From contig CP054837.1 in NCBI GenBank assembly GCA_028768525.1, positions 1,391,622 to 1,455,621 on the forward strand: a stretch of 64,000 nucleotides of DNA. Reading direction: 5' to 3'. Made by a program: the position numbers and the translations under genes. How positions within the stretch are numbered: position 1 is the stretch's first letter; every line of letters starts with the position of its first letter. Positions 1 through 64,000 of the stretch are shown piece after piece. This stretch comes from Desulfobacter sp. GTDB taxonomy: Bacteria > Desulfobacterota > Desulfobacteria > Desulfobacterales > Desulfobacteraceae. The notes below the pieces were generated by a model. The model was not told the origin of the DNA and did no database searches. It saw only the letters and a program-made list of their open reading frames with translations.

Positions 1-278
1 TCGGCCCTGAACACCTTTCGGGCAGTTTTTTCATCTCCCACCCGGGTCTGAATCTGCCCTCCCGTGCCCATGGATTCGAGCACCTTTGCCGGGGCCTCCA
101 CGCCGGTTTTCAAATAAAAATCCTGGACATTCACCTCAATGTAAAAATCCTGGACATCGACATTGACGTAGAAATCCTGGACACCAACATCCATGGCCCG
201 GACTGCCACCGGACTGTACGGGCCTGTGACCAGAAGACCCAGGACAAATATCATGGTTAATTTAACTTTCTCTGCCAT
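1..278 (-). CDS. Secreted hypothetical protein, runs off the window edge; three 9-aa repeats after the signal peptide
   Basis: Not in the ORF track. Manual translation from ATG 278 (AGGAGG RBS upstream): MAEKVKLTMIFVLGLLVTGPYSPVAVRA-MDVGVQDFYVNVDVQDFYIEVNVQDFYLKTG..., stop-free to the window edge. Confidence 0.75.
   Translation of the reverse strand, partial: MAEKVKLTMIFVLGLLVTGPYSPVAVRAMDVGVQDFYVNVDVQDFYIEVNVQDFYLKTGVEAPAKVLESMGTGGQIQTRVGDEKTARKVFRA
112..192 (-). repeat. Three 27-nt coding tandem repeats (xVxVQDFYx)
   Basis: Core AAATCCTGGACA occurs three times at 27-nt period. Confidence 0.85.
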
Positions 279-489
279 GCTTTCCCTCCTTGTTTTCACC
301 CGAAAAGCCGGGCGCAGTTGCCATGGGAGCCAAGCCGCTGCAGAGGAATGTCCATCGCCGTTCCCCCGCGGCCTGCCTGGCCGGCATCTCCTTTCCTGTA
401 AATTTGTCACGTCAATTTCTTTTCCTCCTCCACGGTGCACCGTGACGATGCGGTGTGCCACAGAATCATTGTTTTGAGCGGGTTTTCAG

Positions 490-2199
490 TTACTGCCCAT
501 ACCTGAAATCATCGGCATTGATATGGCCCCAGCCACCGTTGTGCATATCCGAAATAACGATCTGCCCCTGCCCGCCCCGGTAGGCGGACACATCCCAGGT
601 ACGGCGGGTCATGGTTTCCGTATTGCTGCCTGTTTGCGTATAAACGGCCTGGCCGTCAATGACCAGAGAAACCGTCTCCTTGCCGGGCTGGCTGCCGCCG
701 CCGATAAGAAAACAAATTTTATCCTGCCGGATCTCAAAGGGAACAGAGGTCAGGACCCCGGTGGGCCGGTCCCCCTGGCGGCCCCCCGGTTTCTCACTGC
801 TGTCTCCCTGGTATTTCTCATAGGTACCGATCCAGAAATCGCCCTGGTGGTGTGACGCCATGCCCTTCCTTCCCCGGGCCAGGGGATTGTCCCCCCGGGT
901 AGGCTGGAAATCAAAGGCATCTCCTTCTCTGGTCCAGTTGGTGAGATCCCCGGCTTCAAAATCGGAGTTCTCAAACAGCAGGGACGGATCATGGGGCATT
1001 TGGGCTGGCGGGCTCTCAAGCACTGTCTCCCGGGGCTTCAGGGGGGCGCCCCCACCGGCCAATGTAAAGGAAAGCCGTTCTTTGCCCCACCACGCCATCA
1101 CCTTTTTACCGGCCGGATCATCCACCAGGTCTGCTCCGGAAGGCGAAAGCCGCGTAAGGCGGTTCATCTCCACGGACATGCCGTCCCCACCGGAAAGCGG
1201 CCGGGCATCTTCGGCATCAAACATGCGACAGGCCGACACATCAATCAACGCCGTCCCAAGATCGGGGTTCCGGATCAGGTAATAATGGTCCGCATTTGTC
1301 CGGGCCTCAAATACCTCCCATTCAATGGGATCATCATTATAGGTCATATCCGTTGCTGCAGCCTGAACAAATGTTATTCGGCGATTTTCCTTTACCGGCG
1401 GTTCTGTACCGCTGTCTTCTTCCTGAACCGGTGTATGAACCGTTTCAGGTGCCACAACAGGGCCCGGTGCATCTCCCTGATCACCTGTCAAGCCTGCCGC
1501 TGCCATACCCCCATCCGCTGAAGCACCCGATTCGGTTCGCCACTGTCCCTTTTCATACACAAGGATGCCGTGACCCGGCCGGACACCCCCGGGATTGAAC
1601 TCCCATCTGCTGCCGCCCCTGTAAATGAGCTGGCACTGGGTATCGTTCTTTTTGTGTCCGGGAAACCCCAGGCGGGACAGTTTTTCGGGATCAATGATCC
1701 GGACATCCACAAAAGAGACCGGTTCAAACGCCATCTCATAGTGGGCCGCCATACCGGTCTGGGCCATCATGTCGTATTGTATGGCGCTGTTCCAGGTATA
1801 TTTGCCTTCTGGTGCCGGCGGCACCTTGTAGGGATAGACCTCATCTGCCCGGGTATTAAGCTGTATCACGATCTCCTGCCCGCCATCGGGACGGCTCATG
1901 GGCTGCAGGCGGACCAGGTAGCGCCCGGTTTCAATACGGGTGGAGGAGGTCCTGTAAGGTCCCTGTCCAAACTTGAAGCCATACTCCCCAAGAATGGATT
2001 GGTCCTGAACCATGCCAAGGGCGGTAAGGTTCACTCCCATCATTCGCCAACCAAGGGAGAGACACCCGATATCCTGATTGACGAAACCGGCCCACTGCTG
2101 TTTTATAGCGGCCTCGGAATCGGTATCGGCTGCTGCACTCTGGCAGAGTGTGGCCACTGCTGCCAGCATCAAAAACAAGAACATCTTTATCTGCTTCAT
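490..2199 (-). CDS. Secreted multidomain protein with a C-terminal carbohydrate-binding-like domain
   Basis: Signal peptide; AGGAG RBS; C-terminal FEAGDLTNWTREGDAF...GVLTSVPFEI...FLIGGG...GGWGHINADDF resembles the accessory domain of GH32 levanases. Confidence 0.7.
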   Translation of the reverse strand: MKQIKMFLFLMLAAVATLCQSAAADTDSEAAIKQQWAGFVNQDIGCLSLGWRMMGVNLTALGMVQDQSILGEYGFKFGQGPYRTSSTRIETGRYLVRLQPMSRPDGGQEIVIQLNTRADEVYPYKVPPAPEGKYTWNSAIQYDMMAQTGMAAHYEMAFEPVSFVDVRIIDPEKLSRLGFPGHKKNDTQCQLIYRGGSRWEFNPGGVRPGHGILVYEKGQWRTESGASADGGMAAAGLTGDQGDAPGPVVAPETVHTPVQEEDSGTEPPVKENRRITFVQAAATDMTYNDDPIEWEVFEARTNADHYYLIRNPDLGTALIDVSACRMFDAEDARPLSGGDGMSVEMNRLTRLSPSGADLVDDPAGKKVMAWWGKERLSFTLAGGGAPLKPRETVLESPPAQMPHDPSLLFENSDFEAGDLTNWTREGDAFDFQPTRGDNPLARGRKGMASHHQGDFWIGTYEKYQGDSSEKPGGRQGDRPTGVLTSVPFEIRQDKICFLIGGGSQPGKETVSLVIDGQAVYTQTGSNTETMTRRTWDVSAYRGGQGQIVISDMHNGGWGHINADDFRYGQ

Positions 2200-2771
2200 T
2201 GTCTGTCTCCTGTTCTTTTATTATATTCAACGGCAAATGGCATGAAACTTCTCAATGCGCTGTGCATACTGTGCATTAATGATTCCTGCCCGCAACAAGA
2301 CACTGGATGAGCTAATTATTTCAATTCGTTAAAATGAAGCCCTGGATCACTGAAAGAATTGGGCCTGAATCAAGATAAAAAACACATATCACTCCTTGAG
2401 CAGAAGTAGAAGGAAAAAATCGCGGCGCCTCAGATGACAATTCAAAAATATATAAGATCCATTCAGCGTATACAAAGGCACAAGGTTCTGAAAATGCCCT
2501 TATAGAACAAAACCAGCGGTCTCTTAATGGAATTAAGGCAAATATGATCAAAATTCAGGCTGCGGTTGAATTCGAACGATATATGGAAAAACACAGAGAG
2601 CGAACTCAAGAATTTCTCGATTCTATGGTTCCGGAACCGTCCCAAGACGATGTGGGCGGAATGGCTGGCATAAGCGCAAGGTAAGCATATTAAATATTTG
2701 GGATGATATATTCCGACGGTCTGACACAAAAGCATATCGCCGCCCCCGGAAAAAGAGGCGGTAGTCCAAAA

Positions 2772-3692
2772 TCAGTGTTTGGCAGTAAGGCTGGTGGAAA
2801 ACGCCCTGAATACCTTTGATGAAAATTTGCCCTGGAGGACCTCCTCTTTGATAAGCTGGAGGGAATCAAAGGGGGGCTTGGCCTTGCGGTAGGGTTTTTC
2901 GCTGTAAGTCAGCGGCTCGTAGCAGTCAATCAGGCCGATGAGCTGGCTTTCGTAACAGGCATCGGTCCGGCCGTAGGGATAACCGCTGCCGTCGATGCGT
3001 TCGTGGTGCTCCTGGGCCACGGTGGCGACCAGGGGATCAAACCCGGGCTGTTTGACCAGCAGGTCACAGCCCTTGGAGGGGTGGGTGGCGTATTCCTTGA
3101 ACTCCTTCTCGGTAAGCCGTTTATTCACCTTCAGGATTTTCCGGTCTATTTCGGTGATGCCGATATCGTGGAAAAGGGCACACAGGGCCAGGCACTTGAT
3201 GTCCTCCTCCTTCAATTCATAAAAAAAACCGTACCTGAAGGTAAGCAGCATTACGTTGACGGTGTGCTCGATAACGGTTGCAGTGGTCGTCTTGATTTTC
3301 AGAAGGGTCTCAACTAATTCTGTTTTTGTGGAAAATCCTTTAAACATGAGCTCAATGGTTTCCGGAATCGCGGATAACGCCTCTGCATTTGCATGCTCAA
3401 ACGCTTCTTTGATAATCAGGTTCAGGGATGTCCTTATGTTAACCAGATCACTGGATAGGATTTGCTCAGCCAACTGCTGATTCAGCTTAACCACAAGCTC
3501 TTTGATTGCCGCCCCCTGATCACTCTTTTTGATAAAAAGCTCAGGATGTTTCTTATCACTGAGCCGGGGCGCGTCCAGAAGGGTACCGGCCTTTTTGTAA
3601 AGGACATATGCGCCCTCCTTGGACCTGCAATAAAGGGGGACATCCTTATACAGGTAAATCTGTGATTCCCTGACCCCGACGTAATCTTCCAT
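2772..3692 (-). CDS. HD-GYP domain protein (cyclic dinucleotide phosphodiesterase)
   Basis: LFHDIG, HHERIDGSGYPYG and KPYR motifs. Confidence 0.9.
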   Translation of the reverse strand: MEDYVGVRESQIYLYKDVPLYCRSKEGAYVLYKKAGTLLDAPRLSDKKHPELFIKKSDQGAAIKELVVKLNQQLAEQILSSDLVNIRTSLNLIIKEAFEHANAEALSAIPETIELMFKGFSTKTELVETLLKIKTTTATVIEHTVNVMLLTFRYGFFYELKEEDIKCLALCALFHDIGITEIDRKILKVNKRLTEKEFKEYATHPSKGCDLLVKQPGFDPLVATVAQEHHERIDGSGYPYGRTDACYESQLIGLIDCYEPLTYSEKPYRKAKPPFDSLQLIKEEVLQGKFSSKVFRAFSTSLTAKH

Positions 3693-3844
3693 AAATCTGC
3701 TGATATCTCCAATGGGTTAACTAAAAATTGAGGTCATTATAAACCGCTTAAGTGCAATGTCAATGCACCAGGCGGTTCACCTTGACATTAATTCCTGTGA
3801 AGTGGTAAGTGAAATCCATGATCTAACTCATAAAAGAGGCATTC

Positions 3845-5689
3845 ATGGATACCCAGAAGACCCCTGAGTCCCATATGGACGAACAGCTCTCCGTCCGGAA
3901 AATGCAAAAGCGGAATCTCATCTCCCAGTGGGCCTTTGACTGCCGGCCCATCCTGGGCCGGTTCCATCTCTGGCTTGAAGATGTCCGCATCAATTGGCTC
4001 CGTGACGACGCCCGTCCCGGAGCAAAATCCGAAATGATGGATTCCATCTCCTTCACCGACGACCGCACCGAAAGAATGCTGGCCATGACATCGGCGGTAA
4101 CGGCGCTGGGCACACGGCTTTTCGGACGGTACGGGGAAGGCCGGGGCCTGTCAAAAAAAGAGTTGAATCTGGTTAAAAAAGATGCCGACGCCATTTCCGC
4201 CTACGCCATGAGCGAAAGCCTCTGGTATCTGAGCCGGACCCTGCCCGAAAACCATGCCATCATGGTCTGCCTGGGGGAAGGCCTCATGCCCAAGGCAGGG
4301 GAAACAGCTGAAATGGGGGCCAATCCCCTCCTGGGATTCGGCCGGGTCTATGCCCGTCCCCAGGTGGCCAAATTTGTGGAATCCTGTGTGCTGCGCCTGA
4401 TCAATGACCCCGATTACCTGTGGGTGGATTTCCGGCGGGCCATTACCAAAAAGGATATCACGGTGTGGGGGGCGGCCATTGACACCCTTGAAAACACCTC
4501 CCGCTTTGCCAAGGGGGAGCCCACCGGCCCCATGAGCGTGTTTCACCTGTTTGACCAGCCCCTGATCATTTCCGACCAGTACGAAGGCTATGTTGGCTGC
4601 CTGCTCCTTCCGGCTACCGTTGTTGAAAAGGCGGCTGAACGGTCCGTGCTGGTCAATTATTTCACCCCCAGGCAAATGGTCATGGACGCCATAAAAAAGG
4701 CCTACCCCGGCATTGAACCGGGCCATGTCCATGTCTGGACCCTCACCGGGGAGCAGCGGCGCACCCGCATCGGGAAACTCTGGGAAGAATGGGACGCAAC
4801 CGGGGCCCACCTGGTGGACGGCGGCTGGACCCTGCCCACGGGAATGGCCCCCTTCACCGATTCGGGCACCTACGCCCCCACCTTTGCCGTACAGCCCTGG
4901 ACCGAGGACGACGGCAGCACCCACCTGCTGGTGGTGGACGGTTATGCGGCCTCTGCCGAGGCCATCCAGGCGGCCAGCCTGGCTAAAATACTGAACCTGG
5001 ATGTATCTTTAGCCGTACTCTCCTCCAAGTTCAAGCTGGACTGCCATAAGGATGCGGCCGCCATGAAACTGGACCCCGACGACAATAACTTTGCCCGGAT
5101 TCTGGAGGACAGATTCTTTGATGCCGCCGTTGACCCCGAACTGGTGGATATCTACAGGGACAGTATCATCCTGGCCCGCAACGCAGGAATCCCCCTGGGC
5201 CCGCGCACCGTGAGCGCCTCGGATCTCATCGCGGAAAAACACTGGCAGACCCTGGCCACCTCCGGATATATGCTGCCCGACCCCTATTCCGGCGCCGACG
5301 GGGTGACCCAGATTTCAGAAGACACCTGGGAAGTCACCGTGCGCATGACCTCGGACCACGGCGACAAGCACATCACCTTTGCCCTGCGCCTGGAAGAACC
5401 CGCTGACCAGAGCAAACTGGTTTTCTCTCCGTTGCTGAACCGTTTTTTCAAAGGAGAGGACTATCGGACCCGGGCGGTGAAAATATCCGACTCCGGCCGG
5501 ATCCGAAACGAATTGATGACCCTGTGCACCGACGCCCTGGAGCATTTCGGCCCCAAGGTGGTGCTCAGGTTTGACAAAATCTCCAAGGCCACCATCACCC
5601 TTGAAAAGCAGGAACTGCTCAAGGAAATCCTGGCCTGGTACAAGGAACATTACCCCATATGGTTTGACTGGCTTGAACTCTCCGCCTGA
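3845..5689 (+). CDS. Divergent, extended GlpX-like (class II FBPase family) phosphatase
   Basis: ADAISAYAM, CLGEG, AIDTLENT..AKG and DGYAASAE match, in order, GlpX ADGAAVNAM, VIGEG, AVDPIEGT..AMG and GIGGAPEG; GAGG RBS. Confidence 0.65.
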   Translation: MDTQKTPESHMDEQLSVRKMQKRNLISQWAFDCRPILGRFHLWLEDVRINWLRDDARPGAKSEMMDSISFTDDRTERMLAMTSAVTALGTRLFGRYGEGRGLSKKELNLVKKDADAISAYAMSESLWYLSRTLPENHAIMVCLGEGLMPKAGETAEMGANPLLGFGRVYARPQVAKFVESCVLRLINDPDYLWVDFRRAITKKDITVWGAAIDTLENTSRFAKGEPTGPMSVFHLFDQPLIISDQYEGYVGCLLLPATVVEKAAERSVLVNYFTPRQMVMDAIKKAYPGIEPGHVHVWTLTGEQRRTRIGKLWEEWDATGAHLVDGGWTLPTGMAPFTDSGTYAPTFAVQPWTEDDGSTHLLVVDGYAASAEAIQAASLAKILNLDVSLAVLSSKFKLDCHKDAAAMKLDPDDNNFARILEDRFFDAAVDPELVDIYRDSIILARNAGIPLGPRTVSASDLIAEKHWQTLATSGYMLPDPYSGADGVTQISEDTWEVTVRMTSDHGDKHITFALRLEEPADQSKLVFSPLLNRFFKGEDYRTRAVKISDSGRIRNELMTLCTDALEHFGPKVVLRFDKISKATITLEKQELLKEILAWYKEHYPIWFDWLELSA

Positions 5690-5754
5690 TTCCGTGGAAC
5701 CGGGCCCCGTCAGATTAAGAATCCCCACCAGAATTAATGATAAGGAATTAGATT

Positions 5755-6156
5755 ATGGCACTTGAAGTGATTTTTCCCGGGAATAAAAAAGTAGATGTAA
5801 AGGTCAAGGACTTTCTGATCAAAACCGACCAGAGCAAAAAGAACGATGGGGATGAAACCGCCCCTGAACCCTTTGCCCTCTTCCTGGCCAGCCTTGCATC
5901 CTGTGCCGGCATCTATGCAAAATCCTTCTGTGATACCCGGAAACTGGATTACACCGGAATGAAACTGATGCTCACCCCCTATTTTAAGAAAGGGCAGAAA
6001 CACATGGAAAAAATTGAGATCATCCTCCATGTGAACCAGAAATTCCCTGAGAAATATATCAAGGCCGTGATCAAGGCCATGGGTGCCTGTGCAGTAAAAA
6101 ACCAACTCCACCCGGATATCCTGTCAGATATCCAGGTGGCCTACCTGCCTGAGTAA
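5755..6156 (+). CDS. OsmC/Ohr family protein
   Basis: TDQ...APEPFALFLASLASCAG and a second Cys in ACAVK; AAGGA RBS. Confidence 0.85.
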   Translation: MALEVIFPGNKKVDVKVKDFLIKTDQSKKNDGDETAPEPFALFLASLASCAGIYAKSFCDTRKLDYTGMKLMLTPYFKKGQKHMEKIEIILHVNQKFPEKYIKAVIKAMGACAVKNQLHPDILSDIQVAYLPE

Positions 6157-6194
6157 CCGCCGCCGGGGCCCTGGCCTGAAATCCAGGGCCTCCG

Positions 6195-6911
6195 TCATAT
6201 CTGCTTAATATTTTTTTCCCGGTTCATTCGCTCAATACTTAAGATGGCATGTTTTTTCACATTGGTGATATGCCGGCTCAGCACCTCGGCTGCCCCATCC
6301 GCATTTCCTGCGGCAATATGCTCGTAAAGGCGCATATGTTCGTCGTCCACGGTGTCCATGGGCGTCACAAAAAGAATATTTCCCCGGTATTTCAGATAAA
6401 GCAGGTCAAACAGGAATTTTAATGTATTGATCCGGATCTGGTTGCCCGAGAGTTCGGCCAGAGTCAGGTGAAACTCCATATCCTTGAGAAGCCGGTCCTT
6501 GAGAAAGATATCCCGTACCGCGTCCAGATGGTTGTCCAAGGCTTTTTTAAGCCGTTTAAGCCGGGTCTTGGTCATCCTGGCGACGGTGGCGGGCAGCAGG
6601 GAGACCTCAATAAGCTCCCTGAACTCGTAGATTTCGGTGATCTCTTCCAGGCTGATGTTCTCCGTGTAATACCCCCGGTTGGGTTCATGGCGGACCAGGC
6701 CCTGGAACTCCAGCCGCTTGAGGGCCTGGATCACCGGGGTGGTGCTCATGTCCAGCCGCTTGGCCAGATCGCCGTATGATATCTTCTGGCCGGGAATGAT
6801 TTCATTGAGAAAAAACATCCGCCGGATGCCCATATAGGCTTCCTGGGTAAAATCTTCTTTTGTTTTTTTCTTCTTCGCTGTCGTTTTTTTAGCGGTTCTA
6901 TTGCTTGTCAT
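6195..6911 (-). CDS. GntR (FCD-type) transcriptional regulator
   Basis: N-terminal wHTH (LAKRLDMSTTPVIQALKRLEFQGLV) plus FCD (DMEFHLTLAELSGN). Confidence 0.9.
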   Translation of the reverse strand: MTSNRTAKKTTAKKKKTKEDFTQEAYMGIRRMFFLNEIIPGQKISYGDLAKRLDMSTTPVIQALKRLEFQGLVRHEPNRGYYTENISLEEITEIYEFRELIEVSLLPATVARMTKTRLKRLKKALDNHLDAVRDIFLKDRLLKDMEFHLTLAELSGNQIRINTLKFLFDLLYLKYRGNILFVTPMDTVDDEHMRLYEHIAAGNADGAAEVLSRHITNVKKHAILSIERMNREKNIKQI

Positions 6912-7013
6912 ACCGCATAATTATATCAAGGCAATTATAAAATCAATAGGATTCCACTGTATTTCCCCATGAAATATTTAAAAAAATAGAAAAATATTTT
7001 AGTCTCTTACGCC

Positions 7014-7042
7014 TTGACAACTATGGGTTTTACCTGTACACA
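7014..7042 (+). promoter_or_regulatory. Sigma70-type promoter for the oxidoreductase operon
   Basis: TTGACA (7014-7019), 17-nt spacer, TACACA (7037-7042). Confidence 0.55.
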
Positions 7043-7047
7043 GAAAA

Positions 7048-7075
7048 TTATTTGATCAGATTTATGATTAAATAA
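7048..7075. promoter_or_regulatory. Palindromic operator candidate
   Basis: TTATTTGATCA-N6-TGATTAAATAA; 11-bp inverted repeat with one mismatch, over the predicted start site. Confidence 0.55.
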
Positions 7076-7117
7076 CAGATTTGATAAACCCATAGACATC
7101 TTTCAAGGAGAAACCAC

Positions 7118-8233
7118 ATGGCATTTGCATTTATGGAAGGCAATGAAGCCGTTGCCAGGGGGGCCATGGCAGCGGGCTGCAACTTCTTTGCCGGCTATCC
7201 CATCACCCCGGCCACCACCATATTCAACAACATGCTTAAAATGCTGCCCCCCACGGGAGGCATCTGTGTCCAGGGTGAAGACGAAATTGCCTCCATGGGG
7301 TATTGCATCGGTGCGGCCATGGCCGGTAAAAAGGTGCTCACCGCCACCTCGGGGCCGGGCATCAGCCTCTATTCCGAACATATTTCCTTTGCCATCGGCA
7401 GCGAAATCCCCATGGTCATCGCCGATGTCCAGCGCCTGGGACCCTCCACGGGCTCGGCCACCCGGGGCGCGGACTCGGATATCCAGTTTCTCCGCTGGGG
7501 CTCCACTTCCGGGGCCCCGGTCATTGTTCTGGCCCCCAAGGATGTGAAGGACTGCTATGCCTTGACAGTGCACGCCTTTAACTATGCCGAAGAATTCCGC
7601 TGCCCCGTATTCATCGCCTCCAACAAGGAAATCGGCATGACAAAGGAGAGCTTTGACATGGACGCCGTCCGACTGCCGGAACGGGTCGAACGGAACCGGT
7701 TTGAGGGGGAAAACTTCATCCCCTTTGCCGCGGAACCGGACAAGGCTCCGCCCTTTTTGCCCATCGGCGGGAAAACCCTGGTCCGCCAGACCTCGTCCAC
7801 CCACGGACCGGACGGGTATATCACCATTGATCCCAATACCATTGCCGCCTGCCAGGACCGGCTGAGAAATAAGATCCATGCCAAACGGAACGAAATCTCC
7901 CTTTACGAGGAAAACCAGGTGCCGGATTCAGACACCCTGGTCATCTCCTACGGCATTACCTCAAGGGCAGTTGAAGATGCGGCCGCAGCCATGGCCCAAA
8001 AGGGGCGGCCCGTATCCACCCTCTCCCTGAAAACCCTGTGGCCAGTTCCCGAACAGGTGCTTACGGAAGCGGCCCAGCGGTTTAACCGCATTGTGGTGAT
8101 TGAGATGAACCTGGGACAATACGTCAATGAAATCCGCCGGGTGCTCCAGGGCAAAAAAGTTGATTTTTACGGACAGATGAACGGGGTATTGATTCCGCCG
8201 GCAAAAATTATGGAGGCCATTGAAAATGACTAG
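7118..8233 (+). CDS. 2-oxoacid:acceptor oxidoreductase alpha subunit
   Basis: GNEAVARGA, FFAGYPITPAT, EDEIAS, TATSGPG and QRLGPSTG motifs. Confidence 0.92.
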   Translation: MAFAFMEGNEAVARGAMAAGCNFFAGYPITPATTIFNNMLKMLPPTGGICVQGEDEIASMGYCIGAAMAGKKVLTATSGPGISLYSEHISFAIGSEIPMVIADVQRLGPSTGSATRGADSDIQFLRWGSTSGAPVIVLAPKDVKDCYALTVHAFNYAEEFRCPVFIASNKEIGMTKESFDMDAVRLPERVERNRFEGENFIPFAAEPDKAPPFLPIGGKTLVRQTSSTHGPDGYITIDPNTIAACQDRLRNKIHAKRNEISLYEENQVPDSDTLVISYGITSRAVEDAAAAMAQKGRPVSTLSLKTLWPVPEQVLTEAAQRFNRIVVIEMNLGQYVNEIRRVLQGKKVDFYGQMNGVLIPPAKIMEAIEND

Positions 8234-9515
8234 TTTTTTAAATAACAACCGCCCCCCGGTCTTCTGCCCGGGATGTACCCATGAGCGCATCACCAAAGAG
8301 CTGGACAAAACCCTGGTCAACCTGGGGCTGGAGGCGGATAAAACCGTCATCGTTACGGACATCGGCTGTTCCGGCCTCTTTGACACCTTTTTCAACGTCC
8401 ACGCCCTCCACGGGGTCCACGGCCGTGCCCTGACCTATGCCGCCGGCCTCAAGCTGGCCGATCCGTCACTGACAGTCATCGTCACCATGGGAGACGGAGG
8501 CCTGGGCATCGGCGGGGCCCATGTGCTGGCCGCCTGCCGTAAAAATCTGGACCTCACCCTCATCATCCTCAACAATTTCAACTTCGGCATGACCGGGGGC
8601 CAGTACTCGTCCACCACCCCCACCGATGCCGTGGTGGGCTCGGAATTCCTCAACCAGGCGGAAATCCCCATTGATATCTGCCGGGTGGCCAAGGCCGCCG
8701 GCGCCACCTATGTTTCCCGGTATTCCGGCCACGACAGCGGCCTTTGTGATGAATTCGGCCGGGCCATCCGCCATAAAGGACTCGCCGTGGTGGAAACCTT
8801 AGGCATGTGCACAGGCCGGTATACCAAGCGGAATAAGCTCACCCCCAAGGCCATCGATGAAATGATCGAAAAACTGCCCAGGGAAACCGGCCTGGTCAAG
8901 GAGAACCTGCGTCCGGAATACGGGGAGCAGTACCGGGCCCTGGCAGCGGAAAAACAAAAATTCCCCGCCCCCCTGGTCATTGAAAAAAGCTATTCACTTG
9001 AAAACCCCCGGCGGCAGGAAGTGGTCATCCTGGGATCGGCGGGCATGAGAATTGTCACGGCCGGGGATATTGTCTGCTATGCCGGCATCTCCGCCGGCCT
9101 CAACGCCTCCATTAAAAACGACTACAATATTACCGTGCTCAGGGGGCAGTCGGTTTCCGAAATCCTGCTTTCCCCGGATAACATCGGCTATACCGGCCTT
9201 GAATCCCCGGCCGTGGTCCTGGCCCTCAGCGACGAAGGGGTGGCCAGGCGGCAGAAAATCTTTGCGGGCCTTTCCCCGGACACCTTTATTCTAAAAGAAA
9301 AAAGCGTGGCCATTCCCTATACCAGGGCCCGGGTGGAGGAGGTGGATTTCAAGGCCATGAAAATCCGGAAACCCGACTGGGCTTTGGCCTCCCTGGGTAT
9401 CCTGGCCAGAAAAGAACTGGTGCTGACCCGGGATATGCTGGTGACGGCCCTCAAATCCCGGTTCAATGAAAAGGTATTTGCCCTGGCCATGGAAACCATC
9501 GATAAAGTTATTTAG
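8226..9515 (+). CDS. 2-oxoacid:acceptor oxidoreductase beta subunit fused to a gamma-like domain
   Basis: FCPGC, DIGCS, GDGG and GMTGGQ (TPP-binding), then C-terminal GSAGMRIVTAG...RGQSVSE gamma/POR-like domain; ATG at 8226 overlaps the alpha stop. Confidence 0.85.
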   Translation: MTSFLNNNRPPVFCPGCTHERITKELDKTLVNLGLEADKTVIVTDIGCSGLFDTFFNVHALHGVHGRALTYAAGLKLADPSLTVIVTMGDGGLGIGGAHVLAACRKNLDLTLIILNNFNFGMTGGQYSSTTPTDAVVGSEFLNQAEIPIDICRVAKAAGATYVSRYSGHDSGLCDEFGRAIRHKGLAVVETLGMCTGRYTKRNKLTPKAIDEMIEKLPRETGLVKENLRPEYGEQYRALAAEKQKFPAPLVIEKSYSLENPRRQEVVILGSAGMRIVTAGDIVCYAGISAGLNASIKNDYNITVLRGQSVSEILLSPDNIGYTGLESPAVVLALSDEGVARRQKIFAGLSPDTFILKEKSVAIPYTRARVEEVDFKAMKIRKPDWALASLGILARKELVLTRDMLVTALKSRFNEKVFALAMETIDKVI

Positions 9516-9581
9516 AGTTAATTTTAGTCTGTATTGGTTTATATAAAATTAAACTATTGACCAAAACAAACCTCAACCATT

Positions 9582-9619
9582 AAAAGACTCCTTAAATACA
9601 CCAATTTAAGGAGTCTTTT
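9582..9619 (+). terminator. Intrinsic terminator whose right arm contains the RBS of the next gene
   Basis: Perfect 16-bp inverted repeat AAAAGACTCCTTAAAT / ATTTAAGGAGTCTTTT with a 6-nt loop and U-tract. Confidence 0.8.
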
Positions 9620-9621
9620 GT

Positions 9622-10338
9622 ATGTACGGTCACCCCTCTGCAGTCAAGCCCTCCCCCCGGCACTTGTCCACGGGCAGGGTTCCTTTTTGGCTGAGGCAGA
9701 AATCCCTGATATCCGTATCTGCCCATACCCTCCGTCCGGGCGGTCTCACCCTCACCCGGCGGGCTGTGGAAGTCTGTGATTTCAAGCCCGGGGACAGGAT
9801 CCTTGATGTGGGATGCGGCTACGGCATGACACTGACCTATCTGCTTGAACACCACGGAATCCGGGGAACAGGCATAGACCCCGATCCCGGAATTATCCCG
9901 GGCATGGGCCAGGCCCCCGCGCCCCGGCACCCCGGCCCGGCCCCCGCCGTTCTCAGGGGCGCCCTGCCCTCACTGCCTTTCTTGCCCGAAACCTGGACCG
10001 GAATCTTTTGCGAATGCGTACTCTCCCTCTCCCCTGACCCGGCGGCCTGGCTCTCTGAATGCCATCGTCTCCTGGCGCCCAACGGCAAACTGGTGCTCAC
10101 GGATCTCTACATTAGAAAATGGTCGCCGCAGCGCTGTAAGGCGCCCGGGCCGGATGACGGGGAAGGCGCCTGTGCCGCCGGCGCCCGTACGCTCATGGAA
10201 ATGATGACGGACATTGAAAAAACCGGATTCAAAATCGATATTCTTGAAGACCATACCGGCCTGCTCTCCCAGCTGGGCACCCCCAGCGTGAATAACAAAA
10301 CCGGATATTGCATGATACTTGCCGGGAAATACCATTAA
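9622..10338 (+). CDS. Class I SAM-dependent methyltransferase (DVU_1556-like)
   Basis: LRPGGLTLT, ILDVGCGYG, FCECVLS and GKLVLTDLY motifs; TAAGGAG 8 nt before ATG. Confidence 0.8.
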   Translation: MYGHPSAVKPSPRHLSTGRVPFWLRQKSLISVSAHTLRPGGLTLTRRAVEVCDFKPGDRILDVGCGYGMTLTYLLEHHGIRGTGIDPDPGIIPGMGQAPAPRHPGPAPAVLRGALPSLPFLPETWTGIFCECVLSLSPDPAAWLSECHRLLAPNGKLVLTDLYIRKWSPQRCKAPGPDDGEGACAAGARTLMEMMTDIEKTGFKIDILEDHTGLLSQLGTPSVNNKTGYCMILAGKYH

Positions 10339-10378
10339 CCCCGGTAACCCCGCCCGTATCAGGCAGCAGGAACATCCA

Positions 10379-12529
10379 TTATTTCAGGGCCCGGAAGGCC
10401 TCAACATCGGCGGCCAGCCTTTCCCTCAAGGGCGTGGGCGCACTGCAGGCGGCAAGGACATACTCCGCCGTATTGAGAATGCTCTTCCACCGGGGCCGTG
10501 CAGGCAGGGACTCCAGGGAAAGGTATTTATCAAGGGTCTGGGTCCTGACCCATCCGTCCTTTTCGATGTATACATTCCACAGCCCGGATTTTTCTGCCAT
10601 TTCCGCCTTGGAAGTTCCGGTGGAAACCGACCAGTACTCAATGGACCGGTTCATGATATGAACGGCCAGGGACCGCTTGTCAGCTGTTGCAGACGGCCCC
10701 GGGGAAGGAAGCCGGTTTAAAAGCCGGTCAATGGATTTCAGGGTACCCTCCCCCCGGCCCGGCACCGCCAAATGATCCAACAGCGCCTCAAACTTCATCA
10801 TCCGTTCCCGGTTCAGATTCAGCCGTTCAATGAAGGATGCCGATGGCAGGTCCCCCTCTCCGCCGTTCATCCCACCGGCGGGTTTCAACACCATAAGGCG
10901 GAAGGCCTCCTCTTCCAGGTCCAATGGGGATATCACAACATCCACGGACACAGGGGCCCGGTCCGGCAGATGGATCTCGATGCCGCTGAGGCTGGAGGCA
11001 GGGGAGGACAGGCAGGGAACCAGAGGTGCAAGGCATGGGATCTCCTTGAATGAGGAAAGGGCGGCTGTCCCCAGAATCCGGTCCGCCGACTGCCCGGTAA
11101 AGGTCTCAAATGCCCTGTTGACAACCCCGATTTCCCCAGCCCCGTTCACGCCGATCAGGGCGTCATCCACCCGGTCGAGCATGGATGAGAGCCGCCGCTG
11201 CATCAGCCGCAACTCCAATTCGCGCTTTTCCCGCCGCCGAAGTTTCAGGGTCAGGGCATCGACTGCGGCAAAAGCCGTTGAAAACCGCAGGGTGATGACA
11301 AAGGAATGAAACAGGATGAAAATCAGAATCCCAAGGGGCACCAGCCGGGTGGTATCCAGGATATGAAGGTCAGAAAGCACGTCATTGACCGCAGTAAGGG
11401 CAAGAATCAAATATCCGGGAAAGAGAAAACGGGCTGTTTTTTCCCCCTGCATCCACCGTTTGACCAGCCGGGCAAAGACGTAGAGCATTGCACTGAGAGT
11501 CACCGGCATGAAGCCCAGGACCACAGGATCGTAGGCTTTTGTACCGGGTGTCGCAAGAAGATATAAGACAAACACCCCGCCAAGGCCGCCGTAGCATTTG
11601 TTTATTACTGGGGCATAAGGTTCCGGAAACATCCTGTGAAAAAACATGACCAGCAGCGGGGCGGCCAGCCCAAAAGGCAGAAGGGTCATGTCAATGGAAA
11701 GCCGCCAGGGAAGTCCTGGAAAAAGATAGGCCATGAGGCATCCGCCGTTCACCCCGAATAAGGTCTGGACGGCCAAGAGGAGGGCATAGGCGCCGAATAT
11801 CATCGAAATCTGCTCCTGACGGCGCACCAGGTAAATCAGGATGTGGTAGATGCCGATGATCATCAGGCCGGCCCCAAGCACGCCGGCAGTAATCCACTGC
11901 CGGTCCGCCATTCGCCGGATCCCGGATTCGGTTCCCAGCCACACCGGCGTATTAATGCCGCCCTGGGAATTATGGAAATTGGAAACCTGGATCAGAATGT
12001 CCAGCACCCCGTTGTCCGGCGGCGGAAAGCATAAGGCCAGGGCGTGTTCAACAGGCTGTTCGCTCTTTTTGTCGGCGCCGGGCATTCCCCTGGACACCAG
12101 AAGACGGCCGTTTACAAACACCTGCCCTGCTGAAAGAATATCGTTGATGAACAGGCCGCCGACACCTTTTCCGTCAAGGCCGGTCACACGCAGCCCATAG
12201 GTGGCAAAGCCGGTTTTTCCACCCGGCCCGCCGGGGGTATGTTTCCACAACCCGGGCACCGGGTAGTATGCCCGGGCCGCCGCCGGTGTGTCCGGGGCAA
12301 CCCTTTCGGGCCCCATAAATTTTCCCCAGTAAAAGGCCCAGTCACCGTCAAGGCGGACCGGCCCCTCTGCTTCAAAATCCCATTTTTGCAGATCCAACTG
12401 CCCCTTTTCAGCCCGGGGCAGGAGGGCAGCGGAACGGCAGCCGGTGGCCCCAGCAAGGGCCAGCAAGATAGCCATACACAAAAAGACTGCCCGAAAAGGG
12501 CCTGATGTTCTAAGGATACCGGGATTCAT
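10379..12529 (-). CDS. 7TM-DISM membrane sensor with PAS and a probable ChiS-family DNA-binding domain
   Basis: Periplasmic DISM-type domain (LDGDWAFYW...GFATYGL), seven hydrophobic helices, PAS (VNGAGEIGVVNRAFETFTG), C-terminal RTQTLDKYLS..LPARPRW; no HisKA, HATPase or GGDEF motif. Confidence 0.7.
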   Translation of the reverse strand: MNPGILRTSGPFRAVFLCMAILLALAGATGCRSAALLPRAEKGQLDLQKWDFEAEGPVRLDGDWAFYWGKFMGPERVAPDTPAAARAYYPVPGLWKHTPGGPGGKTGFATYGLRVTGLDGKGVGGLFINDILSAGQVFVNGRLLVSRGMPGADKKSEQPVEHALALCFPPPDNGVLDILIQVSNFHNSQGGINTPVWLGTESGIRRMADRQWITAGVLGAGLMIIGIYHILIYLVRRQEQISMIFGAYALLLAVQTLFGVNGGCLMAYLFPGLPWRLSIDMTLLPFGLAAPLLVMFFHRMFPEPYAPVINKCYGGLGGVFVLYLLATPGTKAYDPVVLGFMPVTLSAMLYVFARLVKRWMQGEKTARFLFPGYLILALTAVNDVLSDLHILDTTRLVPLGILIFILFHSFVITLRFSTAFAAVDALTLKLRRREKRELELRLMQRRLSSMLDRVDDALIGVNGAGEIGVVNRAFETFTGQSADRILGTAALSSFKEIPCLAPLVPCLSSPASSLSGIEIHLPDRAPVSVDVVISPLDLEEEAFRLMVLKPAGGMNGGEGDLPSASFIERLNLNRERMMKFEALLDHLAVPGRGEGTLKSIDRLLNRLPSPGPSATADKRSLAVHIMNRSIEYWSVSTGTSKAEMAEKSGLWNVYIEKDGWVRTQTLDKYLSLESLPARPRWKSILNTAEYVLAACSAPTPLRERLAADVEAFRALK

Positions 12530-12818
12530 GTTCAGCTCAGCAAAGTTTCCATCTCGGTTTTACAATTTCAACAGCACATGCACGGCAACTGCATTACCCT
12601 CTGGGTTATTTTTTGTCAAGGATACACGAACCTGCATACCGATCCCCATGCAAACGGCAACTTCCGGGTCTTGGCAGTGAGGGCCCGCCGTTCAAGGCCG
12701 GGATCTTGCCTCTCTTTCAGCCCCCTAATTAAAGGAAAAAACTTGCCAAATATCCCGGAGTAAGTTTATTCTCCAATATCTTTATTTTGCACGGTGCAGT
12801 TTAACCGAATCAACGGAA

Positions 12819-13562
12819 TTGAATCAACAAGGTTCAAAAGTGAAATCATCCCTTATAATCATAATATGCCTGCTATGCTGCACAACGGCATCCCGCGCCA
12901 ATGGCCTCATGGAATTATCAAGTCTCAAAGATCCGGTTTCAGAAGTGTCCGAAAGAATTTTAACACAGGCATATAAGCGAATCGGCATCACCCTTAAAAT
13001 ACGAAAATTCCCTGCAGAAAGGGCTTTGCTCGCATCAAACGCCGGCAGCACCGACGGAGAGGTGAACCGGATACGGGGAATCGATAAAAAATATGCCAAT
13101 CTGATCATGATCCCCACACCAGTCAACTATTTTGAAGGCGTCGTATTTACAAAAAATTTACCCTTCACCCTAAACGGATGGGACAGCCTCAGACCCTACA
13201 GGATTGTAATGCGAATCGGAAGTAAGTTCGCTGAAAAAAATACCCAAGATATGACCACCATCAAAGTGCCGACCTATGGCATGGCGTTTCACCTGCTGGA
13301 CATAAACAGGGCTGATATTTGTTTAGCATCCCGTTTGACCGGGCTGTTACAGATAAAGAAACTTCATTTAATGGGTGTAAAGGCCATGGAACAGCCGTTA
13401 GTAAAAAGCCAATTGTATCATTATGTACACAAAAAGAATAAAAATATTATACCGAAAATCAATGCGTCGCTGATTAAAATGCACCAGGAGGGATTAATAG
13501 AAAAAATCAGGGCCCAATACATAGAGGCAATCACAACCATAGGCGGTGCTGTGAAATCATAA
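12819..13562 (+). CDS. Orphan periplasmic solute-binding protein (family 3-like)
   Basis: Signal peptide; PAERAL..SNAGSTDGEVNR and LYHYVHKKN motifs; TTG start is uncertain. Confidence 0.75.
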   Translation: MNQQGSKVKSSLIIIICLLCCTTASRANGLMELSSLKDPVSEVSERILTQAYKRIGITLKIRKFPAERALLASNAGSTDGEVNRIRGIDKKYANLIMIPTPVNYFEGVVFTKNLPFTLNGWDSLRPYRIVMRIGSKFAEKNTQDMTTIKVPTYGMAFHLLDINRADICLASRLTGLLQIKKLHLMGVKAMEQPLVKSQLYHYVHKKNKNIIPKINASLIKMHQEGLIEKIRAQYIEAITTIGGAVKS

Positions 13563-13729
13563 GTCTTTGGTTAGGTCCCCCCTTTCCTGTGGCACCGATA
13601 TTCAGATGAATTGACCCCATGCGAAATTTTCACCGTTGACACAACCGCCCCACCTTGGATATACAAAGGCGAATTCCATGCACGACTAAGAGACCTACAT
13701 TTATAAACTAAAATTCTTCAGGACCGGCC

Positions 13730-15190
13730 ATGAAGCCTATGACGATTTTCACCCGCCTGGTCATCGGAAATATTATTATCCTGGTGCTGATCCTGGGCAT
13801 GGGTGCCCTGGTATCCTACGACCTGATGCGCCTCCAGTCACTCAACCGCGATATCCTTGGGCGGCAGCAGGAAAGCCTGGCCGGGACAGAACAGATTGAA
13901 GAAAATTTCCAGCGCCTGGTGAGCTTTGATGAAAAATTCTTCGTCACCCGGGACCGGGATTATTTTAACCGGTTCAACCAGCAAAAGATACTGGTGGACA
14001 ACGCATTCAAGACCCTCTATCCCTTTTTGGAAACCATTGGGCAGAAATCAGGCTTTGACCGCACTGTGAATTCATTCCAGGCCTATCTGGCCTGGTTCAC
14101 CGCCAATGCAAAACCGGTGACAGAGGATACGGTGCCGGAGTTCGACACCCTTTCCCGCCAGCGCGGCCCAATGAAGGTCAGGGTACTCACCGGCCTCATG
14201 GCCATGGAGGCGGCAACCCGCAGCCTGGTGACCCGAAAAACCGAACGCTCAGGCGAAATGACCCGGCAGATATTCTTTATCACGGTAGTGACCACGCTTC
14301 TGACCGTATTCACAGGAATGATGATCACCCTGATCAACACCCGGTCCGTCCGCAATGCCGTGGGCCGGCTCCAGGTACAGACCCGGGACATCTCCCGGGG
14401 CCGGTTCGAAGAAATCAAAAACATCCAGGGGCCCAAAGAGATTCAGGATCTGGCCGACCATTTCAACCTGATGTGCCGGCGCCTCAGTGAACTGGATGAA
14501 CTCAAGGCAGATTTCATCAACCATGTCTCCCATGAGCTGCGGACCCCCATGACTTCAATCAAAGAGGCGGCCGTGATGCTTTCAAAAGGGTATTACGCAA
14601 ATCAGCCCCAAAAGCAGTCCCAGCTCTTTGAACTGATCAACGGAGAATGCGCAAGGCTGCTCAACTCCGTCATGCGCCTCCTTGATTTTTCAAAAATGGA
14701 AGCCGGAAAAATGGAATACCGCAAGGATCCTGTCCAACTGCCGGATGTGCTAAGAAAATCCATATTACGGCTGGCCCCCCTGGCGCAGAAAAAAAAAATT
14801 TCCCTGGAATTCGAACCGCCCCGGTCTGACCTTCCCCGGATCTGCGGGGATGAGGACAGGATGATTGAGGTGATGGACAATCTGATCGGCAACGGATTAA
14901 AGTTCACCCCCGAAGGCGGCACCGTCACAGTGGACTGCAGACTTGAGGGACAGGGGGATATTCTAAAGGTCAGGGTGACAGACGACGGCCCCGGAATTGC
15001 CCTTGATCATCTTGAAAAGATTTTCTATAAATTCAACCAGATTGACTGCGACCAGAACACTCGGATGGGGACCGGACTGGGACTGTCAATATCAAAATAC
15101 ATCATCAGTGCACACGGAGGAGACATATGGGCAGAAAATGTGGAAGCAGGCGGCACCCGGGTTTCGTTTACCTTGCCTGCATCATCCTGA
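13730..15190 (+). CDS. HAMP-domain sensor histidine kinase (GlrK/QseE-like)
   Basis: Two TM helices, HAMP, SHELRTPMTSI H-box, NLIGNGLKF, DDGPGI and GTGLGL. Confidence 0.92.
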   Translation: MKPMTIFTRLVIGNIIILVLILGMGALVSYDLMRLQSLNRDILGRQQESLAGTEQIEENFQRLVSFDEKFFVTRDRDYFNRFNQQKILVDNAFKTLYPFLETIGQKSGFDRTVNSFQAYLAWFTANAKPVTEDTVPEFDTLSRQRGPMKVRVLTGLMAMEAATRSLVTRKTERSGEMTRQIFFITVVTTLLTVFTGMMITLINTRSVRNAVGRLQVQTRDISRGRFEEIKNIQGPKEIQDLADHFNLMCRRLSELDELKADFINHVSHELRTPMTSIKEAAVMLSKGYYANQPQKQSQLFELINGECARLLNSVMRLLDFSKMEAGKMEYRKDPVQLPDVLRKSILRLAPLAQKKKISLEFEPPRSDLPRICGDEDRMIEVMDNLIGNGLKFTPEGGTVTVDCRLEGQGDILKVRVTDDGPGIALDHLEKIFYKFNQIDCDQNTRMGTGLGLSISKYIISAHGGDIWAENVEAGGTRVSFTLPASS

Positions 15191-15636
15191 CGGGGACACT
15201 GGTATCGGGCTGTGCCCTGAAGGCGACCTTCAAGAGCGCTCCCTCCCCCGATCAGATGCGCCTGAACCGCCACCTGGTCGATTACGAGACCCAGATTCAG
15301 GATAAAGCGTTCCAAGAGGCCGCCCGGACAAACAGCCTGATGCTCAAACTGGTTCAAAGCCGGGAAGGCGAGCGGTCAGCTGCCGAATCCCAGGAAATTA
15401 TACTGCTTCGCACCGGGAGGGCCCTTTTAAACCAGATCTTATCCGACCAGGCCAGAAAGGCGGATCTTGCGGCCCGGGCCGATAAAACAACCCAGCTATT
15501 GACGACAGAGGCGGATGCCGTAAAAGCCCTTGAAACTGAAATCAAACGGCTGAAAGCGGCCGTCCGCAGTCTCGAACAACAGAACAACGGCCTGGAAAAA
15601 CAGCTGGAACGAATGAAACAGATTGACCTCAAATAA
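15127..15636 (+). CDS. Coiled-coil lipoprotein (QseG/YfhG-like position)
   Basis: GGAGGAG RBS; lipobox LVSG-C; heptad-rich C-terminus ending LKQ-like QLERMKQID. Confidence 0.7.
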   Translation: MGRKCGSRRHPGFVYLACIILTGTLVSGCALKATFKSAPSPDQMRLNRHLVDYETQIQDKAFQEAARTNSLMLKLVQSREGERSAAESQEIILLRTGRALLNQILSDQARKADLAARADKTTQLLTTEADAVKALETEIKRLKAAVRSLEQQNNGLEKQLERMKQIDLK

Positions 15637-15646
15637 AGGAGCGGCC

Positions 15647-16999
15647 ATGGGCACCATACTTGTCGCAGACGATGACCCGGGCATACTGGGCATACTGAAA
15701 ATGAGGCTTGAACTGGAGGACTACAAGGTTATTGCAGTGGAAACCGCGACGGCCGCCCTCACTGCGGTGGAAACCCATACCCTGGAACTGGCCATCATTG
15801 ATCTGCAACTGGGCAATGAAAACGGCATCCAACTCATGAAACAGGTAAAAAAAATCCGGCCCGACCTGCCCGTTATCATCCTCACCGCCCACGGCACCAT
15901 TAAGAATGCGGTGGAGGCGATTCAAAAGGGGGCCTATACCTACCTGACAAAACCATTTGACGACGGAGAACTGATCCACCACGTCCAGCTGGGATGCGAA
16001 AAGAACAGGCTCACCGAAGAAATCAACGCGCTAAAGCAAATGCTCCAGAGCAAATTCGGCTTTGACAATATCATTGCAAAAGATGAAAAAATGATTGCCG
16101 TTCTCAAATCGGTGATCCAGGCCTCCCAGATCGACTCCACCATCCTCCTCCAGGGGGAAAGCGGCACGGGAAAAGAACTCATGGCCAAATCCATCCACGT
16201 GGCCAGCGCAAGGAGGGATGCGCCCTTCATTGCCGTAAACTGTGCCGCCATTCCCGAAGCCCTCTTTGAAAGCGAATTGTTCGGGGTGAAAAAAGGGGCA
16301 TTCACCGGGGCGGATAAAGATAAAATTGGATTTCTTGAAAAGGCGGAAAACGGCAGTTTTTTTTTCGATGAGATTTCGGAAATCCCCATCTCCACCCAGG
16401 CCAAGCTGCTCAGGGCACTCCAGGAAAATGAATTCTATCCCCTGGGCGGCAATGAGAAAATCAAACTCAAGGCAAGGATCATCGCCGCAACCAACACCAA
16501 CCTGGAAGAAGAGGTCAAAAAAAACCGGTTCCGACAGGATCTTTATTACCGGATCCGGGTGATCCCCATCACCCTGCCCCCGTTAAGGGAGCGACGCGCC
16601 TGTATTCCGCTGCTGACCCATTGTTTTCTGGCGCAGTTCAGCCGGGAAATGAACAGGAACGTTACCCGGTTTTCAGAAGCGGCCATGACAAAGCTGTGCC
16701 AGGCCCCGTGGCCGGGAAATATCCGGGAGCTTAAAAATGTGGTGGAGTATTGTGTGGCCATGTCCCAGACCAAAACCATTCCCGAGGAACTGGTACTCAT
16801 GGGCGAAGAGCCTCCCCGGACCGATCTGAAGCCCTTTAAGGAGGCCAAGCGGGATTTTGAAAAAAAATACATCATCGAGCTGCTGACCCTGACCTCAGGC
16901 AATGTGAGCCAGGCCGCAAAAATGGCCGGCAAATACCGGGCGGATTTCTACGAGCAGATGAAAAAATGCGACCTCAATGCTGAAGACTTCAGGGGATGA
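15647..16999 (+). CDS. Sigma54-dependent response regulator (GlrR/QseF-like)
   Basis: Receiver domain, GESGTGKE, GAFTGA, WPGNIREL; C-terminal GNVSQAAKMAGKYRADFY; AAGGAG RBS before ATG 15647. Confidence 0.92.
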   Translation: MGTILVADDDPGILGILKMRLELEDYKVIAVETATAALTAVETHTLELAIIDLQLGNENGIQLMKQVKKIRPDLPVIILTAHGTIKNAVEAIQKGAYTYLTKPFDDGELIHHVQLGCEKNRLTEEINALKQMLQSKFGFDNIIAKDEKMIAVLKSVIQASQIDSTILLQGESGTGKELMAKSIHVASARRDAPFIAVNCAAIPEALFESELFGVKKGAFTGADKDKIGFLEKAENGSFFFDEISEIPISTQAKLLRALQENEFYPLGGNEKIKLKARIIAATNTNLEEEVKKNRFRQDLYYRIRVIPITLPPLRERRACIPLLTHCFLAQFSREMNRNVTRFSEAAMTKLCQAPWPGNIRELKNVVEYCVAMSQTKTIPEELVLMGEEPPRTDLKPFKEAKRDFEKKYIIELLTLTSGNVSQAAKMAGKYRADFYEQMKKCDLNAEDFRG

Positions 17000-17031
17000 G
17001 GCCGTCCGATGGCCGCCGGCCGGTGACGTTC

Positions 17032-18300
17032 TCAGGCCAGATGGTCCACCGCCCGGTATGCCGAGGCGATGGAAATTCCTGATCCTGATTTTTCCCGTTT
17101 CCAGTCCTGGTGGGCCAGGATGGAACCGGCGGCATAGAGTTTGGGATGGAAGACCTTGCCGCCCCGGCCCAGGGGCCTGAAGCATTCATCGGTTTCAAGG
17201 CCGGACCGGTTCACCCCATGACCCTTTGGATTGAAAAAATCACGGCGGAACCATTCTCTCCGGTCCCTGGGCTGGGTGACAGGCAGATCAAAGAGCATTT
17301 CCCTGATATTTCCTGACGCATTGACCCCGAGCCCCCGGCCCATGAACCGGCCTGTGGCCAGTATCAGGTTTTCGGCCCGGACCTCCCGGACAGCAATCCC
17401 TTCGCTCACCTCAAAACTGAATCCTGCTTCCCCATGGGTAATATCTTTTACCATCACCGGATAATGGCGGACCTTACTTGCCGGCAGCTGCCCGAGAAAA
17501 GCCTCTTTGGTACGCATGCCCGTAACGGACGGTGCCAGGGTGGGGATTTCAAATACGGTTTTGCCCAGGGCCTTCTCGATCTTGTTTTTCAGTTCCTCAA
17601 ACCGGTAAATGCCCAGAATGGCCGGCAGGCCCACGGTATCATAACCGGCAGTATGGGGCCGGAGCACCCCGATAAACCGGGAAAGGATATCCGGGGTTTC
17701 AAGGTCCCAGGTCAGGCGCTCGCACATGAGGTCCCCTGCGGTCTCCCGGCCCGGGAATTCCACGGTGACACTGCCCATGCAGGGGTGGTGTTTTTTCAAA
17801 CTCTGGGCCATCTGCCTGGCGCCGAACCCTTTGAGGCCCCGGATGTCCACAATGAGAATTTTCTTTTTTTCCGCCAGGGCCCGGGTGCCGGCATACATGG
17901 CTGAGGGGACGCACCAGGTGGACTTGAGGGTGCCTGCCGGGGTGATGATTTTCTGGTTGGTTTCAGGGGTGCAATGGTATTGGATGCCGGACGTATTCAT
18001 GAATCCGGTAAACTCTTCAAAGCCCTGGACAATATCCTCCCGGCCCACTTTGGCATAGGGATGATCGGGCTGCAATTTCGTCAGGGCCGCAATTCCCTCA
18101 AAAGGGTTGTCAAAGGCCGGCATATCCGAACCGGGGATCCGTGAAAAAAGATCCAGGCAGCCGCTGGAAAAAGAGATTTCAGAGGCCTTGCCCACGCATA
18201 CCACGGAAAGCCCCCGGTTGGCGGCGAAAATGGCGGCGGCCATGCCGGCCATGCCGGCACCGATGACGGCGACATTACAATTAACTGGCTTATTCATCAT
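17032..18300 (-). CDS. glpB: Anaerobic glycerol-3-phosphate dehydrogenase subunit B
   Basis: GAGMAG, SSGCLDL, TPAGTLKST, FEIPTLAPSVTGMR, LATGRF, AAGSIL and SGSGISI motifs. Confidence 0.9.
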   Translation of the reverse strand: MMNKPVNCNVAVIGAGMAGMAAAIFAANRGLSVVCVGKASEISFSSGCLDLFSRIPGSDMPAFDNPFEGIAALTKLQPDHPYAKVGREDIVQGFEEFTGFMNTSGIQYHCTPETNQKIITPAGTLKSTWCVPSAMYAGTRALAEKKKILIVDIRGLKGFGARQMAQSLKKHHPCMGSVTVEFPGRETAGDLMCERLTWDLETPDILSRFIGVLRPHTAGYDTVGLPAILGIYRFEELKNKIEKALGKTVFEIPTLAPSVTGMRTKEAFLGQLPASKVRHYPVMVKDITHGEAGFSFEVSEGIAVREVRAENLILATGRFMGRGLGVNASGNIREMLFDLPVTQPRDRREWFRRDFFNPKGHGVNRSGLETDECFRPLGRGGKVFHPKLYAAGSILAHQDWKREKSGSGISIASAYRAVDHLA

Positions 18301-19837
18301 CCTCTTCCATTCCAAACAGGGCGCATAAAAAAGATTCCTGGAGTTCCACCCGCATCAGCTCCTTGTCCCGGACCAGGGGCATAAACCCCTTCCACCGTTC
18401 ATTGACAAACTCACGGACCTGGCCCATGCCCTGGGAATCGGCCAGTTCCCCCTTGCGGTAGAGATAGGCGGCCAGGCGGAAAGAACAAAAGGTGCCCTGG
18501 CAGGGGCCTTTGCCGATACGGCTTCTCCGCCCCACCTCTTCCAGGGTGGGGATGGTTCCTTCGGCCTTGAGGTCGTTGACGATTTCATCCACCATGTATT
18601 CGGAGACCATCTCGCATTCGCAGATCAGGGTGTCCCGCCGTTCCGGATTGGCCATCCACACCCGGGGGGATTTGCCCGGTTCGGTCCATTCCCCCTTGGT
18701 GCTGGGGGGCAGTGTTTCCGTTTCGGTAAGGCAGGGATTGGTGTTTTTAAGTCGCCGGGCCACAATATCCGAGGCCTTTTCCGCCATGAGCCTGAAGGTG
18801 GTGAGCTTGCCCCCGGTGATGGTCACCAGGTTGTCGATGCCGTCTTCAGTGTGGGTTTTCAGGGTATAGTTCCGGCTGATGCTCCGGCCGTCCCCCCCCG
18901 CCGTCCGGACCAGGGGGCGGACGCCGGCATAGGCGCGGATATACCGGGTGGTGGCCAGTTTGGGCACCATCTGGGCCCCTTCCTTTATGATGGCATCCAC
19001 CTCTTCCACCGTGGGCCGGATGTCATCCAGGGAGTCGATTTCAACGGAGGTGGTGCCGATGATGGAGACGGTGCCGCCGGGCACCAGGATATCGGCATCC
19101 GAGGCCGGCCGCAGCCGGTTGATTACCGCCTGGTTGATCCGGCTCTGGGTGACCAGAAGAGACCCTTTTGAGTAACTCATGGGGATTGATGCACCGGCCA
19201 TGGCCGCCACATTGTCGGCCCAGGCGCCGGAGGCATTGACAAACTCCTGGGCCTTTATGGTTAATTTTTCACCGGTCCGGCGGTTTTCCACTTGGGCTGT
19301 ATGGATTTTCCCATTGCGCATTTCAAACCCGGTCAGCTTCATATTCCGAAGAATGGCCGCCCCCTTTGACTGGGCATGGGCCGCATTGTCCAGGGAAAGC
19401 ATAAAGGGGTCCACAACCGCGTCGGCCACCTCAAAGGCGGCCTTGAGATTTTCAGCCAGACAGGGTTCCTTTTGCCTGGCCGCATCCACAGATATTTCTT
19501 TGCAGGGCAGGCCGTATTTGACACAGAGTTTGGGGAATTGGGCAATATAATCGTCATCGTCCTGATCCACCGCCACAAAAAGCCCGCCTGTATCTTCAAT
19601 GCAGTGGGGGGCCAGACGCTTGAGCAGCAGGTTTTCACGGTGGCACTCCACCGCCGCCTCGCCGTCCTTGAAGATATACCTGGCCCCTGAATGGAGCAGG
19701 CCGTGGTTGGCACCGGATGCACCGGCATTGATATCCTTCTGGTCAATGAGGATGCAGGAAATCCCTCTTAGGGTCAGGTCCCTGGCAATGCCGGTTCCCG
19801 TGGTGCCGCCCCCTATGATTAATACCTCGGTTTCCAA
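18290..19837 (-). CDS. glpA: Anaerobic glycerol-3-phosphate dehydrogenase subunit A
   Basis: IGGGTTG, GASGANHGLLHSGARY, YAGVRPL, GGKLTTFRLMAE; C-terminal ICECE...GPCQGTFC. Confidence 0.93.
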   Translation of the reverse strand: METEVLIIGGGTTGTGIARDLTLRGISCILIDQKDINAGASGANHGLLHSGARYIFKDGEAAVECHRENLLLKRLAPHCIEDTGGLFVAVDQDDDDYIAQFPKLCVKYGLPCKEISVDAARQKEPCLAENLKAAFEVADAVVDPFMLSLDNAAHAQSKGAAILRNMKLTGFEMRNGKIHTAQVENRRTGEKLTIKAQEFVNASGAWADNVAAMAGASIPMSYSKGSLLVTQSRINQAVINRLRPASDADILVPGGTVSIIGTTSVEIDSLDDIRPTVEEVDAIIKEGAQMVPKLATTRYIRAYAGVRPLVRTAGGDGRSISRNYTLKTHTEDGIDNLVTITGGKLTTFRLMAEKASDIVARRLKNTNPCLTETETLPPSTKGEWTEPGKSPRVWMANPERRDTLICECEMVSEYMVDEIVNDLKAEGTIPTLEEVGRRSRIGKGPCQGTFCSFRLAAYLYRKGELADSQGMGQVREFVNERWKGFMPLVRDKELMRVELQESFLCALFGMEEDDE

Positions 19838-19908
19838 TTTGGTTTTTCTACCCTTATCTTAATGTCCGGTAGTTCCCGTTCCTTATAATGATACAAAGGA
19901 TTGTACAG

Positions 19909-19970
19909 GATCATGTTTGTTCGTTTTTATTCCTATTTCGCCGAATAAAAGATCATATATGTTCTTTTTT
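19909..19970. promoter_or_regulatory. Candidate GlpR/DeoR operator in the divergent glpA / ABC intergenic region
   Basis: Direct repeats GATCATnnnTGTTCnTTTTT at 19909 and 19951 (42-bp period) flank TTTTATTC-N10-GAATAAAA. Confidence 0.45.
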
Positions 19971-20180
19971 TATCCCTTTTGCTTTTAAATTTCAATATTT
20001 ATTATCATTTTTTATCTTTTTTTTTCTTGACTTCACTACAAAACTCTAATATCAAAATTTGATGATGGGAAAATTTAACGTCTGCTTACCCTTACACTGA
20101 TGCTGGTTTGCTCGCTGTTTTTTCGTAACTCACGGGGATAAAAGCGGATACAATTATTTTCAGGAGGCATTGTCTGAAAA

Positions 20181-21290
20181 ATGGGGCTTACCCTAGAAAA
20201 AATTAACAAAGTGGTGGAGGGCGAAACCCACCTTGCCGACATCAACCTTGATCTGCAGTCCGGATCCAGGTATGTCATTCTCGGCAGGACCCTGGCCGGC
20301 AAAACATCCCTTTTGCGAATCATGGCCGGGCTGGACCGCCCCACATCGGGAAGGATCCTGGCCAACGGCCAGGATGCAACAGGGGTATCGGTACGGAAGC
20401 GGTCCGTGGCCATGGTATACCAGCAGTTTATCAACTATCCCTCGTTTACCGTTTACAATAATATTGCATCCCCCCTCAAGGTGGCCGGGGTCGCCGCGGA
20501 TGAAATCGAGGCCAGGGTCAGGGAAACGGCAAAGCTGCTCCACCTGGAGCCCATGCTGGACCGGCTGCCCTCGGAACTTTCCGGCGGACAGCAGCAGCGG
20601 GTGGCCATTGCCCGGGCCCTGATGAAGGATACAGACCTTCTCCTCCTTGACGAGCCCCTGGTCAACCTGGATTACAAGCTGAGGGAAGAGTTGCTGGAAG
20701 AACTCCAGGCCATATTCGAAAAGCGGGAATCCGTCGTGGTCTATACCACCACCGAGCCCTCCGAAGCCCTGAAGCTGGGAGGGAACATCGTGGTGATGGA
20801 CGAAGGGCGGGTGCTCCAGACCGGCCCCACGGCCAGAGTTTACAGGAATCCTGCCACCACCAAGACCGCGGAGCTTTTTTCAGATCCGCCCATCAACTTC
20901 TTTACCGGCGACATCGATACCGGAAACATCACCATCGGACGGGATCTGAAAATTGAAAACCGGGCCCCCTTCAACACCCTTGCCCCGGGAAAATACAAAT
21001 TCGGTATCCGGCCCAACCACCTCTATCTCAAACCCCAGGCCCAAGATGATATCACCATTGATTCCAGGGTTGAAATTTCCGAAATCAACGGCTCTGAAAC
21101 CTTTATCCACTTCAAATTTGACGATACCCGGGCAGTGATCCATGAGGTGGGCATAGACAGCCGGAAAATCGGTTCAGAGATCACCGCCTATGTCAATCCG
21201 AAAAAATTCTTTGTCTATTCCGAGGCAGGTGAACTGCTGATATCACCGGACGGCCTGCCACAAGGCGATTCGGCCCAGCCGGCACAATAA
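20181..21290 (+). CDS. ABC transporter ATP-binding subunit (glycerol importer, GlpS-like)
   Basis: GRTLAGKT Walker A, LSGGQQQ, LLLDEPLVNLDYKLRE, TOBE domain. Confidence 0.88.
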   Translation: MGLTLEKINKVVEGETHLADINLDLQSGSRYVILGRTLAGKTSLLRIMAGLDRPTSGRILANGQDATGVSVRKRSVAMVYQQFINYPSFTVYNNIASPLKVAGVAADEIEARVRETAKLLHLEPMLDRLPSELSGGQQQRVAIARALMKDTDLLLLDEPLVNLDYKLREELLEELQAIFEKRESVVVYTTTEPSEALKLGGNIVVMDEGRVLQTGPTARVYRNPATTKTAELFSDPPINFFTGDIDTGNITIGRDLKIENRAPFNTLAPGKYKFGIRPNHLYLKPQAQDDITIDSRVEISEINGSETFIHFKFDDTRAVIHEVGIDSRKIGSEITAYVNPKKFFVYSEAGELLISPDGLPQGDSAQPAQ

Positions 21291-21299
21291 GGAGAACCA

Positions 21300-22385
21300 A
21301 TGGCGCAGATAAATTTAGATGAAATTGCCCACAGCTATCTCCCGGAGACCCAGAAGGAAGATGAGTATGCGCTCAAGCGTATCCACAACATCTGGGATGA
21401 CGGGGGAGCCTACGCCCTGCTGGGGCCGTCGGGCTGCGGCAAAACCACATTGCTCAATATTATTTCAGGCCTGCTCAAACCCAGCCGGGGCCGGGTAAAA
21501 TTCGGGGAGATTGATGTCACCGACCTTCCCCCGGAGAAACGAAACATCGCCCAGGTCTTCCAGTTCCCCGTGCTTTACGACACCATGACGGTTTTCGACA
21601 ACCTGGCCTTTCCCCTGCGCAACCGGGGATTTGACGCCGAGTACATCAACCGCCGGGTGAGGGAAGTGGCCGAAATCCTGGACCTGGAGCCCTTTTTAAA
21701 AAAACGGGCCGAAGGCCTGGGTGCGGACGCCAAGCAGAAAATATCCCTGGGCCGGGGGCTGGTCCGAGAAGATGTGGCCGCCATCCTCTTTGACGAACCG
21801 CTTACGGTTATTGACCCCCAGCTCAAATGGGAACTGCGGTGCAAACTCAAGGAAATCCACGAAAAGCTCAAGCTGACCCTGATCTACGTCACCCACGACC
21901 AGATCGAAGCCCTGACCTTTGCCGATAAAATCATTGTCATGTACGAAGGGTATATCGTCCAGGTGGGCACCCCCCAGGAACTCTTTGAATACCCCAACCA
22001 CAAGTTCGTCGGCTACTTCATCGGGAGCCCCGGCATGAACTTCATGCCCTGCACCGTGGAAGGGAATCATATCAAAGTGGGCGAGGCCCTGATACCGGCG
22101 GATGAAAAAACCGTCCAGCTGGCAAGCGCCGCCAAGGGCAGCCTGGAAATGGGCATCCGCCCCCTTTACCTCAACATTTCCCAGACGGCCCAGCCCGACG
22201 GATTTGAGGTGCCTGTCACCCGGATTGAGGATCAGGGCAGCCACAGGATTATTTCCGTTGATTTCCAGGGGAACACCCTCAAGGCAAGAATCTCTGAAAA
22301 CGATCCCATTCCCGAATCAACGGCCTGGATCCGCTTTCCCAAAGAATGGATCCGCGTATTTGCGGATGAACATTTACTCAAGTAA
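21300..22385 (+). CDS. Second ABC ATP-binding subunit (glycerol importer)
   Basis: GPSGCGKT, variant signature LGADAKQK, ILFDEP, YVTHDQ. Confidence 0.88.
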   Translation: MAQINLDEIAHSYLPETQKEDEYALKRIHNIWDDGGAYALLGPSGCGKTTLLNIISGLLKPSRGRVKFGEIDVTDLPPEKRNIAQVFQFPVLYDTMTVFDNLAFPLRNRGFDAEYINRRVREVAEILDLEPFLKKRAEGLGADAKQKISLGRGLVREDVAAILFDEPLTVIDPQLKWELRCKLKEIHEKLKLTLIYVTHDQIEALTFADKIIVMYEGYIVQVGTPQELFEYPNHKFVGYFIGSPGMNFMPCTVEGNHIKVGEALIPADEKTVQLASAAKGSLEMGIRPLYLNISQTAQPDGFEVPVTRIEDQGSHRIISVDFQGNTLKARISENDPIPESTAWIRFPKEWIRVFADEHLLK

Positions 22386-22399
22386 GGAGCACGCATTAA

Positions 22400-23275
22400 A
22401 TGAAAAAATGGCAAGATAATAAAGGATGGCTCTTCATCCTGCCGGTTTTTTTGATCGTTGCCTTCAGTGCCATCGTGCCCCTGATGACTGTGGTCAATTA
22501 TTCCATCCAGGATATATTCGGACCCGGTCAGCGGGTGTTTGTCGGAACAGAATGGTTCAAGGAAGTACTAACGGATCAGCGTCTCCATGAAGCCTTGTGG
22601 CGGCAGCTGCTCTTCTCCGGCCTGGTGCTGCTCATTGAAATGCCCTTAGGCATCGGCATAGCCCTGCTCATGCCGGCCAAAAAAGGGTTTGCCGCCTCGG
22701 TATGCCTGGTCACCCTGGCCCTGCCCCTGCTCATCCCATGGAACGTCATCGGCACCATCTGGATCATCTTCACCCGTCCGGACATCGGGCTGATGGGGGC
22801 CACCATCAACGCCCTGGGACTGACCTTCGACCACACGGCCTCGGGGCTCCATGCCTGGATCACCCTCATGCTTATGGAAGTCTGGCATTGGACACCGCTG
22901 GTGGCCCTGCTGGCCTATGCCGGCCTGCAGTCCATCCCCCCGGCCTATTACCAGGCCGCCAAAATCGACGGGGCCTCCTCCTGGTCCATCTTCCGTTATA
23001 TCCAGTTGCCCAAAATGAGGGGGGTGCTCACCATCGCCCTGCTGCTGCGGTTCATGGACTCCTTCCTCATTTACGCGGAACCCTTTGTCCTCACCGGCGG
23101 CGGCCCCGGGAACACCACCACCTTTTTGTCCATCTACCTGGTCAAGATTGCCGTCGGGCAGTTTGACCTGGGTCCTGCAGGGGCGTTCTCGCTTATTTAT
23201 TTTCTCATCGTACTATTATTCTGCTACCTGTTCTACCAGGCCCTGCTCAATGTCGGAGGAGGAGAGGAATCATGA
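22400..23275 (+). CDS. Carbohydrate ABC permease
   Basis: Six TM helices; EAA-like loop YYQAAKIDGAS. Confidence 0.9.
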   Translation: MKKWQDNKGWLFILPVFLIVAFSAIVPLMTVVNYSIQDIFGPGQRVFVGTEWFKEVLTDQRLHEALWRQLLFSGLVLLIEMPLGIGIALLMPAKKGFAASVCLVTLALPLLIPWNVIGTIWIIFTRPDIGLMGATINALGLTFDHTASGLHAWITLMLMEVWHWTPLVALLAYAGLQSIPPAYYQAAKIDGASSWSIFRYIQLPKMRGVLTIALLLRFMDSFLIYAEPFVLTGGGPGNTTTFLSIYLVKIAVGQFDLGPAGAFSLIYFLIVLLFCYLFYQALLNVGGGEES

Positions 23276-24069
23276 AAAAAAGATATATCACCCTGACCAT
23301 TTACCTTGTGGTCATCATGCTGCCCATTTACTGGATGCTGAACATGAGCCTTCGGACCAATGCCGACATCATGGCAAGGCTGGTCTTTTTTCCCACGGAC
23401 ATCACCTTCAGCAACTATATGAAAATATTCACCGACCCCTCCTGGTATAACGGTTACATTAACTCCATCATCTACGTGGTGATGAATACGGTGATCTGCC
23501 TGGTGACAGCCCTGCCCGCCGCCTATGCCTTTTCAAGGTATTCTTTTATCGGCGACAAGCATGTCTTTTTCTGGCTGCTGACCAACAGAATGTCCCCGGC
23601 CGCCGTATTCCTGCTGCCCTTTTTCCAGCTCTACTCCACCTTCGGCCTCATAGACACCCACATTGCCGTGGCCATGGCCCACTGCCTGTTCAATATTCCG
23701 CTGACGGTATGGATATTGGAAGGGTTTATTTCGGGGGTGCCCATTGAGATCGACGAGATGGCCTTCATCGACGGATACAAGTTCCCCAGGTTTTTCTTCT
23801 TTGTATTCGTTCCCCTGATCCGGTCGGGCATCGGTGTGGCCGCCTTCTTCTGCTTCATGTTCTCATGGGTGGAACTGCTCTTTGCCCGGACCCTGACCAC
23901 CACGGCGGCCAAGCCCATTGCCGCCACCATGACCCGGACCGTGTCTGCCTCGGGCCTGGACTGGGGGCTGCTGGCCGCCGCCGGCATCCTGACCATCGTA
24001 CCCGGTGCCCTGGTTATCTACTTTGTCAGAAACTATCTTGCCAAGGGCTTTGCCCTGGGCCGCGTATAA
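23272..24069 (+). CDS. Carbohydrate ABC permease
   Basis: Six TM helices; IDEMAFIDG loop; ATGA overlap with the upstream gene. Confidence 0.9.
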   Translation: MKKRYITLTIYLVVIMLPIYWMLNMSLRTNADIMARLVFFPTDITFSNYMKIFTDPSWYNGYINSIIYVVMNTVICLVTALPAAYAFSRYSFIGDKHVFFWLLTNRMSPAAVFLLPFFQLYSTFGLIDTHIAVAMAHCLFNIPLTVWILEGFISGVPIEIDEMAFIDGYKFPRFFFFVFVPLIRSGIGVAAFFCFMFSWVELLFARTLTTTAAKPIAATMTRTVSASGLDWGLLAAAGILTIVPGALVIYFVRNYLAKGFALGRV

Positions 24070-24078
24070 GGAGGCTCC

Positions 24079-24357
24079 ATGAAACTTGACTGGATGGCAT
24101 GGACCATACCTACGGCATGTTTTTTTTCATTCATCGTCCTGATGCTCATCGGAATGACCATCTGGGAAATCAAATCCCCGACGATTAAACGGAAAGGATT
24201 TCTCCCCATTGCCACAACACGGGGGGACAGGCTTTTCGTCGGTCTGCTGGTGACCGCCTATATCCATCTGGCATGGATCGGGCTCACCGAGCTGACCATA
24301 TGGTTTGCCCTCGGCATCTCCCTTGTCTGGATGGCAGTGGTGATGCGCTGGGGTTAG
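24079..24357 (+). CDS. DUF2160 small membrane protein (GlpU-like)
   Basis: WMAWT...RKGFLPIATTRGDRLFVGL signature. Confidence 0.85.
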   Translation: MKLDWMAWTIPTACFFSFIVLMLIGMTIWEIKSPTIKRKGFLPIATTRGDRLFVGLLVTAYIHLAWIGLTELTIWFALGISLVWMAVVMRWG

Positions 24358-24467
24358 AAGTGTTGTGTATGCCCAGGCACCGGCTTTTTTTTTATAGGCC
24401 TTCAAGCCGGTGCCCGGGCGGCTGTTATTCTCAAACCGTTAGCTGAAGGCCTTGGGAGGATTGTCAG

Positions 24468-26171
24468 ATGAAAAAAGTATTGGCCGCCGTTACGGCACTT
24501 TGCCTCATGTCCCTGCCGGCCTGGGCCGGAATGGACGCAGCAAAGAAATGGGTGGACAGCGAATTCCAGCCGTCGACCCTGTCAAAAGCAGAGCAGCTCA
24601 AGGAAATGGAGTGGTTCATCAAAGCCGCCGCGCCGTTCAAGGGCATGGAAATCAAGGTGGTTTCAGAAACCATCCCCACCCATGAGTATGAATCAAAAAC
24701 CCTGGCCAAGGCCTTTGAAGAAATCACCGGCATCAAGGTGACCCATGACCTGATCCAGGAAGGCGATGTCATCGAAAAACTCCAGGTGCAGATGCAGTCC
24801 GGCAAAAACGTATTTGACGCCTATGTCAACGACTCCGACCTCATCGGTACCCATTACCGCTACGGCCAGGTAACCAACCTCACCGACTGGATGGCCGGCA
24901 AGGGCAAAGACGTCACCCTGCCCACACTGGACATCAACGACTTCATGGGCAAATCCTTCACCACCGGCCCCGACGGCAAGCTTTACCAGCTGCCCGACCA
25001 GCAGTTCGCCAACCTCTACTGGTTCAGGTACGACTGGTTCAGCCGCCCGGATTTCAAGAAAAAATTTAAAGAACTCTACGGCTATGAACTGGGCGTGCCC
25101 GTCAACTGGTCCGCCTATGACGACATTGCCGACTTCTTTGGCAACCATGTCAAGGAAATCGACGGCAAAGCCGTATACGGCCACATGGACTACGGCAAGA
25201 AAGCACCGGATCTTGGCTGGCGGTTCACCGATGCCTGGCTCTCCATGGCCGGCTGCGGCGACAAGGGCCTTCCCAACGGCAAGCCCGTTGACGAATGGGG
25301 CATCCGTGTAAACGAAAAGAACCAGCCCGTGGGCTCTTCTGTGGAACGCGGCGGTGCCACCAACTCTCCTGCCGCCAAATATGCGCTTCGCAAATACATG
25401 GAATGGCTGAGAAAATACGCCCCTCCGGGCGCCCTTGGAATGGACTTTTACCAGTCCCTGCCCGCCCTTGCCAAAGGCAACGTGGCCCAGCAGATCTTCT
25501 GGTACACCGCCTTCACCGCCGACATGGTTAAAGAGGGTACCCCTGTTGTCAATGAAGACGGCACCCCCAAATGGCGGATGGCACCCTCCCCCCACGGCCC
25601 CTACTGGGAAGAAGGCATGAAACTGGGTTACCAGGACTGCGGTTCCTGGACCCTGCTGAACTCCACCCCGGTTGACCGCCGGAAGGCCGCCTGGCTCTAT
25701 GCCCAGTTCGTGGTTTCCAAAACCGTCTCCCTGAAAAAGGCCCATGTGGGCCTCACCCCCATCCGTGATACGGACATCCATCACCAGTCCTTCACCGACC
25801 GCGCCCCCAAACTGGGCGGACTGGTGGAATTCTACCGGAGTCCTGCCCGGGTACAGTGGACTCCCACCGGCACCAACGTGCCTGATTACCCGAAACTGGC
25901 CCAGCTCTGGTGGCAGAACATCGGTGAAGCCGTTTCCGGCGAAGTCACCGTATCCCGCGCCATGGACAACCTGGCCAAAGAACAGGACAAAATCCTGGCC
26001 CGTATCGAACGTGCCGGCATCCAGGGCGACAAAGGCCCCAAACTCAACAAAAAGGTTGATCCAGAAGAATGGCTGAAAAAGCCGGGATCTCCCAAGGCCA
26101 AACTGGCCAATGAAAAGCCCCAGGGCATTACCGTGGATTACGACGAGCTGATCAAGACCTGGCAGAAGTAA
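24468..26171 (+). CDS. ABC solute-binding protein (glycerol, GlpV-like)
   Basis: Signal peptide; EFQPSTLS..EQLKEMEWF, VSETIPTHEYE, LPDQQFANLYWFRYDWF and QWTPTGTNVPDYPKLAQLWW. Confidence 0.88.
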   Translation: MKKVLAAVTALCLMSLPAWAGMDAAKKWVDSEFQPSTLSKAEQLKEMEWFIKAAAPFKGMEIKVVSETIPTHEYESKTLAKAFEEITGIKVTHDLIQEGDVIEKLQVQMQSGKNVFDAYVNDSDLIGTHYRYGQVTNLTDWMAGKGKDVTLPTLDINDFMGKSFTTGPDGKLYQLPDQQFANLYWFRYDWFSRPDFKKKFKELYGYELGVPVNWSAYDDIADFFGNHVKEIDGKAVYGHMDYGKKAPDLGWRFTDAWLSMAGCGDKGLPNGKPVDEWGIRVNEKNQPVGSSVERGGATNSPAAKYALRKYMEWLRKYAPPGALGMDFYQSLPALAKGNVAQQIFWYTAFTADMVKEGTPVVNEDGTPKWRMAPSPHGPYWEEGMKLGYQDCGSWTLLNSTPVDRRKAAWLYAQFVVSKTVSLKKAHVGLTPIRDTDIHHQSFTDRAPKLGGLVEFYRSPARVQWTPTGTNVPDYPKLAQLWWQNIGEAVSGEVTVSRAMDNLAKEQDKILARIERAGIQGDKGPKLNKKVDPEEWLKKPGSPKAKLANEKPQGITVDYDELIKTWQK

Positions 26172-26202
26172 TTCTGCCGTTTTACGGCATCGTCTGAAAA
26201 CC

Positions 26203-26232
26203 CAGGGGGGCATTTATTTTAATGCCCCCCTG
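26203..26232. terminator. Hairpin after the SBP gene
   Basis: 12-bp perfect stem CAGGGGGGCATT / AATGCCCCCCTG. Confidence 0.55.
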
Positions 26233-26261
26233 CTGTATCACCAACCAACGGGGAAAAAAGC

Positions 26262-27032
26262 ATGGCATATATACCCGCAGAACGGCAGTCCAGAATCCGC
26301 TCCATCATCGAAGAGAAAGGGGTGGTCAAGGTCATTGAGCTGAGCAAGCAATTCAAGGTTACGGAACTGACCATCAGAAGAGACCTTGACGCCCTGGAAA
26401 AAGAAGGTATCCTGGACCGTACCCACGGCGGGGCCATCCTGCGCCACCGGATGAAAACCGAACCCCTTTACACGGAAAAAGACCGGATCAAGCGCAGGGA
26501 AAAGGAACTCATCGGCAGGGCCGTCAACCGGGTGGTGGAATCCGGGGATACCCTGCTCATCAACACCGGCTCCACCACCTCCCAGGTGCTGCGACACCTT
26601 TCAGGCAAAAACCTGAGGGTGATCACCTCCAATGCCAATGCCCTGACCGCGGTCACCGACCCCAACATCGAACTCATCCTCACTGGGGGCCTGTTCCGGC
26701 GGGAGTCCAACTCCATGATCGGCTTTTTTGCCCATTCAGTCCTGGACCAGGTCTGCGGTTCCAAGGCCATCATCGGGGTGGACGGACTGAGCATTAAATT
26801 CGGCTTGACCACGCCCATCCAGCAGGAGGCCGAGGTCACCCGGCTGATGATCGAACAGACCCAGGGGCCGGTGGTGGTGGTCACCGACCATACCAAAATC
26901 GGGGTGGTCTCCAACTTTGTCACCGCTCCCATTAAAAAAATCGATATCCTCATCACCGATGCCGGCATCAAACCGGATTTCAAAAAAATGCTGGAGGACC
27001 TGGGGATCCAGGTGATCATTGCCCGCGAATAA
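26262..27032 (+). CDS. DeoR/GlpR family regulator
   Basis: ERQSRI...VTELTIRRDLDALEKEG..RTHGGA HTH; NTGSTT; DHTKIG. Confidence 0.92.
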   Translation: MAYIPAERQSRIRSIIEEKGVVKVIELSKQFKVTELTIRRDLDALEKEGILDRTHGGAILRHRMKTEPLYTEKDRIKRREKELIGRAVNRVVESGDTLLINTGSTTSQVLRHLSGKNLRVITSNANALTAVTDPNIELILTGGLFRRESNSMIGFFAHSVLDQVCGSKAIIGVDGLSIKFGLTTPIQQEAEVTRLMIEQTQGPVVVVTDHTKIGVVSNFVTAPIKKIDILITDAGIKPDFKKMLEDLGIQVIIARE

Positions 27033-27219
27033 ACGGCCATGGGCCGCCCCGGTCTTTCACAGGGGGTTGCCCGCAACAAATTATGAAATAACTCAAATGG
27101 TTTGCTCAGTTCTTTCATATAAACATCAGGCAGATTATTGGTTGACAGGGAAGGCTGAAACTTTCTAAGTTCACCATGTTGACATTCTAACCACGATCTT
27201 CTTTCTGCAGGGGGTATAT

Positions 27220-27687
27220 ATGGCGGCTGTCCTTGGATTCTACGTTCTATTTCCGGCGCTCATCATTTATCTGTGCATCCGGTTCCCCCTGGCCGATAAA
27301 ATCGGAATGATCATCCTCTGCTATGCCGCCGGGCTGATCCTGGGCAATATCCACATCCTGCCCGCAGGATCGGAAACCATGCAGAACAGCATCTGCGAGG
27401 CCACAGTGGCCCTCTCCCTGCCCCTGCTGGGCTATGTGCTTTGCTGTGTTTTCGGGTCCATGGCCCTCCACGGCCTCTTCTGCAGGATATTCAAAATTGA
27501 TACGGACACCTTTATCATCACCTCGGCCTCGGCCATCTGCTCGCCCCCCTTTGTGCCGGTGGTGGCAGGGGCCCTGAAAAACCGTGCCATCATCCTGTCC
27601 GGCCTGACCACGGGCATCATCGGATATGCCGTGGGCAATTACCTGGGCATCACCATGGCCTATATTGTTAAATCCCTTTTACAGTGA
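27220..27687 (+). pseudogene. DUF819-family gene with an apparent in-frame internal deletion (pseudogene or mini-variant)
   Basis: N-terminal DUF819 part (KIGMIILCYAAGLILGN...LSLPL) joined directly to the C-terminal part (LGYV...SPPFVPVVAGALKN...IIGYAVGNYLG); 155 aa. Confidence 0.55.
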
Positions 27688-27694
27688 GGACACC

Positions 27695-29113
27695 ATGAAA
27701 CCTGTCACCCTTCCTGACCAGGGCCGTTCCTTTGACACGGTTCTGGACGACTTGAAAACATTCGGCCTGGACGATCCGGATTATAAGAACGGAAAGACCT
27801 GGAGCCTTGTCTATTACCGGGATGAGGAATATTCCAACTTTCTGAACGAGGCCGGCCGGCTCTTTGCCTCCACCAACGGCCTCAACCCCATGGCCTTCAA
27901 AAGCTTAAAACGGATGGAGGCTGAAGTGGTACAGATGACGGCTGCCCTCCTCAACGGAGATGAAGGGGCCTGCGGCATCATGACCTCCGGGGGCACGGAA
28001 TCCTGCCTCTTGGCCGTAAAAACCTATAGGGACATGGCAAGAAAAACGAAAAAAATAAAAAAACCTGAAATGATCATCCCGGAATCCGCCCACGTGGCCT
28101 GGGAAAAGGGCGCCCAATACTTTGACGTCAAGCCGGTGCGCATCCCTCTGGGCGAGGATTTCCGGGTGGACATCCATGCTGTGGAACGGGCCGTCACAAA
28201 AAACACGGTGATGATCCTGGGATCGGCCCCGGGCTATCCCCACGGGGTGGTGGACGACATTGAGTACCTGGGGGACCTTGCCGTGGAAAACAATATCCCC
28301 CTCCATGTGGATGCCTGTGTGGGCGGATATCTTCTGCCCTTTGTGGAAAAGCTGGGCTACCATATCTCCCCCTTTGATTTCAGGGTACCCGGGGTGACAT
28401 CCATTTCCGCCGACACCCATAAATACGGATATGCGGCCAAGGGGGCCTCCACTCTCCTCTACCGGGACATGGAGTATATGGCCCACCAATTTTTCATCTC
28501 CACGGAATGGCCCGGCGGGGTATTTGCGTCCCCCGGCATCCTGGGCACCCGGCCCGGCGGCGCCGTTGCCGCGGCCTGGGCGGCCATGCAGGCCATGGGG
28601 CGGGACGGATACCTGGACCATGCCCGGATCATCATGGATACGGCCGCCGCCCTGATCCGGGGCATCAACGCCATTGAAGGCCTGGAAGTGCTGGGACGGC
28701 CCGAGGCCGGTCTTTTCGCCTACAGATCCACGGACAAGGGCCTGAACATCTATGCCGTGGGGGACAGGATGGAAGAAAAAGGATGGCACATCGACCGGCA
28801 GCAGAAGCCTGAAAGCCTCCATGCCATGGTCACCCCCCTTCACCACAAAATGACCAACCAATACCTGGGAGACCTGAAAGAGAGTGTGGAAAAAATCCGG
28901 GCCAATCCTGAGCTTGGCCTCAGCGGCAGCGCCGCCACCTACGGCATGGTATCCAAGGTGCCCATGCGGAAAATGGTGAAAAAAAATGTCTTGGACATCA
29001 TGAAACAGTCCTACGGCCCCGGAGGCATGTCGCTGGATCTCAATGCCCAGGACGGGAAATACGCCGGATGGGCAGAAAAACTGGGCCGACTGTTTTTAAG
29101 GTTCCGGTCCTGA
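27695..29113 (+). CDS. Group II PLP enzyme, sphingosine-1-phosphate lyase-like
   Basis: NPMAFKSLKRMEAEVV, TSGGTES, HVDACVGG, SISADTHKYGY (PLP Lys), WPGG..SP.ILGTRPG; GAGGA RBS before ATG 27695. Confidence 0.8.
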   Translation: MKPVTLPDQGRSFDTVLDDLKTFGLDDPDYKNGKTWSLVYYRDEEYSNFLNEAGRLFASTNGLNPMAFKSLKRMEAEVVQMTAALLNGDEGACGIMTSGGTESCLLAVKTYRDMARKTKKIKKPEMIIPESAHVAWEKGAQYFDVKPVRIPLGEDFRVDIHAVERAVTKNTVMILGSAPGYPHGVVDDIEYLGDLAVENNIPLHVDACVGGYLLPFVEKLGYHISPFDFRVPGVTSISADTHKYGYAAKGASTLLYRDMEYMAHQFFISTEWPGGVFASPGILGTRPGGAVAAAWAAMQAMGRDGYLDHARIIMDTAAALIRGINAIEGLEVLGRPEAGLFAYRSTDKGLNIYAVGDRMEEKGWHIDRQQKPESLHAMVTPLHHKMTNQYLGDLKESVEKIRANPELGLSGSAATYGMVSKVPMRKMVKKNVLDIMKQSYGPGGMSLDLNAQDGKYAGWAEKLGRLFLRFRS

Positions 29114-29118
29114 AGGGC

Positions 29119-29652
29119 TCACCCGCTGACCATGGCCTTTAAACGGCCTAAAATTTCGGGAAAGTCCTTTTCCGGAAGGGCCTGGGCCATTGACCGGAAC
29201 ACCTCCCGGACCACGGCGGTTTTGGGCCGGGGAGAAAGCATCTGGACCTCAATGGTTTTGATATCCATGACCACGGTTTCAAGGGTTTGATACGCCCCGG
29301 ACCGGGTCTCCAGAGAAGATTTGACCTCGGCCAGGAGCGCCTCCGTATTGCTCCGGTCCTGGTCCGTGAGTGAGGTTTCGCCGCTGAGAGAGGGAACTGC
29401 GGCCGGATCCTGGACCGGGGCCACGCCCAGCGCCTTCATCCCAATGGGGGTGATACCGATGCCCCCGGACAGGGTTTTCAACTCGGCATATCCGCCCATG
29501 AACAGGACTTCGGCCATATGGGCGGCCTCATCCCTTTCAAGCCCCAGGGCCTCTCCCACCTCATACATGGAAACCTGGGCGTCCGGGTCGGCGCCGGCGA
29601 TTTCATTGAGCTGGTACAGATAGGCCTGAACCTCTGGGGAATCGACATCCAT
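29119..29652 (-). CDS. Hypothetical protein with an N-terminal winged-helix-like domain
   Basis: GGAGG RBS; VSMYEVGEALGLERDEAAHMAEVL...GITPIG. Confidence 0.7.
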   Translation of the reverse strand: MDVDSPEVQAYLYQLNEIAGADPDAQVSMYEVGEALGLERDEAAHMAEVLFMGGYAELKTLSGGIGITPIGMKALGVAPVQDPAAVPSLSGETSLTDQDRSNTEALLAEVKSSLETRSGAYQTLETVVMDIKTIEVQMLSPRPKTAVVREVFRSMAQALPEKDFPEILGRLKAMVSG

Positions 29653-29715
29653 AAACGCCTCCTCTTTCAACCGTTGTTGTTAAATTTCACCTGCCCGTCC
29701 TGGATGAAAATACAA

Positions 29716-29744
29716 CTCCCGGCCCGGGCAATCCGGGCCGGGAG
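29716..29744 (-). terminator. Intrinsic terminator of the small Cys-rich gene
   Basis: 12-bp stem CTCCCGGCCCGG / CCGGGCCGGGAG followed by TTGTATTTTC on the minus strand. Confidence 0.75.
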
Positions 29745-29767
29745 CGGTGATTACAAGCGGGGGATTA

Positions 29768-29926
29768 TCAAGACATGCAGCCGTCATCTTCCTTAAGGAT
29801 CTTTGCGTAGCATTCACTTTTTTCCTTATCGTCCTGTGATTTCTCATCGCAGTCCATCATTTTCTCGACCACTTTCTTCTGGTCCGCTGCATCGCAATAG
29901 TTTTTTTTCTTATTGGATTCGGTCAT
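29768..29926 (-). CDS. 52-aa charged four-cysteine small protein
   Basis: MTESNKKKNYCDAADQKKVVEKMMDCDEKSQDDKEKSECYAKILKEDDGCMS; TAAGGAG RBS; double stop TGA TAA; below the ORF-track size cutoff. Confidence 0.75.
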   Translation of the reverse strand: MTESNKKKNYCDAADQKKVVEKMMDCDEKSQDDKEKSECYAKILKEDDGCMS

Positions 29927-30044
29927 GGCGGTTCTCCTTATGCTAAAATGTCCCGTCTTCTTTTACCCAGCGTTTTTTCTACCGGAACGTCCTATGGTCA
30001 TCTTACGGTTACATGTATATAAGCTAACGCCGGCGGCGGGAATG

Positions 30045-30482
30045 TCAACCGGGGAAACGCAGCGGCGGCACCCCCTTTTTGGCCCGGATCCAGTTGGTCC
30101 CCTTTTGGATCCCGGGCTGGCTGGCCAGAATCAGGAGAAGTTTCTTCTTACCGGGAAAATCAATCAGCAGCAGGCCGGCCAACATAGTCAACAGGCCCTG
30201 GCCCGGAATGAAAAGCATGATAATCCCCCCTGCCAGCAGGATGAGGCCCGCCAGATTTTTCATTACCGCCAGAACCATTTTCCCCGGTGAAAGGGGCTTG
30301 TTTTTCCTAACCCCCCCGCCGTCACGGGCCAGGTCAAGAAAAAAGGTTTCCGGTATCCTGGCCAGGATCCATGGCAGCGCCGCCAAGCTGAATAAAAAAA
30401 AGAACAATGAAAGTGCGGAAAGCCAGAGCAAGGTGGTTTTATATGCCAGGAGAATCTCCATCATGGCCAGAGGATATACCAC
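30045..30482 (-). CDS. PGPGW-domain membrane protein
   Basis: GIIMLFIPGQGLLTMLAGLLLIDFPGK motif. Confidence 0.8.
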   Translation of the reverse strand: MVYPLAMMEILLAYKTTLLWLSALSLFFFLFSLAALPWILARIPETFFLDLARDGGGVRKNKPLSPGKMVLAVMKNLAGLILLAGGIIMLFIPGQGLLTMLAGLLLIDFPGKKKLLLILASQPGIQKGTNWIRAKKGVPPLRFPG

Positions 30483-30553
30483 GAGATCTCCCTCCAGGAA
30501 ACAAAAAAACCTTTGACACCGCCACCGGGTTCATGCATAAAGACCAACCTGTA

Positions 30554-30796
30554 ATGAACGCCTTAAAAATTCCATATGACCAGCTCACCCCCGAGGCCCT
30601 TAACGGGGTGATTGAAGAATTTGTCACCCGTGACGGCACGGACTACGGTGAACATGAGGTCTCCCTGGAAACAAAGATCAGCCAGGTGCTGACCCACCTC
30701 AAAACCGGCAGGGCCGTTATCGTATTCGACCCGGAATCCGAAACCTGCAATATTCTGAGGGCCGATGATCCTGCCCTGGGCCGTCTCAAAGGATAA
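30554..30796 (+). CDS. YheU/UPF0270 family protein
   Basis: IPYDQLTPEALNGVIEEFVTRDGTDYG. Confidence 0.85.
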   Translation: MNALKIPYDQLTPEALNGVIEEFVTRDGTDYGEHEVSLETKISQVLTHLKTGRAVIVFDPESETCNILRADDPALGRLKG

Positions 30797-30800
30797 TCCC

Positions 30801-31028
30801 GTGGGAATCCCAGTGGAACCCGATAAAGCGGCATTCGCCGCCCTGGCCAACACCCGGATGCCCTTTGGCAAATACAAGGGACTGCGGCTGGTGGACCTGC
30901 CCGAACCCTATCTTGTCTGGTTTTCCCAAAAGGGCTTTCCCGCAGGCAAGCTCGGGGAGATGCTCAAAACCGTATACGAAATCAAGCGGAACGGGCTTGA
31001 ATACCTTTTCAACGGCCCTGGATTCTAA
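30801..31028 (+). CDS. DUF3820 family protein
   Basis: MPFGKYKG..LVDLPEPYLVWF..KGFP.GKLG. Confidence 0.85.
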   Translation: MGIPVEPDKAAFAALANTRMPFGKYKGLRLVDLPEPYLVWFSQKGFPAGKLGEMLKTVYEIKRNGLEYLFNGPGF

Positions 31029-31324
31029 ATCTTCAGCACCATAAACACATAGTCGCCGTTGTTGATGTCAATGGTCAGATTTGCTCCCCGTCCTTGGGCA
31101 TACCGTATCCAGAACGGCCGGTCATTAACCCCGCATTCATAATCGGGATGGGATTCCCCGGTGATCCCGTTTTTCCAGGAAAGGATCATGGGGTGGTCGC
31201 AAAATTCAAAGGCCTTGCCCTTTGCCGCTGCTTTGGCTGCTGCAAAATCCAGATTTTCTGTTGAAATGTTCATCGTGATATATTCATCGGACTGGTTATC
31301 CGTGACATGGTGAATTTGTGCCAT
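31025..31324 (-). CDS. AF1514 family protein
   Basis: PMILSW...RPFWIRYAQGRGANLTIDINNGDYVF; GAGG RBS before ATG 31324. Confidence 0.7.
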   Translation of the reverse strand: MAQIHHVTDNQSDEYITMNISTENLDFAAAKAAAKGKAFEFCDHPMILSWKNGITGESHPDYECGVNDRPFWIRYAQGRGANLTIDINNGDYVFMVLKI

Positions 31325-31463
31325 AATCACCTCTCTGTGTATTCTTGGGATATGGGCTCCTTTAAAAAAGAAGCCGGACAGATATAAAAAAGATAAGGCC
31401 GGAATTCCATTTGACAAGAATCGGGCGCCGCAGTAGAACCCCCAAAATGGGACAAAAGAGGTT

Positions 31464-32177
31464 ATGGGGAAAAAAAAGAAAAAAAACGTCGGAAAAACAC
31501 TGCGAGGCTGGTTGGTAAAAACCGGACTGAAACTCTGCCTGGCAGCGATCCTGCTCTCATCACTCCAGGTGCTGGCCGTAAAATTCATCAACCCGCCGGG
31601 CACCGTGAATATGGCCTATGAATGGATCAGGGGAAACTATTTTGACGCCCCCTATGTCACACCGGCCTGGGAATGGAAAAAAATAGAACACATATCCCCC
31701 CATCTGCGCCGGGCAGTCCTGGCCTCCGAGGACCAGCGGTTCCTCACCCATAACGGATTTGATTTCACGGAAATCAAAAATGTCATAAGAGATCTCATGG
31801 CCAGGGGACGGTTCCGGGGGGCCTCCACCATCAGCATGCAGACGGCCCGTTCCCTGTTTCTCCCGTCATCCAGAAGCCTGGTGCGCAAACTCGCAGAGGC
31901 CTGGTACACTGTACTCATTGAATTGTTTTGGGATAAGAAACGGATACTTGAGGTATATTTAAATACGGTGGACTGGGGAACGGGAATCGTGGGGGCCCAG
32001 GCCGGTGCCCGGGCCTATTTTTCATGCGATGCCGGACAGCTGGCGCCTGCCCAGGCCGCTGCCATGGCCGCCGTCCTGCCCAGCCCCCATAAATGGTCGG
32101 CAAAACACCCCGGCCCCCACGTCAAACAGCGCAGGTCCCGGATACTCCGCCAGATGAAAAATATGCCTTTGCTGTAA
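31464..32177 (+). CDS. mtgA: Monofunctional peptidoglycan transglycosylase
   Basis: ASEDQRF..HNGFD, RGASTISMQTARSLFL, KKRILEVYLN. Confidence 0.9.
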   Translation: MGKKKKKNVGKTLRGWLVKTGLKLCLAAILLSSLQVLAVKFINPPGTVNMAYEWIRGNYFDAPYVTPAWEWKKIEHISPHLRRAVLASEDQRFLTHNGFDFTEIKNVIRDLMARGRFRGASTISMQTARSLFLPSSRSLVRKLAEAWYTVLIELFWDKKRILEVYLNTVDWGTGIVGAQAGARAYFSCDAGQLAPAQAAAMAAVLPSPHKWSAKHPGPHVKQRRSRILRQMKNMPLL

Positions 32178-32192
32178 AAGGCCGGCAGCGGC

Positions 32193-33293
<1,101 letters not shown>

Positions 33294-33491
33294 AATTTTT
33301 CCTATCCGGATATTTAGATGTATGCGTTCCTGCATTGCAGGATCCCTTCAGCCCGCCCGCTTTCCACCGAGCGTCAATAAGGTAACAATATCCTGCAATT
33401 CAATTGGGAGCTATATATCAATTCGGAATAATTTTGTCTAATTGAAATCGGGAAATTCAAAGGGAAGAGACACCCTGTGTCCGGGCATAAA

Positions 33492-33518
33492 AAAAGCAGC
33501 TGAAACACAGCTGCTTTT
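33492..33518. terminator. Terminator downstream of tRNA-His
   Basis: AAAAGCAGCTG-N5-CAGCTGCTTTT. Confidence 0.8.
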
Positions 33519-33530
33519 ATTGCTTTATTG

Positions 33531-33607
33531 TGGGGTGAGTGACCGGGATTGAACCGGCGACAACCAGGGCCACAACCTAGTGCTCTACCGACTGAGCTAC
33601 ACCCACC
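33531..33607 (-). tRNA. tRNA-His (GUG)
   Basis: GGTGGGTGTAGCTCAGTCGGTAGAGCACTAGGTTGTGGCCCTGGTTGTCGCCGGTTCAATCCCGGTCACTCACCCCA; G-1:C73 pair, GTG anticodon, encoded CCA. Confidence 0.97.
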
Positions 33608-33694
33608 GCAAAAACCAGGCTAAGATATCAAAACAATTTTCCTTTGGCAAGCTTTTTTTATAAAATGATTAAAATTTCATCATCGATTAAAAGA

Positions 33695-33723
33695 TTGACC
33701 TGGCACCCGGGTTTGACTATTAT
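33695..33723 (+). promoter_or_regulatory. Sigma70-type promoter for the small gene and selB
   Basis: TTGACC-N17-TATTAT. Confidence 0.55.
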
Positions 33724-33767
33724 CCTTTGATTATGAATTGCGACAACAAGTAAGGACCTTAATATAT

Positions 33768-33938
33768 ATGAATGCATTGATTATTTTTACGGTGCGCCTG
33801 ATCATGGGCCTGGCTTTCGGCATCATCCTGACCCGGCTGTTCAGGCCGGATTGGGGAATTTTTCACGGGGCGGCAACCGGGGTGATCCTGGTGGCCCTGG
33901 CCTACGGCATGAGTTTTTTCAGAAAATCCAAAGACTAA
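33768..33938 (+). CDS. Small two-TM membrane protein
   Basis: MNALIIFTVRLIMGLAFGIILTRLF...ILVALAYGMSFFRKSKD; AAGGA upstream. Confidence 0.65.
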   Translation: MNALIIFTVRLIMGLAFGIILTRLFRPDWGIFHGAATGVILVALAYGMSFFRKSKD

Positions 33939-33950
33939 CGGATAATATTC

Positions 33951-35864
33951 GTGGACAATATAATTTTAGGCACGGCAGGACACATTGATCATGGAAAGAC
34001 CAGCCTGGTCAAGGCATTGACCGGGGTTGAAACCGACCGCCTCAAAGAGGAAAAAGAGCGGGGCATCACCATAGAACTGGGATTTGCCTCCCTGGATCTT
34101 CCCAACGGACAGCACATCGGCATCGTGGATATGCCGGGCCACGAGAAATTTGTAAAGAATATGGTGGCCGGTTCCTCGGGCATTGATGTGGTGGTGATGG
34201 TGATTGCCGCAGATGAGGGCGTCATGCCCCAGACCCGTGAGCATATGGAAATCTGCAACCTCATGGGCATCCGCCACGGCATGATCGCCCTGACCAAGAC
34301 CGATCTTGTGGATGAAGACTTGCTTGAACTGGCCCTGGAAGATATCAACGACTTTGTGGCAGAGACCTTTCTGGAAGAAAAACCCATTGTGCCGGTATCA
34401 TCCGCCACAGGCCAGGGCCTGGAAAAATTCACAGCCACCCTTGAAGATATCTGCAGCCAACTGCCGGAACGAAAATATTCTTCCATATTCCGCCTTCCCG
34501 TGGACCGGGTGTTCTCCATGAAGGGATTTGGCACCGTCATCACCGGGACCCTGATATCCGGCCAGGTTAACGTGGGGGATGACATCATGGTCTACCCCAA
34601 AAAAATCACCTCCAAAGTCAGGGGGATTCAGGTCCACTCCAGTGCCGTTGACAATGCTGCCGCCGGCACCCGGACCGCCATCAATTTCCAGGGCCTGGAC
34701 CGGGAATCCGTGGTCCGGGGGGATATACTCTCCTCGCCTGGCACTCTTATCGAGAGCTATATGGTGGATGCTGATTTCCATTTTCTGAAAAGCAATGCCA
34801 AACCGGCCAAGGCCAGAACCCGGGTGCGCTTCCATTCCGGCACCAGTGAAATCCTGGGGTATATGGTTCTCCTTGACCGGGAGGAACTTCTGCCGGGGGA
34901 TTCAGCCCCGGTGCAGTTCCGCCTGGAGGCACCGGTCTGCTGCATCAAGGATGACCGCTACGTGGTCCGGTCATACTCACCGGTGAAAACCATCGGCGGC
35001 GGCACCATCCTGAACCCCGCCTCCCAGAAGCATAAATTAAACGATCCTGACGTTATCCAGGGCCTTGCCGACCTGCTCACAGAGGACCATGAAAAAACCC
35101 TTTCATACTTTCTTTCCCAGAGAGGATTTGCCGGGCTCTCCCTCACCGACCTGAGGGTGATGGCCAATATCCCGGATAAAAAGCTGGCCGCCACCCTCCA
35201 GAAAATGCTGGCCAGACAGGAAATCATCCAGACAGACAAGGAAAGGCAAATATATGTCCACGGCAGGGTGTTTGACAATTTCAAAGAAAAGTCACTGAAG
35301 CTGCTGGCCGCCTACCACGAAGCCAATCCCTTAAAGGAGGGCATGCCCGCCCAGGAACTGAAATCCAAATTCAAATACGTGGATGACGCCCGGTTCTTTA
35401 ATATCCTGTTCAACCGCCTGGAAAAAGAAAAGGCAATTATCCAGGACAAAAACCTGGTCAAACTGGACGGGTTTGAGGTGGCACTGCAGGTGGACCAGCA
35501 TGAAATAAAGGAAAAAATCCTGGGGATTTACAAAACGTCAGGCCTCACCCCGCCTTTTTTCAGGACCATCTGTCAGGATCTGGACCTTGACCAGAAAACG
35601 GCCAAGGATGTACTCCAGATGCTCATCGATGAAAAAGAAGTGGTTAAAACCAAAGATGACCTGTTTTTCGGGGCGGGTGCCATTGCCGACCTTGAAACAA
35701 AACTCATTGAATTTTTAAAGGCAAATGAAAAAATCACCACTCCGGAATTCAAAGATATGACCGGTATTTCAAGAAAATTCGTTATCCCCCTGATTGAATA
35801 TTTTGATTCCACCCGCCTGACCATCCGGGTGGGGGACCACCGGCAATTGAGGCGTCAGGTCTAA
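33951..35864 (+). CDS. selB: Selenocysteine-specific elongation factor
   Basis: [29 protein letters not shown]; C-terminal winged helices with [14 protein letters not shown]. Confidence 0.97.
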
Positions 35865-35887
35865 ATCAGCCGCTGTCATCAAACCGT

Positions 35888-35924
35888 ACACCACCCCTGC
35901 AGGAGAATTCTGCAGGGGTGGTGT
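35888..35924. terminator. Bidirectional terminator between selB and the CGGC gene
   Basis: 15-bp perfect stem ACACCACCCCTGCAG / CTGCAGGGGTGGTGT. Confidence 0.8.
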
Positions 35925-35944
35925 TGTATTTTGTCCTGACGGGA

Positions 35945-36322
35945 TTATTTCACTTCCGGAACATACCCTTTAGGCAGATGTGCAGATCCCAAAACACAGG
36001 GCAGACCAGTTCCTTCGGCCACCTTTTGGGCGATGGCCTCAATATGATCGCAAAACCCCCCTTTATCTTTATCCCATCCGTTTTCGGTTTTTCCGGCAAA
36101 GGCGCAAGTGCAGAAATGAATGGCCTGTGCCCCCTTTGCTTTTAGAATTTTCCCGTAATCCACCACATTATCTCCGGGACACCGGCAGGTAAAAACGCCG
36201 GCCGGGCTGCACGAATCATAGCGGGCAAAGCCCTGGCTGTTTTCCATCATGGACTTAAAACAACTGGTCAGGGGACACCTGTTCTCATTTTTCTCACACC
36301 GGATAATGGCTACCTTTGTCAT
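35945..36322 (-). CDS. CGGC-domain Cys-rich protein
   Basis: IIRC...CPLTSC...FTCRCPG...IHFCTC...C...GSAH pattern. Confidence 0.8.
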   Translation of the reverse strand: MTKVAIIRCEKNENRCPLTSCFKSMMENSQGFARYDSCSPAGVFTCRCPGDNVVDYGKILKAKGAQAIHFCTCAFAGKTENGWDKDKGGFCDHIEAIAQKVAEGTGLPCVLGSAHLPKGYVPEVK

Positions 36323-36352
36323 TATATTCTCCTTGCATTCTGCATCCGCTTG

Positions 36353-36847
36353 CTATTGTCTTCGACCCAGTCCCTGTCCCATTCCACGGCCCCGGCCCAT
36401 CCCGCGCCCCCGGCCCATTCCGCCGGCGGCCCTGCATCCGCCGCCCCGGGCACTGCCGTATCCCGCATTGCCTGATGGGGCTTCTATCCCGGACTTTTCC
36501 GGAACGGTTGCCCCGGCAGCGGGCGCCAGTTCGCCCCGGTTAAACCGGTCAATTGCCTCTCCCACAATCCCCGCCTGCCCCGCATAGACCTTAACACCCG
36601 AGGCGGAGAGTACATCCATGGCATTGGGCCCGCAACTACCTGTGATTACGGCTCCGGCCCCTTTGTCAATTACTAAACCTGCCGTTTGAATGCCGGCACC
36701 GCCCCCAAGATTCCTGTTGCCATTGGATATGGCTTCAACACTTTTATCTTTGGTATCCACGATCAGTATATATTCACACCGGCCGAACCTGGGATTGATC
36801 TCAGCACCCAGATCTTCACCGTATGCGCTTACAGCTACTTTCATCAC
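36353..36847 (-). CDS. NifB/NifX (orange protein/MTH1175-like) family protein with a Gly/Arg-rich tail
   Basis: INPRFGRCEY, GGGAGIQTA, VITGSCGPNA; tail (GMGRGR)x3. Confidence 0.88.
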   Translation of the reverse strand: MMKVAVSAYGEDLGAEINPRFGRCEYILIVDTKDKSVEAISNGNRNLGGGAGIQTAGLVIDKGAGAVITGSCGPNAMDVLSASGVKVYAGQAGIVGEAIDRFNRGELAPAAGATVPEKSGIEAPSGNAGYGSARGGGCRAAGGMGRGRGMGRGRGMGQGLGRRQ

Positions 36848-36914
36848 GCCTCCTTGCTAAAGGATTAACAAACTTTATTTAGCTTTCCAAGCTTTGACGC
36901 CCAACCATTAAGAC

Positions 36915-36930
36915 AGCAAAGACTGTGCCA
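36915..36930 (-). promoter_or_regulatory. Sigma54 (-24/-12) promoter
   Basis: Minus strand TGGCACAGTCTTTGCT, a perfect TGGCAC-N5-TTGCW, about 70 nt upstream of the NifX-like gene. Confidence 0.85.
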
Positions 36931-37057
36931 CTTATTAGCAAGCCACGCTTTTTGAAGGTTTTAGAATAAATTCAGCAAGATAAAAGATACAATCGAACAC
37001 ATGGCGTCAAAAAAAGGGTCGCAAAATTGCAATCATTGGATCAAACCGGGTTCCAAT

Positions 37058-38254
37058 TCAGGAGATATCGTCTGGCAGTTCCTTGGCAAATGCCTCCACA
37101 ATACTATCCAGCCGGGCCCAGCCCGCCAATGTCAAGACAAATGCGTCTCCCGCTTTGGAAAACCGCCCCAGCCCATCCTCTGCCAGGCGATCTGCCAAGA
37201 TATTGAAATCGCGTTGAAACCCGGCCCCCGGCAATGCGTCAAAGGCTGGGATATCAATCCCTTTTGATCTGCGGAGCCCGACCATGATCCGTTCCAGCAT
37301 TTGCTGGCCCGGGGTCAGGCATTCATGATCCCCAACGGGGAGGCATTCCCGGGTTAATGCGGATATATATTGATTTAGATTAGAGACATTCCAGGACCGG
37401 ACATATTCGACCTCCCCGGCACGTCCAAGCCGAATACCATAGGAATGGGCCGAGGGGCCGAAACCGTCGTAGGGAACCATCTTCCAATAGGCTGAATTGT
37501 GACGGGACTCCCATTTTTTTTCCCGGAAAAAATTGGATATCTCATAGTGACTGAAACCGGCCGCTTCCAGGTATATGGAGGTGAACCGGAAACGATCCAC
37601 CTGTGCCGGGCCGCCCATGGGAGTGACGAGCCCCTTTTCCCACGACCTGTACAGGGGAGTGCCGGGTTCCAGGGTCAGCATGTAGCAGGAGAGGTGTTCA
37701 GGGGAAAATGAAAGCGCCCTGTCCATTTCCTCCTGCCAGTCGCCTTCGGCTTCTCCGGGAAGCCCGTAGATCAAATCCAGCCCCAGATTATCAAACCCGG
37801 CAACCCTGGCCGCATCAATGGCACGGGCCGCCCGGCTCCCGGTGTGTATCCGTCCCAGCAGTGCCAGCCGCCCATCCTCAAAGGACTGGATTCCCAGGCT
37901 CAGACGGTTGACCCCCACCTTCCGCAGGGCCTTCAGATATGTCCGGTCCAAGGTGCCGGGGTTGGCTTCAAGGGTAATTTCCGCGGAGGGTGCAAGGGAA
38001 TAATATCTGGATACCGTCTCCAGGATTTTTTCAATGGCGGCAGGCAACAGAACCGACGGGGTCCCCCCACCGAAATAGATTGTCTTCACAGCAGTTCGGT
38101 CACGGCGGCCGGGCCTTTGGGACCGCAACCGGATCTCCTCCACCAGGGCCGGGACATAATCCGAGGTCCGGGACAGATCCGTTTCCGAATAGAAATCGCA
38201 GTATCTGCACTTTTTAAGGCAGAAAGGCACATGGATATAAATGTGTTCAGACAA
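37058..38254 (-). CDS. hemW: Radical SAM heme chaperone HemW
   Basis: YIHVPFCLKKCRYCDF, GGGTPS, EANP, YEISNF, HNSAYW. Confidence 0.88.
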   Translation of the reverse strand: MSEHIYIHVPFCLKKCRYCDFYSETDLSRTSDYVPALVEEIRLRSQRPGRRDRTAVKTIYFGGGTPSVLLPAAIEKILETVSRYYSLAPSAEITLEANPGTLDRTYLKALRKVGVNRLSLGIQSFEDGRLALLGRIHTGSRAARAIDAARVAGFDNLGLDLIYGLPGEAEGDWQEEMDRALSFSPEHLSCYMLTLEPGTPLYRSWEKGLVTPMGGPAQVDRFRFTSIYLEAAGFSHYEISNFFREKKWESRHNSAYWKMVPYDGFGPSAHSYGIRLGRAGEVEYVRSWNVSNLNQYISALTRECLPVGDHECLTPGQQMLERIMVGLRRSKGIDIPAFDALPGAGFQRDFNILADRLAEDGLGRFSKAGDAFVLTLAGWARLDSIVEAFAKELPDDIS

Positions 38255-39425
38255 AACGCTTCATGAGCTGGTCAATGATGTGGTCCACATTGTCCGGGGT
38301 AACGCCGAAATCCTCGCAGGCCTGGCGGACCCGCTCCAGGTTGGGGCTGTCAGCCATATCCTCCGGCCCCCTGAAAAACCCCATGCGCCGCCCCACCTGG
38401 TAGAGCACCCGGTCCTGGGCGGAGAGGTCGAAAAAACGGTCAATGATACGGATCATCTTGTCCTTGTCACCGGGAAGCTCCCCCTCCAGGGTTTCAAAGA
38501 GGTTGAGGATGTGGTCGCTTTTCACTTTGGACCGGATATGGTCCAGACTTTCCAGAAAAAGCCTCAGCTCTTTGGCCATCATGGCATCGCTGGGCTTCTC
38601 GAACCCCCCTTCGGCCTCCTGTTCGGCCAGCACGGTTCCCGGGGTAACGGCCAGTGTCCGGATGCGGATGAAATCAGGGTCAATGGCGTTGAGGGCCGAT
38701 GCGGTTTCCAGGGCATGTTCAACGGAGAGGTCGATGCCGCCCAGTCCCGGCATCACATATTCGGAGAGCTCCATTCCCGCGGCCTTTACCTTGAGACCGG
38801 CCCTGATATGCCCGGCCTTGTCGATGCCCTTTTTGATGCGCTTCAATACCAGGTCGGAGCCGGATTCCATGCCGATATGAATCCGGTTCAGGCCGGCACG
38901 CCCCATCACCGCGAGATCATTGGATTTTATCCTGAGGATGGTGTGACTCCTGGCATAGGAGGTGATTCTCTTGGTTTCAGGAAAACAGCGGCGGATATGT
39001 TCAAGGACCTGAATCAGGTCGCCGGGCTTCATGATCATGGAATTGGCATCCTGCAAAAAAATGGATGCCATGCCCGAAGCATACCAGTTCATGGCGGCAT
39101 TAAAGGCGACCCGGTCCTTGACGTCGACATTTTTGTACACCCCGTGGACGGCCTTGTGGTCGGGAATCAGCCCCGGGATAACAACCTTGCGGATCTCTGA
39201 AATATAGCCATGGATAAGATCGATATCCCGGATGATATTTTCGACGGACCGTAAAGAAAATTTCCTGTTCTTATACACCCGGCAGAAGGTGCACCGGTTC
39301 CAGGGACAGTTCCGGGTCAGCCGCAGCAACAGGCTATACGCCTCTGAAGGCGGGCGAATGGGCCCCTGCTCAAATCCCCTGTACGCATCTTTTTTTTTAT
39401 CGGGTCTGTTTTTTTTTGCCGGCAT
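38247..39425 (-). CDS. Radical SAM protein of unknown function
   Basis: GPIRPPSEAYSL...CPWNRCTFC; GMESGSD. Confidence 0.88.
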   Translation of the reverse strand: MPAKKNRPDKKKDAYRGFEQGPIRPPSEAYSLLLRLTRNCPWNRCTFCRVYKNRKFSLRSVENIIRDIDLIHGYISEIRKVVIPGLIPDHKAVHGVYKNVDVKDRVAFNAAMNWYASGMASIFLQDANSMIMKPGDLIQVLEHIRRCFPETKRITSYARSHTILRIKSNDLAVMGRAGLNRIHIGMESGSDLVLKRIKKGIDKAGHIRAGLKVKAAGMELSEYVMPGLGGIDLSVEHALETASALNAIDPDFIRIRTLAVTPGTVLAEQEAEGGFEKPSDAMMAKELRLFLESLDHIRSKVKSDHILNLFETLEGELPGDKDKMIRIIDRFFDLSAQDRVLYQVGRRMGFFRGPEDMADSPNLERVRQACEDFGVTPDNVDHIIDQLMKRFV

Positions 39426-39610
39426 GCTTGCTTCTTATTGCGTCATTGTCTAAGCGTATCCGCTGTTTATCATTACAATGTCTTATAAACATTGAAAAAC
39501 CGAAAGTCAATTTATTTGGATCCGGCTTGAAAACAGCGCCTGGAGTGTGATATTTATTCATACTTTTATAGTAAGTACCAAACATAAGTATAAATAATAA
39601 GGAGGCGGCC

Positions 39611-41879
<2,269 letters not shown>

Positions 41880-41884
41880 ACGCC

Positions 41885-42613
41885 ATGCCCGTAGCCGTCA
41901 TACCCGCACGATTCGGGTCCAGCAGACTCGAAGGAAAACCCCTGGTAAAAATCGCCGGCAAACCCATGATCCAGCGGGTTTACGAACAGGCGCAGCAGTC
42001 ATCTGTGGTCAGCCGTACCGTGGTGGCCACGGATGACCAGCGCATCGTCAAGGCCGTGGAGTCCTTCGGGGGAGAAGCCCTCATGACCTCGGACACCTGC
42101 CGGTCCGGCACGGATCGGGTGGCTGAAACAGCAGAGCTGCTGGGCCTGGGTCCCGATGAAATTCTTATCAATATCCAGGGAGACCAGCCGGTATTCGATC
42201 CCCGGTGCCTGGATTACATGATCCGCCCCTTTGAAACGGAGAAAGACCTTTCCATGTCCACCCTGGCTTATAGGATTGAAGATCCCAGGGAGATCACCGA
42301 TCCCAAGGATGTGAAAGTCGTCTTTGACAAAAATGGGTCTGCTCTTTACTTTTCCCGGGCCCAGATCCCCTTTCCCCGTGACGGCCAGACCGATGTGGAC
42401 TATTACAAGCACCTGGGGTTCTACGCCTATACCAAACGGTTTCTGGACAAGATCATCACCCTGTCCACGGGTATCTGCGAAGAGGTGGAAAAACTGGAGC
42501 AGTTGAGAATCCTGGAACACGGGTATGCCATCAAGGTGGTGGTTTCCCCCTATGACTCCCCGGAAATCGATCTGCCCGAAGATATCAAACGCATCGAAGC
42601 GAGGCTTTCCTGA
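41885..42613 (+). CDS. kdsB: CMP-Kdo synthetase
   Basis: IPARFGSSRLEGKPL, SGTDR, NIQGDQP, LYFSR, EKLEQLRILE. Confidence 0.95.
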   Translation: MPVAVIPARFGSSRLEGKPLVKIAGKPMIQRVYEQAQQSSVVSRTVVATDDQRIVKAVESFGGEALMTSDTCRSGTDRVAETAELLGLGPDEILINIQGDQPVFDPRCLDYMIRPFETEKDLSMSTLAYRIEDPREITDPKDVKVVFDKNGSALYFSRAQIPFPRDGQTDVDYYKHLGFYAYTKRFLDKIITLSTGICEEVEKLEQLRILEHGYAIKVVVSPYDSPEIDLPEDIKRIEARLS

Positions 42614-43771
42614 TTGTCCCGGAGATCATTTTATAAAATCATCCACACCTCCGCCCGGACCCAGTGGGGGGATACGGAAAAAAGAATCCTCAGCGAATCC
42701 GTCTGGATGGAGGAACAGGGGCACCTGGTCATCATTATTGCGCCGTTAAACAGCCCCCTCTACCTTAAGGCCAGGGAAAAGGGAATCACCGTGCATCCCC
42801 TCTCCTTTCAGACCCTGGCCCAGGTAGGCGAATACGGCAGGATACGGCAGATCTTTGCCAATGAAAAACCCTTTGTGGTCAACTGCCACGGCCGGGCCGA
42901 TGCCAGGATCGCCCTGAAAGCCGCCCAGAAAACAGGGGTTCCCTGCAGGATCATCACCCGCCACACCGGCGGGGCCCTGAAAAACACCTGGGCCAACAGG
43001 AAAATCTACAAGACGCTCAGCCATTACGTCTTTACCACGGCCAATGATACCACCCGGCACCTCCGGGATCTCTTCAACCTCTCTGAGATGGAAATTTTTT
43101 CCATCCCCGACGGGATTTCTGAACCCGACGGCCTGCCAGAAAACGATGATGCAAGAAAAAATCTGGCCCACGATTTCGGGCTCCCCGTGGACACCCGGTT
43201 CATTGGGATTCTTGGAAAGGTTCCTGAGCCAAAGGCCCTGGCTGCTCTGTTTAAAGCGGTTAAACTAAGCCCCCGGGCGGCATCCCGCCACCTGGTTTTC
43301 TTTGAAAAGGCAGAAAACAAAAACAAGGAGCGGATGGCCCAACTGGCCAGCGAACTGGGGATGGCCGGAAAGATTCACCACGCCCCCGGTACAGAAGAAG
43401 ACTGCTGGGCCCTATACCGTGCCCTGGACTGTTTACTCTTTCCGGAGCCTCCGGCCGTTTACCCGGGTGTCCCCCTGGGAATGCTGGAAGCCCTGTATGC
43501 CGGCTGTCCGGTCATCGGCGCCGATTGCGGAGGCATCAGGGATATTATTGCCCATGAGAAAACCGGACTTTTGTTCACTCCGGGCCATGATTCTGAATTG
43601 GCAAAAATGACGGAAGCGGCCCTGGCAGATGAAACGTCAGCCCAAAAAAGGGCGGCAGTGGCCAGGGAGGTGGCAAAAAACAAATACACCATGGATGCCA
43701 TGGGACGGGATCTTATCAGGATATACAGGCTTCGCCAGGTCAAGATCGAGCGGAGACTTCATTACAATTAA
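42614..43771 (+). CDS. GT4-fold glycosyltransferase, divergent
   Basis: IIHT...WGDTEKRIL..S, LEALYAGCPVIG..CGGIRDII.HEKTGLLF; TTG start abuts the kdsB stop. Confidence 0.7.
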   Translation: MSRRSFYKIIHTSARTQWGDTEKRILSESVWMEEQGHLVIIIAPLNSPLYLKAREKGITVHPLSFQTLAQVGEYGRIRQIFANEKPFVVNCHGRADARIALKAAQKTGVPCRIITRHTGGALKNTWANRKIYKTLSHYVFTTANDTTRHLRDLFNLSEMEIFSIPDGISEPDGLPENDDARKNLAHDFGLPVDTRFIGILGKVPEPKALAALFKAVKLSPRAASRHLVFFEKAENKNKERMAQLASELGMAGKIHHAPGTEEDCWALYRALDCLLFPEPPAVYPGVPLGMLEALYAGCPVIGADCGGIRDIIAHEKTGLLFTPGHDSELAKMTEAALADETSAQKRAAVAREVAKNKYTMDAMGRDLIRIYRLRQVKIERRLHYN

Positions 43772-44894
43772 GCCTGGCGCTCTTTTTTTCTTCTGCAATT
43801 TCGTAATACAGGCGCTCATACCGGGCCGCAGTCTCATCCCAGGTATGGGCGCTTGCTGTTTCCCTGCCCTGCCGGCCGATCTCATCCCTAACCGTCTTGT
43901 TTTTAAGGTCTTTCAATATCCCCGGAAGCTGGTCCGGTGAATCAAACACAATGCCGTTCCGCCCCGAATCAATCAGGCATGAACACCCGGCAGCCCGGGA
44001 GGTAACCACCGGGATTCCGCACGCCATCGCCTCAAGCACGGTCATACCGAAGGCCTCTGCAAGGGAGGGTAGCACCAGCACATCTGCGAGGGCGTAATAC
44101 CGGAGTACATTATCCGTCAGACCGGTAAACACCACCCGATCGCCCAGCCCGTATTCCGCCACAAGACGGGTGTAATGCTCCATTTTTTCCTGCCGTCCCA
44201 CCACAAAAAGTTTCATTCCACGGTCAATGGCAGGGATAAGGTTGTCCAGCCCCTTGCGCCGGAATTCGGAACCCACAAAAAGCACGGCGGTCTCATCGGG
44301 TGCCAGTCCCTGTTCCCGCCTGGCCGACGCCCGCATGGCAGCAATTTTCAAAGGAGAGAACACATCAATATCCACCCCAGGAGGGATGACGCTAATGCCG
44401 CCAAAACGCCGGTGGCAATCCTGAAGATCCTCACGGATCACATCTGAAACGGCTACCAGGCGGCTGGATGACGCCTGCTGCCGTTCCATGTGAATATAGA
44501 GCCAGGCCCTGGGCGAAATAAAAAACTCATTAATTTTTTTCAACAGGGACATGGTTCCCATGCCCCGCATGAATGAAAAGGTATGAATCGTTGAGATATC
44601 ACCACGGCATCCCTTATCGTGGGAATGGACCACATCATACATTTTTCCCTCCATCCGGGCCAAGACCCCCCTGGAAAAGGAATGCAGGGCAAGGACACTG
44701 GAAAACATCATTTTTTCAGGAATCCTGAAAACGGTCATCCCCCGGGTCAGGCTCCCATCAATTTCCCTGGCATACAGATCAATCTCATGCCCGTTTTCCA
44801 CCATTCTTTGCGCGGCTTCAACGGCATACCGTTCAGCCCCGCCTGTGGCCACAAAATTTTTAATGATTAGGGCAATGCGCAGTGCTTTTTTCAT
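43740..44894 (-). CDS. GT4 glycosyltransferase (WaaG-like)
   Basis: TGGAERY, FVGSEFRRKGL, PSLAEAFGMTVLEAMACG. Confidence 0.9.
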   Translation of the reverse strand: MKKALRIALIIKNFVATGGAERYAVEAAQRMVENGHEIDLYAREIDGSLTRGMTVFRIPEKMMFSSVLALHSFSRGVLARMEGKMYDVVHSHDKGCRGDISTIHTFSFMRGMGTMSLLKKINEFFISPRAWLYIHMERQQASSSRLVAVSDVIREDLQDCHRRFGGISVIPPGVDIDVFSPLKIAAMRASARREQGLAPDETAVLFVGSEFRRKGLDNLIPAIDRGMKLFVVGRQEKMEHYTRLVAEYGLGDRVVFTGLTDNVLRYYALADVLVLPSLAEAFGMTVLEAMACGIPVVTSRAAGCSCLIDSGRNGIVFDSPDQLPGILKDLKNKTVRDEIGRQGRETASAHTWDETAARYERLYYEIAEEKKSARLNCNEVSARS

Positions 44895-44905
44895 TAAGGT
44901 CAGCC

Positions 44906-46168
44906 CTATATAGGGTACATATCGCCTTCAGGTGGGTAAATTTCAATGTTCTCATTTATTTTCCATATTATAGTTATCATTGCCAATATAGTATAAAAAA
45001 CTGTATCTAGAAAATGAACAAAAACAGGTTGCACCAAGCCATTGACGAAAAACATTAAAATAAGGGCAATACAACATACGGCATGGCTTCTTATAAATTC
45101 ATTTTTCCCGTATAAAATTAGCCTAATGCATGTGCTAATGGAAAATGCAAAAATTCCACAAAAAAATAAAATTCCAGTAACTCCGGTCCTTACACCGATA
45201 TTCAATAACATATTGTGAGGCCACAAAAAATGCTCGTTAGTTTGATACTGTTCGGGTATCCTAAATAGATATTTATCCCTGCCTATTAAATCGGGATCTC
45301 TATAGGTATCCAAAGAAAATCCGGTTCCGACAATAGGGTGATCCTCTATGATCTCAAGCGAGAAAAAAATCAATGCCATCCTGGCATGGTCCTCGAATAA
45401 TTTCGAGGGCTTAATTCTATCCTTTAAAGGGGTTTGTAAAGTGATACAGACAACGGCTACTGCGATAACAAACAATGTTTTTTTATTTTTCCAAAAAAGG
45501 ATCGGCAGTGCGACACACAATGATAAAAAAGCACCCTTTGAATGTGTTAACAATACACCTGACAATAAAACCAGAATGGCTGCCACCAGTAGAATGCGAT
45601 ACCACATTTTTCGACTAATCTGAAACAACCAACCAGCCAATATGATACCCATAATCATTCCGAATGGCACAATATCAATAGCAATAGCAGAAAACCCTTG
45701 GCACAAGCGTGTATGAATTCCATGTCCTAGCATAAGATAAAAATAGATTAAAAGCCAAAGCGTAAAAATAAACTCTGAAACAACAATACAAACAGAAAGC
45801 AGAATGAGTTTTCTCTGGCTGAGAATAAAATTTACTAAGACAAGATATAAAAGCAAATACCTTATCAGATGCGAATAAAGAGCACGGATGCTATCCGGTT
45901 TATCCAGCGCAAAAAGGACACTGACCGCAGACCACGCTGAAAAAAAGAGCAAAGGATAAAACAGAGGAGATTTAACATATAATTGAACGCCGCCTTCTTT
46001 GGCTAATACGATTGTGATGCCTACCGCTGAATAAAAGAATAACTGCACCAAAAAATTATTATGGGGGAAAGGGTTAAAAAAGAGGCCCCCCATTATCAGA
46101 AATAATACGATACGCTCTTTTTCTATTTCTAATTCAATTTTCCTAAGCCTTTTAAGCTCTGATATCAT
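44906..46168 (-). CDS. waaL: O-antigen ligase family protein
   Basis: About 12 TM helices; THSKGAFL, HPIVGTG and WPHNMLL..GVRTG. Confidence 0.8.
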   Translation of the reverse strand: MISELKRLRKIELEIEKERIVLFLIMGGLFFNPFPHNNFLVQLFFYSAVGITIVLAKEGGVQLYVKSPLFYPLLFFSAWSAVSVLFALDKPDSIRALYSHLIRYLLLYLVLVNFILSQRKLILLSVCIVVSEFIFTLWLLIYFYLMLGHGIHTRLCQGFSAIAIDIVPFGMIMGIILAGWLFQISRKMWYRILLVAAILVLLSGVLLTHSKGAFLSLCVALPILFWKNKKTLFVIAVAVVCITLQTPLKDRIKPSKLFEDHARMALIFFSLEIIEDHPIVGTGFSLDTYRDPDLIGRDKYLFRIPEQYQTNEHFLWPHNMLLNIGVRTGVTGILFFCGIFAFSISTCIRLILYGKNEFIRSHAVCCIALILMFFVNGLVQPVFVHFLDTVFYTILAMITIIWKINENIEIYPPEGDMYPI

Positions 46169-46920
46169 CCTAACTCACCATCTTTTTTAAAACTAGTTGG
46201 AAAATCTTTTAACCGGATTGTCCTAAAAAAAGCAATCCAGGTCATTATTTTCACAACTCTTGGAAAACGAGCCAACAAATCCTTATCAATCAAAACAATA
46301 TCATGCTGTTCTTTATTTCTGCCGTGGCCCAACATGACGTATCCCATCTTGTCTGCCAAGGCAATTACATCCTCTCTTGTTTTCTGGCCTTCCCAAAAGG
46401 CCTCATTTTCAACCTCAGCATGGATAAGCTTGACCTGCTCCCGGACATTTGTAATGCTTTGAAGCACTTCATAAGAGGCACCCTCAACGTCTATCCAAAG
46501 TGCAATACTGCCATTGACTTTCATTTCAGCCATTTTCGAATCAACTCGCACTCCATTTAGTTGAATCTTCGCCGGCTCTTTTTCAAGTGTCCTTGGGAAA
46601 GCAGAACTCATTCCACGGAGGTGCTCATCCTTTCCTTCTTGGTCAGACGCTTCTTGAATGAAAAATTCTTTTGGGCCATTTTCATTCCAAACAACCTCAT
46701 TGAATATGGAGATATCTTCATTGCTAAAAAATGGGTTGCCAACGATCTGCGCATAATTATCTGGATTTGCTTCAAAGATAACGATCTGAGACGTGGGAAG
46801 TATTTTTTTAAACCTCAAAGCATCGGATCCATCCATCGATCCAATATCACAAATTACAGACGGCTTTATAAACCTCAACAAAAGATTGAACAAAAATTTT
46901 GTTCCCAATTCCATTATCAT
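46165..46920 (-). CDS. FkbM family methyltransferase
   Basis: ICDIGSMDG, IFEANP, LWIDVEGASYEVL. Confidence 0.85.
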   Translation of the reverse strand: MIMELGTKFLFNLLLRFIKPSVICDIGSMDGSDALRFKKILPTSQIVIFEANPDNYAQIVGNPFFSNEDISIFNEVVWNENGPKEFFIQEASDQEGKDEHLRGMSSAFPRTLEKEPAKIQLNGVRVDSKMAEMKVNGSIALWIDVEGASYEVLQSITNVREQVKLIHAEVENEAFWEGQKTREDVIALADKMGYVMLGHGRNKEQHDIVLIDKDLLARFPRVVKIMTWIAFFRTIRLKDFPTSFKKDGELG

Positions 46921-47798
46921 ACACCCCGTTTAAAAATTTTTTTAAAAAAACTCTTAGTTCCAATTCTATTTTGCTTATCAGTACTCCAATTAGACTGTTC
47001 TACAATACCTAAATAGTTTTCTGAAAGTACGGTTTCATTTTCTCCAAGTCCTATGCTTTCATCAAATTGTTTTTTATAATGATAGACCTTAAACAATGGT
47101 TCTAAAGGTATGATGGGAATGACTCTGCTTTTTAAAAGATATTCCCCGTACCATAGTATTTCACATGGATAATTAGAGATCAATTCAATCATATTGGTTT
47201 TGTTTGGAACCACATACTCCTCATACAACGCCCGCCAGACTCTGGAAGACCAAACAACTGGTGTCGGACCAAAATCAAAACAGCACCCTGTCCGTTTAAA
47301 AATATCTTTGAAGAGTTCCCTCAATTCATAATAGTCTTTTATAATATTTTTTCGCCCCTGGCGGGCTGCAAAACTGAGCAGATCTTTAGATTGATGCAAA
47401 ATTGTATATGGCGTATAATCGTCAACCAAAAAGTCCTTTAAAAAAAATGGACGAATAAAATAAGAATCTGAATCAATAATAAGGTAGTTTGGACTTATTT
47501 CCATTCTCCAGAATTCCGCTTTGATCAACTGTTGAACTAAATGGGGCGGAAGTTTTTCAACTTTCTTTTGAAGGTGTTCTTCTCCCCCCACAGTTTTGCT
47601 TGATATCTCTTCGTCGGTTAGAAGCCTTACATTGTAGCCTTGCAGCCTATTTTGGAATAATGGCAGTTCTTTGCACGGGCATGATAGATAGAACGGGATC
47701 CTATCTACATTGTACTTTTCCAGGCTATCAGCCAATTTGACGACCCGTTCAATATCGGGCGCATATGACTTACAAAAGATCGAAAACAAACAACTCAA
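46917..47798 (-). CDS. DUF6492-like protein (GT-A-like)
   Basis: CKSYAPD, QQLIKAEFW, LIIDSDSYF, EILWYG; TTG start. Confidence 0.65.
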   Translation of the reverse strand: MSCLFSIFCKSYAPDIERVVKLADSLEKYNVDRIPFYLSCPCKELPLFQNRLQGYNVRLLTDEEISSKTVGGEEHLQKKVEKLPPHLVQQLIKAEFWRMEISPNYLIIDSDSYFIRPFFLKDFLVDDYTPYTILHQSKDLLSFAARQGRKNIIKDYYELRELFKDIFKRTGCCFDFGPTPVVWSSRVWRALYEEYVVPNKTNMIELISNYPCEILWYGEYLLKSRVIPIIPLEPLFKVYHYKKQFDESIGLGENETVLSENYLGIVEQSNWSTDKQNRIGTKSFFKKIFKRGV

Positions 47799-47866
47799 AT
47801 TTTACCTTCTATTTTTAACGAATTCGGATTGCATTGTATCTAAAAGCAACAATAACCAATAAAGGG

Positions 47867-48832
47867 TTATTGTTTGTATAAATAAAAACAAGCCTGATCT
47901 CCAAGCTTAAATTCGTTCAGGGTAATAGACCATTTTTTAAATTTATTTATCATTTTTTTTGTAAAAATACTTTTTTTACGAGAATAAGCAAATGATTCCT
48001 TGTCAAATAAAGCAATATCTTTCCTACATTGCTCGCTTCCCCAGAACTGAAACTCATTGGAATCGTACACTATACTCTTAACGCTGAACCCTGCGCTTTC
48101 CGCCAGTAATCTCATGCTATTCTCAGAATACAAAAACAAATGACGGGGCGCATCCAATTGAACCCAATCGGTTTTGTATTTCTGCCATATGAAATTCCCA
48201 AAAACAGGTATACGGATCATTACAAAACGATCATTCCTTAAGAGCTCAAACAACTTTTTCAACACACGTTCTGGCTCTGGCATATGTTCAAAGGAATGAT
48301 GGAGCATTATATAGTCATATCTTCCATCAAGTTGTTCAAGATCTGATTTCAGAATTGACACCCCATTTTCATAAACGACTGTTTTAGAGATATATTTATC
48401 CAACCCGTAAAGGTTTTTAAAACCTTCTTTCTTTAACCGAATTAAAAAATTACCGGCCCCGCACCCGACATCAAGTATATTTGAATCCAGGTCTACGTTA
48501 ACCCCTTTGAACCAATCAAAATACTCAGGGGGGCGATAAACTGCTTGCAATACAGATCGAAAAAAACCGTTACTGCCGAGACATGCCTTTGCTCTTTCTC
48601 GTTTTAAAAATGCTTTGACCCTATTATCTTTCAGTTTCGGCGGGTTCTGGAACGAATTGTAAGATTCATCATAATATCGCCCAAGGTCATCTGGGATATC
48701 CTTAATCTGCAATGTTCCGCAATGGGTGCATTCAAAGTATTCAAATGTTTCATCCATGCCGTACATGGTTTCACATAGTTTATGAATCAACAAATCTGAA
48801 GATTCGCCACAAATTCTACACGAACTCGCCAT
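47867..48832 (-). CDS. Class I SAM methyltransferase with a Zn-ribbon-like N-terminus
   Basis: CRICG...CTHCG, ILDVGCGAG, HHSFEHM, DAPRHL. Confidence 0.85.
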   Translation of the reverse strand: MASSCRICGESSDLLIHKLCETMYGMDETFEYFECTHCGTLQIKDIPDDLGRYYDESYNSFQNPPKLKDNRVKAFLKRERAKACLGSNGFFRSVLQAVYRPPEYFDWFKGVNVDLDSNILDVGCGAGNFLIRLKKEGFKNLYGLDKYISKTVVYENGVSILKSDLEQLDGRYDYIMLHHSFEHMPEPERVLKKLFELLRNDRFVMIRIPVFGNFIWQKYKTDWVQLDAPRHLFLYSENSMRLLAESAGFSVKSIVYDSNEFQFWGSEQCRKDIALFDKESFAYSRKKSIFTKKMINKFKKWSITLNEFKLGDQACFYLYKQ

Positions 48833-49796
48833 TACATTTCCTGAATTTTTTGATCACTGAGTTTAATGCCATTTTATATTTTATTTTCTTGACCGGATTT
48901 GTCGGATAGAACGATTTAGCCATCATATACCTTCTCATAAACCGGTAATAAATATTTTTACAAATATCACGATTTAGTTTGTTTTCTTCTTGAAGTTTGA
49001 CATATTCTCTTAATATACTGAAGTTGCATTCCCTTATATGATAAAGTTGGAATCCCTCTGGGTGTTTCGCCTTTAGCAATTTTCTATTTGCCTTCATCAA
49101 ATTGTGAACGCGGCGCTGAGCGTGACTCGAGAAACTTTTACCAGCCTTATGATAAATGAAAACCCCCTCTGTAATCATAATCTTATATCCCTTTTTAAGG
49201 ACCTTTAATGAAAAATCGGTATCTTCATAATATCCTAATCCAAAAGATTCGTCTAACCCACCAAGTTGAGTATAAATATTTTTCTTGATTGCAACACAGC
49301 AAAAATCCAGACGTGGTGATTCAAAGCAATCTTCATTGGAATGACGGCACCAGGAATGTCCATCTTCTATAATTTTCTTAAAATCTGAAGCTTCTGAATA
49401 TATTTTCTGTTCATTTCCGGCTTCATTGGTGACAGGCGCCAGCATCGCCCAAGTTTGATTTGAATCCAGCAAGGAAGATAGTTTTCCAATGGCATTGGGA
49501 GGAACAACTGTATCACTGTTTAATAAAACAACAATATCACCCTTTGCCCTCCTTACACCATCATTATTGCCGCCCGCAAATCCCCGGTTTTCTATATTTA
49601 AAATCAAACTAAGATTAGTATGCTTCAATGCCTTTTTTTTCAACATCTCAACGGTGTTGTCCTTGGAGTTGTTATCAACCACAATAATCTCAAATTCAGA
49701 ATTGGACTCATCATCAAAGAGACTTTCCAGGCAGGGGCCCGTTGTTTCATCGTAATTATTATAACTGACAATTATTATGCTGGTTTTGGGAGGCAC
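48816..49796 (-). CDS. GT2 glycosyltransferase
   Basis: IIVSYNN, VDNNSKD, NRGFAGGNN, LLNSD, YYEDTDFS. Confidence 0.9.
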   Translation of the reverse strand: MPPKTSIIIVSYNNYDETTGPCLESLFDDESNSEFEIIVVDNNSKDNTVEMLKKKALKHTNLSLILNIENRGFAGGNNDGVRRAKGDIVVLLNSDTVVPPNAIGKLSSLLDSNQTWAMLAPVTNEAGNEQKIYSEASDFKKIIEDGHSWCRHSNEDCFESPRLDFCCVAIKKNIYTQLGGLDESFGLGYYEDTDFSLKVLKKGYKIMITEGVFIYHKAGKSFSSHAQRRVHNLMKANRKLLKAKHPEGFQLYHIRECNFSILREYVKLQEENKLNRDICKNIYYRFMRRYMMAKSFYPTNPVKKIKYKMALNSVIKKFRKCNGEFV

Positions 49797-51106
49797 GTTT
49801 CAACAACTCCTATTATATTTTCAACTGCTCTTTCGACGGTAAAGAGTGAGGCAGAGGGCCTCGCTCTATTCAATTCATTTTTACGCCAAGCATTAATCAA
49901 CATTTTAATCCCGGATTTAATTCCTTCAAAATCATCCGAATCTAACACAGGATTGTCGATAGAGCACATCAAAGAGGCTAATTCCGAGCGCTTGGATGCA
50001 ATGCAGGCAATAGGTCTTCGGACCAATAAATACTCATAGAGTTTTGAAGGGATATACTCTTCACCTATTTTCGACTCTCCATGAACCAAAACGAGAACAT
50101 CGCAAAGGTGCATTTTCTCAAACACCCGCTGTCGACCAGTTTTACCGGTGAAGTGGTCAAACTCAAGCCGACCATGTTCGCAAACAACTTTTTCTAATGA
50201 AAATCTATCTACCGCGGCTCTAGAAATACCGTCAAGGGCTGTCCCATAAACATCTAAAACTACCTTCTCTCTCAAGGCCGGATCTTCATCAAAAAGAGCG
50301 CCGAGAACCGCCATCAAAATATACAAATTCCGATCCTCCGCCAGAGATCCAAAGTGACCGAAGTGAATTTGATTGCGCTTCTCATACCTCACCTTCTTGA
50401 TACTCGGAGGAGAGGCGCCAGGGCGTAAGACATGACCTTTCCCGTATATACCGGTACGCGCTTCAGCCCGTTCACATGCACTGTGTGTAAAATAAAAAAC
50501 GGCACACGCATTTTCAAACACTGTCTTCTCAAGCCACTTGTGAAAAGCATATCGTTGATATTTTTTCTCCCCATGATCAGAAATCAACGGATCATGGATT
50601 TCCGCAAGCCAAGGAATTGCAAACAGTTTGTTTAGGATAAACCCTGCTAAATGGGTACTACTAGGCCCTGCTGTTGTATAGATTAATTCGGGCTTGTTTC
50701 TTTTTATTAGGCCAAATCCTTTAATGCTTGCGCTAAGAAACCACGACCAGTGGCTATCCAAATTTATAAAAATTTTTTCAAGCAGTAGGAAAGGTAAACA
50801 TATAATAGTGACTAATGCTTTCAAAAGCCGGGCTCTTGAACTATTAAAATATTTTTTTTCTATTATTTTCCTAGTTTCAAAATTGAAGCCGGATGGAGCC
50901 ATAGAAATGACTTGGTAGTGAGGAAAAGCTTTATCTTTTGTCCCTGTAGGGGCACTAATGACTAACGGCTGGATCCCATCTCGCATAAGATACGGAATTT
51001 TATCGGTTATGGTCTGACTCGCTGCCCTTCCATCCATATTAAAACAATGCGATAGAATCAACCATTTTCTATGGTATAATTCCTCATTTTTTTTATTACG
51101 CCCCAA
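49775..51106 (-). CDS. GT-B glycosyltransferase (GT4-like)
   Basis: PELIYTTAGPSSTHL, AEIHDP, GHFGSL, IPSKLYEYL; TTG start. Confidence 0.75.
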   Translation of the reverse strand: MGRNKKNEELYHRKWLILSHCFNMDGRAASQTITDKIPYLMRDGIQPLVISAPTGTKDKAFPHYQVISMAPSGFNFETRKIIEKKYFNSSRARLLKALVTIICLPFLLLEKIFINLDSHWSWFLSASIKGFGLIKRNKPELIYTTAGPSSTHLAGFILNKLFAIPWLAEIHDPLISDHGEKKYQRYAFHKWLEKTVFENACAVFYFTHSACERAEARTGIYGKGHVLRPGASPPSIKKVRYEKRNQIHFGHFGSLAEDRNLYILMAVLGALFDEDPALREKVVLDVYGTALDGISRAAVDRFSLEKVVCEHGRLEFDHFTGKTGRQRVFEKMHLCDVLVLVHGESKIGEEYIPSKLYEYLLVRRPIACIASKRSELASLMCSIDNPVLDSDDFEGIKSGIKMLINAWRKNELNRARPSASLFTVERAVENIIGVVETCLPKPA

Positions 51107-51400
51107 AAGATGTCCTTCTGTTCAAATCCCAAACAACAAAAAAATGCATTAACTCAAACCAACTATGTTTCATACACTGTCTTCGAAAAATAGTTTAAAC
51201 AATTTATCACAAAATGCATCTTTTATCTCTGAATAAGATACTCTGTCAAAATAATATCCAGTCACGCTTTTGCCTAAAAACCGGGATTTCTGGACAACTG
51301 ACTAAGAGTTAGTTACGGGAAATCTTAGAGAGGTTTTTAATACATGCAAATCCTCTTTTACAGTGTCTTAAATCAATACCTCCTAATGTTACCCCCCTTC

Positions 51401-52222
51401 TTATTTCCGCCAGTAAACACCTGTCCAGTCAATGCTTTCTATAGGGCTTTCAATTTTGTGCTCTTTACGATAGATATCCACAGCCTTTTTACAAGGTGGA
51501 TGAACATAATCGTCAATAATACAAAATCCGCCATCAGATAATTTAGGATATAGATTTGTAATGGCATCCATGGTGGATTCATACATGTCACCGTCAATCC
51601 TTAAAACAGACAGTTTATCAATAGGCGCCGTGGGCAGAGTATCTTTAAACCAGCCTTTAAGGAAATGAACATTCTCATCAAGCAATCCATATTTTTCAAA
51701 ATTTGACTTAACGATGTCCTCTGAAACTGCAAGGAAATCCTCTGTATAGTGTATATCTCCAATGTCTAGAGGATATTTTTCTTCATCAGGTTTAGGAAGG
51801 CCTTCAAACGAGTCTGCAACATACACAATCCGATCAGAAATATTGTAAGACTTCAAAATAGCTTTCATAAGTATTACAGCACCTCCCCGCCAAACTCCTG
51901 TTTCAATAAAATCTCCTTTAATATCCTCTTTCAGTACTGTTTCAACGCAATACTGGATATTGTCCAAACGTTTTCTGCCAACCATAGATTCCCCATACCG
52001 TGGCCATACTTTGCCATCCTCTTTATCTGACTCATTAGATTTCGGTAATTTAACAATCTGATAATTAAATAGTCTGAAAAATTTAACCAGTGTTAATAAA
52101 AAAGTTCTATGAACTTTGCTCTTTTTGTATGCAAAGGTTTCAATCGGCATACCAGGTTCATCCCATAGGGCAAAATTAAGCGTATCTTTTAATAATTCTA
52201 AATATAAATTTTTCGTTTTCAT
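51401..52222 (-). CDS. TylF/MycF/NovP family sugar O-methyltransferase
   Basis: GDFIETGVWRGGA, ADSFEGLP, KGWFKDTLP, LRIDGDMYEST, IIDDY. Confidence 0.92.
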   Translation of the reverse strand: MKTKNLYLELLKDTLNFALWDEPGMPIETFAYKKSKVHRTFLLTLVKFFRLFNYQIVKLPKSNESDKEDGKVWPRYGESMVGRKRLDNIQYCVETVLKEDIKGDFIETGVWRGGAVILMKAILKSYNISDRIVYVADSFEGLPKPDEEKYPLDIGDIHYTEDFLAVSEDIVKSNFEKYGLLDENVHFLKGWFKDTLPTAPIDKLSVLRIDGDMYESTMDAITNLYPKLSDGGFCIIDDYVHPPCKKAVDIYRKEHKIESPIESIDWTGVYWRK

Positions 52223-52397
52223 ATATAATGATTTCCAAAATTATGTAAGTTATCTGAATAGATCTCAATCGCAAAACAAGCAATCTTTTTAGGATATCAT
52301 TAAAGCTATTGTCAAGGAGAGATTCTATGTAGCCTTAAATTATTATTTGCATTTAACTATAGTTCGGGCTCTGATCGTCCAATTCAGCTCAGGCGAC

Positions 52398-53198
52398 TTA
52401 TTTATAATCACTCTTTTTTATTTCTAAAAAAGAATCAATCCCATTCTTCTTTAAATAAAGCTTGGCATACTTATAGAAGGTACCCTGAAAATTGCCGAAT
52501 GCGATCATGAATCCCGGCCAGCCATCCAGAATACCAAGTTTCAGAATATAGATGGTAAAGGCAGACCAGAATCCGTGGGCCAATGCTTTGAACATACCTG
52601 CGGATTTTCCGGCTTCCGCCAGTTTCTCCGCCCCCAGCGTGGAATAGCGGTTGGATTTGTGGATCACCTCTTCCAGATTCTTATAGGGAATCTGAAGGAT
52701 ATTGGATTTAAAATGCCCACAGGGCCGGTCGCTGACCACCCGGTAGCGTTCATGAACGGCGTCGGGCTCAAAGACCAATACCCCTTTTCGGAAAAGCTGG
52801 GGCTGCCTGTAATCGGGGTAAAAACCGGCATGGCGGATCCACCGGCCCATGAAAAAATTACGTCTAGGCACATAGTAGGCGTCCATACTGCCGGGATCAT
52901 TGATGATTGACAGAATCTCCTGCCGGGCCGCTTCGGTACACCGTTCATCGGAATCCAGGCTGAAAATCCAGTCATGGGAACAGGCGGCAATGGCATCGTT
53001 CCTCAGCTTCCCAAACCCCTTAAAGGGAATCTGAACCACCCGTGCGCCATGGGCTTCAGCGATTTCAACGGTCCCATCAGTGCTGTTTGAATCCGCCACC
53101 ACGATTTCATCTGCCCAGGCAACGCTTTTCAGGGCGTCCCTAATCTTGTCTGCTTCATTGAATGCGATTATATAAACGGATAATTTATTCACTGTCAT
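52398..53198 (-). CDS. GT2 LPS core glycosyltransferase (WaaE/KdtX-like)
   Basis: IIAFNEA, DSNSTDGT, WIFSLDSDE, KSNRYS; AAGGA RBS before ATG 53198. Confidence 0.88.
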   Translation of the reverse strand: MTVNKLSVYIIAFNEADKIRDALKSVAWADEIVVADSNSTDGTVEIAEAHGARVVQIPFKGFGKLRNDAIAACSHDWIFSLDSDERCTEAARQEILSIINDPGSMDAYYVPRRNFFMGRWIRHAGFYPDYRQPQLFRKGVLVFEPDAVHERYRVVSDRPCGHFKSNILQIPYKNLEEVIHKSNRYSTLGAEKLAEAGKSAGMFKALAHGFWSAFTIYILKLGILDGWPGFMIAFGNFQGTFYKYAKLYLKKNGIDSFLEIKKSDYK

Positions 53199-54018
53199 AT
53201 CCTTGCGCACCGGCATCTTCATCTGACGCAGCAAGACTGTCCAGTCCCAGCCGGCAATAATAGGTTTCAGAACGCTCTGAAATTTCCAAAAGGGCGTCAT
53301 TTTCTTCCAATTTATCCCGGGAATTCTCCCGGTGCCACAGATGGTAGCAGATGGCACGGAAAGGGTGCTCCCTGCGCGTCAAGCCGTAGCGAAAGAGCCG
53401 GACCACAAATTCTGTATCCTCCCGCCCCCACCCCACGAAAGCCTGGTTGAAACCGTTCACGGCCACCATATCCTCCCGGAAAATACCCATGTTGCAGCTG
53501 CGGATCCCAGAGAGTTTTTTTACCGTATAGGCTGGTAGAAAGGGCACCCTGACAATGTGGTGGCCGTTGGAAATGTCTTTCCCCAAAACAAGTCCCATGA
53601 GGCGGAGGAGTGATCCCATGTCCCTGTGATCAAACTCTTCCACCTGCTTTTCATTGACCAGCACCCGTTTTCCCTGAAAAAAACTGCCGGGCCGTGCAAG
53701 GGCCATGTGGTCGGCCACAAAATGCCTTTCAGGGATACAGTCGCCGTCCAGGAGGATTAGATAATCCCCTTCAGCGGCCAGGACCGCCTTATTCCGGATT
53801 CTTGCCGCCCGGAACCCCTCATCCGCCTGCCACACATGGGATATGGAAATATCCTGCCTGGCCAGGTAGGGGGAGAGCATCTCTTCGGTTTGAGGGCCGG
53901 AACCGTCATCGGCCACGATAATGTCATGGGGCAGGCAGGTCTGGCCAAGCAGGCCGTCCAGCACTTTTTTCAAGGCATCAGGCCGGTTATAGGTGGTCAC
54001 AATCACCGAGGCTCTCAT
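53185..54018 (-). CDS. GT2 glycosyltransferase
   Basis: VTTYNRP, VADDGSG, LLDGDC, VNGFN..FVGWGREDTE. Confidence 0.9.
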   Translation of the reverse strand: MRASVIVTTYNRPDALKKVLDGLLGQTCLPHDIIVADDGSGPQTEEMLSPYLARQDISISHVWQADEGFRAARIRNKAVLAAEGDYLILLDGDCIPERHFVADHMALARPGSFFQGKRVLVNEKQVEEFDHRDMGSLLRLMGLVLGKDISNGHHIVRVPFLPAYTVKKLSGIRSCNMGIFREDMVAVNGFNQAFVGWGREDTEFVVRLFRYGLTRREHPFRAICYHLWHRENSRDKLEENDALLEISERSETYYCRLGLDSLAASDEDAGAQGYDSE

Positions 54019-55058
54019 GGCCGGTTCTCCCGGATTTTCCCATATACCTCGTCAACGGAAAGATCCGCCATGCATTGGAATCGGTTTGCTTCGCAGGGAT
54101 GTTTGGCATAGCAGGGAGAACAGGGCAGGTCCTTTTGAATCACGGTGTGCATCTTTCCGTAGGGTCCGGTCCGTATGGGGTTGGCCGGTCCGAAGATGGC
54201 AAACACCGGTACATTCAGCGCTGCAGCCATGTGCATGGGGCCGGTATCGTTGCAGATAAAAAATTCAGCCCCCCCAATAACCGGCAGCAATTCTTTTAAT
54301 CCTGTCTGTCCGGCAATGGAGATGGCATTGCCCTGGGAATGGGCAACTGTAATTTCTGCAATTTCTGCTTCGGCCGCTGATGCGATGACCACCACGGGCA
54401 GCTCCAGCCGTGCGGCCAGGGCGCCGAATTTTTCAGCAGGCCACCGGTTGGCAGGTTTCCCTGCAGAGGGGCTCATTACCGCATAGCGGGGCGGCAGGAT
54501 CTTGCAGACCGGGGGATGCGGATCATAGGGTGCAAAGGGATAGACCACCTCATCGGTTCGGCAGCCCAGAAATCCTGCCAGCTTGAGGTAGCGGTCTATG
54601 GCATGGATTTTCATGGATCCGTGGACCTTATGGGTATAGAATAAAGGGCTTCCTTCGTCTGATTCCCTGAATCCCAGGCGAACAGGTGCCTTTGAAAATC
54701 CAGAAATCAAGCCGGACCGGAACAGACCGGACAGGTCAATACAGACATCGTAATTCTGCTTCCCCAGATCCCGGCGAAGCTGATTGATCTCCCCCAGGGT
54801 CTGCCTGAGATTGGAAAATCTTTTCCACTGGTCCTTTTTGATCACCCATAACCGGTTAATCATGGGATGGCCTTCAAGAAATTTGTGGAGGCCGTGGGCC
54901 ACCACCCAGTCGATCCTGGCCCTTGGAAATTTTCCTTTCAGGGCGCTGAGTACCGGAAGGGAATGGACGATGTCTCCCAATGCACTGGGTTTTACGATTA
55001 AAATCCGATTAATGGGGCCGGACAGGTTTCCACTGCCATCCACAACAGGCTTAACCAC
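54015..55058 (-). CDS. waaC: GT9 heptosyltransferase I-like
   Basis: LIVKPSALGDIVHSLP, NDTGPMHMAAA, IFGP. Confidence 0.7.
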   Translation of the reverse strand: MVKPVVDGSGNLSGPINRILIVKPSALGDIVHSLPVLSALKGKFPRARIDWVVAHGLHKFLEGHPMINRLWVIKKDQWKRFSNLRQTLGEINQLRRDLGKQNYDVCIDLSGLFRSGLISGFSKAPVRLGFRESDEGSPLFYTHKVHGSMKIHAIDRYLKLAGFLGCRTDEVVYPFAPYDPHPPVCKILPPRYAVMSPSAGKPANRWPAEKFGALAARLELPVVVIASAAEAEIAEITVAHSQGNAISIAGQTGLKELLPVIGGAEFFICNDTGPMHMAAALNVPVFAIFGPANPIRTGPYGKMHTVIQKDLPCSPCYAKHPCEANRFQCMADLSVDEVYGKIRENRP

Positions 55059-56118
55059 GGTATCCCCCTTTCTCCATCAGCATACAGCAGGCATCCAGCA
55101 CCCGGCCCACACCGATCCGTTCCATACACCTGTGATCGATGGGGCACTCCTTTTTCAGGCAGGGACTGCAATGGACAGGTTCCCTGACCATGATGCTGTT
55201 TGGGTTCGACGGAGCCGTTGCAATAAAATCCGTTGAACCGATCACCGCCACCTGGTTCACCTTGAGTGCGGCGGCGGCATGCATGAGTCCGGAATCGTTT
55301 GTGACAAAAAGGTCGCATGCCCCGATGAGGGCAAAGGCTCTGGCCAGGCTCGTTTTACCGGCCATATTCACACATGCCCCCTGCGACATGGCTGAAATCT
55401 TTTCTCCCAGGTCATAATCAGAAGCCCCCCCGAAAATGATCACCTTGGTATTGTATTTCTCCGCCAGCGCCCCGGCCAGTTCTGCATACCGCTCCGGAAA
55501 CCAGCGTTTGGCGGTTCCGCCCGTAGCTCCTGGATTGATACCGATAACCGGCATGCCCGATCCGGACAGATCTTTTTCCGCCAGCAGACTTTGGGCCCAG
55601 GTTCTATCTTCGGCAGAGACATGCAATTCCAGGTCTCTGCTGTCGGCCCTCAATCCCGCCCGGGTAAGAATGGCAATATAATAATCAATGAGATGGCCCT
55701 TTTTCAGGGCCGGATCCATCTTGATACAACGGTTAAGCAGCAGAGTTCTGGCATCTGTATCGTAGCCCAGCCGCTCGGGTACCCCTGCCAGGAATGCCAG
55801 CAATGCCGCCTCAAAGGCGTTCTGCATGAGGATGGCCAGGTCAAAATTCTTTCTGCGGATATCCCGGGCCAACCTCAGAGTGCCCGCCCCCATTTTATGG
55901 CGTCCGCCATTCTCATAGATCATAACCTCATCCACATGGGGGTTGGATTCATATACCGGCACCACCCAGGGTTTGGCCAATACAGCGATATGGGCTTGGG
56001 GGAAATTTTTACGCACCGCCCGGATCACGGGGGTGGTCATGATGGCGTCCCCCACCCAGTTGGCGGCCCGGATCAGGATCCTACCCCGACTTCTGTCGTC
56101 GAATTTGATGAATTTCAT
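55051..56118 (-). CDS. waaF: Heptosyltransferase II
   Basis: RAANWVGDAIM, NPGATGGTAKRW, TNDSGLMH. Confidence 0.9.
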   Translation of the reverse strand: MKFIKFDDRSRGRILIRAANWVGDAIMTTPVIRAVRKNFPQAHIAVLAKPWVVPVYESNPHVDEVMIYENGGRHKMGAGTLRLARDIRRKNFDLAILMQNAFEAALLAFLAGVPERLGYDTDARTLLLNRCIKMDPALKKGHLIDYYIAILTRAGLRADSRDLELHVSAEDRTWAQSLLAEKDLSGSGMPVIGINPGATGGTAKRWFPERYAELAGALAEKYNTKVIIFGGASDYDLGEKISAMSQGACVNMAGKTSLARAFALIGACDLFVTNDSGLMHAAAALKVNQVAVIGSTDFIATAPSNPNSIMVREPVHCSPCLKKECPIDHRCMERIGVGRVLDACCMLMEKGGYRG

Positions 56119-57014
56119 ATTTTTTTAGGCCAGGGGCTATAGTTTTTGGTTTTCCAACGGTTGTGGACCCAAAAATATTGATCAGGATATTTTTTCACCA
56201 TGGATTCAATGGCATCGTTGTAATTCTGTGTGTTTATTTCAAGATCCTTAATGTTGTCATTGGTCTCAACCAACTGTATTTCAGGTAAAAACTCGATAAG
56301 GTATTCTCTGCTTTTCCGGACCGTATACATTGGGATAACTGGAGCCTTGGTTCTCAAAGCTAACATGGCAAGCCCTTTATTAGTACAGGCGGGTCTGCCG
56401 AAAAATTCGACAAAAGCCCCTTTATACCAATCTACATTCTGATCCAACAATGTTCCCACCACACCACCAGATTTCAGAACATCATTAATTGTATCCGATG
56501 CCCCGATGATGGGTATCATGGTCACCCCGAACCGCTGCCGCATACTCCGGATCAACCGGTCCAGGGGAGAAAAATCCAGAGCGCGGTAAACAGCATATCC
56601 CCTGAAGCCGGTTTCGTCGATGGCCGGTATCAGCATTTCAAAATTCCCCATGTGGCAGGTGACCACAATGACGCCCCGGCCTTTGGCATGGGCCTGTTTA
56701 ACATGCTCCAATCCCTTTATGGTGAAATGGGAAAGGAACGCTTCCTTGCTGAATTTCTGGGCCCAGGCCACTTCAAACAGGATGGATGCAATATTTTTAA
56801 ACACCCGCTTACCCATGGCCTCAATCTGGGCCTGGTTCATCTCATCTCCAAAGCACCGGGTCAGGTTGTCCAGGGTTATCTTCCTGTGCCGGCGGTCGAT
56901 TCTGAACCAGAGCAGCCCGATGAGATCGGCACAGAAATCAGCCGCCCATACGGGAATCCTGCCAAGCATCATCACCAACAGCATGAGGAGCCGGTATATT
57001 TGATCGTCGTTCAT
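56115..57014 (-). CDS. lpxL: Lipid A late acyltransferase (LpxL/HtrB family)
   Basis: TCHMGNFE, LLDQN, FFG, YPDQYFWVHNRWK. Confidence 0.85.
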   Translation of the reverse strand: MNDDQIYRLLMLLVMMLGRIPVWAADFCADLIGLLWFRIDRRHRKITLDNLTRCFGDEMNQAQIEAMGKRVFKNIASILFEVAWAQKFSKEAFLSHFTIKGLEHVKQAHAKGRGVIVVTCHMGNFEMLIPAIDETGFRGYAVYRALDFSPLDRLIRSMRQRFGVTMIPIIGASDTINDVLKSGGVVGTLLDQNVDWYKGAFVEFFGRPACTNKGLAMLALRTKAPVIPMYTVRKSREYLIEFLPEIQLVETNDNIKDLEINTQNYNDAIESMVKKYPDQYFWVHNRWKTKNYSPWPKKI

Positions 57015-58153
57015 AAATTCAATTTCGATTTAAAAAATTGTTTAAACCCATCCTCGTTGTCAAACCCCATCCGGACACCGATCACCCCCAGATCCATTTC
57101 CCAGTCAAAGCCGGGGTCCATTTTGGTGTGGTCCTTTTCCGTGGTGAGCACCATATCTGCCCCAAGGGTTCGGGCGTGGGCCTTTACCGCCTCAAAATCA
57201 GCCCTGTTATACCTGTAATGGTCCTGAAATTCAAGGTGGGCAAGAATCTGCACCCTTAGGCCGGCAACGGTATTTCTAAATGCATGGTTTTGGGCGATTC
57301 CCGAAAACAATACTGCTTTTTTCCCCTTAAGGCCCTCTACTCTTGGTTGTATATCAAGGTTAGGAGGACAGGCCGACCATCTGGCCAAGAAGGGCTGATG
57401 CCGGGTATAAAATATAGGGTGATCCGGAAAGTAATCTTCTACCTCGTGGATCCTTTTTTCTGCAGCACCCTTATTTCCGGATATCGGGCACCGGGTCAAA
57501 ACGATACCGTCAATCCGCTCACGGGCCATGGCCGGGGTCTCCCGCAGGCGCCCGGCCGGCAGCATCCGACCGTTACCCAAAGGCCTGTCATGGTCAAACA
57601 GGACCAGGTTTAGCTCCCTGGCAAGGGCCAGATGCTGGAATCCGTCATCCAGGATAATTACGTCGGGATGAAAGGTGTCAACGGCCAACCGGCCGGCCGT
57701 ATACCGTTTTCTGCCCACCACCACAGGAAACCGCTTTTTCATGGCCATCATAAAGGGTTCATCACCTGCCGCCTGCGCATCCATAAGTACCTGGCCGCCG
57801 TCACCGACCACTGCGGCAGCCTCCTTATAATTCCCGCCATAACCGCGACTGACCACCACCGGCCGATATCCCATGTCGATCAACAGCTCAGCCAGATAAA
57901 TGGTCATGGGGGTTTTACCCGATCCTCCGGCTGTGATATTGCCAATGGAGATTACCGGGCAGGGCAGTTTTTTTTGTTTTAAAATCCCGGCCCAGTACAT
58001 GGCCAGTCGGATCCCCGTCATGGCCTGGTAAACATAGGAAACAGCGACTAAAACGCCTTCCAGGGAAAAAACGCCAGGCCGGTATTCCCGGTCCGATATC
58101 TCGGTGATTCTTTTTTCCAGGTATTTAAGAAAAGATTTAATGGAGAAAACCAT
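57011..58153 (-). CDS. lpxK: Lipid A 4'-kinase
   Basis: SIGNITAGGSGKTP, SRGYGG, GDEP, LDDGFQH, LPAGRLRE, TTEKD. Confidence 0.95.
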   Translation of the reverse strand: MVFSIKSFLKYLEKRITEISDREYRPGVFSLEGVLVAVSYVYQAMTGIRLAMYWAGILKQKKLPCPVISIGNITAGGSGKTPMTIYLAELLIDMGYRPVVVSRGYGGNYKEAAAVVGDGGQVLMDAQAAGDEPFMMAMKKRFPVVVGRKRYTAGRLAVDTFHPDVIILDDGFQHLALARELNLVLFDHDRPLGNGRMLPAGRLRETPAMARERIDGIVLTRCPISGNKGAAEKRIHEVEDYFPDHPIFYTRHQPFLARWSACPPNLDIQPRVEGLKGKKAVLFSGIAQNHAFRNTVAGLRVQILAHLEFQDHYRYNRADFEAVKAHARTLGADMVLTTEKDHTKMDPGFDWEMDLGVIGVRMGFDNEDGFKQFFKSKLNL

Positions 58154-59438
58154 GATCCAGCCTTTTGATCATTCTATCCAGGGCGCCGACATTATTTAAA
58201 AACACCTTTAGGGCCGCCTCGCCCATGGCCCGGCACCGCCCGGCATCGGCCAGCATCGCCCCAGCCCTTTCCGCCAGCGCCCCGGAGCCATCCACCCTTT
58301 CAGCCCCGCCGCCATCCAGAAGCAGTCTTTCCATCTCACTGAAATCCGTCATATGAGGACCGAAGAGTACTGGTTTGGCAAACATGGCAGGTTCCAGGGG
58401 GTTATGGCCTCCGCAGGAAACAAGGGAGCCCCCGACAAAGGCAAAATCGCACAGGGCATAGGCCATGGCCAGTTCTCCCATACTGTCGATAAAAAGAATA
58501 TCCGCCCCGGATTTCTCGGGCCCGGAATCCGATAGGCGAGCAGTGGCAAATGGTGCCAAGTGCTGTTCTTTGAGCAATTGCCCGGTCCGGTTGGGGTCCC
58601 TGGGGGCGATGATCAACCGGAGTTCAGGGCAATTTTCTTTTATTTTGGAAAATGCCTCCACCACCATGGCCTCTTCACCGGGGTGGGTGGAGCCGGCAAT
58701 CCATACGGGTTGCCCGGTCCGGATGCCGAACCTTTCCCTGAGCTTCTCCAATTCCGTCGGGGAGATCTCGGGCCTGGGCTGGTCAAACTTCATATTGCCG
58801 GTAACACTGATACGGGCTTCGGAAACCCCAAGCCGCCTGAACCCCGCTGCGTCCTCCCGGGTCTGGGCCATGATATGGGAGAGGCCGGAAAAAAAAAGGA
58901 CAGTGGCCCGGCCCAGGCGCAGGTAACCTTTTAAGGAGCGGGGTGAAATTCTTGCATTGACCAGAACCACCGGTATCTGTTTTCCTTTCATGATGGAGAG
59001 GAACCCCGGCCAAAGATCAGTTTCCACAAGGCAGACCAGATCCGGCCGAACCCTGCCGGCCACAGCCAGAACCGCCCCCCATAAGTCAAAGGGGAAATAT
59101 CCCAATCCATGGAGTGGAGACCCTTCTTTTTCAGGGCCCATCAGGCGCCGGGCCGTTTCAAATCCCGTCCGGGTCGAGGCGGTGAAAATGATCTGGGCAT
59201 TAGGCTTTTCCTCTTTCATCCGCCGGACAAAGGGGAGGGCGGAATTCACTTCCCCCACGGAGAGGGCATGAATCCATATCCGGTATGCTCCCGATTTTTT
59301 CTTTGGAATGCCCGTAAACATGCCCAGGCGCTGCAGCAGATTGGCCCGGCGTTTTTCAGATGCCAGCCAAACCAGGGGCAGAAAAGGAAGGACCAGCAAA
59401 AAAACAAGGCTGGCAGCGATGTGGTAAAGAATCATCAT
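58137..59438 (-). CDS. waaA: Kdo transferase
   Basis: WIHALSVGEV, ETDLWP, NARIS, AGSTHPGEE, APR, GGHNPLEPA. Confidence 0.95.
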   Translation of the reverse strand: MMILYHIAASLVFLLVLPFLPLVWLASEKRRANLLQRLGMFTGIPKKKSGAYRIWIHALSVGEVNSALPFVRRMKEEKPNAQIIFTASTRTGFETARRLMGPEKEGSPLHGLGYFPFDLWGAVLAVAGRVRPDLVCLVETDLWPGFLSIMKGKQIPVVLVNARISPRSLKGYLRLGRATVLFFSGLSHIMAQTREDAAGFRRLGVSEARISVTGNMKFDQPRPEISPTELEKLRERFGIRTGQPVWIAGSTHPGEEAMVVEAFSKIKENCPELRLIIAPRDPNRTGQLLKEQHLAPFATARLSDSGPEKSGADILFIDSMGELAMAYALCDFAFVGGSLVSCGGHNPLEPAMFAKPVLFGPHMTDFSEMERLLLDGGGAERVDGSGALAERAGAMLADAGRCRAMGEAALKVFLNNVGALDRMIKRLDHGFLH

Positions 59439-59448
59439 TTCTTCTCTT

Positions 59449-60525
59449 TTATTCCGTCTGGATGAGATAGATGATCCCAAGGCAGAAAAAAACGATATTT
59501 CCCACCCAGGCCGCCACCAGGGGCGGCAGTATCTTGGCATACCCCAGGGACATGCAGAATCCGTAGACAAACCAGTAGAGAAAACAGATGACCACCCCCA
59601 GGGCAATGGCCACTGGCAGGTTGGTTTTCACAAAGGAGCGCATGCCTGTAGCGGCCCCTGTCAGGGCCATGATCACACATATGAAGGGAAAGGCCAGCTT
59701 ACCGTTCATGTCCACCTTATAAGTGGTGGCGTCGTATCCTTCGGCCGTCACCTTTTTTACATAGGAGCGGAGTTCAGAAAAACTCATCTCGTCGGATTTC
59801 TGGGCCACCCGTCCCAGGTCTTCGGGTTTGATATCAAGGGTACGCCGGATTTCAGGCAGTGTGGACACCATATAATCGGTGTCGGCAGGATTGTACATCT
59901 GGCGGGTCACCCCCTGGAAGACCCATTCCCCGTTGTCGTAATACCCTTTTTTTGCATCTATCCGGGCCTCAATTCTGAATCCCTCCCCCATAGTGGTGCA
60001 GGTGATCCCCTCGGCGGTCTGCTGGACCGGATCGTAAAAATTAATATGGACCAGGGTCGACCCGGATTTAATCCATATGTCGTTGCGCCCCTGGGACATC
60101 TGTGCCCGCCCTGACATCTCCTGGTACCGGATGTAATTGGCTTTGGCCATGGAGATGGGGATCAGGGTCTCCCCCATCAAAATCATAACGCCGGCAAGCA
60201 GGGTGCCGGCAAGCAGGGCGGGCTTCACCAGAAAATAGACGGAGATTCCCGAGGACTTCAGGGCCGTCAGTTCCATATTACGGTTCATAATGCCAAAAGA
60301 GGCAATAACGGCCAGAAGCAGGCTGGCCGGTGTCAGCTGGACAAACATGAAGGGCAGTTTGAGAAGCACATACCAGAGCCCCCGGCCCAGGCCGATGCCT
60401 GAATTGAAAAAATTGTCCATCCGGGAGAGGTAGTCAATGAAGACAAAGAGCACCAGGATCATCACCTGGATGATGATAAAAAACTTAAAAAACTCTTTCA
60501 GCCAGTATCTGTGGAGGCACTTCAC
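59449..60525 (-). CDS. lptG: LPS export permease LptG
   Basis: ELTALKSSGIS, EMSFSEL, KLAFPF; GTG start overlaps the lptF stop. Confidence 0.88.
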   Translation of the reverse strand: MKCLHRYWLKEFFKFFIIIQVMILVLFVFIDYLSRMDNFFNSGIGLGRGLWYVLLKLPFMFVQLTPASLLLAVIASFGIMNRNMELTALKSSGISVYFLVKPALLAGTLLAGVMILMGETLIPISMAKANYIRYQEMSGRAQMSQGRNDIWIKSGSTLVHINFYDPVQQTAEGITCTTMGEGFRIEARIDAKKGYYDNGEWVFQGVTRQMYNPADTDYMVSTLPEIRRTLDIKPEDLGRVAQKSDEMSFSELRSYVKKVTAEGYDATTYKVDMNGKLAFPFICVIMALTGAATGMRSFVKTNLPVAIALGVVICFLYWFVYGFCMSLGYAKILPPLVAAWVGNIVFFCLGIIYLIQTE

Positions 60526-61712
60526 GAATTTGTCCTCTTTTTCAATCTCTTTTTCAAGGCTTCCACGCCCCGCCTCACCACCCGGGGCAGTCGCACCGGT
60601 TCCTCTTTGGCATTGCGGACCAGCAGGTAGATGCCCGCCGCCCCCATCACCACATTGGGCAGCCACATCCCGATGACCGGGGGATAATGCCCGGTCTCGC
60701 CGGCGGACCAGCCCGCGGCCAGCAGGAAATAATAAAGCAGGAAAAAGAAGATGCCCAGACCGAACCCTGAAGACCTTCTCAGGGACATGGACTGGACGCC
60801 CAGGGGAAAGGCCAGAAGCCCCAAAGAGAGGCAGGCAAAGGGAATGGAAAATTTTTCATGGAAGACCATCCTGGCCTCGCTGTCCAGGGCCTCGGTTTTA
60901 AACCCGGCTCTTATGCGGTGCACCAGTTCGCCCAGGCTCATTTCATCCAGGTCCTTGACCAGTTTTTTGTTGCCCCCCTTTTGCATACTGGCCAAATCGA
61001 TATTGATGTCGTAATGGCCGAAATTGATGTGGGTGACGGAATTGTCGTCTGCGTTCACCTGGTTGATCCCCCCGTCATAGAGGCGGATGGTATAGACCTC
61101 TTCATTGCTCATCCGGATCAGCTTTCCCCGGGGGGCCACGGAGATGGAAATAACCCCCCGTGTCCGCCGGTCTTCAATGAAGACATCGGTCAGCTCCCGG
61201 GTTTTCATATCCACATGGGAGACATAAATCATGATATCATTGAGCTGGGAATTGAATTGCCGCTCCTGAAGCGCCGCATCAATACTGGACCTGGCCAGTT
61301 CTATACTCTTTTTTTTCAGGGAAAGCTTGCCCCATGAAACCCCGAACACTGTCACCCACATGGTCAGCAGGGTGGCGAGCACCGCAAAGACCAGCACCGG
61401 CGGCAGCAACTTGTACAGGGAGACCCCAGCCCCTTTCAGAGCGGTAATTTCATTTTCCCCGGACATGCGCATAAAGGTCAGAAGAACGGAGATCATGGCG
61501 GACATGGGAATGGTGAATTCCATGAACCGGGGCAGGGTAAAGCCGATCATCATCAGGATATCCGCCACATTGGTGTCGTAATTGACCACCATATTGGTGA
61601 TCTCGGGTATCCGGGTCATCAAAAATACAAAGGTCAAAAAAAAGAGACTGATGACAAAAGGCGGCACCAGCTCCATGAAAATATATGTATGCGTACGCTT
61701 AATTCCAATCAT
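60522..61712 (-). CDS. lptF: LPS export permease LptF
   Basis: RMSGENEITALKGAGVS, EKFSIPFACL; start uncertain (61712 or 61736). Confidence 0.88.
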   Translation of the reverse strand: MIGIKRTHTYIFMELVPPFVISLFFLTFVFLMTRIPEITNMVVNYDTNVADILMMIGFTLPRFMEFTIPMSAMISVLLTFMRMSGENEITALKGAGVSLYKLLPPVLVFAVLATLLTMWVTVFGVSWGKLSLKKKSIELARSSIDAALQERQFNSQLNDIMIYVSHVDMKTRELTDVFIEDRRTRGVISISVAPRGKLIRMSNEEVYTIRLYDGGINQVNADDNSVTHINFGHYDINIDLASMQKGGNKKLVKDLDEMSLGELVHRIRAGFKTEALDSEARMVFHEKFSIPFACLSLGLLAFPLGVQSMSLRRSSGFGLGIFFFLLYYFLLAAGWSAGETGHYPPVIGMWLPNVVMGAAGIYLLVRNAKEEPVRLPRVVRRGVEALKKRLKKRTNS

Positions 61713-61799
61713 TGCCTTGGGAAAATACGAATTCATTGCCCGGGTGTCAATGCATACTCTTGTTTTCAATTCTTTTTTTTTCTGGTAATGATGGGTGCC

Positions 61800-62435
61800 A
61801 TGAAATGTATCATCGCAGCAAGCGGTCAATTGACACCCACCCGGGAGATCCGGGCCCAGTTCAGCGACGCAGATCTAATCATAGCGGCGGACGGAGGCGC
61901 CAGCCATCTGCACCGGATGAAGATCACCCCGGACATCATCATTGGCGACCTGGATTCCATCTCTTCTGACACCCTGGATTTTTTTTCCTCTGCCCGGGTG
62001 CCCATAAACACCTACCCCTCGAAAAAAGATCAGACCGATACGGAACTTTGCATCGAATATGCGGCTACCAAGGGATGTACCCAAATCGTATTCCTGGGGG
62101 TGACCGGCCACCGGCTGGACCATACCATAGCCAATGTACTCCTCCTCCGCCGCACGGCAGACCTGGGGATTGACGCCCGGATCATGGACGCCCACAACGA
62201 AATTTACCTGGTGGTATCGGATCTCACCCTGAAGGGGGTACCCGGGGACCTGCTTTCGGTCATCCCTGTATCGGAAAGGGTCACCGGCCTGACCCTGGAA
62301 GGCCTTGAATATCCCTTAAAGAATAAAACACTTGAAATGGGCACCGCCCTGGGGGTGAGTAATTGTTTTACCGGCACCCGGGCGCACATCAGCATTGCAT
62401 CGGGAGTACTCCTCGTAACAAAGTCCAGGGAGTAG
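61800..62435 (+). CDS. thiN: Thiamine pyrophosphokinase
   Basis: IAADGGA, IIGDLDS, KDQTDTE, GHRLDHT, GLEYPL, GVSN. Confidence 0.93.
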   Translation: MKCIIAASGQLTPTREIRAQFSDADLIIAADGGASHLHRMKITPDIIIGDLDSISSDTLDFFSSARVPINTYPSKKDQTDTELCIEYAATKGCTQIVFLGVTGHRLDHTIANVLLLRRTADLGIDARIMDAHNEIYLVVSDLTLKGVPGDLLSVIPVSERVTGLTLEGLEYPLKNKTLEMGTALGVSNCFTGTRAHISIASGVLLVTKSRE

Positions 62436-62451
62436 TAAGCGGAGTAATCCG

Positions 62452-63348
62452 TCAGGATTTTTCCTTTTCTCCATCAGGCTTGCCGTCTTTGCCTTCGGTA
62501 CCCTCCCCCTCTTCTCCCCCCTCGGGTGTCTCTGTGATGGTATGCTCGATAATGAACTCTTCCACCTTGGCCACAGAGGAGGCCACAATGACATGGTCAA
62601 TCTTGATTTCTTTGATGAATCCCTCCATATAGGGATTAAGAACATCCATCAGCTTTTTTTTCTGGCTTTTAATTTTCTCAAAATTTTCAACATCCCCGTA
62701 GACCAGTGAACTTAAAAAAAGAATAGCCGCATCCCTGGCCTTGGGATGAATGGTGGGCACCACTTGATCCGGCATCAGTTCCTTGAGTGCCAGGCTCATG
62801 TTCAGGCAGAGATACCGGTCCCTGGCATTGGAGGAATGTTTATTTAAATTAACCGCAATGGGCTTCATCGGTATGATTGGGGCGGCTTCACCGCTGTCCC
62901 CCCCGGCCTTCTGCCCCCCGGTTTTCTTCCACTCTGCCACCCGGCCGTTCTCTTCCTTGAGCACCATCAGGCGGCTTTGCAGGTCTACGATCTCGAAGAA
63001 ACTGGTATCGTTCTTCTCCCAGACCTCTTCGATATCAGACTCAACCACAGTAAAAATCAGCTGATCGTCCTCCATATGCCAGGACCCGTTTGCACTGCCT
63101 TTTGAACTGACAATCTTGGAGGTGGCATCTGCAATACGGACCGAGGAATTCCATGTTCCCTTTGGATTTATGATCAAAAGGACGTATGTCCGGTTTCTGT
63201 AATGCGTCCAGTTGCCCAGCACCAGTTCTTCCCGGCTTGGCTCTTTTTCTCCGCAGCCCGTTATTCCGGATACGGCAATGAGAATAAGCATTAGCAAAAA
63301 AGAGACCTTGAATGCCTCCCCTGATTTACGCCTGATCTGTCCGTACAT
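62452..63348 (-). CDS. Lipoprotein with a beta-rich domain and a C-terminal FliL-like domain
   Basis: Lipobox ITG-C; IAVNL...RYL.L...ARDAAILFLSS...LMDVLN FliL-type pattern. Confidence 0.6.
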   Translation of the reverse strand: MYGQIRRKSGEAFKVSFLLMLILIAVSGITGCGEKEPSREELVLGNWTHYRNRTYVLLIINPKGTWNSSVRIADATSKIVSSKGSANGSWHMEDDQLIFTVVESDIEEVWEKNDTSFFEIVDLQSRLMVLKEENGRVAEWKKTGGQKAGGDSGEAAPIIPMKPIAVNLNKHSSNARDRYLCLNMSLALKELMPDQVVPTIHPKARDAAILFLSSLVYGDVENFEKIKSQKKKLMDVLNPYMEGFIKEIKIDHVIVASSVAKVEEFIIEHTITETPEGGEEGEGTEGKDGKPDGEKEKS

Positions 63349-63525
63349 GGTATTGTCCTGAGATTATGGGTTTATCCTCATGATAGACAGGCTATCACGG
63401 CCGGTGAAACGGGTCAAGGCAGGGTCCGGTACAACGAAACGCCTGCCGGCCTTCATCTCTTAAGTTCGGGGGGAACGGTGAAAAACTTTAGTCAAAGCAA
63501 GGCTGTTGAGGGATGGAAAATGAAA

Positions 63526-63560
63526 AAGGCGTCCGTACACAGAGGGTGTCCAGACGCCTT
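63526..63560 (-). terminator. Terminator of the HesB-like gene
   Basis: AAGGCGTC..ACAC stem followed by TTTTTC on the minus strand. Confidence 0.65.
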
Positions 63561-63582
63561 CTTATTAAATGGCTTAAATTAC

Positions 63583-63900
63583 TTAATCGCCGCAGGAACC
63601 GCCTGAGCAACCGCCGCAGCCGCCGCCCTGGCCCAGATCAATATTTGAGTCAAGGTGAAATCCCATTCCGGTGAAATCAATCTTGATTTTTTCGGCTTTT
63701 GCCATGAAATCTTTATCAACGACAAACTTAAGCCCTTTAACGTCAAAAGAATCGTCTGTATCTTTAGGCTCATCCAGAGCCATTGCAAGGGACGGGCCAC
63801 CTCAGCCGCCGGAGTTAAGAAAAATTCTGATAGGGGTGGGTTCCTTCCCCTGGAAATAATCGTCGATCTGCGTTTTAGCAGGATCAGTCAACTCAATCAT
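63583..63900 (-). CDS. IscA/HesB-like selenoprotein (Sec33)
   Basis: TAAGGAG RBS, ATG 63900; MIELTD...IRIFLNSGG-TGA(63804-63802)-GGPSLAMALDE...GCGGCSGGSCGD; 105 aa when read through. Confidence 0.9.
63753..63801 (-). promoter_or_regulatory. Putative SECIS hairpin
   Basis: GGCTC-TGGAT-GAGCC apical stem-loop (63781-63767), loop 25 nt after the UGA; possible CGTC/GACG lower stem. Confidence 0.55.
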
Positions 63901-64000
63901 TGTAACACTCTCCTTAAAATCTAATATTTGGCCATTCAGAGGCCGCCCCCTGAATAGCCTTACGTTAACCACACTTATCGGCCTGTCAATGTCAAGGCCT

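Follow-up and report, generated by a model that had tools for sequence, protein, structure and literature searches.

How a membrane receptor might reach its target when no kinase, cyclase or phosphatase follows its transmembrane helices is the question raised by one gene of a Desulfobacter sp., located in a window of 64 kb (the whole stretch of DNA that was analysed). A preliminary description, made from the letters of the DNA, proposed that the product is a membrane-anchored one-component regulator, in which a 7TM-DISM input leads through a coiled coil and a PAS domain to a DNA-binding domain (DBD) of the type found at the C-terminus of Vibrio ChiS. To our knowledge, ChiS is the only protein with a ChiS-type DBD that has been studied, and the control of this domain by a membrane sensor is still being worked out.

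Gene and domain organization

The open reading frame is intact, with an ATG start and no internal stops in the translation of the window's minus strand. Its previously proposed bounds match exactly, with the gene placed on the minus strand, and the C-terminal peptide quoted in the preliminary description is found verbatim in the 716-residue translation (Table 1). The public gene call is 698 residues long, beginning at the internal Met19, and is 100% identical (P0002). The G+C content of the gene (0.54-0.59) is in line with that of the flanking genes and gives no compositional signal of foreign origin. In the AlphaFold2 model of the 716-residue protein the mean pLDDT is 84, and most blocks of the DBD reach 86-97.

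Table 1. Features of the receptor gene and its divergent flank, in window positions (residue numbers refer to the 716-residue protein).
Feature	Position	Strand	Basis or remark
Whole open reading frame, 716 residues plus stop codon (10379-10381)	10379..12529	-	ORF calling/translation
Signal peptide, residues 1-31 (basic n-region, hydrophobic core, lipobox-like ATG-C)	12437..12529	-	invariant columns
Periplasmic all-beta domain, residues 35-200, jelly-roll-like, presumed ligand sensor	11930..12427	-	AlphaFold2, Foldseek
Seven TM helices, 7TMR-DISM_7TM, residues 201-425	11255..11929	-	Pfam PF07695, AlphaFold2
TM7 extension, one long signalling helix/coiled coil, residues 426-451	11177..11254	-	AlphaFold2, junction alignment
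PAS domain, residues 452-550	10880..11176	-	Pfam, NCBIfam PAS/sensory_box, AlphaFold2 (PAS-like alpha/beta)
Helical linker between PAS and DBD, residues 562-606	10712..10846	-	AlphaFold2, alignment of relatives
ChiS-family DBD, helix-sheet-helix, residues 612-716	10382..10696	-	phmmer, profile, Foldseek, AlphaFold2
Upstream intergenic region, divergent, 289 bp	12530..12818	.	
SBP_bac_3-like gene, divergent to the receptor gene	12819-13562		under Pfam threshold, atypically low G+C
HAMP histidine kinase	13730-15190		
Sigma-54 response regulator	15623-16999		

The C-terminal DNA-binding domain

By sequence and by predicted fold, the C-terminal resemblance to the ChiS DBD, first proposed for the last ~110 residues, is real. 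Residues 618-705 match PDB 7KPO, the DBD of V. cholerae ChiS, with a phmmer E-value of 2.4e-19 (72 bits; 177,635 sequences), and a profile built from eight short-form relatives (see below) aligns with chain residues 4-105 of 7KPO at an E-value of 7e-27. When the AlphaFold2 model is compared by Foldseek, 7KPO is the top PDB match (target TM 0.92, rmsd 1.4 Å, 105 columns, 37% identity). Profile alignment and Foldseek had both been named in the preliminary description as ways of checking its proposal, and both uphold it. The arrangement by which the ChiS family is recognised, a trihelical bundle with a beta hairpin replacing the turn of the HTH, is present in the predicted model: helices 641-648 and 664-667 flank a hairpin at about residues 654-662, and a further helix comes next at residues 681-694. 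The domain is C-terminal in all 150 of the 150 best representative clusters, as it is here, and the published survey of the family also reports it at the C-terminus (Klancher 2021, PMC8092284).

[quoted passage not shown] When residues are mapped by their spacing in the phmmer alignment, these two are identical here (K668 and R680), and two other contacts are changed conservatively (R1068 to K657 and R1092 to K682). Mapped in the same way, R1074, which is required for DNA binding in ChiS and just “somewhat conserved” family-wide (PMC8092284), corresponds to Q664, with an invariant arginine (R662) two residues upstream. Judged from this alignment, R662 may or may not substitute for R1074 of ChiS. 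Residues K657, R662, Q664, K668, R678, R680 and K682 are nearly invariant among 19 short and long relatives.

The sensor and the membrane part

Within the signal peptide, G30 and C31 are invariant in eight short-form relatives, and a loose lipobox pattern occurs in 55 of the 67 DBD-bearing 7TMR-DISM relatives that have complete N-termini. The beta strands of the periplasmic domain are modelled at residues 44-200 (pLDDT mostly 86-93, lower in loops), and sequence comparison shows that other 7TMR-DISM proteins, among them kinases, phosphatases and cyclases, carry homologous N-terminal domains. The preliminary description had called this sensor carbohydrate-type. This is borne out only in part, at the level of the fold: Foldseek (E about 1e-4) likens the domain to the sugar-binding beta-sandwich at the N-terminus of GH2 glucuronidases. 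The 7TMR-DISMED2 profile (PF07696) has no match in the 716-residue protein (E ≤ 1) or in 30 relatives (E ≤ 0.01). From the predicted fold only, we infer a sensor of the carbohydrate type.

The 7TM-DISM input, in contrast, scores well over the Pfam gathering cut-off (PF07695 on residues 216-413, E 1.7e-23, 84.1 bits vs 29), and the same profile matches 30 of 30 relatives. The seven helices are modelled at residues 201-235, 240-258, 275-300, 306-326, 335-360, 364-387 and from 397 onward. Placement of the PAS domain and the DBD in the cytoplasm is supported by the predicted topology, because an N-terminal signal and a periplasmic domain precede an odd number of helices (seven) and a positively charged RRQE loop follows TM1.

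The signalling helix, the PAS domain and the absence of an enzymatic output

In the AlphaFold2 model TM7 runs as one unbroken helix over residues 397-451, and its extension contains the fusion junction at which long-form relatives have HisKA-HATPase-Rec (junction alignment). The PAS domain lies downstream of this coiled-coil helix, as had been described; its Pfam match is weak (residues 446-488), and NCBIfam adds PAS only. In the PAS region, a profile search retrieves the LOV-type PAS of YtvA (E 1e-5) and also FixL. A LOV photoreceptor, considered on the strength of the YtvA match, was rejected, the LOV-type cysteine motif being absent from the sequence. The linker that follows is the least conserved part of the protein (20-43% identity among relatives). 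Kinase, cyclase and phosphatase outputs are missing, in agreement with the first reading: HisKA, HATPase_c, Response_reg and HAMP give no match in Pfam or NCBIfam at E ≤ 1, Pfam yields no GGDEF, cyclase or SpoIIE domain either, and HK and Rec domains are readily picked up in the relatives that have them.

Short and long forms of the receptor

Relatives of the protein occur as a long form (7TMR-DISM-HK-Rec-PAS-DBD, about 1140 residues) and as a short form without HK-Rec (about 720 residues). Clusters with the DBD number roughly 930 in all. Of the 150 nearest ones (50% identity), at least 24 have the short architecture (periplasmic domain, 7TM, PAS and DBD), and the aligned short-form relatives keep all of its domains despite divergence to 42-58% identity. 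On the maximum-likelihood tree the two forms interleave, with starred branches that force at least five switches; monophyly of the short forms is rejected by the AU test (p 5.7e-47), and the fusion junctions between the forms differ, with at least four that are distinct in the junction alignment. Because the forms interleave and the junctions differ, the probable history is one of repeated loss of HK-Rec alongside a DBD that hardly changed, the choice of loss over gain being a parsimony argument on a tree whose root is not established. This division into long and short forms with recurrent switching is the new element of the present analysis.

Sister pairs of one long and one short form are present on the tree (e.g., P0086/P0112 and P0053/P0051). 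The relatives come from Desulfobacteraceae MAGs. The DBD is seldom met in the phylum (in 9 of 401 sampled genomes), and a full-length orthologue was found in none of 24 genomes of the same genus.

Gene neighbourhood and upstream region

The neighbours of the gene encode a methyltransferase, a 2-oxoacid:ferredoxin oxidoreductase, the SBP_bac_3-like product, the histidine kinase, the sigma-54 response regulator and GlpAB; the chb operon and a CBP partner beside the gene are absent from this neighbourhood. No candidate regulon emerges, because the orthologous loci that were compared have neither a conserved neighbour gene nor a shared upstream motif. When the loci of four short-form relatives and four genome loci were searched by tblastn with 18 neighbours from the window, the only neighbours in common were generic sigma-54 regulators and ABC ATPases. 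The divergent SBP gene was rejected as a conserved partner, since the window ORF and the SBP_bac_3 fragment at locus L017 are unrelated by tblastn.

Across six orthologous upstream regions, shared 9- to 11-mers with one mismatch are no better than in shuffled sequence. Upstream of the gene itself, AGTTGCCGT occurs twice on the minus strand (12582-12590 and 12654-12662, 72 bp apart), and these are the sole two copies in the window; two copies are reached in 5 of 100 window shuffles, so that the statistics are marginal, and the motif was not found at orthologous loci. As a lead only, the pair is a candidate operator. In the same window, 4.5-14.5 kb from the gene, lie genes for an ABC transporter, a DeoR regulator and two products that pass the NCBIfam cut-offs for GlpA and GlpB. 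At the locus of the closest relative a G3P-dehydrogenase-like enzyme is encoded together with an FGGY kinase, both under equivalog cut-offs. Judged from these matches, a glycerol theme may be shared by the window and that locus, as a weak lead.

Comparison with known systems

RetS and LadS of Pseudomonas aeruginosa are laid out similarly, in that 7TMR-DISM helices link a beta-sandwich in the periplasm to an output in the cytoplasm. They differ in signalling through histidine-kinase or receiver modules and in a DISMED2 domain that matches PF07696, as the protein described here does not. Long forms such as P0004, P0005 and P0008 (about 1130-1170 residues) have the same sensor, 7TM region, PAS domain and DBD, with 41-48% identity in these parts, and carry HisKA-HATPase_c-Response_reg between the TM7 and PAS helices, a cassette that is cleanly missing here. 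The tree places long forms closest to the protein, and one of them is annotated “sensor histidine kinase ChiS” (JGI).

Like the Desulfobacter protein, ChiS is membrane-embedded and has a C-terminal PAS domain and helix-sheet-helix DBD (Klancher et al. 2020 PNAS; 2021 mBio, PMC8092284), and the Desulfobacter protein most likely acts on DNA straight from the membrane, with no partner response regulator. In ChiS, a periplasmic domain that binds CBP is combined with two TM helices, HAMP, a histidine kinase and a receiver. In the present protein the signal is of the lipoprotein type, the sensor is a beta-sandwich, the membrane part consists of the seven helices of 7TMR-DISM, and both HK and Rec are missing; a ChiS-style inhibitory phosphorylation switch is therefore impossible here. 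ToxR, TcpP, CadC and TfoS are also single polypeptides that reach from a periplasmic sensor through a membrane anchor to a DBD in the cytoplasm and use no phosphorelay (PMC11856585). These regulators have one or few TM helices and a DBD of the OmpR-type winged-helix or AraC type, at the N-terminus or elsewhere, and share no homology with the present protein, in which a 7TM receptor module is followed by a C-terminal ChiS-type DBD.

According to the legend of Fig. 5A in Klancher et al. (2021 mBio, PMC8092284), 7TMR-DISM is among the architectures that carry the ChiS-family DBD; going by that legend, the domain combination is already catalogued bioinformatically and hence is not a new kind. The preliminary description knew of no characterised example, and this holds for the searchable literature, in which no experimental study of any 7TMR-DISM/ChiS-DBD protein was found, though the legend lists the combination.

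A model of signalling and its alternatives

The best reading, with a probability of roughly 0.8, is that the protein is a dimeric membrane-embedded one-component regulator, derived by loss of HK-Rec, in which a ligand signal would pass through the 7TM bundle and TM7 to the PAS domain and the DBD. The one-component assignment, which homology favours and which the preliminary description had given as probable, is made because the ChiS-type DBD is real, Pfam and NCBIfam find no phosphorelay or enzymatic domain, and the predicted topology puts the PAS domain and the DBD in the cytoplasm. A cleavable, probably lipidated signal peptide is predicted to send the beta-sandwich sensor to the periplasm, where ligand binding may change how the 7TM bundle and the TM7 signalling helix are packed. 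The change would be relayed via a PAS dimer to paired DBDs; bound at the membrane to specific promoter DNA, these would either activate or repress, as ChiS does at Pchb. The gene would have originated from a 7TMR-DISM hybrid kinase (HK-Rec-PAS-DBD) by in-frame omission of the HK-Rec cassette, and because the cassette is lost, signalling would follow solely the phosphorylation-independent conformational route that is also present in ChiS. Such a route is experimentally plausible, because ChiS activates without phosphorylation (kinase activity and phosphorylation are dispensable, and phosphorylation inhibits only) and because CBP still represses unphosphorylatable ChiS. We infer from this a signal path to the DBD that needs no Rec domain. 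The soluble cytoplasmic domain of ChiS binds DNA and does not activate, so DNA binding alone would be no proof of regulation.

It is improbable that the protein is what remains of a hybrid kinase, decaying or blind to its signal and either inactive or a constitutively DNA-bound, unregulated membrane tether, even though the chitin control of ChiS runs largely via the phosphorylation state of a Rec domain that is absent here and the gene is sporadic within its genus. The reading frame is intact; sensor, 7TM region, helix, PAS domain and DBD are kept in several independent clades at 42-58% identity; at least 24 clusters have the short form; and repression of unphosphorylatable ChiS by CBP means that a conformational route exists. 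There is slightly less to be said for a C-terminal domain that serves as a protein-interaction module (e.g., for RNA polymerase or another regulator) or as a non-specific nucleic-acid binder. ChiS itself makes contact with the RNAP alpha subunit as well (bioRxiv 10.1101/2020.01.10.902320), but the predicted fold here is very close to the DNA-binding one, beta hairpin included, and the basic contact residues that are conserved best in the family are still present; the incomplete family-wide conservation of R1074 (PMC8092284) also weakens this case.

Just as improbable is an accessory sensor of the adjoining SBP, kinase and sigma-54 system that works mainly through protein-protein contact in the membrane and has no regulon of its own. 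The genes adjoin and have the divergent promoter region in common, ChiS works with a solute-binding protein, and one other short-form relative has a divergent SBP_bac_3 fragment at its locus. The arrangement is not conserved, however: the two SBP-like genes are unrelated, other orthologous loci are without an adjoining SBP, kinase or sigma-54 regulator, and the SBP-like ORF of the window falls under the Pfam threshold and is atypically low in G+C.

Implications

Membrane-bound one-component regulators are known and, by the published figure legend, the domain combination has been listed before; no new principle is revealed. The DBD has no model in Pfam-A (2025 copy) or in NCBIfam 20.0, so such proteins receive no annotation beyond that of 7TM signalling proteins and are overlooked as transcription factors. 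A kinase-less relative that retains sensor, PAS domain and DBD alone and has arisen several times offers a simpler natural system for purely conformational signalling to a ChiS-type DBD, and the sister long/short pairs are ready comparisons for the role of HK-Rec. A bolder proposal, to which we give a little under even odds, is that the phosphorelay acts as an added brake which can be dispensed with, and that the short forms are natural minimal receptor-to-DNA transducers, in which a seven-helix receptor governs a transcription-factor domain by conformational coupling alone. If this is true, the core path in ChiS-type hybrid kinases would run from the sensor through the signalling helix and the PAS domain to the DBD, and the recurrent excision of HK-Rec would be a sign that the phosphorelay is dispensable in these kinases.

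The C-Terminal DNA-Binding Domain

The regulator gene is a single unbroken ORF that starts with ATG and runs for 716 codons to a stop at 10379-10381, and its minus-strand translation contains verbatim the C-terminal peptide that a preliminary description had quoted without a strand. No Pfam or NCBIfam model covers residues 600-716. Searched with phmmer against the whole PDB, the protein had one significant match, the V. cholerae ChiS DNA-binding domain (DBD; residues 618-705 on residues 8-94 of 7KPO chain A, E 2.4e-19), and a profile of eight short-form relatives (7TMR-DISM-PAS-DBD, the type of the window protein) matched residues 4-105 of the same chain (E 7e-27). An AlphaFold2 model built from a 30-sequence alignment (mean pLDDT 84; 86-97 in most DBD blocks) also has 7KPO as its best PDB match in Foldseek (target TM-score 0.92, rmsd 1.4 Å, 105 columns, 37% identity), and the predicted structure retains the hallmark beta hairpin, set between helices 1 and 2 of the trihelical bundle. 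These three comparisons bear out the earlier impression that the last ~110 residues resemble the Vibrio ChiS DBD.

The ChiS DBD alone is reported to bind the Pchb promoter sequence-specifically in vitro (PMC8092284), and to be necessary and sufficient for sequence-specific binding in vivo (bioRxiv 10.1101/2020.01.10.902320). The five ChiS residues required for DNA binding were mapped onto the window protein by spacing in the phmmer alignment. K1078 and R1090, described as "very well conserved" in the DBD family (PMC8092284), correspond to K668 and R680; R1068 and R1092 correspond to Lys657 and Lys682, and R1074 to Gln664, with an invariant Arg662 close by. The mapped DNA-contact positions are almost invariant across 19 relatives of both architectures. 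By sequence, the window protein belongs to the ChiS-family DBD group without being a ChiS orthologue, since histidine kinase (HK), receiver (Rec), HAMP, and chb/CBP context were each sought and none was found.

Signal, Sensor, and Membrane Regions

The public gene call begins at Met19 (698 aa) and would remove the basic n-region of the signal; when the protein is aligned with its closest relative, Met1 is favored as the start. The N-terminus is likely a lipoprotein-type signal, because it combines a basic n-region and hydrophobic core with a lipobox-like Gly-Cys that is invariant in eight aligned short forms, and because a loose lipobox pattern occurs in 55 of the 67 DBD-bearing 7TMR-DISM relatives with complete N-termini. 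Given the invariant Gly-Cys and this pattern, these seven-helix receptors may also be lipidated N-terminally, which would be unusual for a polytopic membrane protein.

Residues 35-200, which are all-beta in the AlphaFold2 model, have homologues at the N-termini of 7TMR-DISM kinases, SpoIIE phosphatases, and one cyclase. The likeness of this region to the N-terminal sugar-binding beta-sandwich of GH2 beta-glucuronidases/galactosidases (Foldseek, E ~1e-4, 165-200 columns) agrees with the "carbohydrate-type" sensor first suggested, but Pfam 7TMR-DISMED2 matches neither the window protein nor any of 30 relatives, so the label would apply at the level of the predicted fold and is no firm guide to the ligand. 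Next come seven helices (7TMR-DISM_7TM at residues 216-413; Pfam E 1.7e-23, score 84 bits, above the cut-off of 29), and an RRQE loop after TM1 is consistent with an N-out, C-in topology. In the model, TM7 continues unbroken to residue 451 and leads into a PAS fold, which Pfam matches weakly (residues 446-488) and to which NCBIfam adds a PAS "sensory box" alone; a poorly conserved helical linker then precedes the DBD. Pfam and NCBIfam detect no histidine kinase, receiver, cyclase, GGDEF/EAL, or PP2C domain, although the same searches readily detect them in relatives. A 7TM-DISM input with PAS and no kinase, cyclase, or phosphatase output, as originally described, is thus upheld.

Gene Neighborhood

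Features of the regulator locus in the window
Feature	Coordinates	Strand	Remarks
GntR/FCD regulator	6195-6911	-	adjoins the oxidoreductase
2-oxoacid:ferredoxin oxidoreductase	7118-9515	+	two subunits: POR_N/PFOR_II, then TPP_enzyme_C/POR; beside the methyltransferase
Class I SAM methyltransferase	9622-10338	+	converges on the regulator's 3' end; 40-bp gap
Regulator	10379-12529	-	monocistronic
Signal peptide	12437-12529	-	residues 1-31; Gly-Cys at end
AGTTGCCGT, two copies	12582-12590; 12654-12662	-	72 bp apart
SBP_bac_3-like ORF	12819-13562	+	TTG start, 247 aa, signal-like N-terminus
HAMP histidine kinase	13730-15190		beyond the SBP_bac_3-like ORF
Sigma-54 NtrC-type response regulator	15623-16999		after the kinase
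GlpB, anaerobic glycerol-3-phosphate dehydrogenase	17032-18315		above NCBIfam equivalog cut-off
GlpA, anaerobic glycerol-3-phosphate dehydrogenase	18290-19837		above NCBIfam equivalog cut-off
Two ABC ATPases, two permeases, 567-aa SBP_bac_1 protein, DeoR/GlpR-like regulator	to 27032		beyond GlpA

A 289-bp region separates the regulator start from a divergent ORF of low G+C (0.43-0.48 vs 0.55-0.60 in the flanks), whose SBP_bac_3 match is sub-threshold (E 1.2e-4, 22 bits vs a cut-off of 26) and which has no NCBIfam match. Two copies of AGTTGCCGT, found nowhere else in the 64-kb window, lie upstream of the regulator and flank a TTGACA hexamer; two copies were reached in 5 of 100 window shuffles, a marginal statistic, and the pair is a lead for a candidate binding site, nothing more. 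Orthologous loci share no upstream motif beyond chance, and none of the window neighbors is preserved at relatives' loci. A tie between the glycerol genes and the regulator is unproven. At L016, the locus of the closest relative, a G3P-dehydrogenase-like enzyme, an FGGY kinase, and a FadR-like regulator lie just upstream. At two short-form loci (L017:10512-11951 and L016:10344-12232), cell-surface genes lie after the short-form gene in the same orientation, one encoding a YadA-type trimeric autotransporter adhesin and the other an IPTL-CTERM protein with an exosortase; this arrangement tentatively points to these genes as targets in the organisms concerned, and the window contains no counterpart.

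Distribution of the Family

When 1.84 billion representative proteins were searched with only the DBD as query, 933 clusters passed E <= 1e-3 and 717 of them passed E <= 1e-10; among the 150 best clusters the domain is always C-terminal. Architectures were assigned with local ad hoc jackhmmer profiles to the best 150 of the 933 clusters and earlier homologues. Among these, the long form (periplasmic-7TM-HK-Rec-PAS-DBD, ~1140 aa) comprises 47 clusters, the short form (periplasmic-7TM-PAS-DBD, ~720 aa) 24, periplasmic-7TM-DBD (~540 aa) 8, Rec-PAS-DBD (357-456 aa) 12, and PAS-DBD (229-323 aa) 16, some of the shorter "classes" being metagenomic fragments; the remaining classified clusters are mostly fragments.

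The DBD is single-copy in the window's genome, and full-length orthologues are absent from all 24 same-genus genomes. In three of the 24, ORFs of 383-395 aa end in a ChiS-family DBD that is 44-48% identical (G006:C2:213408-213704, G009:C1:2141514-2141795, and G024:C1:5624610-5624903); judged by length, these ORFs probably encode response regulators of the soluble Rec-PAS-DBD type. Among 400 further species sampled evenly across the phylum, 8 carry the DBD, and in just one of these is the ORF comparable in size (718 aa). The relative closest in sequence is 56% identical and lies on a metagenome contig, and the named relatives are Desulfobacteraceae MAGs.

Proposed Mechanism

From its place in the membrane, ChiS binds DNA directly; its activation requires neither kinase activity nor phosphorylation, and Rec phosphorylation is only inhibitory. 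Because unphosphorylatable ChiS is still repressed by its partner protein CBP, a phosphorylation-independent conformational route exists in ChiS, and by analogy it is the only one that short forms can use. Since short forms would be limited to this route, a signal path can be proposed in which ligand would rearrange the sensor and 7TM bundle, the TM7 signaling helix would carry the change to a PAS dimer, and the dimer would alter the orientation or availability of two DBDs, which would bind the promoter at the membrane. Of this mechanism, the sequence and model show the architecture and the homology only; everything else follows from ChiS biology. The window protein is predicted to act in the manner of ToxR, CadC, TfoS, and ChiS, which are transmembrane one-component regulators.

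A full-text literature search found no experimental work on 7TMR-DISM/ChiS-DBD proteins, in keeping with the earlier remark that no characterized example was known, but Fig. 5A of PMC8092284 already includes the pairing itself among the "most abundant architectures".

Probable Repeated Loss of the Phosphorelay Cassette

Long forms carry the HK-Rec cassette between a post-TM7 helix ("RFSxAF..VExL...L") and a pre-PAS helix ("...KENLxLKKELxxREKRE...RRLS"); in short forms the two helices are fused, at differing points. The clades of the window protein and of the relative P0007 are joined directly before "EKRE", whereas in the P0010 clade a further 24 residues remain and the join falls at an "LQLK/LQLQ" stretch found in both helices. 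P0065 and P0055 are joined right after "RAYxxL", and P0093 at a duplicated "LKENN". On a careful, unrooted maximum-likelihood tree of 14 complete short and 18 long forms (693 columns from the shared regions), short and long forms are interleaved: the starred branches alone require five or more switches, parsimony needs seven, and a single short-form clade is rejected (AU test; delta lnL 685, p 5.7e-47). A broader quick tree agrees with the interleaving. The differing junctions and interleaved architectures together argue for repeated in-frame loss of HK-Rec; on the unrooted tree, repeated gain would be unparsimonious. Identity to the closest relative is 60% in the periplasmic domain, 65% in the 7TM region, 77% in the signaling helix, and 63% in the DBD, and this conservation of every remaining domain argues against decay of the short form after the loss. 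The apparent repeated loss of the phosphorelay cassette is what is new here, and the one point that a specialist might find useful.

Follow-up and report, generated by a model that had tools for sequence, protein, structure and literature searches.

Near the right-hand end of the window (the whole 64,000-nucleotide stretch of Desulfobacter sp. DNA analysed here), translation table 11 splits a stretch of the minus strand into a 32-aa N-terminal piece, contained in the ORF 63802..63972, and a 66-aa ORF beginning at Met40 (63583..63783). The question raised by this locus is whether the TGA at the junction is a stop codon or a selenocysteine (Sec) codon within a single gene, and what a Sec residue would do in the encoded protein. 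An earlier note on this DNA had regarded the split as the work of the ORF caller on a gene for an IscA/HesB selenoprotein, and the layout of the locus agrees with that description. When TGA is translated as U, a single frame is obtained in which the only TGA lies in the sequence NSGG-U-GGPSL, and a good ribosome-binding site stands at an appropriate place before the ATG that the note had proposed (Table 1). Downstream of the gene, a hairpin followed by a U-run has a folding energy of -23.4 kcal/mol (z = -4.72; 0 of 200 shuffles were equally stable) by direct RNA folding, and was missed by a simple consensus terminator scan. Because this terminator is located just 3' of the stop codon, the gene looks monocistronic.

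Table 1. Positions of the selenoprotein gene, its signals and selB in the window
Feature	Position	Strand	Description
IscA/HesB-family selenoprotein CDS	63583..63900	-	105 residues and TAA stop, translated with TGA=U
Ribosome-binding site AAGGAG	63910..63915	-	9-nt spacer to the ATG (63900-63898); read from the sequence
UGA codon 33, predicted to be read as Sec	63802..63804	-	context NSGG-U-GGPSL
Putative SECIS hairpin GGCUC-UGGAU-GAGCC	63767..63781	-	5-bp stem, apical loop UGGAU, 20 nt after the UGA
Stop codon TAA	63585-63583	-	end of the TGA=U frame
Intrinsic terminator hairpin and U-run	63523..63563	-	about 20 nt 3' of the stop codon
selB, Sec-specific elongation factor	33960..35855 (G000:1425581-1427476)	+	TIGR00475, 357.9 bits against a cut-off of 242.25

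As a whole, the observations are best explained by a monocistronic gene for a 105-residue selenoprotein of the family NF038090, with recoding by SelB and a SECIS element, an A-type carrier fold and a proposed role in the hand-over of Fe-S clusters or iron; we estimate the probability of this reading at about 0.9. That the gene truly encodes Sec and belongs to a known family is near certain. The NCBIfam profile NF038090 ("IscA_HesB_Se") matches residues 1-97 over positions 1-101 of its 101 positions with 116.8 bits, above the curated cut-off of 85 bits, and the IscA/HesB identity given in the earlier note is thereby borne out; in a six-frame search of the genome, the gene scored 109.6 bits. Because the match runs across the TGA, the homology on its two sides is not due to chance, and one domain model covers both halves of the split gene. 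Pfam PF01521 (Fe-S_biosyn) also matches residues 2-86, with 32.9 bits against a gathering threshold of 26.3. The score for the archaeal-type model TIGR01911 (HesB_rel_seleno) was 32.4 bits, under the cut-off of 66.35, and the protein is not a member of that family; the canonical A-type carrier model TIGR00049 gave 40.6 bits (cut-off 58.8), and the equivalog models of IscA, SufA and ErpA gave 29 bits or less (cut-offs 117-181). Judged from its sequence, the protein belongs to a sister subfamily of the TIGR01911 HesB-like selenoproteins. Both the G-(U/C)-x-G-P motif and the C-terminal Cys-rich tail of NF038090 are present in it, and across 35 aligned Sec and Cys members, U/C33, G35, P36, C95, C98 and C103 are invariant. 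The last three of these, arranged as C-G-G-C-x4-C, are the extra C-terminal Cys residues to which the earlier note had drawn attention.

NF038090 matches were recognized in 40 of 41 related genomes, most of which have one copy with a single TGA together with stop-free paralogs. The TGA occupies the same column in all of the 27 TGA copies extracted from the related genomes, and was found at that codon in 80 of 80 loci when genome contigs were scanned separately (Desulfobacter, Desulfobacula, Desulfotignum, Desulfospira and other Desulfobacteraceae), the two sets possibly having genomes in common, whereas the 24 stop-free paralogs examined all have TGC or TGT there. In the comparison with Cys-containing homologs that the earlier note had called for, position 33 is Cys or a TGA taken as Sec in the copies compared. 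In a draw across the phylum, the family was present in 80 of 201 genomes, with a single TGA in the large majority of the copies listed. A Cys paralog of NF038090 exists in the same genome as the gene under study (G000:C1:4637628-4637912; L017:1468-1854, minus strand); the genes next to it encode a 4Fe-4S dicluster protein and an FAD/NAD-binding oxidoreductase that contains a DHODB-type Fe-S domain. In several Desulfobacterota genomes, Sec and Cys copies of NF038090 stand in tandem, only a few hundred bases apart (for example, G134:C1:830979-831753 and G216:C14:17189-18474, with three copies in G216; further cases are G199, G056, G057, G229, G118, G185, G080, G200 and G230), which suggests local duplication into isoform pairs.

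In E. coli IscA (SGCSG) and Aquifex AQ_1857 (GGCSG), the first cluster-ligand Cys stands opposite residue 33, and the paralogs likewise have their Cys there, so that the placement of Sec at the first conserved carrier Cys, as proposed from the sequence of the window, is supported. In the aligned PDB entries 1s98, 1r94 and 1nwb, the first ligand Cys is opposite Sec33. An AlphaFold model, for which the 35-sequence family alignment served as input, has a confident core with a pLDDT of about 90; its Cys-rich tail, comprising residues 92-105, is disordered and has a pLDDT below 50. Its best matches in the PDB are IscA (1r94, 1s98 and the [2Fe-2S]-bound 1x0g), SufA (2d2a) and AQ_1857, and for IscA and SufA Foldseek gave a probability of 1.00 with TM values of about 0.6-0.7.

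From this arrangement, a function can be proposed in which Sec33 would occupy the first cluster-ligand Cys site of canonical carriers, the flexible Gly/Ser-rich tail would add three invariant Cys residues (C95-x2-C98-x4-C103), and an Fe-S cluster, or iron, would be transiently bound and handed over with the selenolate among its ligands. On the strength of the modelled fold, the position of Sec and the Cys residues of the tail, we consider the odds of such a carrier function to be roughly even. No canonical A-type carrier was found in the genome at the TIGR00049 cut-off, and PF01521-type matches are confined there to the Sec copy and the Cys paralog; the Sec protein would therefore work alongside the Cys paralog, a situation that fits a carrier role.

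The alternative that survives best accepts a real selenoprotein and denies the Fe-S carrier: Sec33 and the CxxC...C of the tail would form a selenylsulfide/thiol relay, or a site for the trafficking of sulfur, selenium or metal. Such a protein would resemble most prokaryotic selenoproteins, which are thiol-type oxidoreductases, and a 2026 review regards most uncharacterised selenoproteins as probably redox proteins and lists for the HesB-like family no more than the motif UxGP (PMC13188914). The CxxC spacing of the tail is typical of redox or metal sites, the scores fall under the cut-offs of the TIGR00049, IscA, SufA and ErpA models, and the structural matches include DsrR, an IscA-fold protein of sulfur metabolism with a structure determined by NMR; moreover, a disruption mutant of the hesB-like gene of M. 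maripaludis was unimpaired in nitrogen fixation (PMC11097638). However, by both fold and sequence, the Sec coincides exactly with the Cys that is a cluster ligand in IscA, and the genome is otherwise devoid of an A-type carrier, so we regard this alternative as rather unlikely, at odds well short of even. The organism, a relative of sulfate reducers, is presumably rich in Fe-S enzymes.

Returning to the carrier reading, a bolder version of it, which we think improbable, is that NF038090 is a distinct class of four-ligand carriers (U/C33 plus CxxC...C) that replaces the canonical A-type carriers in many Desulfobacterota, the tandem Sec and Cys copies being a selenium-dependent isoform pair comparable to the Sec/Cys isoenzymes of Methanococcus. 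Should the Sec copy bind a cluster through its selenolate, this protein would be an Fe-S carrier with selenolate ligation found in nature, and would offer a concrete system in which to study the contribution of Sec to the lability of a cluster or to its rate of transfer.

The hairpin that the earlier note had placed at SECIS distance behind the UGA is conserved in the related genomes. All five pairs of the stem are formed in 26 of the 27 extracted Sec copies and in 79 of the 80 copies of the contig scan (105 of 107 intact), whereas the Cys paralogs lack it, with three pairs or fewer in 24 of 24 and an intact stem in none of the 24. The hairpin coincides with codons for Ala-Leu-Asp-Glu, residues that are the same in nearly all Sec and Cys copies. 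In the Sec copies, Ala is GCT, Leu is CTG and Glu is GAG in 107 of 107 cases each, and the Asp codon is GAT in 94 and GAC in 13, its variable base falling in the loop; the codons just upstream, for Pro36, Ser37, Leu38 and Ala39, each vary among four or five synonyms. The Cys paralogs encode Ala-Leu-Asp-Glu by GCN (all four codons), CTG/TTG/TTA, GAC/GAT and GAG/GAA. At residue 45, the Sec copies have Pro, with a CCN codon that closes the stem, and the Cys copies mostly have Lys. Codons that are frozen in the Sec copies and free in the Cys paralogs are the signature of an RNA structure superimposed on a coding sequence, and these frozen synonymous sites, with the contrast to the paralogs, strongly support the predicted hairpin. 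True compensatory double changes were not found in the stem, which is nearly invariant across the Sec copies. The single-sequence fold of the region after the UGA was no better than that of shuffled sequences (z = -0.69), one minimum-free-energy fold of this region favours another pairing, and an Rfam scan of the whole window detected tRNA-His alone, with no match to a SECIS family. By the distance range of the bSECISearch model, the 20-nt spacing is taken to be a SECIS distance.

One sub-clade of the relatives (L021-L030, L036 and L040) adds a 7-bp lower stem, GUCUUUA/UAAAGAC, through Ser-Leu and Lys-Asp codons; the copy in the window has other codons there and lacks this stem. Like the E. 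coli fdhF-type SECIS, the hairpin is a stem-loop within the coding sequence shortly 3' of the UGA and has G in its apical loop, but its conserved stem is much shorter (5 bp, with the 5-nt loop UGGAU).

The genome is equipped to use such an element. The window itself carries selB, as the earlier note had stated, with a frame that is open over 641 aa and has zero stops, and the genome also contains selA (616 bits) and tRNA-Sec (76.5 bits); selA, selB, selD and tRNA-Sec all score above their curated cut-offs. There are two selD genes with one in-frame TGA each (G000:C1:3749415-3750335 and G000:C1:297507-298436), and both products are probably selenoproteins. A comparable hairpin, UCCAGG-GGA-CCUGGA with a G-rich apical loop, follows shortly after the UGA in the selD at G000:C1:3749415; the TGA of the second selD (L150) was not located by the pattern search, and the SECIS comparison is with one selD. 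A second selB-like match (G000:C1:1745759-1746988, minus strand) reaches 197.5 bits, below the cut-off, covers only profile positions 1-365 and is interrupted by a single TAA; a selB paralog that was truncated or has decayed is one possible identity, and a different translational GTPase is another. Recoding by SelB and a SECIS element is, on comparative sequence grounds, strongly supported. In the proposed mechanism, SelB with Sec-tRNA(Sec) would bind the hairpin 20 nt downstream of UGA-33, and Sec would be inserted at this codon in place of termination; for the binding of SelB and the actual incorporation of Se, we infer as much from the genes and the hairpin.

Codon usage around the TGA bears on whether it is passed at all. 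Entropy was computed at codon positions 1, 2 and 3 over 106 Sec copies: upstream of the TGA, the values are 0.45, 0.22 and 1.06 bits; downstream, they are 0.38, 0.30 and 1.21 bits; and within codons 34-40, they are 0.07, 0.08 and 1.32 bits. An in-frame start was not found within codons 34-39, ahead of Met40. Because codons 34-39 evolve as a coding sequence and have no start of their own, ribosomes must read through the UGA. Public entries of relatives (proteins P0002-P0017, P0041, P0095 and P0098 were examined) present the gene otherwise: the NCBI entries from metagenome-assembled genomes (MAGs) of close relatives are 'hypothetical proteins' of 65-68 aa that start from Met40 (MALDE), and others are full-length, of about 105 aa, with W33, the TGA having been read as Trp on short contigs. 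A TGA-aware pass with NF038090 would correct many public entries.

The short entries, and the fact that table 11 yields exactly these two ORFs, are what would be expected if the TGA were a true stop, either in a pseudogene or between a gene for a 32-aa peptide and one for a 66-aa protein from Met40. However, the TGA column is kept in more than 100 copies from many families of the phylum, unlike in a decaying pseudogene, the startless codons 34-39 are under strong purifying selection at the protein level, one domain model (NF038090) spans the TGA and both halves, and a product from Met40 would be without the helix and the initial strands of the fold; a pseudogene and a split pair of ORFs are both rejected on these grounds as extremely improbable. 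Decoding of the TGA as one of the standard amino acids (Trp, Cys or Gly), by a changed code or general suppression, has the W33 gene calls in its favour and is rejected as having next to no chance, since a TGA directly after the conserved C-terminus ends several orthologs in related genomes and is thus still a stop in this group, the Sec machinery of the genome is complete down to tRNA-Sec, conservation of a dedicated hairpin is restricted to the copies with TGA, and homologs have Cys at this residue, as is usual for counterparts of Sec.

The genes around the selenoprotein gene were considered as a clue to function and rejected as such, because no link of these neighbors to Fe-S or selenium metabolism was found at the locus. 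They encode a FliL-like protein, a thiamine pyrophosphokinase and a 384-aa ORF, and are syntenic in 54-74 of 109 loci within Desulfobacteraceae. The downstream neighbor (window positions 62452-63348, minus strand) encodes 298 aa with a FliL-like domain (36.8 bits) and an acidic tail rich in Glu, Gly and Lys; an N-terminal hydrophobic segment followed by Cys looks, by eye, like a putative lipoprotein signal, and this gene is syntenic in 72 of the 109 loci. The 384-aa ORF (L018:1891-3042, plus strand) lies just past the right end of the window, divergent from the selenoprotein gene; it has no Pfam match and is conserved beside the selenoprotein gene in 54 of the 109 related loci.

In kind, the gene is already known, having a dedicated curated model, NF038090, and a HesB-like literature of about two decades. 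'HesB-like' was one of 25 bacterial selenoprotein families, then with 11 selenoproteins, in the survey of Zhang et al. (2006), where its entries include Syntrophobacter, Syntrophus, Desulfovibrio, Geobacter and Desulfuromonas, and where a remnant SECIS is discussed for a Cys form (PMC1794560). The 2026 review describes a HesB-like protein with the motif UxGP and states that such selenoproteins are annotated in RefSeq (PMC13188914), and for Methanococcus maripaludis, mutagenesis together with 75Se labelling led to the identification of a HesB-like protein as a selenoprotein (PMC11097638). Vinella et al. (2009) defined the A-type carriers solely as having one complete PF01521 domain, and their paper contains neither an explicit cysteine-motif definition nor a mention of Sec forms (PMC2682760). 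A literature search combining Sec, HesB and Desulfobacter gave nothing specific. The statement in the earlier note that the class is known and the role of its Sec not established is in accord with these sources, in which HesB-like proteins are listed as a selenoprotein family of a function that is 'not clear' (PMC1794560, PMC13188914, PMC11097638). The role of Sec at the cluster-ligand position of an IscA-fold protein is the question that this gene poses, and the genome, in which a clean Sec/Cys pair occurs naturally and a canonical A-type carrier is lacking, is well suited to testing it. In short, the locus is an experimental opportunity inside a known family and not a new discovery.

Among known systems, the HesB-like selenoprotein of Methanococcus and other prokaryotes shares with the protein described here the PF01521-type fold and a single Sec in UxGP at the first conserved Cys; within that TIGR01911 group, the experimental identification applies only to the archaeal protein (PMC11097638). 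The likeness to NF038090 extends over the full length and includes the U/C-x-G-P motif, the C-x2-C-x(3-8)-C tail and the existence of Sec and Cys forms within the same genomes of Desulfobacterota; no family-defining difference was found, and the copy in the window differs from one sub-clade by the missing lower SECIS stem. With IscA, SufA and ErpA (TIGR00049; PDB 1s98, 1r94, 1x0g and 2d2a), the protein has in common the fold, the ligand position and a flexible C-terminal ligand region. The tail of canonical carriers such as E. coli IscA contains an adjacent C-G-C pair, whereas the protein of the window, which would have Sec in place of the first Cys, has three spaced Cys residues in its tail (CxxC...C), and thus four potential ligands per monomer.
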